Source of the DNA: Candidatus Poribacteria bacterium
GTDB lineage: Bacteria > Poribacteria > WGA-4E > PCPOR2b
DNA: 64,000 bases
Reading direction: 5' to 3'
Assembly (NCBI GenBank): GCA_965116925.1
Contig: OZ220744.1
Span: 960,001-1,024,000 of the forward strand
Both the position numbers and the translations under genes were made by a program. Shown here piece by piece: positions 1-64,000 of this stretch. A model generated the notes under the pieces. It was given only the letters and a program-made list of their open reading frames with translations. It did not search any database and was not told where the DNA came from. Numbering within the stretch: position 1 is the first letter of the stretch; each line of letters begins with the position of its first letter.

Positions 1-1115
1 ACTTTCGAGGCTACGCTTATGAACTCAAAGGTAATATTGATCGTGCCATTGTAGACTACGACAAAGCCATACAATTTAAAAACAATTATGCTGAAGCCTA
101 TGGCAATCGTGGTGTGGCTTACGGAAAAAAAGGAGATTTTGACCGCGCCATCGAAAACTTGAACAAAGCGATAGAACTTAAACCAAATCTTGCTGAAGCT
201 TATAACAGTCGCGGCATTGTCTACGACAATAAAGGCGAGGTTGACCGAGCTATCGCAAACTATACTGAGGCGATAAAACTGAAGCCGGACTATGCAGAAG
301 CCTATAACAATCGTGGAGTGACTTACGGCAACAAAAATGAGCATGAGCGGGCTATCTTAGACCTTAGCAAGGCAATGGAATTGAAACGAGGTTATGCCAT
401 CGCCTACAACAATCGAGGGGCTGTCTACCGCAGCAAGGGTGATTATGATCTTGCCATTGAAGACTGTAGCAGGGCAATACAACTCAAACCCGATTATGTT
501 GAACCCTATAGCAATCGCGGGGCTGCTTACCGCAACAAAGGCGATTATGACCTCGCTATTAAAGACTATAATAAAGCGATAGAACTCAACCAGAAGTTTT
601 TCAAAGCCTATCATAACCGTGGTATTGCTTACTATGAAAAAGGCGATTATGCCCGTGCTATTGAAGACTATACCACAGCGATAGAACTGAATCCGGACCT
701 TGCTGATGCCTACAGCAATCGCGGCAATGCTTATAAGAAAAAAGGCGATTATGCCCCTGCCATCGAAGACTATGACAAAGCGATAGAACTGAATCCGGAC
801 CTTGCTGAAGCCTATAACAATCGTGGTAGCACTTATAAGGAAAAAGGAGAGCTCAACCGTGCTATCGAAAACTATGACAAGGCGATAGAACTGAAATCTG
901 ATTTTGCCAAAGCCTATAACAATCGTGGTGAGGCATGGCTATACTTGAAAGAATGGGAGAAAGCTAAATTGGACTTGACCGTTGCCAAGGCGATGGGAGT
1001 AGATATCGTCACGGAGTTTTGTAATGACTACGAAAGTGTCCCCAACTTTGAGCAAAAGCATGGATTGAAGCTACCAGAAAACATCGCTGCAATGCTGATA
1101 CCATCCGGGGAATAA
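1..1115 (+). CDS. Tetratricopeptide repeat (TPR) protein, 5' partial
   Basis: 34-aa repeats (AYNNRG..Y...G.YD.AI.DY.KAI.L.P). The frame is open from base 3 (FRGYAYELKGNIDRAIVDYDKAI), so the gene begins upstream of the window. Confidence 0.95.
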   Translation, partial: FRGYAYELKGNIDRAIVDYDKAIQFKNNYAEAYGNRGVAYGKKGDFDRAIENLNKAIELKPNLAEAYNSRGIVYDNKGEVDRAIANYTEAIKLKPDYAEAYNNRGVTYGNKNEHERAILDLSKAMELKRGYAIAYNNRGAVYRSKGDYDLAIEDCSRAIQLKPDYVEPYSNRGAAYRNKGDYDLAIKDYNKAIELNQKFFKAYHNRGIAYYEKGDYARAIEDYTTAIELNPDLADAYSNRGNAYKKKGDYAPAIEDYDKAIELNPDLAEAYNNRGSTYKEKGELNRAIENYDKAIELKSDFAKAYNNRGEAWLYLKEWEKAKLDLTVAKAMGVDIVTEFCNDYESVPNFEQKHGLKLPENIAAMLIPSGE

Positions 1116-1190
1116 ACCTTTATCTCCTGTTTGAAGCCCACCCTCTAAAATGCTATCTGGGTGATTTCTCGATTTGTACCTGTTTACATC

Positions 1191-1227
1191 GTAGAGAAAC
1201 CGAGTTTTTCAGAAAAACTCGGTTTCT
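1191..1227. repeat. GTAG-led REP-like palindrome
   Basis: GTAG then AGAAACCGAGTTTTT-CAG-AAAAACTCGGTTTCT; the same palindrome is the core of the MITEs at 13827 and 57153. Confidence 0.8.
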
Positions 1228-1265
1228 TTTTGTCATCTTTTCACTCCAACCCATATTCAGTCGCT

Positions 1266-4040
1266 ATGACACTCCTTCATCCAGTCTGGCTGCTCCTGCT
1301 CATTCCCCTAATCATCTCCCTGCGTGTGTGGAAATTACCTTCCCGTCTCTTAGAGGGGCTCCGTATAGCGATATTAACCCTGATCCTGTTAGCGATGTGC
1401 GGGCTAGCTGTAAAATTGCCGAGCCGGACGGGCACGGTTGTTGTCGTGGCGGACAGAAGCCAGTCGATGCCTGCTGACAGCGAGACAAAGCAGAAAGAGG
1501 CGATCGACCTCATCCAAGGTGCCATGAGAAGCGATTCTAACCTTGCTGTCGTTTCCTTTGGCAGAGACGCTGCCATTGAACATTCCCCCCAAAGCGGAAA
1601 ATTCACCGGATTTGTCAACGAGGTTTCTGGTGACGCTTCCGACCTAAATAGTGCCATTGAGAAAGCGATGGCACTCATCCCACAAGACGCGCCCGGCAGA
1701 GTACTCCTGCTCTCTGATGGGAGATGGACAGGTAAAGACCCATCGGGCATAGCAGCGCAAGCCGCGGCGCGTGGCATTACCCTCGATTATCGCGCCATGC
1801 AGCGGGCTTCAGCAAATGATGTTGCCATTTCCCATATAGACGCACCGGAGACCGTCAACCCCGGCGAATCCTTCATGCTTGCGGCGTGGATACACGCGCC
1901 GGTTCCGAATGAAATTTCGTTTGAGTTGCTCCGTGCAAACCAACGTTTAGTAGCTGGCACGCGAAAAGTACCGTCCGGGTTGAGTCGTCTCATCTTTCGG
2001 GACAAGGCGATACAACCGGGAACACATCAGTACACCGTGCGAATCGGGGGGACCGAAGCCGATCCGGTGCTAGAGAATAATAGTGCAAAGATTCTGGTGG
2101 GTATTGAAGGATCACGTCCGATTTTGCATATTACTACTGGCTCCGATTCCGGACTGGCGCGCCTGCTACAGGCAGGTGGATTGGATATAAAAACCGCTCC
2201 ACCGTCCGCATTCCATTGGTCGCTCGATGAGTTGTCGGGATATTCCGCTGTGTTAATTGAGAATGTGTTGGCGGACGAGATTGGGCTTCACGGAATGGAG
2301 AACCTCGCTGTCTGGGTGAAGGAGACCGGGGCAGGATTCATGATGACGGGTGGAACACATGCTTACGGTCCGGGTGGCTATTTCCGTTCGCCGCTCGAAC
2401 CGATTATGCCGGTTTCAATGGAATTGCGGCGGGAGCATCGAAAGCTATCGCTCGCTATCGTAGTGGCGATGGATAGGTCTGGTAGCATGTCAATAGGGGT
2501 AGGAGGGGGCAGGACGAAAATGGACCTTGCAAACCTTGCCACGGCGGAGGTGTTTGATATGTTATCGCCGATGGATGAATTTGGTGTGGTTGCAGTTGAT
2601 AGTTCACCTCACATCATTGCAGAACTCGCTCCGGTTGAAAATCAATCGCATGTACAGAGCGATATTCTGAACATCGCCTCACAGGGCGGCGGGATCTTCG
2701 TCTACGAAGCACTTTCCACCGCAGCCAAGATGCTCCTTGACGCCCAAGCCGGCACCCGGCATATTATCCTCTTTGCAGATGCCGCTGATTCAGAGCAACC
2801 CGGACGATACCGCGAGCTCCTTGAAGAATGCCGAAAAGCCAACATCACTGTTAGTGTTGTCGGATTGGGCACATCCAGTGATGTTGATGCCGCATTACTG
2901 CAGGACATCGCCTACCGCGGCCAGGGACGCTGTTTTTTCACCGAAAATGCCCAAGAGTTACCGCGTCTGTTTGCCCAAGATACCTTCGTTGTAGCACGTA
3001 GCACATTTATTGACGAACCGACCACTGTTCGGACGACGGGCGGCATGGTTTCATTGACCGGTAGAGGTTATCAGATCCCATCTCCAATCGGTGGCTACAA
3101 TCTCTGCTATCTTCGTCCCGACGCAAATCTCGCCGCCGTGACGGTAGATGAGTACGAAGCACCGTTTGTGGCAGCGTGGCAGGCTGGGATTGGACGGGTC
3201 CTCTGCTATACGGGAGAAGCGGATGGGGCACATACGGGTCCCATTGCAGGTTGGAAGGATATTGGCAATTTTCTCACAAGTCTTGTCCGTTGGACAGGGG
3301 GCGATTTTGGGAACCTGCCCAGTGAGATGTTGGTGACACAGAGGGTCAAAAATGGAATCAATGTGGTGGAACTTCATCTGGATCCAGAGCGGGAGGGGGA
3401 GGTTTTTAGGGAATTGCCGACTGTGACGGTGCTCCGAGGCGTTGTCGGAGAAAAACCGACTGTTAAGAAAACCAAGCTATCTTGGACATCTGCTGATACA
3501 CTTGCAGTAGATATCCCAATCCACGGCAGTGAAACGGTACTGACGACGGTGGAGATACCGGGCGGTGGAAATATATCGCTGTCCCCTATCTGTCTGCCGT
3601 ACTCACCAGAATTCAAACCTGCTCACACAGAGTCGGGACTTGCGACGCTGGAACGACTTGCAAAAGTGACCGACGGGAAGCAACGAATTAATCTGGGAGA
3701 AATCTGGGGTGACTTACCACAACAGCCGCATCTGATCTCGGTCCAGCCGTGGCTACTGATTGTGGCACTCCTCCTGCTGCTTCTCGAAACGTTAGAACGC
3801 CGCACGGGGTTGCTATCTATGAGACATGGCCGGCGGTTTGTAGAATCAGTGTCGCAACGCATACGGAGGAAAGAGCGGGCAGTGGCTCAAGTTACCGTGC
3901 CATCTTCCGAAGAGGAAATGGAATCGCCTACGCCCGAGGAACCGGAAAAACCTGAAGTGTCTTCCGATCGGGATGGAATGCTTGACGCTTTAAGTCAGGC
4001 GCGAAGGCGTGCCAGCGGACGAACGGGACGCGAGAGGTAA
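1266..4040 (+). CDS. Membrane-anchored double von Willebrand A (vWA) domain protein with glutamine amidotransferase-like domain
   Basis: BatA-like N-terminal TM (HPVWLLLLIP), MIDAS motifs DRSQS and DRSGS, LLSDG, C-terminal TM. Start set at ATG 1266 because the upstream extension crosses a REP. Confidence 0.85.
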   Translation: MTLLHPVWLLLLIPLIISLRVWKLPSRLLEGLRIAILTLILLAMCGLAVKLPSRTGTVVVVADRSQSMPADSETKQKEAIDLIQGAMRSDSNLAVVSFGRDAAIEHSPQSGKFTGFVNEVSGDASDLNSAIEKAMALIPQDAPGRVLLLSDGRWTGKDPSGIAAQAAARGITLDYRAMQRASANDVAISHIDAPETVNPGESFMLAAWIHAPVPNEISFELLRANQRLVAGTRKVPSGLSRLIFRDKAIQPGTHQYTVRIGGTEADPVLENNSAKILVGIEGSRPILHITTGSDSGLARLLQAGGLDIKTAPPSAFHWSLDELSGYSAVLIENVLADEIGLHGMENLAVWVKETGAGFMMTGGTHAYGPGGYFRSPLEPIMPVSMELRREHRKLSLAIVVAMDRSGSMSIGVGGGRTKMDLANLATAEVFDMLSPMDEFGVVAVDSSPHIIAELAPVENQSHVQSDILNIASQGGGIFVYEALSTAAKMLLDAQAGTRHIILFADAADSEQPGRYRELLEECRKANITVSVVGLGTSSDVDAALLQDIAYRGQGRCFFTENAQELPRLFAQDTFVVARSTFIDEPTTVRTTGGMVSLTGRGYQIPSPIGGYNLCYLRPDANLAAVTVDEYEAPFVAAWQAGIGRVLCYTGEADGAHTGPIAGWKDIGNFLTSLVRWTGGDFGNLPSEMLVTQRVKNGINVVELHLDPEREGEVFRELPTVTVLRGVVGEKPTVKKTKLSWTSADTLAVDIPIHGSETVLTTVEIPGGGNISLSPICLPYSPEFKPAHTESGLATLERLAKVTDGKQRINLGEIWGDLPQQPHLISVQPWLLIVALLLLLLETLERRTGLLSMRHGRRFVESVSQRIRRKERAVAQVTVPSSEEEMESPTPEEPEKPEVSSDRDGMLDALSQARRRASGRTGRER

Positions 4041-4096
4041 TGTGTATTTGACATCTCTCTACTTATCCTGAAAAATAAGAAGGTAATCAAAACTGT

Positions 4097-4969
4097 ATGA
4101 ATGAAAGTTACCGACGATATCTCATAGATGGTGAACGTGCGGGTGCCCGATACGCCTTGGCAGTGCCACGCAGTATCCCCTTCGGGACCGCTGGCAGTCA
4201 AATGGGCAAGCGTCCCGGCAGTTCCCTGGAATTTATCGATCACCGTGAATACCAGCCGGGCGACGACCTGCGTCGAATCGACTGGGGTGGCTTCGCACGG
4301 AGCGATAAATTAACCGTCAAACTATACCGGGATGAAGTCAATCCGCATCTGGATGTCGTCATTGACGGTTCATGTTCCATGGCACTTGAAGCGAGCCCCA
4401 AGGCACAAGCGACACTCGGGTTAGCGGCAGTCTTTGCGACTGCGGCATCAAATGTCGGATACTCTCACACCGCTTGGGTTGCGGGTGATGGGTGTCGGCA
4501 GGTAGTCAATGGCGCAGATCGACCGTCAATTTGGGACGAGATCGATTTTAACTACCGTGGAGCCCTTTTAACATCATTGGTTAAACTCCCTCCGTCGTGG
4601 CGTCCATTTGGGTTGCGTGTGTTGCTCAGTGACCTACTCTGTCCCGGGGATCCATTAACAGTGTTAGCTCAATTTGCCGAGCGGGCGACAGCAGTCGTTG
4701 TGGTGCAGGTCTTAGCGGAGATTGACGTGAATCCAACCGAACGCGGTAACATCCGACTCATTGATTCAGAGACGGAGACGGTGCAAGAGATTTTCGTGGA
4801 TGCCGCTGCTGACAAACGGTATCGCGATGCGTTTGCCCGTCATCAGGAAAGTTGGCATCTCGCCGCGAAACAGACGGGGGCGATTATGACGGCGGTCATC
4901 GCAGAGCAAATATTGAGTGACTGGCGCCTGGAAGCATTGGCTGCGGCAGAGGTACTCACTATTACATGA
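4097..4969 (+). CDS. DUF58 domain protein (MoxR-associated)
   Basis: G.S.EF.DHREYQPGDDLRRIDW...AR motif, D.S.SM, LLSD. Confidence 0.92.
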   Translation: MNESYRRYLIDGERAGARYALAVPRSIPFGTAGSQMGKRPGSSLEFIDHREYQPGDDLRRIDWGGFARSDKLTVKLYRDEVNPHLDVVIDGSCSMALEASPKAQATLGLAAVFATAASNVGYSHTAWVAGDGCRQVVNGADRPSIWDEIDFNYRGALLTSLVKLPPSWRPFGLRVLLSDLLCPGDPLTVLAQFAERATAVVVVQVLAEIDVNPTERGNIRLIDSETETVQEIFVDAAADKRYRDAFARHQESWHLAAKQTGAIMTAVIAEQILSDWRLEALAAAEVLTIT

Positions 4970-5184
4970 ATGACACTGATGACAAAGACATTAGGAATTA
5001 TACCCAATTTGTGCGCTGTAAGGCTATCGGTAAGCAATTCGGAGGGTATGATATAGATGATGCGGTTGAACCGTTTCTACTTTGAAACCGGGGACTTTTA
5101 TTGTCGAAATTTCTAAATAAAAGCTTGGGAATATCTTTTTTCTGCAAAAAATGTGAATTTCCGGTTGACGAGTATCCCTAAATG

Positions 5185-5214
5185 TTGGCAAACAACGAAT
5201 ATATTGTGTATAAT
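5185..5214 (+). promoter_or_regulatory. Sigma-70-type promoter of the TonB-dependent receptor
   Basis: TTGGCA-18 bp-TATAAT upstream of the receptor start. Confidence 0.55.
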
Positions 5215-5220
5215 ATAAAT

Positions 5221-5265
5221 AATATGCCTGTATATTGTATACTATACGCAATATACAGGCATATT
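5221..5265. promoter_or_regulatory. Perfect 17-bp inverted repeat (operator or 5' UTR hairpin)
   Basis: AATATGCCTGTATATTG-11 nt-CAATATACAGGCATATT immediately after the -10 box. Confidence 0.6.
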
Positions 5266-5388
5266 GCCTATTAGTGGGAACGAGAGAATTAAGCCATCAT
5301 CTATTAACTACGATTATTGGCAGGTTTATGATATGCTGCTGATCAAAGCAGCTACCAACAACATTACCTAAATAGAGGAGGTAATATA

Positions 5389-8300
5389 GTGAAACAATTG
5401 AAGCAACGCGGTGTCTTGTTATTAGCCTTGGTTGCCGTTTTCTCTGTCGCTGCGGTGTCGGTGCACGCCGCCACCTTGAATGTTACAGTGATGGATGCCC
5501 AAGCCGGTGAAAAACTGGAAGGTATTTCCATCACCGTCATGTCCCAAGCCGGTGCTTCCACTGAAGGTATCAGCGATGCATCCGGTATGCTCGAAATTAC
5601 AGATTTGGCTGCCGGTGTCTACACGATATCCGCATCTGCCCCCGGTTATGCCGATAAGACCATGGCAAATGTTGAGCTTGTTGCCGACGGAACCACATCG
5701 GTGGAAATTGCTCTCTCTTCAGAGATTATTGAATTGGATCAAGTTTCCGTTTCGGCCTCGCGCCGCCGGGAAAAGGTGCTTGAAGCCCCGGCGTCGGTCG
5801 CGCTTGTTAGTGCTTCGGAAATCAAAGACCGTGTCGCACCAAGTGTCACCGAACACTTGAAGTCGGTGCGTGGGGTGGATGTCGTGAATACTGGCATAGG
5901 TACAGCGCAGGTTGTCGTCCGCGGCTTCAACAACGTTTTTTCGGGTACACTGCTCTCGCTCGTTGATAACCGCATCGCTCGTGTTCCCTCTCTACGGCTC
6001 AATGCCTACACCCTCATCCCAACCTCAAGCGAGGATATTGAACAGATTGAAGTCGTCTCGGGACCCGGTTCGGCGCTGTACGGTCCAAACAGTGCCAACG
6101 GCGTCATGCACATCCTCACCCGCTCGCCGTTTAACTCGCAAGGGACAACTATCAGCATTGGAGGTGGCGAGCGGAGTGTGATGCTCGGATCGCTTCGACA
6201 TGCCGGCGTTATCAATGAAACTCTCGGCTATAAACTTTCAGTCAACGGTTTCCGAGGAAATGATTGGGAAGAGGGACGGTCAACAGAAGACCTTGAAGGC
6301 CCAGGGGAACCGGTCTTTGACACATACAGAGCGGGAGGCGAAGCTCGCGTGGATTATAAGCCCAACGATGATCTGATGGCGATTTTTGCCTTCGGCGGCA
6401 CGCAAACCACCGGTACGGAACTGACTGGGCTCGGTGCCGGTCAAGCTAAAAACTGGCGTTACATGTACGGCCAAACGCGATTCATTTACAAAGACCTTTT
6501 CGCGCAATTCTTTGTGAATAGTAGCGATGCGGGGGATACCTATACCCTTCGGGATGGTCTACCAGTTGTTGATAAATCCGACCTGTATGTCGGGCAGCTT
6601 CAACACGGTTACAGCCTTGGAGAACGTCAACGCTTTACATACGGTGCAGATCTGTTGATGACCCGGCCCGAGACCGAGGGCACCATTAATGGGCGTAATG
6701 AGGACAGCGACAACATCACTGAGATCGGTGGGTACTTGCAGTCGGAAACCAAGCTCACTTCGCAGTTAAAGTTCATCCTCGCCGGACGGGCTGACAACCA
6801 CAGCCACCTCAACGATATAGTCCTTTCACCGCGTGCCGCGCTTGCATTCCAACCCAACGACGACCATAACTTGAGGCTTACCTATAACCGTGCTTTCAGT
6901 ACGCCCAGCACCTCCAACCTTTTCCTTGACCGGCTGGCAGCTCCAGACGCGTACGGGTTAGGCAGCAATTTTGAACCAATCTTAGGGTTCAGCCCTAATA
7001 TTGATATACGTGCACAGGGGCCCGGTAGTGACACAGGATTGACCTTCAAAAGGGATGCAGCTGGACGGCCGCTGTTTCGGTCTCCCTTCTCACCGGTAGC
7101 AGAGCTGCCAGCAGACACCGCACTTCCCCTTGATGACCCGACTGCTACCAACCTGATGTGGGGCATCGGGCGAGGAGCTGTCATGGCTGGCGTACAGCCG
7201 GTTTTTGAAGCCGCAGTGAAGCAAACCATACAGCAAACCTTCACCCCACAGGCATTGCCACAGGTTATTGCAACGCTGCCTCCAGAGACGCTTCAAGGAG
7301 TAGCAACACAAGCACTTGCAACGCTGCCACCACAGGCGCTGCAGGGATTACCGCCGGAATTCGCTCCATTGCTGCAACCGGGGGCGATTGCTGCAATGCC
7401 ACCCGAACAGCTTCAGCAGATAGTGCCACAAGTGCTTCAGGCACTACCGCCGCAGGTAGTACAAGGTCTTGCTGCCTCTCTTGCCGCATCTACAGAGGCA
7501 GAAATTCTTGCCGGGTTTGCTAATCTCGTCCCTGAACAGGTAGATGGGGTGAAAAATGTCCTACGTAGCGTTAATCCAGAGACCGGCGAGTTTATTGATG
7601 TTGAAGATGTCAATGACGTTGACCCGCTTAAGCCGACGATAACACAGACGTATGAAGTCGGCTACAAAGGGATTCTCATGAACAAGTTGGCTTTTTCCGC
7701 CGATGTCTATCACACAAGAATTAAGGATTTCGTCGGTCCCTTGGTCGTTGAAACCCCGAATGTATTCTTGGATTCGGAGACATTAAGTGCCTTCCTGGGA
7801 CAGCACTTCACGGCGGCGTTAAGCGATCCAAAAAATGCTACGCTCAATCAGGCGTTGCTTGCGTTTGATGCGCCTGCTCAAGGGGGTAACGGCAACGGTT
7901 CGGCTGTTGATGAGTTGACAAAGTTGTTTGTGGCTGGCACCGAGAACAACGGGCCCGCTTTCATCCCCTTTGGTACGGTGACCCCCGAGCAGGCATCGGA
8001 TCCAAACGCGGTTCTGCTGACCTATCGCAACTACGGTGATATCTCCCTTAACGGGTTGGATTGCAGCTTGACCTATTACCTCAATCCGAGTTTGAGCATC
8101 GGCGGGAATTACTCGTTCGTCAGCAAGGACCTATTCGAAACCGATCTCAGGGAAATCGCCCTGAACGCGCCTAAGAATAAATTCGGAGCAAACGTTCAAT
8201 ACATCAACACCAATCTAGGGTTGGGGGCGGGGGCCCGGGTGAATTTTGTGGCTGGCTTCCCTGTGAATTCAGGCGTTTACATCGGTGAGGTCGAATCGTA

Positions 8301-8460
8301 TTATACGATTGACTTAAGCGCGGGCTATGACATACCGTTTGGTCCGAGCCCTCGCCTGTCGCTGACAGTCCAAAATGTGCTGAATAATATGTATCAGCCA
8401 TTCATCGGTGCCCCAGAGATTGGGCGTTTGTCGCTAGTGCGTCTGACGCAAACATTCTAA
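5389..8460 (+). CDS. TonB-dependent outer membrane receptor with N-terminal carboxypeptidase regulatory-like domain
   Basis: Signal peptide, plug motifs (VVVRGF, LVDNR, IEQIEVVSGPGSALYG..S.NGV), barrel strands, C-terminal Phe; RBS GAGGAGG before GTG. Confidence 0.95.
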   Translation: MKQLKQRGVLLLALVAVFSVAAVSVHAATLNVTVMDAQAGEKLEGISITVMSQAGASTEGISDASGMLEITDLAAGVYTISASAPGYADKTMANVELVADGTTSVEIALSSEIIELDQVSVSASRRREKVLEAPASVALVSASEIKDRVAPSVTEHLKSVRGVDVVNTGIGTAQVVVRGFNNVFSGTLLSLVDNRIARVPSLRLNAYTLIPTSSEDIEQIEVVSGPGSALYGPNSANGVMHILTRSPFNSQGTTISIGGGERSVMLGSLRHAGVINETLGYKLSVNGFRGNDWEEGRSTEDLEGPGEPVFDTYRAGGEARVDYKPNDDLMAIFAFGGTQTTGTELTGLGAGQAKNWRYMYGQTRFIYKDLFAQFFVNSSDAGDTYTLRDGLPVVDKSDLYVGQLQHGYSLGERQRFTYGADLLMTRPETEGTINGRNEDSDNITEIGGYLQSETKLTSQLKFILAGRADNHSHLNDIVLSPRAALAFQPNDDHNLRLTYNRAFSTPSTSNLFLDRLAAPDAYGLGSNFEPILGFSPNIDIRAQGPGSDTGLTFKRDAAGRPLFRSPFSPVAELPADTALPLDDPTATNLMWGIGRGAVMAGVQPVFEAAVKQTIQQTFTPQALPQVIATLPPETLQGVATQALATLPPQALQGLPPEFAPLLQPGAIAAMPPEQLQQIVPQVLQALPPQVVQGLAASLAASTEAEILAGFANLVPEQVDGVKNVLRSVNPETGEFIDVEDVNDVDPLKPTITQTYEVGYKGILMNKLAFSADVYHTRIKDFVGPLVVETPNVFLDSETLSAFLGQHFTAALSDPKNATLNQALLAFDAPAQGGNGNGSAVDELTKLFVAGTENNGPAFIPFGTVTPEQASDPNAVLLTYRNYGDISLNGLDCSLTYYLNPSLSIGGNYSFVSKDLFETDLREIALNAPKNKFGANVQYINTNLGLGAGARVNFVAGFPVNSGVYIGEVESYYTIDLSAGYDIPFGPSPRLSLTVQNVLNNMYQPFIGAPEIGRLSLVRLTQTF

Positions 8461-8534
8461 TCAATCAAGCCATTCTGGTAGGTCGAGATTCACATCTCGA
8501 CGAAATACTAGAAATAACTGCATCTTGTAGATAG

Positions 8535-8612
8535 AAAAAAACGCCTTGATATCGCCACTCATCTGACTTTGAAGCAAGCCGAGTCGTGATGATTGAATCA
8601 GGGCGTTTTTTT
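8535..8612. terminator. Putative bidirectional intrinsic terminator between convergent genes
   Basis: AAAAAAACGCCTTGAT ... ATCAGGGCGTTTTTTT long-loop inverted repeat with A and T tracts on each side. Confidence 0.55.
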
Positions 8613-8621
8613 ATGCCGTGT

Positions 8622-10232
8622 TTAGAGATTCCGGTCAAGTTGTAGGGCGAGCCAGTAGGGGTAAGTTTCATCTCGGTACGTCAGTTCAAGGTTCACCTTC
8701 CGAATCTCGCTCGGTTGAGGCACGACACCCGGGGGTTTCTTGCTAGTGGGCTTGAGCGTGAAAGTCAACGTGTTGCGTCCTTTTTTCAGCAGTTCCGGCG
8801 CAATCCTTGCCTCTATATGACAACCGGGCTTGTCCTCCGGGTGGTCCGTAATTGTAAGAGGCGTGGTGATGGATTGTTCGGGTCCAACAGCGACCTTCTG
8901 ACCATTGACCTGCAGCTCAATATCGGCTGGCGTCATTAGTTCGGTGATGTTGAGAAGCAGCCTAGCGTACACCGGTTGACCCTCAGCAAGTGTGGCGGCA
9001 AGGTCATCGGGAACGTCAATCTCCATTTCAGCTTTGCCTCCTTCGCTGTGATATCCCAATTCCAACGGTAGGGCTAGTTGGTAGATGTAAACTTTGTTGG
9101 CATAGCGGAGCCGTTCTGGATCGCCCAGTTCTCGGTAAACCTCCCACTGTAGGTCAAAAAAGCGGATCACATAATCGTAAAAGAATATGCCATCTGCCCC
9201 CTGTTCGTAGAGCCGGTGGGCAATTCCTCTGTGTTCGAGGTGCTGCGTCAGGTGTGCCGGATAGCCATTTATCAATCCACCTCGGCGGAACTTGAAGAAG
9301 CCGGGTTTGCCCGCTCCCGCGACGAGGCGACAACTTGTTCCCTCAACTACCCGGTACCATGCCGAGATGTCCATCTCATAGAAACTAATTGTGCGACAAT
9401 GTGCGATCAGCACGTCTAGCAAGTCTTCTTGAATCCAGGTGCGTATATCCAACCCCTCAGCAAAATGACACTGGATATCGTCTTGCGAGCTTTCGTGCAC
9501 CTCCGCTTTTCCTGCCTCGGGCGTCAGTTCCAGTCCTTTCTCCTTCCAGATTGAGTCCCGTGAGTATAACTGCGCTGACAGTCCCAGATATTTCCCCTTC
9601 TTCTCACCTACCTCGTCCAGCATTGCGCGGACATCTCGCACATGCTGGTTCATGATTTCACGTCCTTGAACCTCTTCCCCTGCATTGAAGTAGGGACCGA
9701 TACGGGTGTAGTCTAGATCGAGTCCGTCAATATCGTAATTCTCCGCAACCTCACGCAAGAATGCCAGATTCTGTGCGGCAATCTCCGGCTTATTCCAATC
9801 ATAGATCGGGGAGACTTGGGCGTCGCGTTTCGATTTCAGTCGTAGTTGTGGATTCTCTCTGTAGAACTTAGTCTGATACCTATCAAATTCGAGCACACTA
9901 TATGTGTGATGACCGTCATTCATCCGGCGACTGCCCCAAGCCTGAATGCCACAGCGGTGACACTCATCCACAAAGACAGCCATGGGATCCATACCCGCCT
10001 CGACCCAAGCCTGCTGCGTTTCCCACATTTCAAGGACATCCGATTTCTGGAAAGCTCTGATCACACCGAGGCACCGCTGCAGGATTCCTACGTGCGAACC
10101 CTCAAAGCACTGAACAAGAGAGCGAATTTGCCGTTCAGCCTGCTCAGGGCTACAGGGCGTTTCCCCGGCATCGTAGGTAGCAATGAGTCTCTGTCGCTCC
10201 CGTAAGGGAATTAGCCCTTGACGATTTAACAT
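8622..10232 (-). CDS. Putative glycoside hydrolase-like TIM-barrel protein (GHL10-like)
   Basis: RMND.HH, YDIDGLDLDY.R and GADGIFFYD motifs; C-terminal beta-sandwich-like region; RBS AAGGAGG. Confidence 0.6.
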   Translation of the reverse strand: MLNRQGLIPLRERQRLIATYDAGETPCSPEQAERQIRSLVQCFEGSHVGILQRCLGVIRAFQKSDVLEMWETQQAWVEAGMDPMAVFVDECHRCGIQAWGSRRMNDGHHTYSVLEFDRYQTKFYRENPQLRLKSKRDAQVSPIYDWNKPEIAAQNLAFLREVAENYDIDGLDLDYTRIGPYFNAGEEVQGREIMNQHVRDVRAMLDEVGEKKGKYLGLSAQLYSRDSIWKEKGLELTPEAGKAEVHESSQDDIQCHFAEGLDIRTWIQEDLLDVLIAHCRTISFYEMDISAWYRVVEGTSCRLVAGAGKPGFFKFRRGGLINGYPAHLTQHLEHRGIAHRLYEQGADGIFFYDYVIRFFDLQWEVYRELGDPERLRYANKVYIYQLALPLELGYHSEGGKAEMEIDVPDDLAATLAEGQPVYARLLLNITELMTPADIELQVNGQKVAVGPEQSITTPLTITDHPEDKPGCHIEARIAPELLKKGRNTLTFTLKPTSKKPPGVVPQPSEIRKVNLELTYRDETYPYWLALQLDRNL

Positions 10233-10393
10233 GGACGCCTCCTTTATATATTTGACTCATATCAGGATAGAGTGCAAAATACGAATGCCGTGAAACGTGA
10301 TGCGTGAAACGTGAAAAACATATATTCATTGGTGCAGTTGGGCTAGGGAGTCCCAATTCTGTTGCACAATTTCTTAACATCAGTCAATATCGA

Positions 10394-11224
10394 TTATGTC
10401 ACAGTTGGAAACCCGCTGCCGACGAGAGGTTCGCCGTTGTTGACTTCGATAGTTGGAATCAGGCAATGGTGCGATGCTTGTGCATCGTTGAAACAGACCC
10501 CTTGAGCGTAATAAATTATCACAAAGGCGCGACGTTGCCGATTGGTTGTGTTCTGTGGGGTTGCATGGAAGTTCAGACAGTGGTGGAACATACATTCACC
10601 GGTTGAAAGTTCCACCGGCACGCCGAAGCTAGCGGGACGTTCCTCCATTTTTGCTCGTTCGGTCTTGAGGGTCGGATTTTTTGCCAGCGCCTCTTCCTCT
10701 TTCTTTTTCGCTTCAGGGGAGAAGCGGGGATCTCGGTGGCTGCCGGGAACCACGTGCATACAACCGTTCTCCACAGTGGCATCATCAAGAGCAATCCAGC
10801 AGCTAAGGATTCTTGGGGCGGAAAGGGGCCAGCCGTAGAAATCTTGGTGGAAACGGAAATGACCATTGTCTTGTGGCGGTTTGGAGATGATATGATCATG
10901 CCATAGACGAACCTCCGGCGTTTTCAAAAGTGTCTTAGCGATTCTAGTAATTAGCGGATGCCGCACCGTTTTTTCGTAGTCCTCATCTCGCTTCCACATG
11001 TTGACGTACTGAGTGAGGACCCGTGGCTCATCCTCGGCATCTTTGATAGTGCGGCGATGACCGACGCTGAATTCGACCGATGAATTGTCTCCTCCTGCTA
11101 ATTCGATATCAACAATCCGATCCAACCCATCAATAAGTGCTGTGACCTCATTCTGTTCTAAAACCTTTCCATATCTAAGATAACCGTTCTCATTGAAAAA
11201 TTTTACTTGTTCTTCGGTAACCAT
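10394..11224 (-). CDS. Phytanoyl-CoA dioxygenase (PhyH) family Fe(II)/2OG dioxygenase
   Basis: FFNENGYL, HQD, WIALDDATVENGC..VVPGSH, distal His and RRA. Confidence 0.93.
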   Translation of the reverse strand: MVTEEQVKFFNENGYLRYGKVLEQNEVTALIDGLDRIVDIELAGGDNSSVEFSVGHRRTIKDAEDEPRVLTQYVNMWKRDEDYEKTVRHPLITRIAKTLLKTPEVRLWHDHIISKPPQDNGHFRFHQDFYGWPLSAPRILSCWIALDDATVENGCMHVVPGSHRDPRFSPEAKKKEEEALAKNPTLKTERAKMEERPASFGVPVELSTGECMFHHCLNFHATPQNTTNRQRRAFVIIYYAQGVCFNDAQASHHCLIPTIEVNNGEPLVGSGFPTVT

Positions 11225-11415
11225 TTTTATCCTCCGCTATCTCTGTTGGCTCATGTTGCTGGCACATTGGTAAAATGAGCGTTATTTTTGTTACACTGCC
11301 CCGATTGTATCACACTTCTCATCAACTGTAAATATCGAAGCTTTGGTGGGCAGAAAGCATGATATGGTGGTCAACTTGTAGGGGGAATTCGCGCTGGTGT
11401 CGGGTGTTTGAAGAT

Positions 11416-11444
11416 TTGACAACACGCTCAAGGTAATGTATAAT
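11416..11444 (+). promoter_or_regulatory. Consensus sigma-70 promoter
   Basis: Exact TTGACA-17 bp-TATAAT. Confidence 0.8.
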
Positions 11445-11500
11445 CGGACAAACCGGCAGGAATAAACCGGGATTGATTGGAAAGACATTTATTTCTATTA

Positions 11501-11854
11501 TAGGACTTACGCAGCATGTTCATAAGTCCCCCTGACAAGGGGATTTAGGGGGTTAAAAATCAAAAATCTACCTCCTGTGTGCTAAATTTGTGTAACTCCT
11601 AAATAATTCAAATTATAATCCCAATCTGCAATCAACAGTAAGAATCCCAACCATAAGATGAACACAAATGTAATTGCTTGTAACTGTTTGTAATACGATT
11701 GATGGGCATGATGAAACGTTTCATCCTGAAATAGGGACAATTTTCCCATTTGCGCGGGAAAAATGGGAAAATTTGATTTTCGCAGGCGAAACGTAACCTT
11801 TTTAATCTAACTCATGCTACCTTAACACCTCATCTTTTAACTGCGTAAGTCCTA
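11501..11854. mobile_element. MITE family A (354 bp)
   Basis: Perfect 14-bp TIRs TAGGACTTACGCAG / CTGCGTAAGTCCTA flanked by 5-bp direct repeat TATTA; related copy at 26470. Confidence 0.85.
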
Positions 11855-11888
11855 TATTAAAAGTATACTGTAAGAACGGAGGAGAATC

Positions 11889-12650
11889 ATGGCACAAAAA
11901 AAGGTACTCGTTACCGGGATGAGTGGCTTAATTGGCGGTCTCGTGCGGGACCGCATAGAGGGCAAGTATATTTTAAGCGCATTGAATCGCCGTCCAGTAG
12001 AGGGCGTCGAATGCCATCAAGGCGATATCGCTGACTTGGACGCCATTCGACCCGCTTTTGAGGGGGTTAATGTGGTCGTGCATCTAGCAGCGATGGCGCA
12101 ACCATCGGGCATGACATGGGAAGAATTGTTAAGCGCGAATATCATAGGGTGCTACAACGTCTTTGAGGCATCACGGCAGGCGGGCGTTAAGCGCATAATT
12201 TTCGCTAGCAGCGGGGCAACCGTCAGAAATTGGGATCGCGTATTTCCCTACGACGCAATCGTCGCGGGACGTTACGATGAAGTCCCTGAGACATGGAAAA
12301 AAGTAGATCACGAAACGCCGACGTGGCCCGGGGGACTCTATGGCTGTTCCAAAGTTTTCGGCGAGGCGTTGGCGAGGCATTATACGGACACCTGCGACAT
12401 CTCGATAATCAGTCTGCGCATCGGTGCGGTCACCCGTGAAAATCGTCCGACAGACACACGTGGTTTCTCTGTCTGGTGCAGTCAGCGGGACGTTGCACAG
12501 ATGATCGAAAAATGTATTGAAGCACCTGACAGCGTGAAGTTTGATATTTTCGAGGTTGTGTCCGACAACAAGTGGGCTTACCGCGATATCTCACATGCTC
12601 GTGAGGTAGTTGGATACGAACCGGAGGATGCAGCAGAAGATTACCGCTAG
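11889..12650 (+). CDS. NAD-dependent epimerase/dehydratase family protein, uronate dehydrogenase-like
   Basis: TGMSGLIG Rossmann motif, VVHLAA, ASS, YGCSK, LRIG. Confidence 0.85.
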   Translation: MAQKKVLVTGMSGLIGGLVRDRIEGKYILSALNRRPVEGVECHQGDIADLDAIRPAFEGVNVVVHLAAMAQPSGMTWEELLSANIIGCYNVFEASRQAGVKRIIFASSGATVRNWDRVFPYDAIVAGRYDEVPETWKKVDHETPTWPGGLYGCSKVFGEALARHYTDTCDISIISLRIGAVTRENRPTDTRGFSVWCSQRDVAQMIEKCIEAPDSVKFDIFEVVSDNKWAYRDISHAREVVGYEPEDAAEDYR

Positions 12651-12725
12651 GACGTGTCACATTTTTCTTAGGCATTACTTGTTACGCGCTTCGCGGTTTG
12701 CACTTTTTTAGATAAGCTGCAGCTT

Positions 12726-13796
12726 CTATTGGTATCGATCCACATCGGCGGGTTCAACTATCTCTTTTCCCAAAGAAACATTTAATTTCTCCGCCCACTC
12801 TAGAATCTGCTGATAGGTTGTATCCGGCACATTGACACCATGCGTCAGACGCTGGATACGAGAGCGGTGCTCATAATCGCCGGGAACCAACACCTCATCA
12901 AAACCGGGCGCGGGTGGTATCGACTTTATGCCATCGAGAAATGCACGCACGCCCTGTTGATACGCTTCCAACGGGGTAAATGCGTTGACATTCAACACCT
13001 GTATAAACTGGCCACCTATTGCGCCACGTCCAACGTCGAAATTCCCGCTCAATCCACCAAGCAGACACATCAGCAGCGAGAACGCGTAGCCCTTGTGTTT
13101 GCCAAATGGCAGCAAAAATCCGCCGTCATAAAAGTCCGCCGTTTTGACGCTGGGGTTGCCATCTTTGTCCACAATGCAGCCTTCGGGTAGGTCAACCCCC
13201 CGACTTTGGGCGAACATAATCTTACCGCCGGCGATCATGCTGGTGGCAAAGTCGATGACAAATGGTGCATCATCGCCGGTAGGGACACCAACAGAGATCG
13301 GGTTGGTGCCGAGTGCCCCGCTGGCACCGCCAAAGGGGACAATGTTCCCGCCATCCTTCACACCGTTTCCGTTGGTGGTGATGCCGATGCACCCCGCCCG
13401 CGCGGCTTGCTCTGCGTATTCACCGAGCCGACCGATATGCCCGGTGTGGACAAGAGTCACACTACAGGTGTCAGTCTCTTTCGCTTTCTCAATTGCACGT
13501 TCCATCGCTTTTCGAGCTGTGTGGTGACCGAAACCGTTTCCGCCATCAACGCGCAGAGTGTTGGCAGTTTCGCTGACAAACTCTGGTTCAGCGGCAGGTT
13601 GCGTCCTACCGTCTGCGATACTTTGCAGGTAGCTCGGAATACGAATTACGCCGTGCGAATCGTGCCCGGCGAGGTTTGCATTCACCAAGATCTCCGCTAC
13701 GTTTTTAGCAATGTGGCGGGGCGTGTCTGTCGCCATAAATACCTCTCGCGTCATTGCGTGTAGGTAGCTTGCCTGAAAGGAATGCGTTGTCCCCAT
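12726..13796 (-). CDS. Ldh_2 (malate/L-lactate/ureidoglycolate dehydrogenase type 2) family oxidoreductase
   Basis: GHDSHG, HIGRLG, GTNP, DFATS, FGKHKGY motifs. Confidence 0.92.
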   Translation of the reverse strand: MGTTHSFQASYLHAMTREVFMATDTPRHIAKNVAEILVNANLAGHDSHGVIRIPSYLQSIADGRTQPAAEPEFVSETANTLRVDGGNGFGHHTARKAMERAIEKAKETDTCSVTLVHTGHIGRLGEYAEQAARAGCIGITTNGNGVKDGGNIVPFGGASGALGTNPISVGVPTGDDAPFVIDFATSMIAGGKIMFAQSRGVDLPEGCIVDKDGNPSVKTADFYDGGFLLPFGKHKGYAFSLLMCLLGGLSGNFDVGRGAIGGQFIQVLNVNAFTPLEAYQQGVRAFLDGIKSIPPAPGFDEVLVPGDYEHRSRIQRLTHGVNVPDTTYQQILEWAEKLNVSLGKEIVEPADVDRYQ

Positions 13797-13826
13797 AATA
13801 CTGCCTCCTTTTTCATATTTCTTGTT

Positions 13827-13917
13827 GGCTCATGTTAAGAAATAGTGCAAAGAAACCGAGTTTTCAAGAAAAAACTCGGTTTCTCTTCGCATTTTGCACT
13901 TTCTTTTGATATGAACC
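13827..13917. mobile_element. MITE family B (91 bp)
   Basis: Ends GGCTCATGT / ATATGAACC, 8-bp direct repeat TTCTTGTT on both sides, central REP palindrome; twin at 57153. Confidence 0.85.
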
Positions 13918-13940
13918 TTCTTGTTATCATATCTTACGAA

Positions 13941-14798
13941 TCAATCGGATGAAACCCTATAGAATTGAAGCGCATTGTCCCGGAACAACTTTCTCAACTC
14001 ATCATCTGAACAACCGCTGACCGCCCACTCTAAGGTCTCGACCCATCTCGGATATTCGGTCGCTTGCGCTGCAACGGGCCAATCGCTGCCGTAAATCACA
14101 CGATCAAAACCGAAGCACTCGATTACATGATCTATGTAAGGCTTCAAATCCTCTCGTGTCCACGTTTCAAAATCGGCCTCGGTTACAAGACCGGAGACCT
14201 TACAAAACACGTTAGGGAATTCAGATAGCTCTTTAAGCTCACGTTTCCACGGTTCCAAGAGTTGATCCTTAATGTTCGGTTTGCCGATATGGTCTAATAT
14301 AAACTGGATGTTTGGACACTGCTTGACGAACTGAACGGTATTGGCAAGGTGCCGATGGTAAATGCAGATATCAAAGCTTAACCCGAACTCCTCAAGTGAC
14401 TGTACGCCTCTAATAAAATCGGGCTGTACACAGAATTCGAGGCTTTCCGATTGAATCAAACGACGGATCCCTTTGACCATCGGATTTTCAGAAAGCTGCT
14501 CGAGAAGCGGTCTCGCACCGTCCCCTTTTTCAAGCGGTGCGCCTGCCACAATCCCCCGGATTCTTGGATCTTCTTTCGACAACGATGTGATCCACTCTGC
14601 CTCTTTCAGATTTTCATCGGGATGGGGATCGCACTGCACAAAAATCATTGTTCCAACATCAACCGTCCCGCAAGCGTTTCGGTAGTCCTCTAGCAAATAG
14701 GGTTTGTTCAGAAATGGGACATCTTCAAGCCACGGGTATCTCAGAACGCTCGGATCCCAGAGATGAATGTGTGTATCGACAATTGGAAAATCTGCCAT
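13941..14798 (-). CDS. Amidohydrolase_2 family protein, L-fuconolactonase-like sugar lactonase
   Basis: VDTHIHLWD, LDHIGKP, CKVSGL, YGSDWPV. Confidence 0.88.
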   Translation of the reverse strand: MADFPIVDTHIHLWDPSVLRYPWLEDVPFLNKPYLLEDYRNACGTVDVGTMIFVQCDPHPDENLKEAEWITSLSKEDPRIRGIVAGAPLEKGDGARPLLEQLSENPMVKGIRRLIQSESLEFCVQPDFIRGVQSLEEFGLSFDICIYHRHLANTVQFVKQCPNIQFILDHIGKPNIKDQLLEPWKRELKELSEFPNVFCKVSGLVTEADFETWTREDLKPYIDHVIECFGFDRVIYGSDWPVAAQATEYPRWVETLEWAVSGCSDDELRKLFRDNALQFYRVSSD

Positions 14799-14935
14799 CG
14801 TGTTACTCCTCGCTTAGTCTGCTAATGTTTGAGTTGTGTATTCTTGGATTTATCGGATTTTTGTGCCGATCTTGTTTTGTCCTCAGGCAAAAAGATTGTA
14901 ACACACATGACGAAAAAGGCAATGGAAATTTTCGG

Positions 14936-14964
14936 TTGACAAGCCGTAGCGCTGGTGCTATTAT
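14936..14964 (+). promoter_or_regulatory. Sigma-70 promoter with extended -10
   Basis: TTGACA-17 bp-TATTAT preceded by TGC, upstream of the 15025-17021 operon. Confidence 0.65.
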
Positions 14965-15024
14965 GTCGCAAAGGTAATCTTGATTTTGCGAGCACTTAGT
15001 TACCAACAATAGAGAGGGAAAAAC

Positions 15025-15435
15025 ATGGCAACAAATTCGACCGATTCGCTTCAGGGAACATCACGCAAACGAATACCACTTATCACCAAAGTGCTCGCGG
15101 TTCTCCTCGTGCTGTTGCTGATTTTCTTTTTTTTGCAGTGGTATTTGATAACAGGGCTATTCAGTTTTGCTGCCGATCTTATGAAGGCTCAACTGATACA
15201 GCAGGCACCCGATGGTGTTGATGCAGAAGCAATTAAAGCAACATTCGATCGAGTCGAACAAGCGATGCAGGCTATGCCGTTGAGTTATTTGCGAGGACAG
15301 GTGCGCTTGAGGAAAGTTAGAATTGCGATAGATTATGCGTCGAAGGCGACCGAAGATGGACTGTGGAGTGCGGAGGAAATTAACACTTTGCTGAAAATGA
15401 CGGATGCGGCTGTGGGATACCAAGGAAAGGAATAG
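15025..15435 (+). CDS. Hypothetical single-pass membrane protein
   Basis: RBS GAGGG, basic residues then a long hydrophobic helix; tightly spaced with the next gene. Confidence 0.75.
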   Translation: MATNSTDSLQGTSRKRIPLITKVLAVLLVLLLIFFFLQWYLITGLFSFAADLMKAQLIQQAPDGVDAEAIKATFDRVEQAMQAMPLSYLRGQVRLRKVRIAIDYASKATEDGLWSAEEINTLLKMTDAAVGYQGKE

Positions 15436-15441
15436 TAGTGG

Positions 15442-16203
15442 ATGAAAGAATTGACAGATCCTTACGAAAAATTTGCGTATCCCTATGACCGCATGATGGC
15501 GAATGTTAACTATGTTCGTTGGGCAAGCTATATTGAGGACCTCTTCAAGCATTATAAATCTGAGCCGCGAAAGATTTTAGAGGTCGCCTGCGGCACGGGG
15601 GCGTTGACAGTATTGATGGAGGAGCGGGGGTACGAAATGTGCGGCTTAGACCGCGCCGAGGGAATGCTGACCGTTGCGCGTCAAAAGGCGGAGGAGCGTT
15701 GGCTAAATATCCCATTTATGCGTGGGGATATGCGCGATTTCGATCTTCAGGAGCGGTTTGACGCAGTGCTTTGTGTCTACGATAGTATCAACTATGCGGT
15801 CGATGAAGCCGAACTTGAGGCGGTTTTCCGGGCGGTTTCAAACCATTTAGTTCCGTCCGGGTTGTTTATCTTCGATGTTACCACTGAGCGGAATATCGTT
15901 CAACACTTCCACGGGCAGACATTTTCGGAAAACCATCCTGACTACTCCTATACGTGGAAAAATATGTATACCTATCACGATAAGATTTGCCGGACGGCAC
16001 TTACCTTCTTTATCCGTGAAGGGGAACTCTTTCGCCGTTTTGAAGAGGTTCACATCCAGAAAATTTTTGAGGTCGGCACCGTCAAAAAGCTGTTGAAACA
16101 GACTGGATACAAGATGCTCAGTGCGTATGATATGTACACTTTTAGCAGGTGGAATCGACATTCCGATCGGATCAATTTTACCGCCCGCAAAGAGGAGGCA
16201 TGA
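15442..16203 (+). CDS. Class I SAM-dependent methyltransferase
   Basis: ILEVACGTG motif I, GDMRDF, YDSINY, GLFIFD. Confidence 0.92.
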   Translation: MKELTDPYEKFAYPYDRMMANVNYVRWASYIEDLFKHYKSEPRKILEVACGTGALTVLMEERGYEMCGLDRAEGMLTVARQKAEERWLNIPFMRGDMRDFDLQERFDAVLCVYDSINYAVDEAELEAVFRAVSNHLVPSGLFIFDVTTERNIVQHFHGQTFSENHPDYSYTWKNMYTYHDKICRTALTFFIREGELFRRFEEVHIQKIFEVGTVKKLLKQTGYKMLSAYDMYTFSRWNRHSDRINFTARKEEA

Positions 16204-17021
16204 GGATGACCGATGAGAAAGCAGCCATGACCGTCGAATCAGCACTGTTACATCTGCAAATCAATGGCTGGTGCGTGGTTGAAGATGTCATTCCCGAAGA
16301 TAAGGTGGATGCAATACGCGAAAGCGTCGAGCAAACAGTCGAGGTACACGGGACTTACACCGGTGTCGAAGGGGTAGGGACTCGAAAAGGTTTGCTCGCA
16401 TTCAATCAGTCGTTCGCGCCTTACCTTGCCGACAAACGCGTATTGGGGATCGCCGAAGCGTTATTCGGACCGCATGTACGCATCTCTTTTACAACGGCAC
16501 ATATCAACTACCCGGGCAATGTACGTGGCGCGCTACATTCGGATTGGCCCTTCAATCAAAACAACGCCGGGCATATACCCGCTCCATATCCTGATGCGGT
16601 CATACACCTGACCACATTGTGGATGCTCTCGCCATTTACACATGAAACCGGCGGCACCCTGGTTGTGCCGGGCAGCCACCGGTCCCCGAACAACCCATCA
16701 GGAAATAACGGCATTGATCCTCTTGAGCCTTATCCCACTGAGATGCAAGCGACGGGGGAGGCGGGCAGTGTGTTGATACTTGATAGCCGGACATGGCATG
16801 CGACTGCACCCAACAAAACCGATAGACCGCGCGTCGGGATGGCAGTGCGTTATGCGCCATGGTGGCTCAATCTTGACGTATTGATGCCCGGCTCAGATGA
16901 GAGAGCGCGCATAGTGGACGAGACGGGAGGAAATGAAAATGAGGTTGCAGCGGTTTCCCCTGTGATTTACGAAGCACTACCGGAGGAGGTCAAACCGCTC
17001 TATCGGCATTGGGTAAGGTAG
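16200..17021 (+). CDS. PhyH family dioxygenase
   Basis: HSD, GGTLVVPGSH, WHAT..N....R; ATGA overlap with the methyltransferase stop and RBS GAGGAGG. Confidence 0.9.
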   Translation: MRMTDEKAAMTVESALLHLQINGWCVVEDVIPEDKVDAIRESVEQTVEVHGTYTGVEGVGTRKGLLAFNQSFAPYLADKRVLGIAEALFGPHVRISFTTAHINYPGNVRGALHSDWPFNQNNAGHIPAPYPDAVIHLTTLWMLSPFTHETGGTLVVPGSHRSPNNPSGNNGIDPLEPYPTEMQATGEAGSVLILDSRTWHATAPNKTDRPRVGMAVRYAPWWLNLDVLMPGSDERARIVDETGGNENEVAAVSPVIYEALPEEVKPLYRHWVR

Positions 17022-17036
17022 CAGCAAGAGACACCT

Positions 17037-17384
17037 TCACTCCGCATTCAGAGCGTCTATCGCTTCTTCTTCACTATCAAACGGTTCAAATTGTTCGACT
17101 AGCTTGCTCCGAATCATGAGATTTTGGATGTTCGGGCCGACGTTGATGAGTGCAACCAGCCCCCCTTTCTTTTCGATGGATACGTATGCCCCCGTTAAGG
17201 CACCAAGTCCTGAACTTCCCATGATTGTGACACGGGCGAAGTCTACCAGGAATTTGGGGGTTCCAGTACAACTGGCGATCTGTTCATCAAATGCCTTTTT
17301 GAATTCAAGGGCGGCGAGTCCAAAAATCTTACCGCTCGGTTCCAAAATAGTAACACCTTCTCGATGGCGGATATTAACTGCCAT
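17037..17384 (-). CDS. STAS domain anti-sigma factor antagonist
   Basis: VDFARV...GSSGLG phospho-serine motif, FDSEEEAI C-terminus, 115 aa. Confidence 0.88.
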   Translation of the reverse strand: MAVNIRHREGVTILEPSGKIFGLAALEFKKAFDEQIASCTGTPKFLVDFARVTIMGSSGLGALTGAYVSIEKKGGLVALINVGPNIQNLMIRSKLVEQFEPFDSEEEAIDALNAE

Positions 17385-17651
17385 AAATCTCTCCTAATAT
17401 GGCACAACTCGTATTGATCATAAGTTAAAAGTAGATTGGGTTGAATGACACCGATAAAAAATACCAACCATTACACTGAGATTTCGGTGTTCGATTTTGC
17501 CTGAAATTACCCCAATCTACGAGTGAAACTCAACAGTAAAACCAATGGACAACGGTTTTCACGTTTCACTCTAGCTTGTAAGGCTGCTGCGCCCGGTAAG
17601 CCGGACGCAGAAGATATAACGTTGATGTTCTAAAGCTGGGTTACAAATGGG

Positions 17652-18086
17652 CTATTCGCTAGCACTAGACCGCAACAGGTGAGCCCCCATCGCGCCGCTC
17701 AACAACGGGTTTATCGCGTCAAAGATAATCCATACCAGTGATCGAACGTCAGCACTAACAGCGGTAAAATCTTGCCCGGCACCGCTAATGCCGAACCAGT
17801 TCCAAAAGAAGAGTATGGCTGAAAACAGGAATCCATAGAATAACGCGTTGGCAGCTATGAACTCTGGACCACTAGCATTCTCACCGGCACGGCTCATGCG
17901 AATGTAGCTGAATATCAATCCCAATATTATTGAGATAGCGGAGAGCCAATTAATCCAATTCCAAGCACTGCTGTACGGTTGAGCGTCGCTGGAAGTGTGG
18001 TAAACCGGCTCGATGACTGTGTGGATGGCAACTATTGCCGCAATCAGAATCAGGACAACACCTATGACTCGCTTTAAGGCTTCCAT
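17652..18086 (-). CDS. Hypothetical four-TM membrane protein
   Basis: Four hydrophobic segments, RBS AAGGAG. Confidence 0.75.
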   Translation of the reverse strand: MEALKRVIGVVLILIAAIVAIHTVIEPVYHTSSDAQPYSSAWNWINWLSAISIILGLIFSYIRMSRAGENASGPEFIAANALFYGFLFSAILFFWNWFGISGAGQDFTAVSADVRSLVWIIFDAINPLLSGAMGAHLLRSSASE

Positions 18087-18236
18087 GAAAATTTTCTCCT
18101 TTCCCTTATTGGGTTAGCTAAATTCTGTTCCAAGAAACAAAATTGGGAATCTCATTTCATCTACGCCTTATAGGATTACTTCCTACGATAGCGGCGATTT
18201 TAACCGCTCTCTTAAGAGGCTTGGATCGGTGTCTCG

Positions 18237-18557
18237 CTACTGGATGACCGACCGAGGAGTCGCTTCAAGGCGTGTGACTTTGATCTGCGAACGATCCATC
18301 ATATCAGGAATTTTGGGAGCGATTTCATTCTTCCAAGTGTCGCTTTCATAGACAGCGTCATACAACTGTTCCCGCTGCGCCTCACTCTCAAATCGGCGAA
18401 TCCAAACGTACAGATCTTTTTCTTCCTCGCCAACAAAGCTTCCCAAAATTACCATCCCTTTCGAGACCTGAAAGGGAATAATCACCTCCTCCATATAATT
18501 AACCCAGTTCTCCTCCTGCCCGGGTCTCATTCGATACTGCCGAAGCTCAAAGAACAT
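18237..18557 (-). CDS. NIPSNAP family protein
   Basis: FFELRQY...PG, YVWIRRF, 106 aa. Confidence 0.88.
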   Translation of the reverse strand: MFFELRQYRMRPGQEENWVNYMEEVIIPFQVSKGMVILGSFVGEEEKDLYVWIRRFESEAQREQLYDAVYESDTWKNEIAPKIPDMMDRSQIKVTRLEATPRSVIQ

Positions 18558-18743
18558 AACTCTCTCCTTGCATGTTATGGGTCACGACTGTGCCCTCATG
18601 TGGTGCCGTTGGCAAATTATCTTTGCTTGTTATTATGACCTGTCAACGCTAACGAACGTCAACTTTCACCAATATTATACCAGTTTTTCATTGCGATGTG
18701 TAAAAAAAATCCCGGTTCAATGGCTCCGCTAATCTTTTGGAAT

Positions 18744-18963
18744 TATAGCAGATTTTAGAATTAATGGTACACGCCAAACCGGTGCGGTTTGATGAAGTTT
18801 AAGTATTTAAATCGGTAATCCCTATTTTCCTCGAAACATACGGTAGGCGCGGTTTTCAACCGCGCCGGTGTCGCTAGCAAATTACCGAATTATTTTTTTA
18901 ATTTTCATCAAACCGCACCTACCGGGGGGCGCGAGTGTTTCTTTATTTTTGGAATTCACTATA
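18744..18963. mobile_element. MITE family C (TATAGTG-ended) with nested insertion
   Basis: Ends TATAGCAGATTTTAGAATTAATG ... GAATTCACTATA shared with copies at 39011, 50217 and 52699. Confidence 0.8.
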
Positions 18964-18979
18964 AACGTGAAACGAGCAT

Positions 18980-19008
18980 AAAAAAAGCCCGAGCATATCA
19001 CTCGGGCT
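18980..19008 (-). terminator. Intrinsic terminator of the prenyltransferase-repeat gene
   Basis: Minus strand AGCCCGAG-TGATATG-CTCGGGCT followed by a T tract, 20 nt after the stop. Confidence 0.8.
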
Positions 19009-19028
19009 GTAATGAGGATTGATTCAGG

Positions 19029-20120
19029 TTATTCAGGGTAAGCCGTTGCAAGGGCTATCACTGCATACGAAGTGACAAGCACCTTATCTCGTTCCATCCA
19101 ACGACTGTTCTCGTTGACCCACCAGCCTTCAGGGTTTTGTTCATCGATCAATTTTTCGGCGAGCTCTCTGTACCAATCGTGAGAAACCCCCTTCGCATCG
19201 ACAATGGTAGATTCACCGTAAGTCTTTAGTGCCTTTGCCATTGTATGGTAATTGTAGAAGAGCCCCTGCTGCTCCATACCGTAATTTTCCTCAACTGTAA
19301 AATGTTTCATGATCCAGTCCACTGCGCTTTGTACGCGGGGATCATCTTTGTCAACATCGGCGTAGATGAAACTCAACAGTCCAGCGTAGGTCATGCTGGC
19401 ATAGGATCGGTGATCACCCGCTTTACTCTCGCCGTCAGGGGCATAGATAAAACCGCCATCGTCCCCCGCCCAATCTTGATCGTTGGTCTCACTGCGATTC
19501 TGACATCTTTCGAGGAATTTAACCGCTTTGTCCCACACCTCCGGGTCATCGGACCCGCTCTCCTTGAGCGCCTGTATAGCGAGACTCATATTAGATAGGT
19601 CGTGCACACTTTCCCGACTCCCATAACCGATCCCCCCAAAGTAGACCTCGCTTTCATCCGTCACCTGAAGACTTTTGATGAACTCCTGCGCCTTGGCAAT
19701 TGCCTCGTCATATTCCGGATTCTTTGCGGAGGAGAGTGCCATGAGCGAAACAGAGGTATTATAATTCGGCAGCGCGGGTTGCATCTCAACGTTATAGATC
19801 CCACCGTTGGGTTGCTGCATCGCCAGCAACACTTTAATGGCTTTCTGAATGAAGGGGTTATTCGCTTCCGCATACTGGTTATGTGGATGCCGCAGAAAAG
19901 CTGTGAGTGCCAATCCTGTTATACCGGGGTGATGCCTAAACAGTCCACTGTCCTCCTGCTGCATTTTCAGCCATTCCAATCCTTGATTGATTGCTGCTAG
20001 CACTCTCGGATTCAGATCTTGGTAATCAGAGCCGCCGTGGTTATGTGCATACAGGGGTTGGCTCAAGAGGATGAGCGCGAATAAAACGATTGTGTATTTG
20101 TGTCCGTTTGTCAATTTCAT
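19029..20120 (-). CDS. Exported prenyltransferase/squalene oxidase repeat protein
   Basis: Signal peptide; QW-like repeats (GLEWLKMQQEDSG, QQPNGG, DDGGFIY, QNPEGWW). Confidence 0.85.
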   Translation of the reverse strand: MKLTNGHKYTIVLFALILLSQPLYAHNHGGSDYQDLNPRVLAAINQGLEWLKMQQEDSGLFRHHPGITGLALTAFLRHPHNQYAEANNPFIQKAIKVLLAMQQPNGGIYNVEMQPALPNYNTSVSLMALSSAKNPEYDEAIAKAQEFIKSLQVTDESEVYFGGIGYGSRESVHDLSNMSLAIQALKESGSDDPEVWDKAVKFLERCQNRSETNDQDWAGDDGGFIYAPDGESKAGDHRSYASMTYAGLLSFIYADVDKDDPRVQSAVDWIMKHFTVEENYGMEQQGLFYNYHTMAKALKTYGESTIVDAKGVSHDWYRELAEKLIDEQNPEGWWVNENSRWMERDKVLVTSYAVIALATAYPE

Positions 20121-20186
20121 GTCCTATAATCTCCGTTATGTTTGAGTGACGGGTAAGCGCACCTTATATCCGCGCACCTAAATTTG

Positions 20187-20203
20187 AGCAAATCCTGTGC
20201 CAA
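20187..20203 (-). promoter_or_regulatory. Sigma-54 (-24/-12) promoter
   Basis: Minus strand TTGGCACAGGATTTGCT matches TGGCAC-N5-TTGC, about 67 nt before the ATG at 20120. Confidence 0.75.
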
Positions 20204-20298
20204 TTGCTGAATACTGTATCTATTGAATTTTGCAGGGATATCCTTCGGTCTAGTGTTCAATAAATGAACGGGGGTGTTCATTAAATGGTCAAGTGTCT

Positions 20299-21333
20299 TC
20301 AGAGTTGCACTGCCTCCCCCGTTTCTGAGGAGCGCATCGCAGCGTCATAAACCTGCATCACCCGTCTGATCTCCTCAGGTTTGACAATCAGTTCCGCTCC
20401 CTTGTTCAGGACATCAGAGATATTCTGATAATAAGACTTCCACGACCCCCTGACACTCTCAACCACCAGTTCGCGCTGCTCGCCGTCCGCTTCTGTCCAA
20501 ACCTTTGCATAAGTGTCAGGATCTTCCTCTGCAGCGTCAATATTTCCTGCCACCATCGGCCTCTCCTGCGGATCTAATCCGTACTTAATTAACCCGCCGC
20601 GATCACCGAGGACGTACCAGCGCGGCTTTGGGACCTTCGCCAAGTTACCCACTTCGATCTGATAGCGGACATCGTTCTCAAATTTAATCAATAGATTCGC
20701 ATAGTTGCCGATGTCGATATCCCACCGTGCCCCGTAATGTACATCACAGAAAACAGTTTTGACCGGTGCAGAGACCAATTGCAGGGCTTGATCGACGAAG
20801 TGCGCGGGCCAATCAAAGAGGATGCCACCGCTCTGTTTCTTGACACCCCGCCACCCTCTCGGTCCCCCATATCTCATGATGCCGACCTGGAACAGATAGG
20901 GTGTGCCGAGTAGACCCTCCCCAATCACCTTCTTAACGGTCAGATAGTCCCAATCCCAGCGGCGATTGTGAAAAACGCTTAACATGACACCGTTTTGCTG
21001 ACTCGCCTCGATCATCGCATCGGCTTCGGCGACGTTCATACACATAATTTTGTCCGTGACAAGATGCTTGCCGGCGTCCATTGCCCGAATCGCGAGCTCG
21101 GCATGTGTGTCGTGCGGTGTGGCAAGGATAACCAAGTCTACGCTGTCATCCGTGATGACCTGATCAATGGTTTCATAAAGCTTAACGTCGGGGCAGGCTT
21201 GTGCGGCGGCTTGTCGTCTTTCCGGACTCCGCGTCGCAATCGCATACAGATTAAGCCCCTCCGCCAGACCGACGAGATAGGCGTGGAACGATTGCCCGGC
21301 ATAGCCGTATCCGATAACTGCTGTATTGATCAT
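20299..21333 (-). CDS. Gfo/Idh/MocA family oxidoreductase (scyllo-inositol dehydrogenase/YdgJ-like)
   Basis: IGYGYAG, GKHLVTDK, FHNRRWD, GGILFD. Confidence 0.9.
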   Translation of the reverse strand: MINTAVIGYGYAGQSFHAYLVGLAEGLNLYAIATRSPERRQAAAQACPDVKLYETIDQVITDDSVDLVILATPHDTHAELAIRAMDAGKHLVTDKIMCMNVAEADAMIEASQQNGVMLSVFHNRRWDWDYLTVKKVIGEGLLGTPYLFQVGIMRYGGPRGWRGVKKQSGGILFDWPAHFVDQALQLVSAPVKTVFCDVHYGARWDIDIGNYANLLIKFENDVRYQIEVGNLAKVPKPRWYVLGDRGGLIKYGLDPQERPMVAGNIDAAEEDPDTYAKVWTEADGEQRELVVESVRGSWKSYYQNISDVLNKGAELIVKPEEIRRVMQVYDAAMRSSETGEAVQL

Positions 21334-21358
21334 CAAATCTCCTTCTGTGTTAGCGAAC

Positions 21359-21386
21359 GTAGGGAACGCAGATCTGCGTTCCCTAC
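21359..21386. repeat. GTAG REP palindrome
   Basis: Perfect 28-bp palindrome GTAGGGAACGCAGATCTGCGTTCCCTAC; further copies at 45846, 61410 and partial at 44538. Confidence 0.9.
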
Positions 21387-21400
21387 CAGACCTTTGTTAA

Positions 21401-22396
21401 TTAATCCTCCCAATTCAATACCACTCCTAATAGATTCTGATCCCACTCCATCAACAGTTGATACGCCTCCGCAGCCTGAGTTCCCGCCAGCCGGTGGGTG
21501 ATCAATGGAGCAACGACGATGCGACCGTGGGCGATAAGCTGCAGCGATAGCTCCCAATCGTCACGGAGTGTCCAGAAATTCGGCGAAGATTCATGACGCG
21601 GACGCACGGAATTATGGGCACCTAACACCGTCAAGCCCTTTCCGTGGACATCACGGTAAAAGTTCACACGTTCCGTCTCTCCCCGCGTGCTGGCAAGCAG
21701 AACAACCCGCCCATGCCAATCTGCCAATTGAAAAGCAGTATTGACAACCGGTGGATGCCCCGTCGCTTCAATAACGACTGCCAAACCTTTACCGCCGGTA
21801 ATTTTGTCAAGTCGATCTCTAAAATTTTCAGCCTCTGGATCTAAGCCGTAGTCTGCCCCAACCCGTGTGGCGAGTTGTAAGCGACTGTCGGACAGATCCG
21901 CTGTTATCACAGGCAATCCACCGCTGAGTTTCGCAAGTTGCATCGCAAATAGACCAATCAAACCACCGCCCAACACAAGGGTCGGTTCCCCAAGTTCAAT
22001 TTTGGCTTTCCGAACCCCTTGCATCGCAATGGTGCACAAATTGAAGAAAACGCCTTCTTCCGAGGATAACGCTGCCTCCGTTACCTTGAGAAGACTGTCT
22101 GGTGTGGCGACAAAATGACTCGTATGACCTTTGGAGGAAACGACACGATCGCCGATCTTAAAATCGTCTACATCTCTACCACTGTCGATGACCACTCCGA
22201 TATTGCTATAGCCGGGATATGATGGATAGCGTCCCTGTGCATTGGGCAGTCCGAGCAAGAAAGCACGCTCTGTACCCGGACTGATGAGCGTACATTCGGT
22301 CGCCACCAGAATCTCGTTATCGCCAAGAGACGGGAATTCAAAATCCTCAATTTCAACCGTCGCCCGGCTGGGCCAAACAACTCTTTGTCCTTTCAT
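21401..22396 (-). CDS. MDR superfamily (zinc-binding dehydrogenase-like) oxidoreductase
   Basis: ISPGTE, PGYS..G.V, GGGLIG, VIEATG, LITHR. Confidence 0.88.
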   Translation of the reverse strand: MKGQRVVWPSRATVEIEDFEFPSLGDNEILVATECTLISPGTERAFLLGLPNAQGRYPSYPGYSNIGVVIDSGRDVDDFKIGDRVVSSKGHTSHFVATPDSLLKVTEAALSSEEGVFFNLCTIAMQGVRKAKIELGEPTLVLGGGLIGLFAMQLAKLSGGLPVITADLSDSRLQLATRVGADYGLDPEAENFRDRLDKITGGKGLAVVIEATGHPPVVNTAFQLADWHGRVVLLASTRGETERVNFYRDVHGKGLTVLGAHNSVRPRHESSPNFWTLRDDWELSLQLIAHGRIVVAPLITHRLAGTQAAEAYQLLMEWDQNLLGVVLNWED

Positions 22397-22623
22397 GCGT
22401 TCCTCCTCAGTGGGCGGAAAAAAGTTTTCCTACTCATACGATCTCTCTGCGTTCTCCGTGTCTCTGCGGCAAGAGCCTGTAACGATTTATTTAAAAAAAG
22501 TAACGTGATAAGGACTTATGTGCTGTTCAGTATACAACATGCCCAACTTAAGATCTATGATAAAATGGTGGATATATTTCAGCGGGTGAAGTTGCAAATT
22601 ATTTCTGAGCTGCACGATTTAGA

Positions 22624-22652
22624 TTGAATGGATTGGCAAGAAACACTATAAT
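22624..22652 (+). promoter_or_regulatory. Sigma-70 promoter
   Basis: TTGAAT-17 bp-TATAAT upstream of ATG 22750. Confidence 0.55.
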
Positions 22653-22749
22653 ATGTAAGCTGCTACCTATCCTAGAGAAATCGAGTTTTTTCGTTTCCCT
22701 ATAGCAGAAGTAATGTGCATTATACCCTACAAGAAACTTGGAGGCGTTG

Positions 22750-25068
22750 ATGGTCAAATTTTTATTGGCATTAGTTGTAGTATGCACCCTTGCGTTGCCC
22801 CTGAGCACGATCTACCCGGCAGCGGATCCAATCCTCAGAAAGATCTCAGCCGTTGAAACCGATTCGCCACCAAAAATTGATGGAAAACTAGACGATCCGT
22901 GTTGGCAAAAAGCGGCACAGGCCGGCGACTTTATTCAATTTGAACCGAATTCTGGCGAACCTGCTAGCCATAAAACGAAAGTTTACCTGCTCTATGATCA
23001 GAATCGGTTGTATGTCGGTTTTGAGTGTTTCAAGAGCGACATGAACGTCCTCGCCGCAAATTCTGTCCAGCGAGACTCTTTTTTCTTCGCTGATGACCAT
23101 GTTGAAGTCTTGCTTGACACCTATCTAGATCAACGCAACTGCTACGCTTTCGCATTAAACGCCCTTAGTACGCAGACAGACCGACGGATAACAAACGAGG
23201 GCGGAAATGTGAGACGAAACAGCTCTAATGTCGGTTCCGCTATCTCTTGGGACTGTGATTGGTCGGGGCACTCGACGATATATGATGACCGATGGACCGC
23301 GGAATTTTCCATCCCGTTTGCGGAACTCCGTTTTCCGAAGAAAAACCCTCATGCGGTTTGGGGAATCAATTTTTGGCGGAACGATGAATCTCAGCAGGAA
23401 GAGTTGTCGTGGGTAGAACTTGGGGGCCGGCAGTACGCCGTTTCACAGTTTGGACATCTAACCGACTTGCCGTTGGATCGACTCGTTACAAAGCGTCCGT
23501 TAGAGGTTAAACCGTACGGCACCCTAAAGCCGGAGAAAATTGGCGATCAGGACCCCGAATTGAATACCGCTGCGGGCATTGATGTCCGGTATCCCTTCTC
23601 AAGCGTGACTGTCGACTTCACCCTCAATCCTGACTTCGCACAAATCGAGGCGGATCCGGACTTAGTCAACCTATCAGACATCCCGCTCCGTTTTCCAGAG
23701 AAGCGCCCCTTCTTCTTAGAAGGGAACGAGCTCTTCCAGACGCCGGTTGAGTTGTTTTATAGTCGTCGAGTCGAAGATCTTATGTATGGCGGGAAGGTGA
23801 TTGGAAAACTGAGTGATTACAATTTCGCCTTCCTGAACGCACAGGCGGGCCCGGAAACCACAGCGTTCAAGACAGATTCACGGTTCAGCAAGTATCTTGA
23901 TCGAGAAATCCTCACGCGGGATTTGCGCGAGACCTTTGATAGGAATGACATCTCGCTTTCTGATATGGCTTCCGTTGCTGTCAAAGATAAAGAGGGCAAA
24001 TGGCTGATAACAGATGCGACAGAAGATAAACAGTACACCATCATGGAGCAGGGGGATCGGCTAAACGTTTACGAAATGGACACAGATCGGTTACCGGCTG
24101 ATGAATACAACTATTCCGTCTTTCGTGTACAACGGGAACTCGGTAGGAACTCGTCGATCGGTTTCTTGGGGGTAAACAAACAGGGGCAGAGTCTATATGA
24201 CCGGGCATCGGGAATTGATGCCCGTTTTCGGCTGCCCGCCGATGTCAATCTCAATCTTGAATACGCCAGAGAGTGGAGGGCGGGGCTTGAGGGCCATGAC
24301 CCCATCAGCGATGATATTATCTTTGCCGAATTTTCACGGAGAGCGAATGTTTTTTCGTTTGAGGCACGATATATTGACATCGGAGAAAATTTTGATGTCG
24401 AGACCGGTTTTATTCCGAGGACGGATCGACGAGGGCTCGAGTTTACTACTCGGTACAATAAGCAGTACGCAGGGTTGGTACAACGCCTGCGCGGCGAGGG
24501 CGTGGTTGACCGCTTATATAACCATGCAGGTGAACTGACCAACGAACGCTATCAGATTCGTGGGTTGATCGGGGTTAAGAATATCTTCCTTTTCACCGGT
24601 CCAGAATGGTACTATCACGTGGATGATGACGGTGTGGCTTACACGGATAGAGTGCTGAATTTCTTCACCGGCTGGTTTCCACCCAAGTGGGTGAGAGTTC
24701 GGAATTTTGGAACGGTCGGCATCCGAGATGATAAAGATACTTTCTTCATTCGACCAGAAATAACATTCCGTCCAACAGCGAAGCTAGACCTGGAACTGAC
24801 CCTGCAGCGTTTAGTGGAAGATGGCGTTCTGGAGCAGTGGACGCGCCGTTTTGCTATCAACTATCAGTTCGCACAGCGGATGTTCTTCCGCTCTAGTGCA
24901 GAGTTCACGATTGATGACGAGCGACGGATTTTCGGGTTGTTTGCCTACGAATATCTGCCTGAAAGCACATTCTTTCTGGTCTACAATAATAACCGCGAAA
25001 AGGACGGTGACACGGAACAGATTGTCTTTGTGAAGTTGGCACACCTATTAAAAGTTGGACTGTTTTAG
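22750..25068 (+). CDS. CBM9-like domain plus DUF5916 outer-membrane beta-barrel protein
   Basis: Signal peptide, PKIDGKLDD..W, EFSIPF.ELRF, NPDFAQIEAD, EKRPFFLEG, FYSRR. Confidence 0.85.
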   Translation: MVKFLLALVVVCTLALPLSTIYPAADPILRKISAVETDSPPKIDGKLDDPCWQKAAQAGDFIQFEPNSGEPASHKTKVYLLYDQNRLYVGFECFKSDMNVLAANSVQRDSFFFADDHVEVLLDTYLDQRNCYAFALNALSTQTDRRITNEGGNVRRNSSNVGSAISWDCDWSGHSTIYDDRWTAEFSIPFAELRFPKKNPHAVWGINFWRNDESQQEELSWVELGGRQYAVSQFGHLTDLPLDRLVTKRPLEVKPYGTLKPEKIGDQDPELNTAAGIDVRYPFSSVTVDFTLNPDFAQIEADPDLVNLSDIPLRFPEKRPFFLEGNELFQTPVELFYSRRVEDLMYGGKVIGKLSDYNFAFLNAQAGPETTAFKTDSRFSKYLDREILTRDLRETFDRNDISLSDMASVAVKDKEGKWLITDATEDKQYTIMEQGDRLNVYEMDTDRLPADEYNYSVFRVQRELGRNSSIGFLGVNKQGQSLYDRASGIDARFRLPADVNLNLEYAREWRAGLEGHDPISDDIIFAEFSRRANVFSFEARYIDIGENFDVETGFIPRTDRRGLEFTTRYNKQYAGLVQRLRGEGVVDRLYNHAGELTNERYQIRGLIGVKNIFLFTGPEWYYHVDDDGVAYTDRVLNFFTGWFPPKWVRVRNFGTVGIRDDKDTFFIRPEITFRPTAKLDLELTLQRLVEDGVLEQWTRRFAINYQFAQRMFFRSSAEFTIDDERRIFGLFAYEYLPESTFFLVYNNNREKDGDTEQIVFVKLAHLLKVGLF

Positions 25069-25121
25069 AATATCATAGGGGCGCGGTAGAATCTCAACTT
25101 GGTTGGAAGGAGTTGATCGCG

Positions 25122-25668
25122 ATGCAATCGCAAGAAAGAATCACAGGAGAACAACTGCTTGAGATGTCCTCCAAGCTGATTGGGCATGTCGAATTGGTAA
25201 AGGGAGGAATTATACAGACGGGCCCAGCAGGAGATATTCATGGCGAGTTGGCAATGATTCTTGGATCGTTGCTGCAAATATATGTTAAACAGAATGACCT
25301 CGGCAAGGTATATGCAGCAGAAACAGGATTTTACACCGCGTGAAATCCGGATACGGTCCGCGCTGCCGATGCAGCTTTCATTGCAAAACATAGGCTGCCT
25401 GAGAGCCCTTCTGACGGTTATCTGGAAATCGTCCCTGATCTGATGGTCGAAGTGGTCTCGCCATACGATCGACCGAGAGAAATCCTCGAAAAGGTCAATG
25501 AGTGCTTGGAGGCCGGTGTGAAGTATCTGGGTAGTCTATCCAAAATCTCGTCAGATTTACGTTTATAAATCTGATTCTTCCGTTGAAGTCCTCTCCGGAG
25601 AGGATACCTTGATTGGTGACGGTGTAATTCCGGGTTTTCAGTGCCCCGTTACCGAGCTCTTTGAATGA
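25122..25668 (+). pseudogene. Uma2 family endonuclease pseudogene
   Basis: ELVKG, AETGF, then in-frame TGA at 25341, NPDTVRAAD, PDLMVEVVSP, a frameshift near 25525, and WVVYP...GDGVIPGFQCPVTELFE in another frame. Confidence 0.85.
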
Positions 25669-25699
25669 CAAACCAAATTTTTAAGGAGGCAACAAGCCT

Positions 25700-25933
25700 A
25701 TGGATGCGAAGTTAAAAAAGATTCAGGTTACCCCTGTGAAATTCAACAAGGATGGCGATGTACAGAAAGAGGAGTTCGCGACGCTCACCTTTGAGGTGCC
25801 GCTCGATAGTCTCACACAGCGGCAGGAGGTCATGAGCCTATTTGAGACCCTCAGTCGCGAATGGGTGAGGATCGAAGTTGAAGGAGAGTCAATCCCAACG
25901 GACGAAAGTTCCCAGCTTGGAGCTGCTGTATGA
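25700..25933 (+). CDS. Small hypothetical protein
   Basis: Strong RBS TAAGGAGG; ATGA overlap with ogt. Confidence 0.75.
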   Translation: MDAKLKKIQVTPVKFNKDGDVQKEEFATLTFEVPLDSLTQRQEVMSLFETLSREWVRIEVEGESIPTDESSQLGAAV

Positions 25934-26463
25934 ACATAACCAATTACACCTGCTTTGAATCATTATTTGGCTGGGTCGGTATTGCGAAATCGGATCAAGG
26001 CCTCACTCGCGTTACCTTTGGCGCACCGACGGATGTAGCCATAAAAGATCGCTTGCGTAACGGTTCACACGGTAAACGGGGTTTATATCCGCTGACCCGC
26101 AACGCGCTGGATCCGGAACTACTGGAAGCAGCAGAGTTACTGACAAAATATTTCAATGGCGTGCCGGTTGATTTTGATATTAAGCTTGATCTAAGTGCTG
26201 GAACGTCGTTTCAGCAGCGCGTTTGGAAGACTGCCTTTCGGATCCCTTATGGCGCGGTCCAAAGCTACGGTTGGATTGCAAAGGAGATCGGTAATCCGAA
26301 CGCGATGCGAGCCGTTGGCGGAGCGATGGGAGCGAATCCGTTAGCGATTATCGTGCCGTGCCACCGTGTCGTCCGTAGCGACGGAGGGCTCGGCGGTTAT
26401 GCGGGCGGGTTGCACTGGAAACGGAAATTGCTTGCTATGGAGCGAAAAATCGAAGGGGTTTGA
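25930..26463 (+). CDS. ogt: Methylated-DNA--protein-cysteine S-methyltransferase
   Basis: IPYG...SYG, RAVG, NP..IIVPCHRV, GGYAGG. Confidence 0.95.
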   Translation: MNITNYTCFESLFGWVGIAKSDQGLTRVTFGAPTDVAIKDRLRNGSHGKRGLYPLTRNALDPELLEAAELLTKYFNGVPVDFDIKLDLSAGTSFQQRVWKTAFRIPYGAVQSYGWIAKEIGNPNAMRAVGGAMGANPLAIIVPCHRVVRSDGGLGGYAGGLHWKRKLLAMERKIEGV

Positions 26464-26469
26464 ACACTC

Positions 26470-26634
26470 TAGGACTTACGCAGTTGGTTCATAAGTCCTC
26501 CTGAACCTCTCTGATAAGAGGGGAAAGACAAGGGAGAAGATCCCTCTTATCTTCTCCCTTGTCAGGGGAGTTGGGGGATTTAGGGGGTTAAAAATAAAAA
26601 ACTCGCGCTGCGTGCTAAATTTGCGTAAGTCCTG
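26470..26634. mobile_element. MITE family A (165 bp)
   Basis: TAGGACTTACGCA ... TGCGTAAGTCCTG ends; GGGGATTTAGGGGGTTAAAAAT and GTGCTAAATTTG shared with the 11501 copy. Confidence 0.8.
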
Positions 26635-26752
26635 TGCTCCAGAAAATTGAGAATCGATAGGACGGAAGCAGACGTTTTAACAGTAGATGTGCTGATGGCG
26701 AGCGACATCGCCGGGATTTGTGTCGTAATTATTGTAAGGAGAGATTACGTTA

Positions 26753-27418
26753 GTGAGACATTACACCAAAATATTAATTGGGGAGAACAAAAGACGGTTA
26801 AATAAACTGAGGGAATTCCGTTCCCTTATGATTCGCTATTTCAATAACAGCCGGGTAGGTTTCGGGGGTGGCAGAGTCGAAGAAAGTGCTGCAAAAGAGG
26901 CTAGACGCGAAATCAATCGACTCAAAGATGAAATACATTCCATAATTCTTAATTCAGGAATAGATCCAGGTTTTTCTTGGACCCCACCGTCAGCCGTTGG
27001 AGGTGATGAAACGAGGATCGATCTAATTGAAGATATTTTTAATCTTGATCAATTTGATATAGGTCCTAACAATCTGCTGGCTTGCATAGATGGAGCTATT
27101 GAAAAATATGACTCTAGTCACAAATCAGCATTTGTCAGAACGTTCAATCCATTCTTCTACCTAGGGCGGGTGCTTGATGCAATTACGGATCTGCCGTTTA
27201 TTATCATTGGAATACTTGGCTTTAACCGACAAAAGATAAAAACGTCAGCAGTAGGCAGGCTAGTTAAGGGGACTCTTTATCTGATTATAATCGTAGCCGT
27301 ACTTTTGACAATACTGCATCTTTTGGATTTTTTGGAACCGATTAAACAGTTTGTGCATAAATTGTTGGCTGTAATAAAGGAAATTAACTCGATGTTTGAT
27401 TTCGACGATGTCAAATAA
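26753..27418 (+). CDS. Hypothetical AT-rich membrane protein
   Basis: RBS AAGGAG before GTG, 221-aa ORF with C-terminal hydrophobic helices. Confidence 0.7.
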   Translation: MRHYTKILIGENKRRLNKLREFRSLMIRYFNNSRVGFGGGRVEESAAKEARREINRLKDEIHSIILNSGIDPGFSWTPPSAVGGDETRIDLIEDIFNLDQFDIGPNNLLACIDGAIEKYDSSHKSAFVRTFNPFFYLGRVLDAITDLPFIIIGILGFNRQKIKTSAVGRLVKGTLYLIIIVAVLLTILHLLDFLEPIKQFVHKLLAVIKEINSMFDFDDVK

Positions 27419-27587
27419 CAATAGCTCCAAATCCTGTAGACAGTCGTTGAATATTTATAGCGCGTGCCGAGTGGACGATGGAGATAGCCATGGATCCGGG
27501 CAAACAAATAGCTATTGACGATCTGGAAAATGAGACGCAGGAGGTAACCGGATGAACATCGCTTAAATAAATAAGGAGATTCGTACC

Positions 27588-28049
27588 ATGCAAGAAAACA
27601 AAGAACCGATCCAACCACAAATTATACAACAGTTCAGCAAATACCTTGAAAACAATGCACTGCGTCTCACGTCGGAGCGGCGCAACATCCTTGAACAGGT
27701 CTTCGCTTACGACGATCACTTCCGCGCAGATGACCTGTTGATACGCATGCGCCAAAACGGATATACTGCTTCGCGTGCGACGATCTATCGGACGCTACCG
27801 CTTCTAGTCAAAAGTGGGCTGCTGACGGAGGTGATCGATGCACAGAAACAGTCCCATTATGAACATATCCATTCTCGCCAAGAGCATGCCCACCTAATTT
27901 GCCTGCGGTGTAGTAGCATCATTGAGTTTGAAAGTCCGGAGATCGACGCGCTCCAAGAAGAGGTTTGCAAAACGCACCAGTTCAAGCCAGTGAAATATAG
28001 AAATGAAATCTTGGGATACTGTGTCGAGTGCCAAAAAGATGGCATCTGA
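27588..28049 (+). CDS. Fur family transcriptional regulator
   Basis: LRLTSER, SRATIYRTL, H.HLIC..C, C..C at the C-terminus. Confidence 0.93.
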   Translation: MQENKEPIQPQIIQQFSKYLENNALRLTSERRNILEQVFAYDDHFRADDLLIRMRQNGYTASRATIYRTLPLLVKSGLLTEVIDAQKQSHYEHIHSRQEHAHLICLRCSSIIEFESPEIDALQEEVCKTHQFKPVKYRNEILGYCVECQKDGI

Positions 28050-28087
28050 TCTATTATCCAATCCCTTTTTTCGGAGGAAATATTACA

Positions 28088-29095
28088 ATGTCAAACGTCA
28101 ATCGAAAATTTACTTTAGCCGCAAGGCCCGTTGGCTATCCAAAGCCATCAGATTTTGACCTAGTGACCGAACCCATTCCAACTCCCAATGATGGGGAGGT
28201 ACTTGTACGCACCAATTACCTGTCTGTAGACCCATATATGCGTGGACGGATGAACGATAGAGCCTCCTACGCCCCAAATGTACAGATCGGTGAGGCGATG
28301 GTCGGCAGCGTTGTCGGCGAAGTTGTTGCTTCCAAAAACCCAGACTTTCAGGTGGGAGATATCGCTACAGGCGGGCTGGGTTGGCAGGAGTATGGCGTAT
28401 CTGATGGGGGCAATCTCCGGAAAGTGGATCCAACCCTCGCTCCCATATCGACATCTCTGGGGATTCTCGGTATGCCGGGCCTGACGGCGTACTTCGGCTT
28501 GTTAGACATCTGCAACCCACAGCTGGGAGAAACGGTTTTCGTGTCGGCAGCGGCGGGAGCGGTCGGTTCTTTGGTGGGACAGATTGCCAAGATAAAAGGT
28601 TGCCGCGCCGTAGGCAGTGCCGGCAGCGACGAGAAGGTGGATTATGTCGTGGACGAACTCGGCTTTGATGCCGCGTTTAATTACAAGACAACCGAGGATT
28701 ACGGCGCAAAGCTAGCCGAGCAGTGTCCGGACGGAATTGACGCTTATTTCGATAACGTCGGTGGTGCGATTACCGATGCCGTCTTTCCCCTGATCAACGT
28801 GAAAGCACGGGTGTCGATCTGCGGTCAGATTTCTCAGTATAATCTGGAAAACCCGGAACAGGGACCGCGTTTCCTGTGGCATCTCATCGTCAAACGGGCA
28901 AAGATCGAAGGATTCCTTGTCTTTGAATTTGCGGACAAACATGACGATGGGCTTCGGCAGATGGCGGAGTGGATTCAGGCTGGAAAGTTGAAGTACAGAG
29001 AGGAAGTAACAGAAGGCTTTGAGAACGCCCCCGCCGCATTCATCGGGATGTTGAAGGGAAGCAATATCGGCAAGCAGCTAGTCAAAGTTACTTGA
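28088..29095 (+). CDS. NADP-dependent oxidoreductase (CurA/prostaglandin reductase family)
   Basis: YLSVDPYMRGRM, GMPGLTAYFG, AAAGAVG, FDNVGG; RBS GGAGG before ATG 28088. Confidence 0.93.
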   Translation: MSNVNRKFTLAARPVGYPKPSDFDLVTEPIPTPNDGEVLVRTNYLSVDPYMRGRMNDRASYAPNVQIGEAMVGSVVGEVVASKNPDFQVGDIATGGLGWQEYGVSDGGNLRKVDPTLAPISTSLGILGMPGLTAYFGLLDICNPQLGETVFVSAAAGAVGSLVGQIAKIKGCRAVGSAGSDEKVDYVVDELGFDAAFNYKTTEDYGAKLAEQCPDGIDAYFDNVGGAITDAVFPLINVKARVSICGQISQYNLENPEQGPRFLWHLIVKRAKIEGFLVFEFADKHDDGLRQMAEWIQAGKLKYREEVTEGFENAPAAFIGMLKGSNIGKQLVKVT

Positions 29096-29191
29096 TTAAC
29101 CCAATACGTATTACGTTTCACGTTTCACGATTCAAGCAGACATCGAAACAACAGGTAGTAACTCACGCGAATTAGGAGAGGAATCAATAAC

Positions 29192-30244
29192 ATGTCAGAC
29201 AAATATCGTGTCGGAATTATCGGTTGCGGCGGCATTGCGAGGCTGCATGCACTGGGTTATCAAGGTGTCGAGGAGGTCGAAATCGTCGCTATTGCTGATC
29301 CCGTTGAAGAAGCGCTAAACGATTTTGGGGAAAACTACAACATCCAGACGCGCTACCTCGATCCCCGCGAGATGCTCGACAAAGAGAATCTCGACATCGT
29401 GAGCGTTGCAACATGGCACAGGCTCCACGCCCCCATGACAATCGCCGCTTGCGCCCGGAAGCCGAAGGCGGTTCTTTGCGAGAAGCCGATGGGGATTAAC
29501 CTCGGTGAGTGTGACGAGATGCTGATTGCAGCACAGCGAAACAACGTCAAGGTTGCGATCGCGCATCAACGCCGATTCAACCCGGTCTGGACAGATGCCC
29601 GTCAATTAATTGCCAACGGTGCAATAGGGGAACCACGTCAAATTGTGTGCAAAGGCGGTCAGGGTCTTCTGAACGACTGCTCACATCTGTTCGACATGAT
29701 GCGCTATGTCCTCGGCGATCCGGACGCAGAATGGGTTATGGGTAACGTTGAACGTAAGACCGAACGCTACGAACGCGATATACCGATTGAAGATCGGAGC
29801 GCAGGAATTATAGGATTCCAAGGGGGCTGCATCGGACTGCTGCTTCAGGAGATCGCCGGTCCCAACTATCAAGGTGGAATTATCTACGGTTCCGATGGTA
29901 TTATAGATCTGACCGAACAGCGAGCCCTCCTGCTCAACAGCAAACGAGCGGAATGGGAAGACCGTCGAGCAGAGGGAGAGAATCCTTCCGTGGCGCAGGT
30001 GCAGGAACTAGTATCGTGGATTGAAGGGCGAAGTGGGCATCGTGGCGAAGCGATACACGGACGCGCCGCCGTGGAGATTATCATGGCGATCTACGACTCC
30101 GCACGACGACACGAAGTGGTGCAGATGCCAGTTCGGACCCACGCTTCACCGCTTGAGGTGATGATTGAGAACGGCGACTTGCCGGTTGAACATCCGGGCA
30201 GATATGACATCCGCGCAATGTTACTTCGCGGAGAGTCAATGTAG
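29192..30244 (+). CDS. Gfo/Idh/MocA family oxidoreductase
   Basis: IGCGGIA, CEKPM, HQRRF. Confidence 0.9.
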   Translation: MSDKYRVGIIGCGGIARLHALGYQGVEEVEIVAIADPVEEALNDFGENYNIQTRYLDPREMLDKENLDIVSVATWHRLHAPMTIAACARKPKAVLCEKPMGINLGECDEMLIAAQRNNVKVAIAHQRRFNPVWTDARQLIANGAIGEPRQIVCKGGQGLLNDCSHLFDMMRYVLGDPDAEWVMGNVERKTERYERDIPIEDRSAGIIGFQGGCIGLLLQEIAGPNYQGGIIYGSDGIIDLTEQRALLLNSKRAEWEDRRAEGENPSVAQVQELVSWIEGRSGHRGEAIHGRAAVEIIMAIYDSARRHEVVQMPVRTHASPLEVMIENGDLPVEHPGRYDIRAMLLRGESM

Positions 30245-30265
30245 CAATGAGGCGGTGTGGTTAAC

Positions 30266-31474
30266 ATGAAAAAGGGATTATCAACTTCAAAACCGATGCT
30301 TTCGCACAAATCGACCCTGTTCACCGAATCGGTCATCCGGGGCATGACGCAGCTCTGCAACCGCTATGATGCAATTAACCTGTCGCAAGGGACACCCGGA
30401 TTTGAACCGCCCGACGAGGTCAAGGAAGCCGCTATTGATGCCATCCGCGAAGGATACAATCAGTACAGCATCACTTGGGGAACGCCGAGATTCCGCGAGG
30501 CGATTGCTCGCAAGGTTACAGCGTTTAACGGCATCCCAACGGATCCGGATCTCAACGTTACCGTCACCTGCGGCTCAACGGAGGGCATGATGTCGTCGCT
30601 GTTAGCGATTATCAACCCCGGCGATGAAATCGTAATCTTTGAGCCGTTCTATGAGAACTACGGTCCCGATACAATCATCTCTGGTGCAACACCCATCTAT
30701 GTGCCGCTGCGAGAGACACGCTGCCCGGAAAGAGGCGATATTTTCACCTATGACCCCGATGAGCTGCGAAACGCTTTTAGCCAGAACACGAAGGCCATTG
30801 TTTTGAATACGCCTAGCAATCCGATCGGGAAAGTGTTCACACATGATGAATTGAAAGAGATCGCTGCGCTCTGCTGTGAATTTGACAGTCTCGCTGTGAC
30901 GGACGAGATCTATGAACACATGATCTACGATGAACGTCCACATATCAGCATCGGTTCTCTGCCGGAGATGCGCGATCGAACAATCACCGTTTCGGGATTG
31001 AGCAAAACGTACTCGATGACCGGCTGGCGACTCGGCTACGTGATTGCGCCCGAATATCTGGCAAACGCCATCCGTAAGATGCACGATTTCTTGACAGTTG
31101 GGGCACCACACCCGTTGCAGCAGGCGGGGGTGGTTGCCCTGCAATTGGGGAAGGAGTATTATAGGAAACTGGTCAAAAAATATGATGATAATCGGAAACT
31201 GTTTTCCACCCTGTTGCGGAAGGCGGGGTTTCAGTGTTATATCCCCGAAGGCGCGTACTACATCATGACCGACATCAGCAATTTCGGCTTTTCGGATGAT
31301 ACCGAATTTGCCCACTGGCTTGTGAAGGAGATGGGTGTCGGTGGGGTGCCGGGATCGAGTTTCTATAGCCGTCCGGAACTCGGTAAAACCAAACTGCGAT
31401 TTATGTTCAGCAAGGACGAGGCAACATTACGTGAGGCAGCTGATCGATTGATGCGAATTGGCGAGAAAATTTAG
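30266..31474 (+). CDS. PLP-dependent class I/II aminotransferase (YbdL-like)
   Basis: INLSQG.P, NTPSNP.GKV, DEIYE, SKTYSMTGWRLG; start codon uncertain. Confidence 0.93.
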   Translation: MKKGLSTSKPMLSHKSTLFTESVIRGMTQLCNRYDAINLSQGTPGFEPPDEVKEAAIDAIREGYNQYSITWGTPRFREAIARKVTAFNGIPTDPDLNVTVTCGSTEGMMSSLLAIINPGDEIVIFEPFYENYGPDTIISGATPIYVPLRETRCPERGDIFTYDPDELRNAFSQNTKAIVLNTPSNPIGKVFTHDELKEIAALCCEFDSLAVTDEIYEHMIYDERPHISIGSLPEMRDRTITVSGLSKTYSMTGWRLGYVIAPEYLANAIRKMHDFLTVGAPHPLQQAGVVALQLGKEYYRKLVKKYDDNRKLFSTLLRKAGFQCYIPEGAYYIMTDISNFGFSDDTEFAHWLVKEMGVGGVPGSSFYSRPELGKTKLRFMFSKDEATLREAADRLMRIGEKI

Positions 31475-31495
31475 CCTTCAAATGGAGAGAGTTAG

Positions 31496-32593
31496 ATGCA
31501 GCCCCGCATCGCCGGTTACGATTTTGCACGATCTCTTGCGTTATTTGGACTAGTGGCTGCAAATTTTATCTCAGGTGTTAAAATAGCTGAGTACGGATTG
31601 TACTACGTTAGCCACGCACTGCTACACTCCCTTATGCGAAGCGGAGCTGTTGCAACCTTCTTGGTGCTGGGTGGAGTCGGTATATCGCTCCTGACACAAC
31701 AGGTCCGAGCAACAAACGATGCACATCGAATCGTAGATAATCGAAAGCGATTGATAAGACGCGCTGCGTCCTTATTAGCAGTTGGAATTGGTTGTAGCCT
31801 AATTTGGAACACAAATTTTCTATGCTTCTACAGTGTTTGTATTATTATTGGTGTGCTGCTGCTGACAGTTTCCAATCGTTGGTTATGGTTACTCACCTTC
31901 GTTTTCGTTGCAGTCTTTGTTGTATTCATATCTTTAATTTATGGCTATTTTGACTATTACGATGTCATTCGGAATTGGAAAACGTTTCAGGATAGTGACG
32001 CTTGGACAATCAAAGGTGTGGTCTTTCGTCTGTACTTCAACGGATTTAACTCAATGTTTTCCTGGACGGTTTTTCTGTTGATTGGTATGTGGTTAGGACG
32101 GCAGGAGGTGCACTATCCCAGAGTGCGTAGAGATGTGCTCTTCGGCGGAATCGGCGTTGCCTTGGTTATGGGCGGTGTTTTATGGATGCTGTCTTTCGAG
32201 TTACCACGTAGCTTTCATCCAGCAAGCATTTCGGAGTGGTTGGGTATGGAAAATGCCACGATACTGGCCATATCACTTAGTCTCTTTGCTATGTGTGGAA
32301 TTGCCAGCGCAATCACTGGAGGCAGCCTCATGCTAACCGAGAAATATCCAGATGCAAAATGGATAAAACCGTTCATAGCAACTGGCCAACTTGCCCTGAC
32401 GCTCTATGTTGTCCATTTGGTTATCGGCAGGGGGCTGCTTGAAGTACTTGGGGTTGTTGGAAGTAAAGCACTCCCGTTTGCAATCGGAAGTGCCGCCATA
32501 TTCTGTATCTGCGCGGTCATATTTTCTCATGTTTGGAGAAAACGATTTGAGCGAGGGCCTTTGGAGTGGGGAATGCGCCGAATCACAGGATAG
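31496..32593 (+). CDS. DUF418 family membrane protein, paralog 1
   Basis: RIAGYDFARSLA N-terminus, G.LALTLY..H, W...F.RGPLEW C-terminus. Confidence 0.85.
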   Translation: MQPRIAGYDFARSLALFGLVAANFISGVKIAEYGLYYVSHALLHSLMRSGAVATFLVLGGVGISLLTQQVRATNDAHRIVDNRKRLIRRAASLLAVGIGCSLIWNTNFLCFYSVCIIIGVLLLTVSNRWLWLLTFVFVAVFVVFISLIYGYFDYYDVIRNWKTFQDSDAWTIKGVVFRLYFNGFNSMFSWTVFLLIGMWLGRQEVHYPRVRRDVLFGGIGVALVMGGVLWMLSFELPRSFHPASISEWLGMENATILAISLSLFAMCGIASAITGGSLMLTEKYPDAKWIKPFIATGQLALTLYVVHLVIGRGLLEVLGVVGSKALPFAIGSAAIFCICAVIFSHVWRKRFERGPLEWGMRRITG

Positions 32594-32660
32594 CTTGGGG
32601 CGGTTCTGAACCCCTACTAATTTTGGAATTGACGGGGCGTGTTCAAGCGGGAAAAATCAG

Positions 32661-33764
32661 ATGAACAAGCGTATCGCCGGTTACGATTTTGCTCGATCAC
32701 TCGCGTTGTTTGGATTGGTGGTTGCCAATTTTAGGGGAGAGGTTGAACAAACTGACTACGGGCTGTATCACCTTATCCAGTCACGATTACATTCTCTTAT
32801 ACCAGGAGATGCTGGCACAATCTTCTTGGTGCTAGGTGGAGTCGGTATATCTCTCCTGACACAACAGGTCCGAATAACAAGCGATGCACATGGAATTACG
32901 GATAACCGAAAGCGATTGATACAACGCGCTGCGTCCTTATTAGTGGTTGGTATCTGTTGTAACTTAATTTGGACCACAAATTTCCTAGGCTTCTACAGTA
33001 TTTGTATTATTATTGGTGCACTGTTGCTGACGGTTTCCAATCGCTGGTTATGGTTACTCGCCTTCATGTTCGTCCTCATCTCTGTTGTATTCATTGTTTT
33101 GGTTCACGGCTATTTTGACTATTATGAGTTCCTCCTGAATCGGGACGTGCTTCGGGATACCAACCCTTGGACGGTCGAAGGTATGGTCTTTCGTCTGTAC
33201 CTCTATGGTTTTAACTCGATACTTTCTTGGACAGCCTTTCTGCTGATTGGTATGTGGTTGGGACGGCAGGAGGTGCACCCTCCCAGATTGCGAAGGAATA
33301 TGTTGTTCGGCGGAATCGTCGTTACGCTAGTTGCGGAATGTGCTTTATGGCTGCTAATTTTCGGTGTTTTATGGCTACCGAGTGGCTTTTATCCAACAAG
33401 TATTTTAGAGGGGCGTATAGGCAATATGTTCATACTGATTAATTCGCTTGATCTCTTTGCTAAGTGCGGAACTACCGCTGTAATCATTGGGGGGAGCCTC
33501 ATGCTAACCGAGAAGTATCCAGATGCGAAGTGGACAAAGCCGTTTATAGCCACTGGCCGGCTTGCTCTGACGCTCTACGTCGCCCATCTGGCCATCGGTA
33601 TAGGACTGTCAAAGGTTCTTGAGGTTCTGGAAAATAATGCATATCCATTTGCAATCGGAAGTGCGATTATATTTTGTATATGCGCGGTCATATTCTCCCA
33701 TTTTTGGAGAAAACGATTTGAGCGTGGACCGCTGGAGTGGGGTATGCGGCGAATCACGGGATAG
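32661..33764 (+). CDS. DUF418 family membrane protein, paralog 2
   Basis: Same motifs as the upstream gene; tandem duplicate. Confidence 0.85.
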   Translation: MNKRIAGYDFARSLALFGLVVANFRGEVEQTDYGLYHLIQSRLHSLIPGDAGTIFLVLGGVGISLLTQQVRITSDAHGITDNRKRLIQRAASLLVVGICCNLIWTTNFLGFYSICIIIGALLLTVSNRWLWLLAFMFVLISVVFIVLVHGYFDYYEFLLNRDVLRDTNPWTVEGMVFRLYLYGFNSILSWTAFLLIGMWLGRQEVHPPRLRRNMLFGGIVVTLVAECALWLLIFGVLWLPSGFYPTSILEGRIGNMFILINSLDLFAKCGTTAVIIGGSLMLTEKYPDAKWTKPFIATGRLALTLYVAHLAIGIGLSKVLEVLENNAYPFAIGSAIIFCICAVIFSHFWRKRFERGPLEWGMRRITG

Positions 33765-33831
33765 CTTGAACAAAAGATTACAGGAATTAAAGAGAATCCA
33801 AGCTGCCACCTATTTGTTAAAGCTGCAGCTC

Positions 33832-33911
33832 TGCCTTTCGCTCCAGCGGAGCGATATGTCTATAGAAACGGTGATAGATCTAATGCCTGCACTCCAGAGG
33901 AGTGCAATGTG
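33832..33911. repeat. Double-hairpin intergenic repeat (family D)
   Basis: TGCCTTTCGCTCCAG[C/A]GGAGCGATATGTCTATAGAAA ... CTCCAGAGGAG ... AATGTG; second copy at 42069-42145. Confidence 0.8.
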
Positions 33912-34027
33912 GATAACAGAGATAACCGAGCAATCATTGATTGATATGTGTCAATGTTTTATCAAAGTTGTCACGAAATTTGCACGGGTATAAACTCAAT
34001 CCTATAAAATTGAGGAGGAAAGAGAGC

Positions 34028-34966
34028 TTGAAGAGACATATTTATGCACTTATCACCTTCGTCTGCATTGTTAGCTACTTCGGTTGTGCTGGTGATAAGA
34101 CACCGACGGGTTGGGGGCAAATCGAGGCGGGAACAGAGGCGCACCTGTACGGTGTACACTTTGTTGACGCCAAACGTGGCTGGGCAGTTGGCACAGGCGG
34201 TTTGGTGCTATTCACACAAGATGGCGGTTCGACATGGCTAGTTCGCTCGCCTCAAAGAGCGATTACTCCTAACGCACTCAATAAAGTGCATTTCTCTACT
34301 CCCAACAACGGTTGGTCGGTCAGTATCAGAGGACAGATCCACTATACGGGAAGCGGCGGCAAATCGTGGACGGCACAAAAAAGCAATACGGACAGTGGAT
34401 TGCTCGACATCTATTTTCTAGATGAAACAGAAGGTTGGGCGGTCGGTGGAGGTGGTATCATCCTTCACACGAATAACGGTGGCGGTTCGTGGAGTCGCCA
34501 AAATTCACCGTCGACACCACACCTGTGGGCTGTGCATTTTGCTGATACGAAGCACGGCTGGGTTGTTGGCAAGGAGGGGAAGATCCTTCACACAAATGAC
34601 GGCGGCGGGCTCTGGTATGAACAACAGAGCAAGACCGAGCGATCACTGCTCGGTGTCTATTTTGTCAACCCACAGACGGGTTGGGTCGTTGGAACGGGGG
34701 GATTGATCCTGCATACTACCGACGGGGGTGCGAACTGGCAGTCCCAGAAAAGTGCTACAACGAAAACCTTGCGTGGCGTTGCATTTCGGGATTCCAAGCG
34801 GGGTTGGGCGGTCGGTGAAGATGGACTAATCCTACATACCACCGATGCCGGGGCGACGTGGTTGCCTCAAGCGAGTGGATCGCCAGAGCATCTTCTGGAC
34901 ATCTGTCTGTATAAAGCACACGCTTGGATCGTTGGGTCAAAAGGCACCATTTTACGTCTCAGTTGA
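34028..34966 (+). CDS. YCF48-like BNR/Asp-box beta-propeller lipoprotein
   Basis: Repeats L..V.F.D...GW.VG..G.IL.T.DGG..W; lipobox-like FGC; TTG start after GAGGAGG. Confidence 0.9.
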   Translation: MKRHIYALITFVCIVSYFGCAGDKTPTGWGQIEAGTEAHLYGVHFVDAKRGWAVGTGGLVLFTQDGGSTWLVRSPQRAITPNALNKVHFSTPNNGWSVSIRGQIHYTGSGGKSWTAQKSNTDSGLLDIYFLDETEGWAVGGGGIILHTNNGGGSWSRQNSPSTPHLWAVHFADTKHGWVVGKEGKILHTNDGGGLWYEQQSKTERSLLGVYFVNPQTGWVVGTGGLILHTTDGGANWQSQKSATTKTLRGVAFRDSKRGWAVGEDGLILHTTDAGATWLPQASGSPEHLLDICLYKAHAWIVGSKGTILRLS

Positions 34967-35071
34967 AACTTTGCCCGATATGGTGCAATTTAGATATTCC
35001 AAACCTAACCGAATCGGGCTGCAGGTAGTTTTGACAGTACTATTTATTCCCTTGAATTTTGGGAGGCGTAT

Positions 35072-35623
35072 ATGTATTGGAAATTGTTTTGCTTGTTCAG
35101 CCTCATCCTCTGCTTGCTATCATTTTTCGGATGTTCAGACGATACAAGCGACAAAATGACAGATACCGGCGATGTAAATGAAGATTCATCGTTTCAACTT
35201 GCCCCTAATTTCACGCTGCTGAACACAGAGCTGGAAGAAGTTAGCCTCTCTGATTATCAGGGTAAAGTTGTTATTGTGGATTTCTGGGCGACATGGTGTA
35301 AACCTTGCGAGGAAGAAATTCCACGCTTCATTGAACTATACGCCGAATATCGAGCGCAAGGATTTGAGATGATCGGTATCTCAACGGATGATGTAGAAGG
35401 ACGTCTAAAAAGTATTGAACTTTTCTTTCAGGAACTCAGTAAAGAAGGCTTCGACATCAATTACCCGATTCTTCTAGCAGCGTCCGACGTTATTCAAAGC
35501 TATCAAGTGCCTGTACTACCGTCCGCATATCTTATCAATCGTGATGGAGAAATTGTAAAGGTGTTCAGCGGTGCACAAGAAGATAAAGCAACCTACGAAA
35601 GCGAGTTAAAAAAATGGTTATAA
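35072..35623 (+). CDS. TlpA/ResA family thiol-disulfide oxidoreductase lipoprotein
   Basis: APNFTL, GKVVIVDFWATWCKPC, lipobox FGC. Confidence 0.93.
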   Translation: MYWKLFCLFSLILCLLSFFGCSDDTSDKMTDTGDVNEDSSFQLAPNFTLLNTELEEVSLSDYQGKVVIVDFWATWCKPCEEEIPRFIELYAEYRAQGFEMIGISTDDVEGRLKSIELFFQELSKEGFDINYPILLAASDVIQSYQVPVLPSAYLINRDGEIVKVFSGAQEDKATYESELKKWL

Positions 35624-37047
35624 GAGATGGACTAAATAAAATTCAACTAATGATGGTTTTGGCGGCTGCTCTTATGTTGTGCCTTAGTTGCGGCAGCGAC
35701 GACGAATCTATCGTGGAACCGGATACCTCCGTGGAGCCAGACACATCAACCGGGGAGCCTGATCCTGTTGCTGCAACAGGCAGCCTAAAGGGAACGGTCG
35801 ACAAGATTGACGGTATCTCAGTGGCTATCCGCGTCCTACAAAATGGCAATGCCGTTGCCTCTGCTACAGCGGATGCCGATGGAAACTACCAAATTGATAA
35901 TATTGCACCGGGGACTTATACAGTCGAAATTGGCGCGAAGGGATATGAAACTGCCAAACAAACCGTTCAGGTTAGCGCGGATAAAGTTGCATCGCTGGAT
36001 AGAGCGGTGCTCAAGGAGTTAGAAATCCCCGTTGCCCATATCCAAGGCACCTTATCTGATCGACTAAAGGGAAGTCCCCTTAGCAACGTCCGCGTTCGAC
36101 TTGTTGATGCAGCGGGTAATTCCCGCGAGGTGTTGACGACGCAAACGGGTGCCTATCAATTTGAAAATGTCCCCACAGATCAGCGATTCACCGTCATCGT
36201 CCAGCTTGACGGGTTTGAAAAGGAGGAGTTTTCTGTTGATCCAATCGCAGCTGGCCAAACCACTATGTTGGACATCGCGCTTGATGCGTCTCTCCTTATT
36301 CGCGGGCTCGTACTAGATCAGGTCACGAAAAAACCTGTTGTCAATGTGCGTGTTCAATTAACCGATGGAGCAGGGGCTGTCTTGGAAACAGCAACAACGG
36401 GGTTGGGTGCCTTTGAGTTTGAAGGGGTTACACCGGATCCGCAACTTACGCTTACTATTGAGTCCAATGAACATGAGAAACTCGAATTGCCTGTTGGTTC
36501 CATTGGAGGCGGAACGGAACATTTCGATCTCCAGCTTATTCCGCTCAACCCGGAGCAACTTCCAGAAGGCGATGGTCTTGCTATTGGCTTGAAAGCGCCG
36601 GACTTCAACCTGCCTAATAGTGATGGGGAGATGGTAGCCCTTGCAGATTACGCAGGCGAGCAAAAGGTTGTGCTCGTCTTTGACCGCGGTGGATGGTGAG
36701 GTTCATGCATTGTGCAACTCGGAGAGTTGCAACAAGATTATGCAGCAATTCAGGCGGCGGGGGCTGAACTTCTCGCAATCAGCACAGATAACGCAGCACA
36801 GGCAAAGAAGGCGATTGCGGATGTTAAAAGGCGGGTTGGCGTTGAAATTGAATTTCCGCTGCTTGGAGACCCGGAATTGAAGGCAATTAATGCGTACAAC
36901 GCAAGGGATCCACTAAATCCTCGGATCGCACGTCCCATGACCTACATCATTGATGAGAGCGGGGTTATCCGCTGGAAATTCCTTGATGTGCGCGTTGGAA
37001 ACCGGCTGAAGGGCGATAGGATTGTGGCGGAGTTGAAAAGTTTGTAG
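35614..37047 (+). CDS. Selenocysteine-containing lipoprotein: three carboxypeptidase-regulatory-like domains plus peroxiredoxin-like (AhpC/TSA) domain, TGA at 36697-36699 read as Sec
   Basis: ORFs 35614-36699 and 36712-37047 are in frame. Read-through gives APDFNL...KVVLVFDRGGW-U-GSC-IVQLGEL...ELLAISTD...FPLLGD...RPMTYIIDESGVIRW; a SECIS-like hairpin follows the TGA. Confidence 0.85.
36710..36735 (+). promoter_or_regulatory. Putative bacterial SECIS element
   Basis: TGCAACTC-GGA-GAGTTGCA stem-loop (extendable by TTG/CAA) starting 11-14 nt after the TGA, with G in the apical loop. Confidence 0.7.
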
Positions 37048-37108
37048 GTAGTCAAAGTTCAAATAGGATGAATGATTACTGTCGAGTTTTGAAGGTGAGG
37101 AGACAACA

Positions 37109-37342
37109 ATGTTAAACGTTCAATTTGAAAGTGTGTCTGAAAACCGTGTCTTAATACCTAAGGGGACTCTGGAAAAGCTAATCCAGTTAGCTAGCCAAGT
37201 TGATGAAATTGAAATCAATGAGATATGTGATAAGACGCAAGCAGAACGTGGTTCGCTGCAAGGGATTTGGAAGGGAAGTCAAGTCAGTGAGAAGGACCTA
37301 CTTGATGCTCGCCGTACTCTTTTTACCTATGAGGAGCCTTAA
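37109..37342 (+). CDS. Putative antitoxin of a VapBC-type pair
   Basis: 77 aa, RGSLQGIWKG motif, stop overlaps the PIN toxin start (TAATG). Confidence 0.7.
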   Translation: MLNVQFESVSENRVLIPKGTLEKLIQLASQVDEIEINEICDKTQAERGSLQGIWKGSQVSEKDLLDARRTLFTYEEP

Positions 37343-37640
37343 TGAATTATGTGACTGATACGCACGCAATCGTCTGGTATTTCGCAGACGATCCGAGGCT
37401 AAGTCCAAATGCGCGTCTAGCTTTTGAGCAAACAATAACAGTTGGTGTGATTATTATTCCTATCATTGTGTTGGCTGAGATAATGTACATCTCCCAGAAG
37501 GGAAGAATTTCTATGACCTTTGAAGAAACTCTTTCCCATATTGAGACGTATGAGAATTTTCGCATTGCCGCATTGGACCTTGATATTCTTGGGGTTGCGG
37601 CGAACGTTGGCGGCGATTTAGAAATGCACGATAAACTATA

Positions 37641-39005
37641 CTAAAGTTTAGACAATTTTAATGCAAAAAGGCAGAAAAGAGGTTATCCTTTCAGAAATCC
37701 ATCACAATTTTGAAAGGAGAAGTTATGTACCTCATATTCTGCCTGAATGCTATTTTAACCGATTTTCGTCCGTTATTCAAGTCTCAAAACTTTCATCTGT
37801 TTTGTGTCTTTGTTGTGGGACTTATCACACAGCGCGAAGGTGCGACGCTGACCGGCATTTATCAAGCGGTTCGTCCGAAAACGGGTTACCACTCGCTGGT
37901 GAAGTTCCTTTCGCGTGGCAAGTGGGACGCCGATAGAGTCGGTCACCATCTGCTGAAGTTGTTACAGAGGTGTTTCGATAACTGGGTCTACGTTTACGAT
38001 GAGACGCACGCACGAAAGACCGGCGAGACACAATTTGGACTTCATTTTTTCAGGAACCATCGCTATCACACACGCAACACGAATCAATCGAAGTTTCACC
38101 ATGGTCATCAGTTTGGTGCATTGGGATTACTTTGTAGCACCGTCCACGAGACGATACTTTTTCCGGTGTTTGTCAAGTTGATGTGTCCACAGACAAAGCG
38201 CGACACTAGTGAGTCAGTCCTCAAACGGATGTGCAGCCGCATCCCTGCGGGACTGATTATCTTTGACCGGGGATTCGCTCGACAGAAAGTGTTTGGCTGT
38301 GTCCTTAAAGCGGGACATCACCTGTTGTGTCGTGCCAAGTCGAATGCAGTGTTCTATCGGTTACCTACCGCTGCCAAGCAATCCAAACCCGGCAGACCTA
38401 AGAGATACGGCAAACGGATTCATCTGCCGTATCTGCGGTATAAAACGACTGACATTGACGACAAACAGTATGCCATAGCAAGTATAGTCGCCCGAACCAA
38501 AATGTGTCCACAACCCGTTCGGGTCGTGGTGATGCGAACGCGTGACAAAAGGCGTAAGCCGTTTCGATACTTCTGTGTCTTTACCACTGACTTAACTCTA
38601 GATTTACCGCAGATTGTTCGATACTACCAAAAGAGATGGTTGATTGAGACCGCCTTTCGGGACACCAAGCAACACTTCGGATTTGACACCTATCGGGTCA
38701 AGTGTCGAAAAAGTATCAATCGGTTTGTCCAACTCAGTTTCATAGCCAGTTGCATGACCCAACTGTTATTCGCTGTCACTTCCCATACTGACACGCCGGT
38801 AACCATCGAGCAGGTAACTCAGACATTGGGCATTGATTGGTATCGACCCGCTAAGTTGACACGCGGGTTGATGGTGCGGTATCTACGGACTTTAATGGAA
38901 AACCGATTAGTTTCTGCGATGTTCGGTAAAAACATCAATGCCGACGATATTCAACAAACCCTTGATACGGCTACATCAAGAAAATAAAAATTGTCTAAAC
39001 TTTAG
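37641..39005 (+). mobile_element. Insertion sequence (IS701/IS4-like DDE), 1365 bp
   Basis: Perfect 19-bp TIRs CTAAAGTTTAGACAATTTT / AAAATTGTCTAAACTTTAG; 9-bp direct repeat TAAACTATA at 37632-37640 and 39006-39014. Confidence 0.93.
37725..38987 (+). CDS. DDE transposase
   Basis: YDET...K.G, FDRGF, YY.KRW.IE..FR..KQ.FG; intact ORF with RBS AAGGAG. Confidence 0.92.
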   Translation: MYLIFCLNAILTDFRPLFKSQNFHLFCVFVVGLITQREGATLTGIYQAVRPKTGYHSLVKFLSRGKWDADRVGHHLLKLLQRCFDNWVYVYDETHARKTGETQFGLHFFRNHRYHTRNTNQSKFHHGHQFGALGLLCSTVHETILFPVFVKLMCPQTKRDTSESVLKRMCSRIPAGLIIFDRGFARQKVFGCVLKAGHHLLCRAKSNAVFYRLPTAAKQSKPGRPKRYGKRIHLPYLRYKTTDIDDKQYAIASIVARTKMCPQPVRVVVMRTRDKRRKPFRYFCVFTTDLTLDLPQIVRYYQKRWLIETAFRDTKQHFGFDTYRVKCRKSINRFVQLSFIASCMTQLLFAVTSHTDTPVTIEQVTQTLGIDWYRPAKLTRGLMVRYLRTLMENRLVSAMFGKNINADDIQQTLDTATSRK

Positions 39006-39010
39006 TAAAC

Positions 39011-39116
39011 TATAGTGAATTCAAAAAATAAACAGACACTTTCGCCCTCCACCTGGTAGGCGCTGTTTCCAACTGCGCCGATTTGGAGTGTCTCATTAAT
39101 TCTAAAATCTACTATA
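39011..39116. mobile_element. MITE family C (reverse orientation) inside vapC
   Basis: TATAGTGAATTC ... AATCTACTATA ends with TA duplication; internal GTAGGCGC hairpin. Confidence 0.85.
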
Positions 39117-39215
39117 ATTGTCGCAACTACGCTTTATTTCGATGCCCATTTGATTACCAAAGATGGGCAAATCACTCAAAGCGGAGTTGTAAATACTGTT
39201 TGGTAGACTTAGTGA

Positions 39216-40394
39216 ATGCATTCAATGACAGATAAAATACGACCCACATCCGATCCCATTGTTGCACAGATTCAAGTGGACTGCGACCAGATTTCACGTA
39301 CACAGGCTGCCATACCACAATCGGTGAGTCGCCGCCGATTTTTGCGTCAGGCGTCGAAAGGCGTGTTTGGGATGGGACTCGCGTTGGGAGGCGTAGCTTC
39401 AGCCACTAAAGGGGCTTTTGCTCAGTTGGGGCGTCAGTCCGGCGGTTCGCCGGGAGAGATAATCGAAGAAGAACTCACGCCGCTGGTCGAAGCGAGAAGT
39501 GAAAAAGTTTGGAATGGCGACATGCTTGACGAGGGGGTTGTCAGTGAGATGATTGATCGCGCAATGATGAAGCTGACCGGGCTTGATTCTGCGAAAGAGG
39601 CGTGGAAGGATTTTGTCCTTCCGACAGACATCGTTGGAATTAAAATCAATCCACTTGCCGGAGAGAAGTTGAGCACCCATCGCATAATCGTTGATAAGAT
39701 TATTGAAGGGTTGTATGGAGCGGGTATCCTCAGCAATCAGATCATCATCTGGGATCGGTTTGAATCTCACCTAATCAATGCGGGGTATGAGATCAATCAA
39801 AGCGATCGAGGGGTTCGGTGCTTCGCATCGGACAGCGAAGGTGTCGGTTACGACGATGAGGTTTTCTACGAAACTGAGAAGGATGTCGCGGTTCGCCGCG
39901 AGAATGAAAGTATCCTGTCCCGATACACAAAACTCCTCACTAAAGAGTTGACAGTGGTTATTAACGTCCCGGTGATGAAGCATCATGGGATTGCTGGTGT
40001 GAGTGGTTGTCTGAAAAACCTCGCCTTTGGGAGTGTGGATAACACCTCCCGTTTCCACTCAAATCCCATAAATTGTAACCCCGCTATCGCTGATATCTTC
40101 GCGCATACTGTCCTCAAAGATAAAGTTGTTTTGAACATCGTTGATGGGTTGCTTGCCGCGTTCGATGGGGGACCGACGTATGACCCCAACGGGGTTTGGC
40201 AGTATGGTGGTATCCTTGTGAGTCAGGATCCGGTTGCATTGGACCAAATTGTCTATCAAACGATTGAGGAAAAGCGGAAGGAGCTTGAGTTGCCGACCCT
40301 CTCGCGGATATCGAAATACATCCGTTCAGCATCAAGGATGGATTTGGGCACTAACGACCTTGATGATGTGGATTATCAAGAGGTAAAGATATAA
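39216..40394 (+). CDS. Tat-exported DUF362 domain protein
   Basis: SRRRFL twin-arginine signal, VGIKIN, INVPVMKHH..AG..G.LKN, DPVALD; start uncertain. Confidence 0.85.
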   Translation: MHSMTDKIRPTSDPIVAQIQVDCDQISRTQAAIPQSVSRRRFLRQASKGVFGMGLALGGVASATKGAFAQLGRQSGGSPGEIIEEELTPLVEARSEKVWNGDMLDEGVVSEMIDRAMMKLTGLDSAKEAWKDFVLPTDIVGIKINPLAGEKLSTHRIIVDKIIEGLYGAGILSNQIIIWDRFESHLINAGYEINQSDRGVRCFASDSEGVGYDDEVFYETEKDVAVRRENESILSRYTKLLTKELTVVINVPVMKHHGIAGVSGCLKNLAFGSVDNTSRFHSNPINCNPAIADIFAHTVLKDKVVLNIVDGLLAAFDGGPTYDPNGVWQYGGILVSQDPVALDQIVYQTIEEKRKELELPTLSRISKYIRSASRMDLGTNDLDDVDYQEVKI

Positions 40395-40451
40395 TTGACT
40401 GAAGGGCGAGAAGAATCTGTTTCACATTTGAGACAAAAGGAGATAAACGCT

Positions 40452-40691
40452 ATGAAAAGTCTTTGGTTAGGTTGCACGGTTTTGGTTGTAGTTTTCGGAT
40501 TAATCGCTCTCTCCGGCTGCGTCACAACTTTCACCTCGAGCGGACAATTACAAGTTGGGTTGTCCCAATCGGCGAACGAAACGGTAGACATCCTTGCGGA
40601 TTTCGAAGCTAGCGAAGCGACTACGGTTGCCGGTGATGTGACGAAAAAAGCGGGTAGCATCTGTGCGGGCGGAGCTTGTATAATCTACTAA
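40452..40691 (+). CDS. Small lipoprotein
   Basis: RBS AAGGAG, MK plus hydrophobic core plus LSGC lipobox; Cys-containing tail ICAGGACIIY. Confidence 0.75.
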   Translation: MKSLWLGCTVLVVVFGLIALSGCVTTFTSSGQLQVGLSQSANETVDILADFEASEATTVAGDVTKKAGSICAGGACIIY

Positions 40692-40779
40692 AAATTATCT
40701 GACTTTATTCATGGGGACAGGCCATCCTACGGAACAGCTTTGGGAGTAGTGCCCCTATTTTTTCGGGAGGAAACAGGAG

Positions 40780-41994
40780 TTGCGAAAACGGTTTCATCGC
40801 TCTTCATTTAAGCCAATTTACTATATATTCATGATAACGCTACTACTGGTTGAGGCTTCACTTGCGTCTGCTCAACTCCGACGCGAATACGGTCAGCAAC
40901 TGTTACAACAGAAGACGGAAGCACCCGTAGCCTTTGAATCTGATCTCACTATCGACTATGAGGTAAGCAATGTCTTTAACAATCACGTCGAATTTGGACT
41001 GAGCATCGATCCAAATACAAGTAGCCTTGCTAGACGTGAAGACCCACAACTCATAGGTGTAATCAACCGTGTTGGTGTCAATCTTCAGGGGACCTTACCG
41101 ATTGGGAAACGTTTTGGGCTCACGTTGCAATACTATCCACAATTGGAAAATTATATCGGTGAGAATGGAAAACTCAATGAGTTTGATGCGTTCACAGATC
41201 TCTTTTTGACCGAGCTCAGTTATCGTCCAACAGCGCAGCTGCCTATCTTGAGTGTATCACATCAGTTACAGCGATTGGATCGGAGAGACGATGCCTTTGA
41301 CAACCTGCAACGCCAAATCAGTTTCCGCTTCGGTAAGCTATTGGAATATAATCTTTACATCAACCGCTTTGACGACGAAATGACACGGCGTGCAGATTTC
41401 CTACTCGTTGGTTCGACAATGCATCAAGGGCGAGCAAGGATACAGTTGGGGATTCTCAAATCACTATTGGCGAAATTGGAGTATTCACTGGAGCAGGAAA
41501 GTTATGAAGGCAACCTAAATGACCTATTGTTGGGCATCGCTGGGATTGAAAAGGGAGATTCGCGAACAGATCTGCGAAACCTTGTGTCGGCGAAATTGAT
41601 TCAGATTCCAGCGGCGCGACTCCTCTTTCAGCAGGAGTTGAACCTACTTCTGAGTAACTCAAATGTCGGTTTCTACGATTTCTCTACAATTGAAGCAGCG
41701 GTTGGGGCGTTCTACAAAATCAACGACGGAAGTTGGGCGCGTCTACGATTATCGCGATTGGGTATTACCTTCGATGGCCGCCGGGTGCGGGGTGCGGATG
41801 GTTTTGTCGATGAGAACGCAGAGAAACGACGGGATAATCAATTCGGCGTAACCTTCCAGATTAATTGGCAGCTCCGCAATTCCCTGACGCTTCTTGCAGA
41901 TTACCAACTCACACTCAATGACACCAATGAAAACTTTGACTTCTTGAATTACACCCACAATGTTGCGTCTCTGACGCTTCAAGCAACCTATTAA
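40780..41994 (+). CDS. Putative outer-membrane beta-barrel protein
   Basis: Signal peptide, amphipathic beta strands, C-terminal aromatic residue (LTLQATY). Confidence 0.7.
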   Translation: MRKRFHRSSFKPIYYIFMITLLLVEASLASAQLRREYGQQLLQQKTEAPVAFESDLTIDYEVSNVFNNHVEFGLSIDPNTSSLARREDPQLIGVINRVGVNLQGTLPIGKRFGLTLQYYPQLENYIGENGKLNEFDAFTDLFLTELSYRPTAQLPILSVSHQLQRLDRRDDAFDNLQRQISFRFGKLLEYNLYINRFDDEMTRRADFLLVGSTMHQGRARIQLGILKSLLAKLEYSLEQESYEGNLNDLLLGIAGIEKGDSRTDLRNLVSAKLIQIPAARLLFQQELNLLLSNSNVGFYDFSTIEAAVGAFYKINDGSWARLRLSRLGITFDGRRVRGADGFVDENAEKRRDNQFGVTFQINWQLRNSLTLLADYQLTLNDTNENFDFLNYTHNVASLTLQATY

Positions 41995-42068
41995 TAATGC
42001 AAGTTGCTAGTGGCTGAAAGTCCATCGGTTTTCTTGCAGGGGGATTCTCACCCGTCTAGTCAATCCTT

Positions 42069-42145
42069 TGCCTTTCGCTCCAGAGGAGCGATATGTCTAT
42101 AGAAAGTAATACTCCAATCCCCGCGCTCCAGAGGAGCACAATGTG
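42069..42145. repeat. Double-hairpin intergenic repeat (family D), copy 2
   Basis: Near-identical ends to 33832-33911. Confidence 0.8.
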
Positions 42146-42381
42146 TATAGCAAGAACTGTTGCACAAGAGCTTAGGCTGCTCTGGACAAAAGGTTAGCGT
42201 AAGTAGATTTAACCACTCCTTGTAGAATATCATAAAGTTGAAAAGTTCATCCGTGTTCAAGCAGCGGATGAAAAACCCTTGAAAGTTAATGAAACTGTAT
42301 TCGTGCAGGTTCGTTAAATCAGGTGTAAGCAGTTTCAACGACTCCTTGTTTAGTACTATAAAGTTGATGAAAATCACCCAG

Positions 42382-42423
42382 TGCCAAGCCGCATTGAATT
42401 ATTGATGTGGCTTGGCTTTTTTT
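42382..42423 (+). terminator. Intrinsic terminator
   Basis: GCCAAGCCGCATT-loop-GATGTGGCTTGGC followed by T7. Confidence 0.8.
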
Positions 42424-42492
42424 GTTTCTGCCCCATGGTTAATCGGAAAAATTCGGTATCCGTGTAAAAAATTGGCTATCACAATGCCCCCG

Positions 42493-43599
42493 TCAATTTG
42501 CCTCTGACACGGTATTTAACCGATACTGATTAATAAAATTCTCGTTTAGCGTTAGCCCTAGCCCCGGTCGCTCGGTCATCGCAATGTATCCGTCAACCAC
42601 TTGGAAAGGCGGATCATACAGCTTCGACCAGATCTCATTGGGTTCGCAGGCAGGGTAGGCGGAAACGATTAAGCCGTTAGGCACCGCTGCAGCCAGATGA
42701 CAGTTGATGTCCGGAAACTGTGCGCCGTGCGGGGCAACGGGCAGGTGATATGCGTGGCACAACGCCGCGATGCGCATCAACCCGGTGAACCCGCCTCCTA
42801 TTAAGATGTCCGTTTGTATCAGTTCGAGAGCACCCTCTGTGATAAATTGCCTGATGCCGTAAAGGGTGCCTACACTCTCGCCGCCAGCAACAATGGCACT
42901 GGTCGCCTCTTGCACCATCCGCAAGTAAACCGCCTCATCATCGCCGCGCACCGGCTCCTCTATCCAGTAGAGATTGTAAGGCTCAAGTTGCCGAGCGATT
43001 TCTACTGCCGTTTTTCCATCCCATGCACGGTGCAGATCAACCATCAATTTCTTCTCCATGCCGATTAGGTCCCGCGCACACCGCACCCGTTCTACAATCT
43101 CCTCCGGACTTTTGGCTTCATACATATGTATCTTCATCGCATTATATCCGAGATCGGCGTGTTTCTTGACCAAAGCGGCTATCGCTCTGGGCGATTGGTC
43201 TGCCTCTGCAACGTACCCGGAGCCATCGGCATAGGCGAGGACTTTGTTTCGATATCCGCCCAAGAGTCGCCATACCGGCTGACCACAAGCCTTTCCGTGA
43301 ATATCCCACAGGGCAACATCGAGTGCCCCGATGGACGGCATTGCGGCGTGACCGGGACCGCCGAAACGCCACACTGTTTCGTACATCCGTTCCCAGAGCA
43401 GTGCCGTCTGTCGCGGATCTTGCCCGATGAGCACAGGTGCTAGTTCTTGGGAGATGACGTCGATGCTCCCACCACGTCCGATACCGGTTACGCCTGCGTC
43501 CGTATGGACAAGGACAAGTGTCCAGTCCCCGGTTGTAGTTCCTTCTCGCCCTCCGATTGGCACTCTCACAACAAAGGGATCTACACTAGTAATACGCAT
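42493..43599 (-). CDS. Mandelate racemase/muconate lactonizing enzyme family protein
   Basis: ALDVALWDI.GK, LMVD, WIEEP, GES, PH motifs; ATG at 43599 (MRITSV). Confidence 0.9.
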   Translation of the reverse strand: MRITSVDPFVVRVPIGGREGTTTGDWTLVLVHTDAGVTGIGRGGSIDVISQELAPVLIGQDPRQTALLWERMYETVWRFGGPGHAAMPSIGALDVALWDIHGKACGQPVWRLLGGYRNKVLAYADGSGYVAEADQSPRAIAALVKKHADLGYNAMKIHMYEAKSPEEIVERVRCARDLIGMEKKLMVDLHRAWDGKTAVEIARQLEPYNLYWIEEPVRGDDEAVYLRMVQEATSAIVAGGESVGTLYGIRQFITEGALELIQTDILIGGGFTGLMRIAALCHAYHLPVAPHGAQFPDINCHLAAAVPNGLIVSAYPACEPNEIWSKLYDPPFQVVDGYIAMTERPGLGLTLNENFINQYRLNTVSEAN

Positions 43600-43717
43600 A
43601 GTAAGTATAGGTATGACTCTCGCGAGTCTTTTCCCCCTTCCGAATCGTGCGATCAACTTTCACCGCACGCAGTTTTCTGAATCAAAGACAATGAAATGGT
43701 TTGATAATGCTAGTTGT

Positions 43718-43746
43718 TTGACAGTATATTGCAAATATGCTATAAT
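43718..43746 (+). promoter_or_regulatory. Consensus sigma-70 promoter with extended -10
   Basis: TTGACA-17 bp-TATAAT with TGn before the -10. Confidence 0.85.
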
Positions 43747-43779
43747 CTCATTATGATGTAGTCTATGGAGGGAACAATC

Positions 43780-44121
43780 ATGAAAGATAACCTTGTTGCT
43801 TGGATTGCTATTGCGCTGCAAGTTGTAACTCTGGTCGGCGGTATTCTTTTTTACGTAATTTCGCTTGGTGCTGATCTTCGCACCATTAAAACCGAAATAT
43901 CTGGTCTTAACACTGAAATATCTGGTCTTAAAGCGGATATAAGAGATGTCCGTAACGAGATTAAAGATGTCCGTAACGAGATTAAAGATGTTCGTAACGA
44001 GATTAAAGATGTTCGTAACGAGATTAAAGATGTTCGTGATGAACTTAAAGAGGATATCAAGACCCTTAACCAGAATTACATAGATCATCTTGCTCATCAT
44101 ATCGGAAGTCCCAAACCATAG
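43780..44121 (+). CDS. Small membrane-anchored coiled-coil protein with heptad repeats
   Basis: N-terminal TM, (EIKDVRN)n heptads, RBS GGAGG, strong promoter. Confidence 0.8.
   Translation: MKDNLVAWIAIALQVVTLVGGILFYVISLGADLRTIKTEISGLNTEISGLKADIRDVRNEIKDVRNEIKDVRNEIKDVRNEIKDVRDELKEDIKTLNQNYIDHLAHHIGSPKP
43894..44050 (+). repeat. 21-bp coding tandem repeats
   Basis: GAAATATCTGGTCTTAA twice at 21-bp period, then about five units of ATTAAAGATGT[C/T]CGTAACGAG. Confidence 0.9.
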
Positions 44122-44892
44122 AATAGCGATTGTTTAGACTCTCAATGTCGTTTGCCATTTCTTTGATATAGAATATGTAGTATCTGTTACGCCTGCATTA
44201 TATTATATCTTGCGAGCGATCGTCAATCCTTTTGGTCCTACCTTTACCTTATCTCCTCTCCCATACTTTCTCAATGAAATGACTTAGGGGTTATTCTGCT
44301 CTCACGAGATGTACTTCCCGCACAGCTTAGGCTCTATCTATATCCCGAGAGACACCTGTACCACTCACTTTTGGCTCATGTCAAAAGAAAGCGTGAAACG
44401 TAAAGACGGTGAAATCCCGCAAGTCTCGTGAAGCGAGTCCCGTTCCAGTTCTGTTCCACCTGTCCCGATGTATCGGAGAGGATCCCGATCTATCGAGAGA
44501 TTCCGCTCTGTGGAACGAGGGCCCCTCAATAAATCGGGATCTGCGTTCCCTACAATCTGAAGCGCGTAAGTCCTGATGAAATTCCTGTTATTAGCCATAA
44601 CTTAGGAGGCACAACGGATGATAACTTATGTGAGGAGTTATGGTGAACACAACTTAAGACACCGATCCTGCATTCAGGTTCAACCGAATCTGGATGCAAC
44701 CATAATTTTCCTTCGATCTCCATTTTTTGATGTTGAGACAAGGGGACTTTATGATAAAATATGGCGCAGAGTTGAACAATATGTAATCGAAAAAATTAAA
44801 GTGATAATTGATTTCTTGTCAGCGTTGCATCGTGCAACGCTTTGAAATGGTCATGTTCAACGCCTGATCTTTTAGAATAGAGGTAATAACGG

Positions 44893-45846
44893 ATGAAAAT
44901 TGTACTGTCTGCCAAAGCGACTGAGCAGTTTATGAGCGAACTTCGCACCACTTTTCCGGACATAACCTTTCACCGAGCAGCGACCCCGGAGGAAGAGATG
45001 GAACTCATTCGGGATGCGGATGTATTTTGTGGCGATCCGTCGCGCGAGGTTTTCCTCGCCGCCCAAAAACTCCAGTGGATTCAGTGCCCCGGGACGGGTG
45101 TCGATAAGATTGTGTCGATACCTGAAATAAGAGATAGCGATGTTATTTTGACGAACGCGCGGGGACCTCACGCTAACCCGATGGCTGATCATGCGTTTGG
45201 TATGATATTAACCTTTGCCCACTGCTTACGTGAACAGTGGGAAGACCAGAAAGCACACCATTGGGATACCGCGAAATATGATGAGCGGGTTTTAGAGATC
45301 AGTGGAAGCACCCTAGGTATCCTTGCACTTGGTGGTATTGGAATGGCAGTTGCACGGCGGGGGCACGGCTTCGGCATGGAAGTCTACGCCGTTGATGGTC
45401 AGTCAATGCCAACGCCTCCGGAAGTAAAAGCAGTTTGGGGACTTGACAGACTGGATGAACTGCTTCAGATATCCGACTGGTTTGTCATCACCACACCGTT
45501 CACGCCAGAAACAGAGGGGTTGATTGATCGCCGGCGACTAGGGTTACTCAAACCGGGCGCGTATGTCATTGCGATTTCACGAGGAGGTATCTTGGACGAG
45601 GAAGCATTGATAGACGGGTTGTGCTCCGGACGAATCGCTGGTGCGGGACTGGATGTTATGGATGTAGAGCCTTTGCCTGCCGATAGTCCATTATGGGACA
45701 TGGAAAATGTCATCCTATCGCCTCACGCTTCAGCGTTGACCGCTGAAATGTGGGAAGGACGGAGGCAAATTTTCAAGGAGAACCTCCGACGTTTTCTCGC
45801 GGGCGAACCGTTCATCTACGTGTGCGACAAACAAGCAGGATTTTAG
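44893..45846 (+). CDS. D-2-hydroxyacid dehydrogenase family protein
   Basis: LGGIG, ISRG, GLDV...EPLP, SPH. Confidence 0.92.
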   Translation: MKIVLSAKATEQFMSELRTTFPDITFHRAATPEEEMELIRDADVFCGDPSREVFLAAQKLQWIQCPGTGVDKIVSIPEIRDSDVILTNARGPHANPMADHAFGMILTFAHCLREQWEDQKAHHWDTAKYDERVLEISGSTLGILALGGIGMAVARRGHGFGMEVYAVDGQSMPTPPEVKAVWGLDRLDELLQISDWFVITTPFTPETEGLIDRRRLGLLKPGAYVIAISRGGILDEEALIDGLCSGRIAGAGLDVMDVEPLPADSPLWDMENVILSPHASALTAEMWEGRRQIFKENLRRFLAGEPFIYVCDKQAGF

Positions 45847-45870
45847 TAGGGAACGCAGATCTGCGTTCCC
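45846..45870. repeat. GTAG REP palindrome
   Basis: GTAGGGAACGCAGATCTGCGTTCCC directly at the stop codon. Confidence 0.85.
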
Positions 45871-45899
45871 CAAAGACCCACCGATATCAGGAGGGAGAT

Positions 45900-46829
45900 A
45901 TGGAAACGACAGATTTTGGCAAAACAGGTCTCAAAATCACGCGCCTCGGTCTGGGGCTTGCGGAGATTTCCCGGCAAGAGAGATCTAAGATTGTGGCGGA
46001 AGCAGACCGAGTGCTCAACGCCGCGCTCGATGGTGGCATCAATTTCCTCGACACCGCTGCCTGCTACGGCAGAACCGAGGAGATAATCGGTGCGACTGTT
46101 GCCCACCGGCGAGATGAATATATCTTGGCGACGAAGTGTGGCCATACTACCGATGACGGCGACAGGGGCATACCGTGGACGGAACACAAATCGTGGACTG
46201 GACCAGCGGTCTCCGAGAGTATTGACCGCAGTTTGCGTCGGCTACAAACAGATCACTTGGACATCGTCCAACTCCACTCCTGTGATGTGGGCGTCTTGGA
46301 AGACGGTGAGGTTATCGAAGCACTGGTTCAAGCGAGGGATGCCGGCAAAACCCGTTTTATCGGCTACAGCGGAGACAATGCGGCTGCCCGTTGGGCGGTA
46401 GACAGTGGACTGTTCGACACACTCCAAACTAGCTTTAATCTTGTGGAGCAACATGCCCGCACCAAGGGATTGTTTGAAGCAGCGGAGACACAGGGGATGG
46501 GGGTTATTATCAAGCGTCCCGTTGCCAATGGGGCGTGGGGCAAAGCGCGGAGCCCTTACTCGTATGCGGATGAATACTTTCGACGGGCACAGATTATGGA
46601 GGGAATGGGACCGCTGCCACAAGCACCTGAAAATCCTATCCTGCTGGCGTTAGGATTTGTCCTAGCCCAGCCTCAAGTCGATACAATCATCGTAGGAACC
46701 CACAATCCTTCGCATCTGTCATCAAACATCGAAATGGTGACGCGACAGCTACCGATTTCGGCGGAAACCGTTCGGGTGTTACACAGACGCTTTGAAGAGG
46801 TAGACGACGGATGGTTGCAACTGACATAG
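45900..46829 (+). CDS. Aldo/keto reductase
   Basis: GINFLDTAACYG, LATKCG, SLRRLQTDHLD..QLH, IGYS. Confidence 0.93.
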   Translation: METTDFGKTGLKITRLGLGLAEISRQERSKIVAEADRVLNAALDGGINFLDTAACYGRTEEIIGATVAHRRDEYILATKCGHTTDDGDRGIPWTEHKSWTGPAVSESIDRSLRRLQTDHLDIVQLHSCDVGVLEDGEVIEALVQARDAGKTRFIGYSGDNAAARWAVDSGLFDTLQTSFNLVEQHARTKGLFEAAETQGMGVIIKRPVANGAWGKARSPYSYADEYFRRAQIMEGMGPLPQAPENPILLALGFVLAQPQVDTIIVGTHNPSHLSSNIEMVTRQLPISAETVRVLHRRFEEVDDGWLQLT

Positions 46830-46874
46830 CAAAACCAACGGATTAGAAAGATTCTATACAAGGAGAATTATCGA

Positions 46875-48041
46875 ATGAAAATCACAAGCGTTGAAGCGAT
46901 CCCTAGTGCTTCACCTGTATCTAATATGCGAGGTGCGCGAAGTAATTACGTCTATGTCAAAATTTCAACGGACGCGGGAATCGTTGGTTGGGGTGAGTCG
47001 ACATGTGGCCCCCTGTCTGTTGCAAACGTTGTCGAAGAGATTGGGGCGACGTTGATCGGTAAAGATCCATTTCGGATTGAAGAGCACTGGCAACGGCTCT
47101 ATCACCTCTATCACAATGTGCGGGGTGGTGTGATTCAGATGGCGGCGATCAGTGGGATAGAAATCGCCCTCTGGGACATCAAAGGCAAAGCGTTTGACGC
47201 ACCGGTCTGGCAGCTGCTAGGCGGACAGATGCGCGATCGAATCTGGACATACGGTCGCTTCGATGGACAGACTCCTGAGCTTGCCGTTGAGCATGCCCTG
47301 CGTCAGGTAGATACAGGTCTGACCGCATTAAAGGGCGATCCCTTCGGTCACCAAGGGTTGTTCATCAGTGCGGAAGCAGAGCGCGATGCGATCGCTAAGG
47401 TGAAAGCGGTGCGGGAGGCGGTTGGAGATGATGTCGAGTTATTGGTCGAGGTGCATGGGAGGTTATCGCCATCGTCGGCTATCCGAATCGGCCATGCGTT
47501 GGAAGAGTTTCGGCCATACGTCTATGAGGAGCCGGTGCCGCCCCAAAATGTTGACGCTATGGTGAAGGTCGCGGAAGCTGTGAATATCCCACTCGCAACG
47601 GGGGAAAGACTCTACACAAAATGGGGGTTTGTCGAACTGCTTGAGAAGCAGGTTGTGGCACTGATTCAACCGGATGTTTGTCATGCAGGTGGAATTTCGG
47701 AGTTGAAGAAAATCGCTGCGATGGCGGAGGCATACTATGTCGGTTTTCAACCCCACAATCCCTACGGTCCAGTCAACACAATGGCGGCGATACAGGTCGA
47801 TGTCTGCACGACGAACTTCATGATTCAAGAGGGCGGTCATGCACCATGGTTTGATCAGGTTGTCGTCGGTGAATTTCCTCGCCAGAAGGATGGATACTTT
47901 GATGTACCAACTACCCCCGGTATCGGCATTGAAATGAACGAAGAGGTGTTGCGAGAAAATCCGCCTGTAGTACGACGTGCAGGAGAGGGCTACAGCCGTC
48001 AAGCACCGTGGCGATCCAAGCAGGATACCGAATGGGTTTGA
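46875..48041 (+). CDS. Galactonate dehydratase (DgoD)-like enolase superfamily enzyme
   Basis: ISGIEIALWDIKGK, K.D, EVHGR, EEP, TGERL, PHNP.GP. Confidence 0.85.
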   Translation: MKITSVEAIPSASPVSNMRGARSNYVYVKISTDAGIVGWGESTCGPLSVANVVEEIGATLIGKDPFRIEEHWQRLYHLYHNVRGGVIQMAAISGIEIALWDIKGKAFDAPVWQLLGGQMRDRIWTYGRFDGQTPELAVEHALRQVDTGLTALKGDPFGHQGLFISAEAERDAIAKVKAVREAVGDDVELLVEVHGRLSPSSAIRIGHALEEFRPYVYEEPVPPQNVDAMVKVAEAVNIPLATGERLYTKWGFVELLEKQVVALIQPDVCHAGGISELKKIAAMAEAYYVGFQPHNPYGPVNTMAAIQVDVCTTNFMIQEGGHAPWFDQVVVGEFPRQKDGYFDVPTTPGIGIEMNEEVLRENPPVVRRAGEGYSRQAPWRSKQDTEWV

Positions 48042-48086
48042 AGCCACACAATATCCACATTCTTGTCGAGGGAAGGAGGTGCACAA

Positions 48087-48962
48087 ATGTCAATTTCAAT
48101 CCGAAAGGTGTCGCCTGCGGTGGGAGCAGTGGTAAAAGGTGTTGATCTCTCTATTCCCGTACCCCCGGATACCTTTGAAGTGCTTGAAGACGCGCTTGCT
48201 GAATATGGGGTGCTTGTCTTTCGCAATCAGCATCTGACGCCGGCGCAGCACGTTACATTCAGTCGACTGTTCGGTTCCCTTGAGACGCATGTCATCTCTG
48301 AGGCGTTGCTAGAAGGTTACCCGGAAATCTATGTAGTTTCCAATGTAGTTGAAGATGGGAAACCAAAGGGCAGAGCGTACGCCGGCACCTATTGGCATTC
48401 AGATCTCAGCTATAAGGCAGTACCGGCGATGGCATCAATGATGTACGCGCTGCAAATTCCTGAGATAGGCGGGGATACAATGTTCGCCAACATGTATCTA
48501 GCGTATGAGACGCTTTCAGCGGGATTGCAACGGATGCTAGAGCAGCTTTGGGCGGTTCACGATTTCGGTCATGCTGATAAGCGCTATTTCTCAAAGAGAG
48601 GGGCTGCGGCGCGACTCAATGAATCGGCGAAAAAAAAGACACCCCCTGTCGAGCATCCAGTAGTCCGCACCCATCCTATAACCGGTCGCAAGGCGTTATT
48701 CATCAATCCCGGCTTTACATCGCGTTTTGTCGATATGACGGAGGAGGAGAGCGAACCGCTGCTAGAATATCTCTTCCAGCACATCACTCAGCCTGCCTTC
48801 ATCTATCGTCACCAGTGGCAGGCGAACGATCTGGTCTTCTGGGACAACCGCTGCACAATTCATCATGCGATTCGGGACTATGGGGAAGACATACCGCGGC
48901 ACATGCACAGAACAACCATCTGTGGCGATAAACCGTTTCTGTCTGATTCTAACGTTGTTTGA
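48087..48962 (+). CDS. TauD/TfdA family dioxygenase
   Basis: WHSD, GGDT.F, HPVVRTHP.TGRK.L, WDNR...H, RTT. Confidence 0.95.
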   Translation: MSISIRKVSPAVGAVVKGVDLSIPVPPDTFEVLEDALAEYGVLVFRNQHLTPAQHVTFSRLFGSLETHVISEALLEGYPEIYVVSNVVEDGKPKGRAYAGTYWHSDLSYKAVPAMASMMYALQIPEIGGDTMFANMYLAYETLSAGLQRMLEQLWAVHDFGHADKRYFSKRGAAARLNESAKKKTPPVEHPVVRTHPITGRKALFINPGFTSRFVDMTEEESEPLLEYLFQHITQPAFIYRHQWQANDLVFWDNRCTIHHAIRDYGEDIPRHMHRTTICGDKPFLSDSNVV

Positions 48963-49015
48963 TGATAAGATTTTGTATGGAGGGAAATCCACGCTGTATC
49001 GGATGAGGAGGGATC

Positions 49016-50104
49016 ATGAAAGCTGCTGTTTTGTACGAATTAAACCAACCGGTTGTTGTCGAAGATATTGAAATGGAAGGTCCGAAGAAAGGTGAAGTCC
49101 TTGTCAAGGTCGCTGCAACAGGTGTCTGCCATAGCTGTTACCATGCAGTCACCGGCAAAATCCGCTATCCACTTCCAGCAGTATTAGGAGATGAGGGAGC
49201 GGGGGTTGTCGAGGAGGTCGGAGAAGGGGTCACTTTGGTGAAGCCGGGTGACCACGTAATTCTGTCGTGGGTGCCCTCTTGTGGATATTGCATCTACTGT
49301 ACACAAGGTTATTCCAATCTCTGCCTGAAAGCGAGGCAGAGTGAACGTGGCCGTCTCTTTGACGGCACAACACGGTACAAAAAGGCTGGGGAACCTATCC
49401 ACCATTTTGCGTGGGTCGCTTCGTTTGCCGAATATACCGTAATTCCCCAGGAGTCTGCTATACCGATTGACAAAGAGATTCCTTTAGACAAAGCTGCTCT
49501 CATCGGATGTAGTGTCACGACAGGGGTTTGCGCCGCAACCAATACCGCTGAGGTGCGTCCGGGGAGCAGCGTCGTGGTATTCGGCGCAGGCGGCATCGGC
49601 TTGAATGCTATTCAAGGGGCGGCAATAGCAGGTGCGGAAAAGGTTATTGCGGTAGACCTATTGGATGCAAAGCTGGAAATGGCGAGGCAGCTTGGTGCGA
49701 CCCACACCATCAACGCTAGCAACCGCGATCCGATTCCAGAGATCCAATCTCTGACGGATGGATTGGGAACAGATTTTGCCATTGAAGCGATTGGGGTAAA
49801 CGTGACATTCGAGCAGGCGATACGTGCCCTACGGCCTCGTGGGAAAGCGGTCTGGATCGGTGTTCCACCTCAAGAACCGCTGTCTTTGGAGCCTGGTATA
49901 CTTGGGGGTGAAAAAATGGTGATGACGAGTACCTACGGCTCTGCACGTCCCCGCGATGACATGCCCCGTCTGCTGGCACTTTGCCGCGCTGGTGTCCTCA
50001 AGTTGGATGAACTGATTAGCCGCACCTACCAATTGGAAGAGATCAACGAGGCGTTCGAGGATCTACTCAATGGGGAGGTCGCTCGCGGGGTGATTCAGTT
50101 TTGA
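49016..50104 (+). CDS. Zn-dependent alcohol dehydrogenase (class III-like)
   Basis: GVCHS, structural Zn CGYC..C......C, GCSVTTG, GAGGIG. Confidence 0.92.
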   Translation: MKAAVLYELNQPVVVEDIEMEGPKKGEVLVKVAATGVCHSCYHAVTGKIRYPLPAVLGDEGAGVVEEVGEGVTLVKPGDHVILSWVPSCGYCIYCTQGYSNLCLKARQSERGRLFDGTTRYKKAGEPIHHFAWVASFAEYTVIPQESAIPIDKEIPLDKAALIGCSVTTGVCAATNTAEVRPGSSVVVFGAGGIGLNAIQGAAIAGAEKVIAVDLLDAKLEMARQLGATHTINASNRDPIPEIQSLTDGLGTDFAIEAIGVNVTFEQAIRALRPRGKAVWIGVPPQEPLSLEPGILGGEKMVMTSTYGSARPRDDMPRLLALCRAGVLKLDELISRTYQLEEINEAFEDLLNGEVARGVIQF

Positions 50105-50119
50105 TGTCGCAGATAAGTT

Positions 50120-50147
50120 GTAGGGAACAATGATTATTGTTCCCTAC
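50120..50147. repeat. GTAG REP palindrome variant
   Basis: GTAGGGAACAAT-GATT-ATTGTTCCCTAC. Confidence 0.8.
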
Positions 50148-50216
50148 GATAATCCTCACCGGGGCATAGAAGGAAGCCTAATTCTTAGGGAACGGAGTTC
50201 TCCGTTCTATTTATTC

Positions 50217-50321
50217 TGTAGATCTTAGAATTAATGAGACACTCCAAATCGGCGCAGTTGGAAACAGCGCCTACCAAACATGGGTGGCGAAAGTGTCTAT
50301 TTATGTTTAGAAGTCACCATA
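50217..50321. mobile_element. MITE family C (degenerate left end)
   Basis: TTAGAATTAATGAGACACTCCAAATCGGCGCAGTTGGAAACAGCGCCTACC is the reverse complement of the 39011 copy. Confidence 0.8.
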
Positions 50322-50336
50322 ATTCCTATTTCTTTA

Positions 50337-51500
50337 TCATACAGCGACACTTTCCAGCCAATCCCTACTAACCTCAATTCCAAATCCCGGCGCATCGTTA
50401 GGTACAAGATGGCCGTCCTTGATCACAGCCGTTCCGGGGATAGCGACCATCTCTTCAGGCGGCACGCCCGGTGGCGAGACACCCTCGGAGCGTTCGCCCC
50501 ACGAGATGGCGGGCATTGCAAAGGCGAGATGTTGTCCGTAGGGATAGTTCATGCCGCCGTGGGTGATCACCGAGATGCCCGCGGCTTCGGCGAGGTGGCA
50601 AATCCGAACGCACGACGTGATTCCGCCCGCCCACAGCACATCCGGTTGGAAGATATCCACGAGGCGCTGACCGGCAGCCGTTGAAAAGGGTAATGGCATA
50701 TACCAATGTTCGCCGGTAGCGAGTGTCTGCCAAGGCAATCGCCGACGCACCTCAGCGAACCCTTCAAAATCTTCCGGTATCAGATAATCTTCTAGCCATT
50801 TGAGGCGGTACGGTCTCAGCAGTTCAGCGAGCCGGACAGTATACTCCACATCCAGGGACAGCCAGCAGTCCAACATTAGTTCGACATCATCCCCGATCAG
50901 TTCTCGCGTTCTGGCTACTTCTGCCTCATTTTTATTGAGCCCCTCCAACCCGTCGGCGGGTCCATAGGGCAGTGGGAGTTTGGTCGCCTTGAACCCCAAC
51001 TCCATGTACCACTCGGTCTCGAATCCTGTAGAGTAACAGAAGATGCTTTCCTTTTGAGGTCCGCCAAGAAGTTCATAGACCGGGCGGTTCAATAGCTTGC
51101 CCTTCAAATCCCATAGGGCAAGGTCAACAGCACTGATAGCATAGCTTGCGATTCCAGTGCTACCGTAAGGGGTAGCCATCCGGAACATCATGTCAAACAC
51201 CTTCTCCGTTGCCATGCAATTTTCGCCCACAAGGTGTCGAGCGAAATGGTCGTTGATGACTTTGACCACCGGTCCCCCGTTAATCGTGACGCCTACGCCA
51301 AAGGTGCCATCTTCCGCGGTGATTACGCAGCCCACTCGATTCCAGCTAGCTCCCGACGATGACCGTCGCGTTCTGTAAGCGGGATAACGCGCCATTGGAC
51401 TTGGTGAATCGGGGCGGTCTGGTGGCGGTAAACTCCGCGGCTTGGTTTTGGGTGTGGGAGTGATGTTGATCTCGGCTGCTTTGATTTCCTTAATTTTCAT
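50337..51500 (-). CDS. L-rhamnonate dehydratase (RhmD)-like enzyme
   Basis: SPMARYP.Y, AISAVDLALWDL.GK, KLPLPYGP.DG..GL, LMLDCW.SL, TGEH. Confidence 0.85.
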   Translation of the reverse strand: MKIKEIKAAEINITPTPKTKPRSLPPPDRPDSPSPMARYPAYRTRRSSSGASWNRVGCVITAEDGTFGVGVTINGGPVVKVINDHFARHLVGENCMATEKVFDMMFRMATPYGSTGIASYAISAVDLALWDLKGKLLNRPVYELLGGPQKESIFCYSTGFETEWYMELGFKATKLPLPYGPADGLEGLNKNEAEVARTRELIGDDVELMLDCWLSLDVEYTVRLAELLRPYRLKWLEDYLIPEDFEGFAEVRRRLPWQTLATGEHWYMPLPFSTAAGQRLVDIFQPDVLWAGGITSCVRICHLAEAAGISVITHGGMNYPYGQHLAFAMPAISWGERSEGVSPPGVPPEEMVAIPGTAVIKDGHLVPNDAPGFGIEVSRDWLESVAV

Positions 51501-51614
51501 CTGGTCGTTGCCTCCATTGATAACCTTTGGTGTAAGTCAGTGCGGATGTCATTTCTGCAGCCCTCAAGAGTCCAAGAATTCATTGGATCTGTGAAGCCAA
51601 ATTGTGTTCACGTT

Positions 51615-52673
51615 TCACTCATTACCCCAGGGATATGATTCAACGCGGAATGACCGGTCGGCGAGTGGCAAATCAACCCTAGCCCCGCCTCGCATTGAGG
51701 AACCGTGGATAGCGAAACCTATCTCCGTTGCACGGCGCGCGTGGTCAATGTCACAGGCAGTTCGTCCACCCGTTTGTACTGCCTGCACCAAGTCGTTCAC
51801 CATCGCTGTGCCAGCGGGCCACGGTTCGGTTTCCTCCGGGAGATCTAATGGACGTAATCCCGCTCCAGATGGATCGTCCGCTGCCCAGATGTAGCTCTCA
51901 TTGGCATCGTCAAGGAGAAATAGACGCCCGTTCTCGCCCGCGACTTCAAAGGTCAAGCCTGCGTTTTCGTGGCGACCATTTGGCGTGACGTAAAGCACCG
52001 CTCCATTTGCCAGACCGATCTGTGCATTGCCGACCGGATCCATACGTCGGCGCGAATCGGGCGGTTCCGCTGAAACGTCGTCCACCAAGCCACTGACCCA
52101 CACCGGCTCGGCATCACCCGCTAAACCCAAGATCGCATCGTAAGAATGGCATCCATGATTAATCAAATTAGACAGTGCATAGGCGGTGGCACTTGTGACC
52201 TCCCCGATTATCCCATCGGCAACGAGCTCGCGTAGCGCGCAATAACGGGGCATCCAGCGACGATCCAACGCTAGAAGCAGCGGCACCTCTTGGCATGCGG
52301 CAACGATACGATCCAGTTCCGATAGACTAGTAGCAAGGGGTTTGTCACAGAGGATACCGCGCACCCCGGCTTGGACAGCTAACTCAATCTGATCTGCGTG
52401 CATCGTTTGGCGTGTGGCAAGACACAGTAGGTCCGGTTGGATTTCTCCAAGCATCTGCCCGTAGTCGTGATAGGTCGGAACGTCGCCCCATACCTCCCGC
52501 CAACAATCTGCGAATTCTGTCCGGGTTTCTGCGCCGAGATCAAACACCGCTGCCACATCCGTCTCTAGCACAGCGTGAAACGCAGCCGCAAAGTTGTGAC
52601 TGCCTGGGGTCCGGTGCGTCATGCGATGGCATCCGGCAACTGCGACACGCAATTTCTCTTGGCTTTGTCCCAT
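51615..52673 (-). CDS. Gfo/Idh/MocA family oxidoreductase
   Basis: VAVAGC, CDKPLA, RRW, INHGCH. Confidence 0.85.
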   Translation of the reverse strand: MGQSQEKLRVAVAGCHRMTHRTPGSHNFAAAFHAVLETDVAAVFDLGAETRTEFADCWREVWGDVPTYHDYGQMLGEIQPDLLCLATRQTMHADQIELAVQAGVRGILCDKPLATSLSELDRIVAACQEVPLLLALDRRWMPRYCALRELVADGIIGEVTSATAYALSNLINHGCHSYDAILGLAGDAEPVWVSGLVDDVSAEPPDSRRRMDPVGNAQIGLANGAVLYVTPNGRHENAGLTFEVAGENGRLFLLDDANESYIWAADDPSGAGLRPLDLPEETEPWPAGTAMVNDLVQAVQTGGRTACDIDHARRATEIGFAIHGSSMRGGARVDLPLADRSFRVESYPWGNE

Positions 52674-52698
52674 TGTTTCTCTCCTCATTTTTAGCTAT

Positions 52699-52863
52699 TA
52701 TAGTGGATTTTAGAATTAATGAGACACTCCAAACCGGTGCGGTTGCAAACCGCACCTACCGTTCTCCTGTTTGGTAGGCGCTGTTTCTAACTGCGCCGTT
52801 TCAACCCACACTACGGCACCTACCGGGGGTGAAAATGTCTATTTATTTTTAGAATTCACTATA
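52699..52863. mobile_element. MITE family C (165 bp) with two REP hairpins
   Basis: TATAGTGGATT ... AATTCACTATA ends; internal GGTGCGGTT-GCA-AACCGCACCTAC and GTAGGCGC hairpins. Confidence 0.85.
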
Positions 52864-52880
52864 GTTGAGATTCATCTGTT

Positions 52881-53924
52881 CTACCACGAAAATCCAGCAC
52901 CTTCCGGCGCAAGGAAACAGCCGTCAACGAAATGGTCCCGTTCCTCATCGGTCAATAACCCCGTTTCCAGATACAGCGTATTGGGCAGGGCACACAGGAT
53001 ATTCAGGTTTATCAGGCCTCCACCATGCGTACAGCACGGTATGCCAAACGCCGCTGCCAACAGACCGGTGGCGACACATTCGGAGAAACCACCCAAGCGA
53101 GCGAGATCGACCTGTACAATGTCTATTCCCCGACGGACCAAGAGTTCCTTAAACTCTTCCTTCCCATAAAGGTTTTCGCCGGTAGCAATGGGCATGGCAA
53201 GCCCATGTGCGAGTTCGGCATAGTCATCATAGTTGTGGGCGGGCAGCGGTTCCTCAAGCCAGAAGACACCCATCTCTTGAAAAACCTGTCCGCGACGTAA
53301 CGCTTCATATACCGTGAGTGTCTGGTTGGCGTCCACCATAATCGTGACCTCCGAACCAATCTCCGCCCGAATCGTTTCTAGCCGTTGAATGTCCTCCTCC
53401 AGCGTCGGGGAACCGACCTTGACCTTCACAGCCTTAAATCCCTGTTCGGCGGATTTAGCGCAGACCTCCTTGAGTTCATCGAGATCTAAGTGCATCCAAC
53501 CGACCATCGTATAGGCGGGCACACGGTCTTTCGCTTGGCCCACAAGGCGGTGTGCAGGTTGTCCTGTCTCCTGTCCAAAAATGTCCCAGAGGGCGACATT
53601 CACGGCTGTGAGGGCATACATCGTCATACCGTGGATAGCGTGTTCTTCCAGTGCCCACTTCAGATCTTCGTGGATCAGTCGAATAGCGAGCGGATCCCGT
53701 CCCACAAGCAGCGGCGCGACCTCCTCATCAAGCATAGTCTGGAGCGTATGGTTAGCACCCCGAATCGAGGAAAAGCCAACCGATGAACTGCCGACGAGAC
53801 CTGTATCGGTGTGAACTTTGACATAAACACGTCCCGGATGTCTATTGGCACGGAGCGCGTCGGTGATTGGACGCTCCGGCGGTGGGGCGATATACAATTC
53901 GGTTTCAAGCTGATTGATTTTCAT
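52881..53924 (-). CDS. Mandelate racemase family enzyme
   Basis: KVKVG, MVDAN, WLEEP, TGEN, TH. Confidence 0.9.
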   Translation of the reverse strand: MKINQLETELYIAPPPERPITDALRANRHPGRVYVKVHTDTGLVGSSSVGFSSIRGANHTLQTMLDEEVAPLLVGRDPLAIRLIHEDLKWALEEHAIHGMTMYALTAVNVALWDIFGQETGQPAHRLVGQAKDRVPAYTMVGWMHLDLDELKEVCAKSAEQGFKAVKVKVGSPTLEEDIQRLETIRAEIGSEVTIMVDANQTLTVYEALRRGQVFQEMGVFWLEEPLPAHNYDDYAELAHGLAMPIATGENLYGKEEFKELLVRRGIDIVQVDLARLGGFSECVATGLLAAAFGIPCCTHGGGLINLNILCALPNTLYLETGLLTDEERDHFVDGCFLAPEGAGFSW

Positions 53925-53996
53925 TTTTGTCCTCGTCGCGCGGCACTAGCAGGATTTGCGTCAAATTTTCAAATGAATCAATGTGCCAAAAAGGTT

Positions 53997-54788
53997 CTAC
54001 GCCAAAATATCGCTCACAAACTTCAACGTTGCTTTGGTGTTTCTGTTGATCTCATCCACTGTTGTTCCACCAACGCATTCGACATATAAGGGTCCCTCAA
54101 AACCACCACTGACAAGCCCATTAAGGACCGTCTCAAAATCCACTAGCCCTTCGCCCGGTGTGACCATCACATCCGGCACACCATCTTCGACGACACAATC
54201 CTTGATAATCGTTGTCGTCACTTTCGGTGCAGCAGTCGCCACGTCGGTTTCGGGGCGAAGATCGCCTTTGGTGTAATAGATGATATTGCCAGGATCGTAG
54301 CAGATCCCAAAAGCAGAATGATTTACTTTTTTATCAGCGTCAATGAGATCTTGGACTGTAAGGCTGATGCCACCGTGTGGTTTCATGGTAATGTTCACAC
54401 CCATTTCTCCTGCATGTGGCGCAGCCTGACGCATTAGTTCAAAGTAGTCGGTATAGTGTGCCTCGTTTCCCGTGCCACAATCTAGCAACCACTTCGTGCC
54501 GAGCGCAGCGGTATTATCGATGAGTCGTTTATAGTCATCAATGGCGGCTTCCAAACCGAGATTCAATTTCGTACTACCGATTAGCATTGAAGGGGTCAAG
54601 CCAGCAGCGGCTGCGGTTTTACGGGTTTCTGCGATTTCCGCATCCGTGCTATCCGCCTGAACAGGAATCTGACCGGCGTTCGCGAATACCGCAACATCGG
54701 TATACCCAGCAGCCGCGATATGCTCACACGCTTCGGCAAATGTGAGTGAGCCGTAAGGACGGGTCGTGCAGCCTATTGTATGTTTCAT
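53997..54788 (-). CDS. Sugar phosphate isomerase/epimerase (xylose isomerase-like TIM barrel)
   Basis: KPHGG, YDPGN, IKD, GEG.VDF, VEC. Confidence 0.85.
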   Translation of the reverse strand: MKHTIGCTTRPYGSLTFAEACEHIAAAGYTDVAVFANAGQIPVQADSTDAEIAETRKTAAAAGLTPSMLIGSTKLNLGLEAAIDDYKRLIDNTAALGTKWLLDCGTGNEAHYTDYFELMRQAAPHAGEMGVNITMKPHGGISLTVQDLIDADKKVNHSAFGICYDPGNIIYYTKGDLRPETDVATAAPKVTTTIIKDCVVEDGVPDVMVTPGEGLVDFETVLNGLVSGGFEGPLYVECVGGTTVDEINRNTKATLKFVSDILA

Positions 54789-54870
54789 AAGAGTTATCCT
54801 TTCAAACACTGAATATTTTTATATTTATCTGAGGATTTAACGGAGGTTTGGCAGAAGTTGCCCCAGTCAT

Positions 54871-57117
54871 TCAACCCTTCGAGGGAGGCGGTATGTTTGC
54901 GGAAGTAGGGGTAGGGTTCGAGTAAAGCTGTTGATAGATAATATAGCTGTCAATAACCTTTTTGATGTGACGGCGTGTTTGGTCTATCCCAATATCTTCG
55001 ATGAATTCATCTAGATCCGGGATCTGCTTTGCCTTTACCCATCGCCGCATCCGACCGGGACCGCCGTTGTACGCGCCTGCGACCAGTGCGTGATCGTTGT
55101 CAAACTGATTCATCAAACTTTTCATGTACCATGACCCCATCTGAATGTTAATATCAGGATCATACAGCATCTTTGTGTTGAATCGAGGAATTTTAAGACG
55201 GCTGGCAAACTCGGGGCCATTCGCGGGCATGATCTGCATCAGTCCTATCGCACCGGCGTAGGAAACAGCATCGGCGTTATACCTGCTTTCTTCGCGAATC
55301 ATAGCGGCGACAAACAACGGGTCAATTTCGTATTTTGTGGTATGTTTTTGAAGGAGGTCCGTGTAGTAAAGTGGATAGAGGAGTCGATAAAGTTCTACCG
55401 GTATAGCGTTGTTTTTACCACGCAGGGGTTGAAATCTTGATAACCTGTCTGCATATCCGTGCGCCTGTTGAAACTTCTTAAGTTTTTCAAGGCATAAAAT
55501 AAGGTTATAGTAGTTATCTCGAAGATTCGAGTTGTCGCGCTTGACGAGTCCTTTCAGTTCAATCAAGGCGTCCTCAAAAAGTTTGAGACGCATCAACTGT
55601 TGGACGCTAGCCGTTTTCTTAGATCCGATGTTTTTCCAGGCAGGGCTGTTCAAAGTAACATGGACCCGAGGGGGTGCCAGGATTTCCGGTTTGATGGGAG
55701 TATCAATTTTTGATTGGAGACGTTTAAGGTGTTCTTTTGCACGTCCGCTGTAATACCAGTGACCTGCCTTCACGATTTCGCTATATACTACCTCCGCTTC
55801 CTTTAACCGATTTTGACGTTCATAGGTTTTTGCTATCCAGAAGCGCGCCGCTTTAGCCCAACTATCGTGTGGAAACCCCTTTTGCAAAGTTGTGAAGGTT
55901 TCAATGCACTCTGTGTATCGTTCGTTCCTGAATTGGATCCAGCCGATCCGCCAGTATGCTCGCGGTAGCCAGCTGCTGTTGGTGTATTGGGTCGTCAAAC
56001 GACGGTAGGAAGCGAGGGCTTTGTCATACTGTTTCTCGTTTTCCTGCACCCACCCGAGATCATATAACGCATCGTCCGCTAATGCACTCCAGTTGTATTT
56101 TTCAATGAAGGCAATCAAATGCTTTTCAGCCAGTTGTGGTTGTCCCTTGCGCCGATAGCAAAGCGTCGACTGATAGAGTGCACGAGTGAGATAGCCACTC
56201 GCTGGGTAGAGAGCAACAACTTTGCCGTACTCCTTAAGTGCCAAATCATATTTGCGCTGGCGGTGGTATGCGCGACCGATATAGTAGGTGGCACGTGCGG
56301 TAATTTTGTCTTTATGGCCCGCAGCAGTTTTGCGAAGTGCCGAGCGTGCACTCGTCAACTGACCACGATTGAATCGCACCATGGCGTGGGTCATGCGTTG
56401 ATTACGGGTAATCTGGAGTTCTGGACGGCGTGCAACTAATTTTTGAAGGGCGTTTGCCGAACTTAGTGCGATAGTGTCTGCGTTGTTTGCATGAATAAGC
56501 TGTTGATAGGTGTCTTGGGCTTGCTTCCAGTTTCCTAACTTTTCATAAGTCTTTGCAGCCTCATAGGTCGCTCTTCTGGCATAACTGTTTTTTGCATCAG
56601 CGATAAGCCCTAAAAAGCCTTTGAGTGCCGTGGCGTAATTACCTGCGTCATACTGGGCTTTGGCGAGTTGGTATTTCGCGCCAGCAAAATGAAAGCTCTG
56701 CGGATGTTCATCGATCAACCGTTGATACCAGATGATAGCGTTCTGATTGTCTTTCATCTGTCCGTATGACTTTGCCAGATGGTGGATGACATAATCTGCC
56801 AAGGGATATGTTGCAGAAAGCGCGAACTTATAATGTTCAATAGCTCTTGTCCATTTCTTGCCCTTTTCGTAACAGTAAGCGAGCACATGATGGATTGCCT
56901 GTTTCTCTGGATGGGTTGGATGTGTTTTGAGTAACTTTTCTAAACTTCGAGCGGCTTGAGTATAGCTTCTCTGATCGACAAGGATAAGCACCTCCTCAAA
57001 AGAGGGCTCTGCAAACACCTGCGGAATCATACAAGCAGCAAGAGCAATAGGGAGTAAATAACAGTACACTGTTTTCTTGAACATATCGGGACGGCAGTCA
57101 GGAACGAGATCTATCAA
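54871..57117 (-). CDS. Soluble lytic murein transglycosylase with TPR repeats
   Basis: TPR/YfiO-like repeats; SLT motifs IREES, GAIGLMQ, AYNGG. Confidence 0.92.
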   Translation of the reverse strand: MIDLVPDCRPDMFKKTVYCYLLPIALAACMIPQVFAEPSFEEVLILVDQRSYTQAARSLEKLLKTHPTHPEKQAIHHVLAYCYEKGKKWTRAIEHYKFALSATYPLADYVIHHLAKSYGQMKDNQNAIIWYQRLIDEHPQSFHFAGAKYQLAKAQYDAGNYATALKGFLGLIADAKNSYARRATYEAAKTYEKLGNWKQAQDTYQQLIHANNADTIALSSANALQKLVARRPELQITRNQRMTHAMVRFNRGQLTSARSALRKTAAGHKDKITARATYYIGRAYHRQRKYDLALKEYGKVVALYPASGYLTRALYQSTLCYRRKGQPQLAEKHLIAFIEKYNWSALADDALYDLGWVQENEKQYDKALASYRRLTTQYTNSSWLPRAYWRIGWIQFRNERYTECIETFTTLQKGFPHDSWAKAARFWIAKTYERQNRLKEAEVVYSEIVKAGHWYYSGRAKEHLKRLQSKIDTPIKPEILAPPRVHVTLNSPAWKNIGSKKTASVQQLMRLKLFEDALIELKGLVKRDNSNLRDNYYNLILCLEKLKKFQQAHGYADRLSRFQPLRGKNNAIPVELYRLLYPLYYTDLLQKHTTKYEIDPLFVAAMIREESRYNADAVSYAGAIGLMQIMPANGPEFASRLKIPRFNTKMLYDPDINIQMGSWYMKSLMNQFDNDHALVAGAYNGGPGRMRRWVKAKQIPDLDEFIEDIGIDQTRRHIKKVIDSYIIYQQLYSNPTPTSANIPPPSKG

Positions 57118-57152
57118 CTCATCCTTAAACCGAATTACCTCCTTTATATCTT

Positions 57153-57243
57153 AGCTCATATTAAGATTTAGTGCAAAGAAACCGAGTTTTTTCTTGAAAA
57201 CTCGGTTTCTCTTCGTGCTTTGCACTTTCTTTTTACATGAGCC
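57153..57243. mobile_element. MITE family B (91 bp)
   Basis: AGCTCATA ... CATGAGCC ends with 8-bp direct repeat TATATCTT on both sides. Confidence 0.85.
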
Positions 57244-57360
57244 TATATCTTTAAGCCATTTCTTTAATCCGACGGGTAGTTTCCTGAGGAACGCTGTTAC
57301 AACTAGAGTCGAGCGTGTTGCTGATAGAGGATTGACTCACTTTTTTGGGTATCGCTGTTT

Positions 57361-59082
57361 TTATCGGGTTGGCAATCCGCGATAAATCAAGCCGCCCGCG
57401 ATTAGCGCAATCAGCAAAAAAAGGACGCCAGAACCGTAAAATCCCAATAGCAATTTGCCGAATCCAAACAGTGTGCAATAGACGAATGCCGAACCTAACA
57501 CCCAATTGAGCAGTGCTGGCATACTGCTCTCTCCAATTGGTTGGACATTTGCAAGGCTAGGGATGCGTCCCCACCAGCCACCATTCGGTCGGACGCGTTG
57601 ATAGAACGCGATTAACCTCTCTTCTGAAACAGGGGAGGTTACTAGAGTTGCGACGAACCAAATAAGTGTCGAGGTCGGAACGATGATTAACATCTGATAC
57701 GCGAAGTTATCTTTTGTTTGAGGCAAGGTGAACACAATTGTTGACACAACTGCGGAGGTAACCATCGCAGCAATCTCCGACCACGCATTAATCCGCCACC
57801 AGTACCACCGCAAAATCTGCACGAGTCCAATTCCAGCGTTGAGGGCAATCAGGAATTTCCACGCTCCCGCGATTGAATCCATGAATAAGCTAGTCACCCC
57901 TGCAAGGAGCATAATCAGTACAACCGAGATCCGAGAAGCAACCACGTAATGACGGTCGTCAGCCTCTGGTTTGAAAAAGCGTTTGTAGAAATCGTTGACG
58001 AGATAAGAGGCTCCCCAATTTAGGTGAGTGTCAATCGTTGACATAAACGCTGCAAGAAACGCTGTCAGCATAAGACCAAGCAATCCGGTCGGCAGATACT
58101 CGAGCATCAACTTCGGATAACCCGCTTCCGGATCGCTAAGGTTTGGGTAAACAACCATTGACACAAGAGCAACCAGAATCCAGGGCCAAGGGCGCAACGT
58201 ATAGTGTGCGATATTGAACCATAGCGTAGCAAGCAATGTATTCCGTTCGTCTTTCGCTGCAAACATCCGTTGAGCGATATAGCCGCCGCCATCCACTCCG
58301 TTTGCCGCCCACCACTGAACGCCGAGGTAAACGCCGAAGGTCAATATCGCCATCTCGCCGGCACCAAAATCCGGAAAGAAGTGTAGAATCGAGTGGTCCG
58401 CCCCATGCATCTCCGACAGCTTGGTTTTCAGGGTCCCTATACCCCCAATCTTGACAACAGCGATAACTGCTAACGCAATCGATCCAATCATCGCCATGCC
58501 GAATTGGACCAAGTCCGTTATGACAACCCCCCAAAATCCTGACAGCGCACAGTAAATACCCGCAATTAACATGCACGCTAGGACGACAAGCACTTTCGAT
58601 GTTCCGGTGTCGGGCAGATTAAAGGTCAACACGATAATCTTCTGCATCGCCAAGATCACCCAGCCCATTGTGATACAATTAATTGGCAATCCAATGTAGA
58701 GGGCGCGAAAGCCACGCAACAAGCTAGCTGATCTGCCTGCATAACGTAATTCCGTTAATTCAACGTCGGTGATAACCTCCGCTCGTCGCCAGAGTCGGGA
58801 GAACAGGAACGTCGCTAACATTCCGCTCAAGACCATGTTCCACCATAGCCAATTTCCTGCAATGCCATCCTTAGCAACGAGCCCTGTGACTGCTAACGGT
58901 GTATCTGCGGCAAAAGTCGTTGCGACCATTGATGTGCCTGCGAGCCACCACGGTAAGTTTCTACCAGAAACGAAAAATTCGTTAATATCCCTCCCTGCCC
59001 GTTTAGAATAGTAGATACCGAGTCCAAGTGCAAAAACGATATAACTAATGATGATTACGCCGTCAATAGGTGAAAGTTTCAT
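57361..59082 (-). CDS. Sodium:solute symporter (SSS) family transporter
   Basis: FFVSGRNLPWW, GV..TD..QF, QRMFAAK, AAFMSTID, multiple TMs. Confidence 0.93.
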   Translation of the reverse strand: MKLSPIDGVIIISYIVFALGLGIYYSKRAGRDINEFFVSGRNLPWWLAGTSMVATTFAADTPLAVTGLVAKDGIAGNWLWWNMVLSGMLATFLFSRLWRRAEVITDVELTELRYAGRSASLLRGFRALYIGLPINCITMGWVILAMQKIIVLTFNLPDTGTSKVLVVLACMLIAGIYCALSGFWGVVITDLVQFGMAMIGSIALAVIAVVKIGGIGTLKTKLSEMHGADHSILHFFPDFGAGEMAILTFGVYLGVQWWAANGVDGGGYIAQRMFAAKDERNTLLATLWFNIAHYTLRPWPWILVALVSMVVYPNLSDPEAGYPKLMLEYLPTGLLGLMLTAFLAAFMSTIDTHLNWGASYLVNDFYKRFFKPEADDRHYVVASRISVVLIMLLAGVTSLFMDSIAGAWKFLIALNAGIGLVQILRWYWWRINAWSEIAAMVTSAVVSTIVFTLPQTKDNFAYQMLIIVPTSTLIWFVATLVTSPVSEERLIAFYQRVRPNGGWWGRIPSLANVQPIGESSMPALLNWVLGSAFVYCTLFGFGKLLLGFYGSGVLFLLIALIAGGLIYRGLPTR

Positions 59083-59307
59083 CTAAACTCAATCTCCTTA
59101 TTGTGTTTGTACGCTGAGGGTATACTTGTACGATTGATTCAGTATTTTGAAAGCTGTATATCTTAGGGAAGATTGGAAATCGCAGGAGAGCTCGGTTATC
59201 TTATCATGGAGCATATCCCAAATCAAGCGAAATGAGAGGCAAATTTTTGCTGCAAATAAAAAAAATAAAAGGCGAGGAAATTTGCCTCTTGGGGATCTCG
59301 GTTTTGC

Positions 59308-59336
59308 TTGCCACCCATCTGCAAATCTGCTAAAAT
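59308..59336 (+). promoter_or_regulatory. Sigma-70 promoter with extended -10
   Basis: TTGCCA-17 bp-TAAAAT with TGn. Confidence 0.5.
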
Positions 59337-59419
59337 GAATTTCTAAACCGTCGGATTTTGAAGGCTATTTCTGACACTCTCAAGCATTTATACTTGGGAG
59401 TATGTCACGGGAGATTCGT

Positions 59420-60415
59420 ATGAGAGATGAACCGTTAAGGTCTATTCACGTCGGTACGGGTGGCAGAGGTACTTGGCCCATTGATGTTGTGACAATCGAT
59501 CCAAATTGGGAGCCTGTTGCCTTGGTAGATGTTGATGAGACTGCCCTCCAAACCGTACGCGAGAAAACGGGACTGGGAAAATCCGCTTGTTTCTCAAGTC
59601 TTGAAGCAGCAGCCAAAGCCGTTGATGCTGATGCTGCGTTAATTTGCACCCCAACCGCGACGCACGCCCCTTTTGCACGGATGGGGTTTGAAGCCGGCTT
59701 GCATGTCCTCGTCGAAAAGGGAATGACAACTGACCTCGCTTTAGCAAAGCAATTGGTCAGGGAGGGGGAGGCGAGCGGCGTCAGATTCTGTGTGGCGCAA
59801 AATTATCGCTATCAACCGCTGCAACAGACAATAAAGGGGATCCTTGATGAAGGGATCCGCGGCACCCCCGCGATTGTTGACCTTATCCACCACCGCTATC
59901 GCCCGGATCCGCGCACACTGAACTATCTCAATGCGATGATCTGGGACATGAGCTGCCACCACTTTGATAACCTCAACTTCTGGTTTGGTCCTGTTCAAAC
60001 AATGATTGCGCGGACGTTCAACACACCTTGGAGTCGCTATCCCTACGACTCAGGGGTTTATGCGATCCTTGAGTACGAAAACGGGATGGTATGCAATTAC
60101 GGCATAACGCACTGCGCCCAAAACAGTTCATATCACCTGCGTATGCAGATGGATGGGGGTTCACTCCGGGCATATGACGTGGAAGGAATCGAATTTCAAC
60201 CGACGGGTGGCGGTGAGCCTGAAACGATTGAACCGCTGTCTTTACCGCGCAGTGAGCAGCTCGTACTTGATGCGTTAAGGGAGTATATCTGCGACGGGGT
60301 TGAACCGGGTATCTCAGGTAGGAATAATCTTCAAACGCTTGCCCTCTGTCAAGCAACGTGCGACGCTGCAAATACCGGTACAGTTGTCAGAGTCGCGGAT
60401 CTACTTGAAGAATAG
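59420..60415 (+). CDS. Gfo/Idh/MocA family oxidoreductase
   Basis: VGTGGRG, HVLVEK, QNYRY, DMSCHHFD. Confidence 0.9.
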   Translation: MRDEPLRSIHVGTGGRGTWPIDVVTIDPNWEPVALVDVDETALQTVREKTGLGKSACFSSLEAAAKAVDADAALICTPTATHAPFARMGFEAGLHVLVEKGMTTDLALAKQLVREGEASGVRFCVAQNYRYQPLQQTIKGILDEGIRGTPAIVDLIHHRYRPDPRTLNYLNAMIWDMSCHHFDNLNFWFGPVQTMIARTFNTPWSRYPYDSGVYAILEYENGMVCNYGITHCAQNSSYHLRMQMDGGSLRAYDVEGIEFQPTGGGEPETIEPLSLPRSEQLVLDALREYICDGVEPGISGRNNLQTLALCQATCDAANTGTVVRVADLLEE

Positions 60416-60473
60416 GGACAATGAACGTTGGCAATCAATCTGTTGATTGTTGCCAATTTTTGAAAGGATCACA

Positions 60474-61382
60474 ATGTCGGCTAGCCCCCAACATTCACAC
60501 CAAGACTTTGTACTAATCACCAACCCAATTTCGGGAAAAGGCAAGGCGGCTGCGGTCGCTGAGCAATCACTCCAGCGTCTCACCGCTGAAGGCTACACGG
60601 GTCGGCTGGAGTTGACCACTCAGTCCGGTGACGCGAACCGAATCGCACAGGAAGCTATTGAAAACGGTTTGCACTGGATTATCGCATGTGGTGGTGATGG
60701 TACAATTCACGAAGTGGTCAACGCGATTGGGGAGAAGCCGGACGTGATACTTGGTGTTCTGCCGTGTGGGAAGGGAAATGATTTCGCAGAAGCGTTGAAG
60801 ATTCCTACAAAACCGATAGAGGCCATCAAGGTGCTGCTGGCGGGAGCTACGCGGCAGGTCGATCTGGGCAAAATTGGAGATTACTATTTCGATACGATTG
60901 TCACGTGTGGGTATGATGCTGAGGTGAGTCGGCGCGTTACAGAGGAGGGCACGCCTTTTTCTGGGACAGCTGCTTATGTGTATACGGCAATCACGACGCT
61001 TTTTCGCTATCGATCCCCCACGGTTCGCCTTGAAGGGGACTTCGGCTCCTATGAAGGTAAAATTCTACTGACTGCCACCGGCATCACGTCTAGCTATGGC
61101 GGTGGGATGAAAATCGTGCCGGAGGCAGTTATAGATGACGGGTTGTTTAATGTATGTATTATCGAGCCCGTTCCCCATCGAACCGTTTTACGCTTGCTTT
61201 TCACCCTTTTCTGGGGAGGACATGCCGGACATCCTGCTGTCCAGATGCACCGCACAAAGTCGCTGACCATCGAAACAGATCCGCCGATACTCCTTTATGC
61301 GGACGGCGAACGAATCTGCTACACCCCTGCAACCGTTGAAATAGTTGAACACGGTCTGACTGTTATTGCGCCCCCGGAGTGA
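60474..61382 (+). CDS. Diacylglycerol kinase family lipid kinase (YegS/DagK-like)
   Basis: NPISGKG, GGDGTIHE, P.G.GNDFA, YGGG, DDG, ADGE. Confidence 0.93.
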   Translation: MSASPQHSHQDFVLITNPISGKGKAAAVAEQSLQRLTAEGYTGRLELTTQSGDANRIAQEAIENGLHWIIACGGDGTIHEVVNAIGEKPDVILGVLPCGKGNDFAEALKIPTKPIEAIKVLLAGATRQVDLGKIGDYYFDTIVTCGYDAEVSRRVTEEGTPFSGTAAYVYTAITTLFRYRSPTVRLEGDFGSYEGKILLTATGITSSYGGGMKIVPEAVIDDGLFNVCIIEPVPHRTVLRLLFTLFWGGHAGHPAVQMHRTKSLTIETDPPILLYADGERICYTPATVEIVEHGLTVIAPPE

Positions 61383-61409
61383 TATTGACTCAAGTTCCGA
61401 GAAACCGCA

Positions 61410-61436
61410 TAGGGAACGCAGATCTGCGTTCCCTAC
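61410..61436. repeat. REP palindrome
   Basis: TAGGGAACGCAGATCTGCGTTCCCTAC between convergent genes. Confidence 0.85.
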
Positions 61437-61448
61437 AATCTGATTGAT

Positions 61449-62555
61449 TTACCACAGTCGTTGTGCAGCGAGCCGTTCTTCATCCAGTTCTACGCCTAAT
61501 CCAGGTCCGTCTGGAACGATGATATGTCCCTCCTCGTAACGCACCCGTTCCTTGACGACCTGTTCGTAGTAAACTAATGGTCCTGCGGGATAGCACGGAA
61601 AATCGAGATTAGGCATCGCCGCAGCAAAATGCGCCCGTGCTGCGGTGCCGATAGAGAGTTCCACGGTGCTGCCCATTAACGTCTTAATGCCGAAAAGTTC
61701 AGCCAATCCAAACACCTTTTGACAAGCAGTCATCCCCGAATAACCCACGCCGAGATTGAAAACATCTACTGCTTCGTGCCGTGCTAGCCGGACAGCTACG
61801 GGGGCTTCCGACGAATGCTCGCTGATCGGCACGTCTACCGCTTGCTTCACCGCGATAAAATCTTTGACCGGAGCATTCTGACGCCCTTTAATGGGGGATT
61901 CAACAAGATTTGGCTTGAAGGCTGCAAAGCGACCGATGACGTCAATCGCCGTTTCTACATCAAACCGTCCGCTCGCATCTAGGGCGTTAATCTCGACCCC
62001 GTTCCCCCAACGCCGCCGGAGTTCCGAAAGAAACCGTTCGTCTAGCGTCAGATCGGCACCGAAATAGTAGCGGATTGTTGGATGGCCTTGGTCTTGCAAT
62101 TTTTCGATGCGCTGCAGGTTCGATTCGACATCCGCTTCGATCTGGCACGGAGCGAGAGGATAGGCGAAAGGAATTCGTTCCCGGTATCTGCCACCAAACA
62201 GTTGGCAGATTGGTACGTCCAATGCTTTACCAATGGCATCGTGTAGCGCGATGTCAATTCCAGCGAGTACCTGATGCTCCCATTCCTGTTGTTCCAGATC
62301 CACTTGGATTGCAGTCAGGTCAAGCGGGCTGCGTCCAACAAGTAACGGTTCTAACCGAGCTGTTAATCCGTTGACCGTCTCCGGGGTGAGATCAAAGTTG
62401 ACATCTGACATCTCTCCTAAGCCTGTAATATCGGCATCGGTTTGCAGACGAACGATAATGTGGTGGGAGATTGCTTTCTCCGAATCGGAAGGGCAGGTTT
62501 GCCCCATTTCGCGGGTTGAGTAGATTGGAATCAGTTCAATAGCTGTAATCTGCAT
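61449..62555 (-). CDS. Enolase superfamily enzyme, galactarate dehydratase II-like
   Basis: GEMSD, R-x-Y (IRYY) in place of KxK, likely metal ligands D (LDAS), E (ESP), H (SEH), GSTVELSIGTAA. Confidence 0.75.
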   Translation of the reverse strand: MQITAIELIPIYSTREMGQTCPSDSEKAISHHIIVRLQTDADITGLGEMSDVNFDLTPETVNGLTARLEPLLVGRSPLDLTAIQVDLEQQEWEHQVLAGIDIALHDAIGKALDVPICQLFGGRYRERIPFAYPLAPCQIEADVESNLQRIEKLQDQGHPTIRYYFGADLTLDERFLSELRRRWGNGVEINALDASGRFDVETAIDVIGRFAAFKPNLVESPIKGRQNAPVKDFIAVKQAVDVPISEHSSEAPVAVRLARHEAVDVFNLGVGYSGMTACQKVFGLAELFGIKTLMGSTVELSIGTAARAHFAAAMPNLDFPCYPAGPLVYYEQVVKERVRYEEGHIIVPDGPGLGVELDEERLAAQRLW

Positions 62556-62726
62556 GTTTGCTCCTAGTTACGTGATGCGTGAAACGTGATGCGTGAGTTG
62601 GTACATAATGGGTTTCCGAATTAACGAACCAGTGAACTACTGAACAAATGAACTCTTGAACTCAATATCCTCACCAATTCGCAGCAAAGATTTTATACTC
62701 TTGGGTACTCACAGAGGAAATAATTG

Positions 62727-64000
62727 ATGAAAACGAAATTGATACACTGTGTTTGTCCAGCATTTGTCTTGATGTTAGCTATGGTTAGTTTTTACAGCGT
62801 GCAAGGGGCTGAGACAGAAGCTCAGCCACCAGATCTCCGCACCCGCAAATCCGGCAGCGATTGGGGCGGCTTCTTGGGTCCGACAGGAGATGGCAAATCC
62901 TCTGAAACATCGCTCCTTACCTCGTGGTCCCCGACAGGACCGCCCGTCGTTTGGGAAAAGGAAATCGGAACCAGCTACGGTGCGCCAACCGTTTCTCAAG
63001 GACGGTTGTTTATGTTCGATCGCCACGATGGATCGGCTCGCCTAACCTGCATGAAAAGCGAAACCGGCGAAGAACTGTGGCGATTTGAGTATCCGACAGA
63101 CTATGAGGACCTATATGGCTACAATAATGGTCCCCGAACCTGTCCGGTCGTTGATGGGAGCCGTGTCTATATTTTCGGTCCCGAGGGTATGTTGCACTGT
63201 GTGACTGTTTCAGACGGAAAACCGTTGTGGAGTATAGATACCGCCGCGAAATTTCATGTCGTCCAAAACTTTTTCGGTGTCGGATCCGCCCCGGTGATCG
63301 AGGGTGAATTGTTAATTGTTCAGATTGGAGGCTCACCGCCGGGGCACCCCAAGAATCTACTCGCCGCCCGCAACCCCGTTCAAGGAAACGGCAGCGGCAT
63401 CGTTGCTTTTAACAAGTGGACCGGCGAAGTTGTGTATCAAATCACCGATGAACTGGCAAGCTATACAACCCCAACGCTTGCGACAATCAATGACCGCCGA
63501 TGGTGTTTCGCCTTTGCTCGCGGCGGTTTAGTCGGTTTTGAACCCCGCACTGGAACGGTGGACTTCCACTATCCATGGCGTTCCAAAAAGTTTGAATCCG
63601 TCAACGCTTCCAATCCCGTCGTGGCAGGAGATCTGGTATTTATCAGCGAGACGTACGGTCTAGGCAGCTCGCTGCTGAAAGTCCGTCCGGGCGGATACAA
63701 GGTGGTATGGAAAGATTCCGAACGGCGTCGCAACAAAGCGATGCAGCTGCATTGGAACACGGCTATCCATCACGAAGGTTATCTCTACGGCTATAGTGGA
63801 CGGCATTCCGGAGGATGCGAACTACGTTGTGTTGAGTTGCGAACGGGAAAGGTGATCTGGTCACATCGTGTTAATGAACGCGGATCACTGCTCTACGCTG
63901 ACGGACACTTCATAAGTTTGGGTGAATACGGCACATTGTCCCTGATTCGTCCCACCCCTGAGAAATTGGACCTTGTCTCGAAGGTTTTGCTAATCAACGA
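62727..64000 (+). CDS. Exported PQQ-binding-like beta-propeller (BamB-like) protein, 3' partial
   Basis: Absent from the ORF track because there is no stop in the window. ATG 62727 gives MKTKLIHC..., DWGGFLGP, VWEKEIG.SYG.P, TGEELWR, GPR.CPVV. Confidence 0.88.
   Translation, partial: MKTKLIHCVCPAFVLMLAMVSFYSVQGAETEAQPPDLRTRKSGSDWGGFLGPTGDGKSSETSLLTSWSPTGPPVVWEKEIGTSYGAPTVSQGRLFMFDRHDGSARLTCMKSETGEELWRFEYPTDYEDLYGYNNGPRTCPVVDGSRVYIFGPEGMLHCVTVSDGKPLWSIDTAAKFHVVQNFFGVGSAPVIEGELLIVQIGGSPPGHPKNLLAARNPVQGNGSGIVAFNKWTGEVVYQITDELASYTTPTLATINDRRWCFAFARGGLVGFEPRTGTVDFHYPWRSKKFESVNASNPVVAGDLVFISETYGLGSSLLKVRPGGYKVVWKDSERRRNKAMQLHWNTAIHHEGYLYGYSGRHSGGCELRCVELRTGKVIWSHRVNERGSLLYADGHFISLGEYGTLSLIRPTPEKLDLVSKVLLIN

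Follow-up and report, generated by a model that had tools for sequence, protein, structure and literature searches.

A probable selenocysteine lipoprotein with a UxxC head and conserved envelope partners in Candidatus Poribacteria

A family of selenoproteins with a peroxiredoxin-like (Prx-like) fold carries UXXC, a motif resembling that of thioredoxin, in place of TXXU (PMC1088965), and the 2026 inventory text has an entry for 'Prx-like thiol:disulfide oxidoreductase', PF00578, with UxxC/UxxU (PMC13188914). Lipoprotein or exported selenoproteins of other kinds, SaoX and SaoC, are also described (bioRxiv 2022.07.06.499078). Among the redox systems of the cell envelope, Meheust et al. 2021 (PMC8238504) described one made of DsbD, a thioredoxin-like protein, a small secreted Cys-tailed DUF4266 protein and DUF3570 (plus ApbE). 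In class I ribonucleotide reductases (RNRs) the active site is reduced by a pair of Cys in the disordered C-terminus, spaced CXXXXC in the E. coli enzyme (PMC9669993), and the C-terminal Cys pairs of RNRs are re-reduced by thioredoxins (PMC4078304).

We analysed a window (the whole stretch of DNA under study, 64,000 nucleotides of a Candidatus Poribacteria genome) in which one gene encodes a protein with a head of the Prx-like UxxC class. The features of the locus, with the evidence for each in brackets, are as follows.

33941..34966, + strand: Ycf48/BNR-repeat protein, upstream neighbour in family f1, accessory (Pfam, synteny)
35072..35623, + strand: TlpA/ResA-like CxxC lipoprotein, 183 aa, the Cys counterpart in the module (ORF, Pfam/NCBIfam)
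35614..37047, + strand: probable selenoprotein gene, 477 aa on read-through, comprising a lipoprotein signal, 3 beta-sandwich domains and a Prx-fold UxxC head (ORF, Pfam, homologue alignment, structure model)
35614..35691, + strand: predicted lipoprotein signal peptide ending in lipobox Cys26 (lipobox pattern, alignment, model)
35779..36543, + strand: three CarboxypepD_reg (PF13620) beta-sandwich 'stalk' domains, about residues 56-135, 140-223 and 227-310 (Pfam, model)
36577..37044, + strand: AhpC/TSA (Prx-fold) head with U362-G-S-C365 and invariant R440-P441 (Pfam, alignment, fold comparison)
36697..36699, + strand: in-frame TGA, putative selenocysteine codon for U362 (frame, Sec machinery, family conservation)
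36714..36730, + strand: predicted bacterial SECIS apical hairpin, 7-bp stem, GGA loop (folding, 26-sequence covariation, codon constraint)
37109..39120, + strand: strain-specific insert of a small antitoxin-like ORF, a PIN gene, a DDE transposase (IS) and an intergenic repeat (Pfam, locus comparison)
39216..40394, + strand: DUF362 protein, 392 aa, with a twin-arginine-like motif (Pfam, synteny)
40452..40691, + strand: small lipoprotein, 79 aa, lipobox Cys23, C-terminal C71-x-G-G74-x-C76-x-I-Y (alignment, synteny)
40780..41994, + strand: predicted 16-stranded outer-membrane beta-barrel, single copy (structure model, co-distribution)

The genes run in the order Ycf48-like, TlpA-like CxxC lipoprotein, Sec gene, DUF362, 79-aa lipoprotein and barrel, with the PIN pair, IS and repeat lying between the Sec gene and DUF362; this insert splits the operon and is not part of the module. 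The TlpA-like gene overlaps the start of the selenoprotein gene by 10 nt. No clear Shine-Dalgarno site was seen upstream of that start. The partners at 35072-35623 and 39216-41994, which the earlier note did not mention, give the best clue to function.

The frame at 35614-37047 (+) is open over 477 aa apart from a single TGA at 36697, just as the earlier note had described it, and residue 362 lies in the context VFDRGGW-U-GS-C (UxxC). The Pfam AhpC-TSA domain (PF00578) runs complete across the TGA at residues 324-454 (profile 1-123 of 124, 95.9 bits against a cut-off of 26), which agrees with the claim that the codon sits inside one redoxin domain. Gene calling with table 11 breaks the frame into ORFs of 361 aa and 111 aa. 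When the database was searched with the read-through protein (8000 candidates scored), 70 of the 73 relatives ended directly before the TGA, with the C-terminal halves filed as separate entries, so that the suspicion that standard gene callers split this gene was well founded. Close homologues in Candidatus Poribacteria records are 68-83% identical.

We take the TGA not to be an assembly error, because it is carried by contigs of two public runs from different studies, one identical over 663 nt and the other with a single mismatch in 577 nt (the former run is possibly the source sample, and the position of the mismatch is not given), and because it is kept in orthologues at 32-84% identity. 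Runs that contain the DNA include sponge metagenomes, and contigs from RNA libraries cover the gene, which we count as sequence coverage and do not take as transcripts. The UxxC at the TGA is also not a matter of chance, since this motif occurs at 352 of 9660 genome TGAs between open frames and at 31/31 homologous heads in loci L028-L057 (the frameshifted L039 being excluded). The two genome scans for selenoproteins (motif-only and coding-score, with 9660 and 501 candidates) were too noisy to serve as a census and were used as background only.

All four genes of selenocysteine decoding that had been proposed as a check, selA, selB, selC and selD, were found in the genome. selA (E 1e-159), selB and tRNA-Sec(TCA) are clustered at C1:2373929-2377236, and selD itself has an in-frame TGA. 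Downstream of the codon, the GGA loop of the predicted SECIS hairpin lies 24-26 nt after the U of UGA. Pairing in the stem was 96.7% over 26 homologous sequences, compared with 14-53% for slid controls. Two base pairs show changes on both sides across the 26 homologues, and the covariation score was reached by 0/500 shuffles, a test that is inflated by relatedness. The hairpin energy alone is unremarkable, being equalled by 112/2000 synonymous shuffles (z -1.1 to -2.4). TGA was present at the active site in 126/126 distinct family contexts, and never TAA/TAG or Cys. Across these contexts the synonymous codons that keep the stem were CAA in 121, CTC in 119, GAG in 120 and TTG in 124; in the genome, CAA makes up 49% of Gln codons and TTG 19.5% of Leu codons.

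Homologues with Cys at the TGA column, which a selenoprotein would be expected to have, were observed at 58 loci of phyla other than Poribacteria (with a search pattern selected for Cys), and Cys fills the column in P0161 as well. The N-terminal extensions of the Cys homologues outside Poribacteria are mostly shorter than ~110 aa, and several have signal- or lipobox-like ends. In a deep whole-protein profile search, which was dominated by long repeat proteins matching the stalk, the redoxin head was absent from the top 150 non-family matches, so that a Cys form combining stalk and head may still exist.

The alternative that the TGA is a true stop (a pseudogene, two proteins or an error), or that it encodes some other residue, could draw on the separate storage of the halves in databases and on the lack of a clear Shine-Dalgarno site before the start. 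However, a split here would cut through a single domain and part the nucleophile position from its partner Cys, and neither the exclusive use of TGA in all 126 contexts nor the constraint on the SECIS fits a stop. Nor does the tRNA complement suggest another residue, as tRNA-Trp(CCA) and tRNA-Sec(TCA) are separate genes and TGA ends ordinary genes in this genome. We consider this alternative highly improbable, and conclude that the TGA at 36697 is almost certainly decoded as selenocysteine. The machinery, the SECIS, the conservation and the Cys homologues all agree with the earlier proposal of a selenoprotein, with the Sec residue itself being deduced from sequence.

The lipobox (LSC) that had been noticed at the N-terminus holds up in the family: in an alignment of 28 homologues at least 90% keep Cys26, and 122 of 137 distinct full-length family proteins have a lipobox pattern within the first 60 aa. 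The AlphaFold2 model, built on a 28-sequence alignment (mean pLDDT 85.7, pTM 0.56), has an N-terminal helix, a low-confidence acidic/Pro linker (residues 24-52 in the model, about 27-52 when counted after the signal peptide), three all-beta domains and an alpha/beta head, in this order. Pfam gives three CarboxypepD_reg domains with 121 bits, and Foldseek matches the stalk to Gram-positive pilin/TIE stalk proteins. The three stalk domains proposed in the earlier note were thus recovered by both Pfam and AlphaFold2, but the stalk is not essential, as the 137 proteins vary in length from about 150 to 490 aa and carry 0-3 copies (HMM counts that miss some first domains and so under-count). This variation in copy number therefore points to a variable spacer and not a fixed ruler. 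LolA is present in the genome, and a periplasmic location is at least as likely as one at the surface.

The family is widespread, with a profile match (E<=1e-25) in 117/121 sampled genomes of the phylum. Among the matches listed, a single TGA is found wherever the head is covered; six of them span a TAA/TAG as well, and nine extend over the N-terminal half alone. In family f2 the selenoprotein is often present as two or three copies in tandem.

We then considered the chemistry of the head. Its fold is closer to peroxiredoxins than to ResA: the best structural matches were Bcp/AhpE, and model comparison gave Z 24.2, rmsd 1.6 over 150 aligned residues for AhpE and Z 17.7, rmsd 1.9 over 134 for ResA. 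Motif inspection of the family showed UxxC in place of TxxU. No NCBIfam Prx/BCP/PrxU model matched the head above its cut-off, all 18 matches falling far below, and the ResA match was below cut-off too. On alignment to AhpE and Bcp, U362 takes the place of their Thr/Ser and C365 that of the peroxidatic Cys; Arg358 occupies the Prx Pro column and Pro441 the column of the catalytic Arg. Among the 137 family proteins, the column at -4 from U holds R in 134 and I in three, never Pro, and the peroxiredoxin PxxxT/SxxC(U) motif is absent from the head throughout. The sequence alignment of 28 homologues shows Arg440 as invariant and adjoining Pro441; over the wider set R-P occurs in 117/137 and R-A/S/T in 9, with 11 unmatched. 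The Pro of the Pro441 column is, we presume, the thioredoxin cis-Pro. The dipeptide within the motif varies (UPFC 73, UGSC 9, UGFC 8, UPVC 8, and others), and a Cys beyond the motif was seen in 1/137. The true TxxU Sec-Prx genes of the same genome have R-x-T-F/V at the Prx Arg column, and one of them has a signal-like N-terminus.

Since the PxxxTxxC motif is missing and the thioredoxin-type Pro is present, the UxxC head appears more likely to be a disulfide reductase than a peroxiredoxin. The description of the head as peroxiredoxin-like was correct as to fold, PF00578 and membership of a known UxxC class, but the motif is of thioredoxin type and not TxxU. The class itself, a Prx-like thiol:disulfide oxidoreductase selenoprotein, is already known. 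By its motif the head also resembles the CDD subfamily cd02970 PRX_like2, a label that appears in the table of PMC13188914.

A selenol peroxidase that clears envelope peroxides, with the Sec acting first as in glutathione peroxidase, C365 resolving and TlpA recycling the head, would suit the Prx scaffold, which is the closest fold. The invariant Arg440 could serve as its catalytic Arg, and the overlap of the TlpA gene with the selenoprotein start would suit a recycling partner. The sponge host is, moreover, a habitat that plausibly produces oxidants. However, the family does not conserve the Prx Pro and Thr columns, and Pro aligns with the Arg column; the genome already has TxxU Sec-peroxiredoxins, including the one with a signal-like N-terminus; and the TlpA orthologue was not found in 37/37 f2 genomes. 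The peroxidase would also leave the joint loss with the small lipoprotein and barrel (see below) unexplained. We regard it as possible but rather unlikely.

The small lipoprotein has C23, C71, G74, C76 and I78 in 65/65 aligned sequences, and its mature form has 57 residues with two Cys. No relative was found in Pfam, NCBIfam, PDB or Atlas. The barrel was modelled with 16 strands (pLDDT 84, pTM 0.81) and no separate plug domain; conserved Cys were looked for in its alignment and none was seen. Its structure matched generic 16-18-strand barrels only (Z 17-19), with no stand-out. An identity as a Slam/T11SS exporter was considered and rejected, as SlipAM (PF04575) scored 16.4 bits against 22 in 1/43 members and the model is without a TPR region. 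The DUF362 protein has two invariant Cys, C265 and C287, and a sequence search of PDB gave no match.

The distribution of these genes was examined across genomes. The barrel and the small lipoprotein occur in the same 55 of 61 genomes (for the small lipoprotein, 53 by profile and two divergent copies, in G045 and G046, read by hand; these two sit between two Cys TlpA genes and the barrel). The Sec protein is present in 49 of the 55, with G027 individually checked, and the other six have Cys TlpA-type lipoproteins. With a single-protein query, the TlpA orthologue was found in 17/61 genomes and in 0/37 of family f2, where all 36 module-bearing genomes have Sec copies. The six genomes without the small lipoprotein and barrel also lack the stalked Sec gene, the match in G052 being a short lipoprotein elsewhere. 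G026 and G052 lack the Sec gene, TlpA, the small lipoprotein and the barrel, and keep the DUF362 orthologue without either flank. This co-loss is based on these two genomes, both 95% complete and one in 40 contigs; the genomes are drafts and the related taxa are not independent.

Of 102 small-lipoprotein loci, the best 80 were examined for their neighbours: DUF362 is present at all 80, a Sec head lies within 6 kb upstream at 76, TlpA is present at 33 and the barrel at 23. The heads at these loci are UxxC in 90/90. Of the four loci without a Sec head, three have TlpA and one has neither. In three families DUF362 separates the Sec gene from the small lipoprotein; in f4 and f5 the module is located apart from it. 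As the Trx-fold lipoprotein(s), the Cys-tailed lipoprotein and the barrel co-occur and are lost together while DUF362 is separable, we take these three as the module core; DUF362 is a frequent but separable neighbour.

The same data bear on whether the Sec protein, directly or through the small lipoprotein, might instead keep the Cys or cofactor of the Tat-exported DUF362 protein reduced, as a maturation or reactivation factor. The position of DUF362 in three families and at 80 of the best 80 loci, together with its C265 and C287, would favour this, as would its membership of the same Pfam clan as lactate racemase, a link that rests on the clan statement in PMC11770544. But G026 and G052 keep DUF362 after losing all four other genes, and in f4 and f5 the module is placed elsewhere, and we find this role quite unlikely. 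We are only slightly less sceptical of an envelope disulfide reductase or isomerase of general function that serves many clients, its neighbourhood being kept for co-regulation only. Such an enzyme would be in keeping with the varied motif dipeptides, the tandem paralogues and the many exported selenoproteins of the genome, but not with the matched loss together with two unrelated genes or with the substitution by TlpA in the same slot.

As regards the supply of electrons, the genome has a full-length DsbD, adjoining another exported UxxC thioredoxin, and DsbD occurs in 59/61 genomes, including G026 and G052. It is usually unlinked to the module, although four g5 genomes have it some 7 kb upstream of TlpA. 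DsbB and VKOR were searched for in the 99%-complete genome and not found. A reducing role is favoured, since DsbD is present and these two were not found. ApbE was likewise not found in this genome, while the same search was positive in 8/14 control genomes. Other exported Trx-fold proteins and many exported selenoproteins are encoded as well.

Our best explanation, which we hold with about even confidence, is that the selenocysteine lipoprotein is an envelope thiol-disulfide reductase, fed by DsbD, that reduces a CxGGxC tail shuttle at the predicted barrel. The UGA would be read as Sec by SelB and the hairpin, for which the case is strong, and the protein exported and lipidated at Cys26, as predicted from the motif. 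Going by the residues, the selenolate of U362 would attack the substrate disulfide and C365 would resolve it as in thioredoxin, and the genome content suggests that DsbD re-reduces the head. Synteny and co-loss point to the C-terminal Cys pair of the 79-aa lipoprotein as the probable substrate. Its tail is short and Gly-rich, with the two Cys spaced CX4C as in the shuttle tail of E. coli ribonucleotide reductase, and the small lipoprotein may serve as a tethered shuttle for electrons in concert with the predicted barrel. The stalk domains would be variable spacers or adaptors. At the end of the chain we would guess at some substrate with a disulfide or a metal, dealt with at the barrel. An undescribed, flavin-free thiol relay running from DsbD to the stalked selenoenzyme or Cys TlpA, then to an RNR-style swinging Cys pair on the small lipoprotein seated in a dedicated 16-strand barrel, and on to extracellular disulfide or metal substrates in the sponge host, which would receive the electrons or have their uptake gated, is a speculative extension that we think doubtful.

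Several observations count against this explanation. The fold is nearer to Prx than to ResA, the invariant Arg440 stands beside Pro441, and 9/137 proteins are without R-P. A relay from DsbD to the small lipoprotein has to reckon with DUF362 at 80 of the best 80 loci, which may be the client. DsbD as the donor is weakened by its usual lack of linkage, its survival in G026 and G052, and the other exported Trx-fold proteins.

The present analysis corrects a systematic annotation error, in that the database entries examined cut in two a gene that is close to core in Poribacteria and frequently occurs as 2-3 tandem copies. Most Prx-like UxxC selenoproteins are without a known substrate; here there is a candidate substrate together with a natural Cys substitute (TlpA), and what Sec gains for envelope redox chemistry can thereby be addressed by direct in vitro tests. 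Should the module carry reducing power to the outer membrane, a dominant sponge symbiont would have a new way of acting on its environment. We found no paper on Poribacteria and this selenoprotein or its architecture (supplements may list members), and 'Poribacteria' is absent from the accessible BSepDB text, while the database entries may list family members. The accessible text of the PMC13188914 inventory has no such lipoprotein plus stalk form, nor the words 'carboxypeptidase', 'signal peptide' or 'periplasm'. The view that the architecture was uncharacterised is in line with its absence from that text, but the class of the head has long been known (PMC1088965, PMC13188914). What the present work adds is the profile of joint losses, the substitution of TlpA for the Sec protein, and the recognition that the barrel is a core partner.

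Compared with the Prx-like UxxC selenoproteins (PF00578), which share the AhpC-TSA domain and whose Cys homologues, with FYRGxWCPxC-type motifs, are spread over many phyla, the present family is set apart by its lipoprotein signal, its 0-3 CarboxypepD_reg domains, its Sec-only state across the phylum and its fixed partner genes. Among solved structures, the peroxiredoxins BCP/PrxQ, AhpE and Sec-Prx (TxxU) come nearest in fold (TM 0.86-0.89 of target, Z 22-24), but their PxxxTxxC motif is not kept here, and in sequence alignments Pro441 falls on their catalytic Arg column, with the invariant Arg440 beside it. With the periplasmic reductases TlpA/ResA/CcmG it would share the plan of a membrane-tethered Trx-fold reductase fed by DsbD/CcdA, and it has the Pro at the cis-Pro column, while differing in a fold closer to Prx, a Sec nucleophile and a proposed Cys-tailed lipoprotein substrate where theirs is apocytochrome c. 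The small lipoprotein recalls the class I/II RNR tail in its terminal Cys pair on a short tail and in the CXXXXC spacing of E. coli class Ia; however, it is exported, lipid-anchored and stand-alone, a search for sequence homology with RNR found none, and the likeness is one of analogy only.

The nearest system as a whole is that of DUF4266/DUF3570, in which a thioredoxin-like protein and DsbD are likewise present. It has a CXC tail where CX4C is found here, and the Trx-fold protein here uses Sec and carries a stalk. DUF4266 (PF14086) matched 0/25 small-lipoprotein members at E<=1, and DUF3570 (PF12094) matched 0/43 barrel sequences, a model that in the genome search gave no match in any control genome either. 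The best reading is that the module would work like the DUF4266/DUF3570/ApbE system without belonging to it, as a flavin-free, selenium-using analogue, and, if true, it would offer a flavin-free parallel to a poorly understood system.

We observed that the host genome (C1, numbered on its own contig) carries at least 12 in-frame TGA candidates besides the main Sec gene, with redox motifs and GG-loop hairpins. Tandem TxxU Prx and SelD are among them, and others are presumably DUF3179-like, HMA-like, Trx and AhpD-like. The positions are:

C1 150426, 519567, 629035, 2098070, 4745540, 5526204: candidates with signal-like N-termini
C1 671329, 1526837, 4704821, 4721121, 4745993, 6018658: remaining candidates

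As judged from sequence, six of them look exported, which would suggest a selenium-rich envelope. At one locus (L186, C1:5523907-5526364), an exported UxxC thioredoxin (KFHADW-U-GSC) is followed by a full-length DsbD on the same strand.

A second in-frame TGA was seen in the window at 25341, where it interrupts the coding frame 25113-25565, which looks like a Uma2-type gene. This frame has no redox motif and its hairpin is weak; a premature stop seems likelier here than a selenoprotein.

When we examined the module in relatives, we observed a second sub-branch with the motif [HSN]RG[KQ][LF]-U-PVC at four loci (L202, L203, L313 and L199). This sub-branch takes the module position in family f4, and one genome (G020) has both it and the main branch. 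The genus g5 cassette (L314, G044) is without the stalked Sec gene, and additional repeat-like genes (L314:6889-8172) separate the small lipoprotein from the barrel. An orthologue of the Sec gene in G017 (L039) has several frameshifts within the head, and was excluded from the counts; the frameshifts may be either an assembly error or the mark of a pseudogene.

Elsewhere in the window, two DUF418 membrane-protein paralogues lie in tandem at 31496-33764 (relatives have 1-3 copies). The 118-aa ORF at 43765-44121 has a hydrophobic N-terminal helix and near-perfect heptad repeats (EIKDVRN), and appears coiled-coil-like.

The insert between the Sec gene and DUF362 contains three features:

37109-37644: small ORF and PIN-domain gene, a VapBC-like pair
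37670-39007: DDE transposase element
39011-39120: intergenic repeat, with more copies at 18792, 50321 and 52760

The PIN ORF may be truncated, since it spans just 100 aa and stops where the IS region starts. The stretch 37637-39114 is absent from one public contig. The transposase element has 9 genome copies of at least 1000 nt (95-100% identical). The intergenic repeat, with about 276 genome copies of at least 50 nt and very high depth in public runs, is REP/MITE-like.
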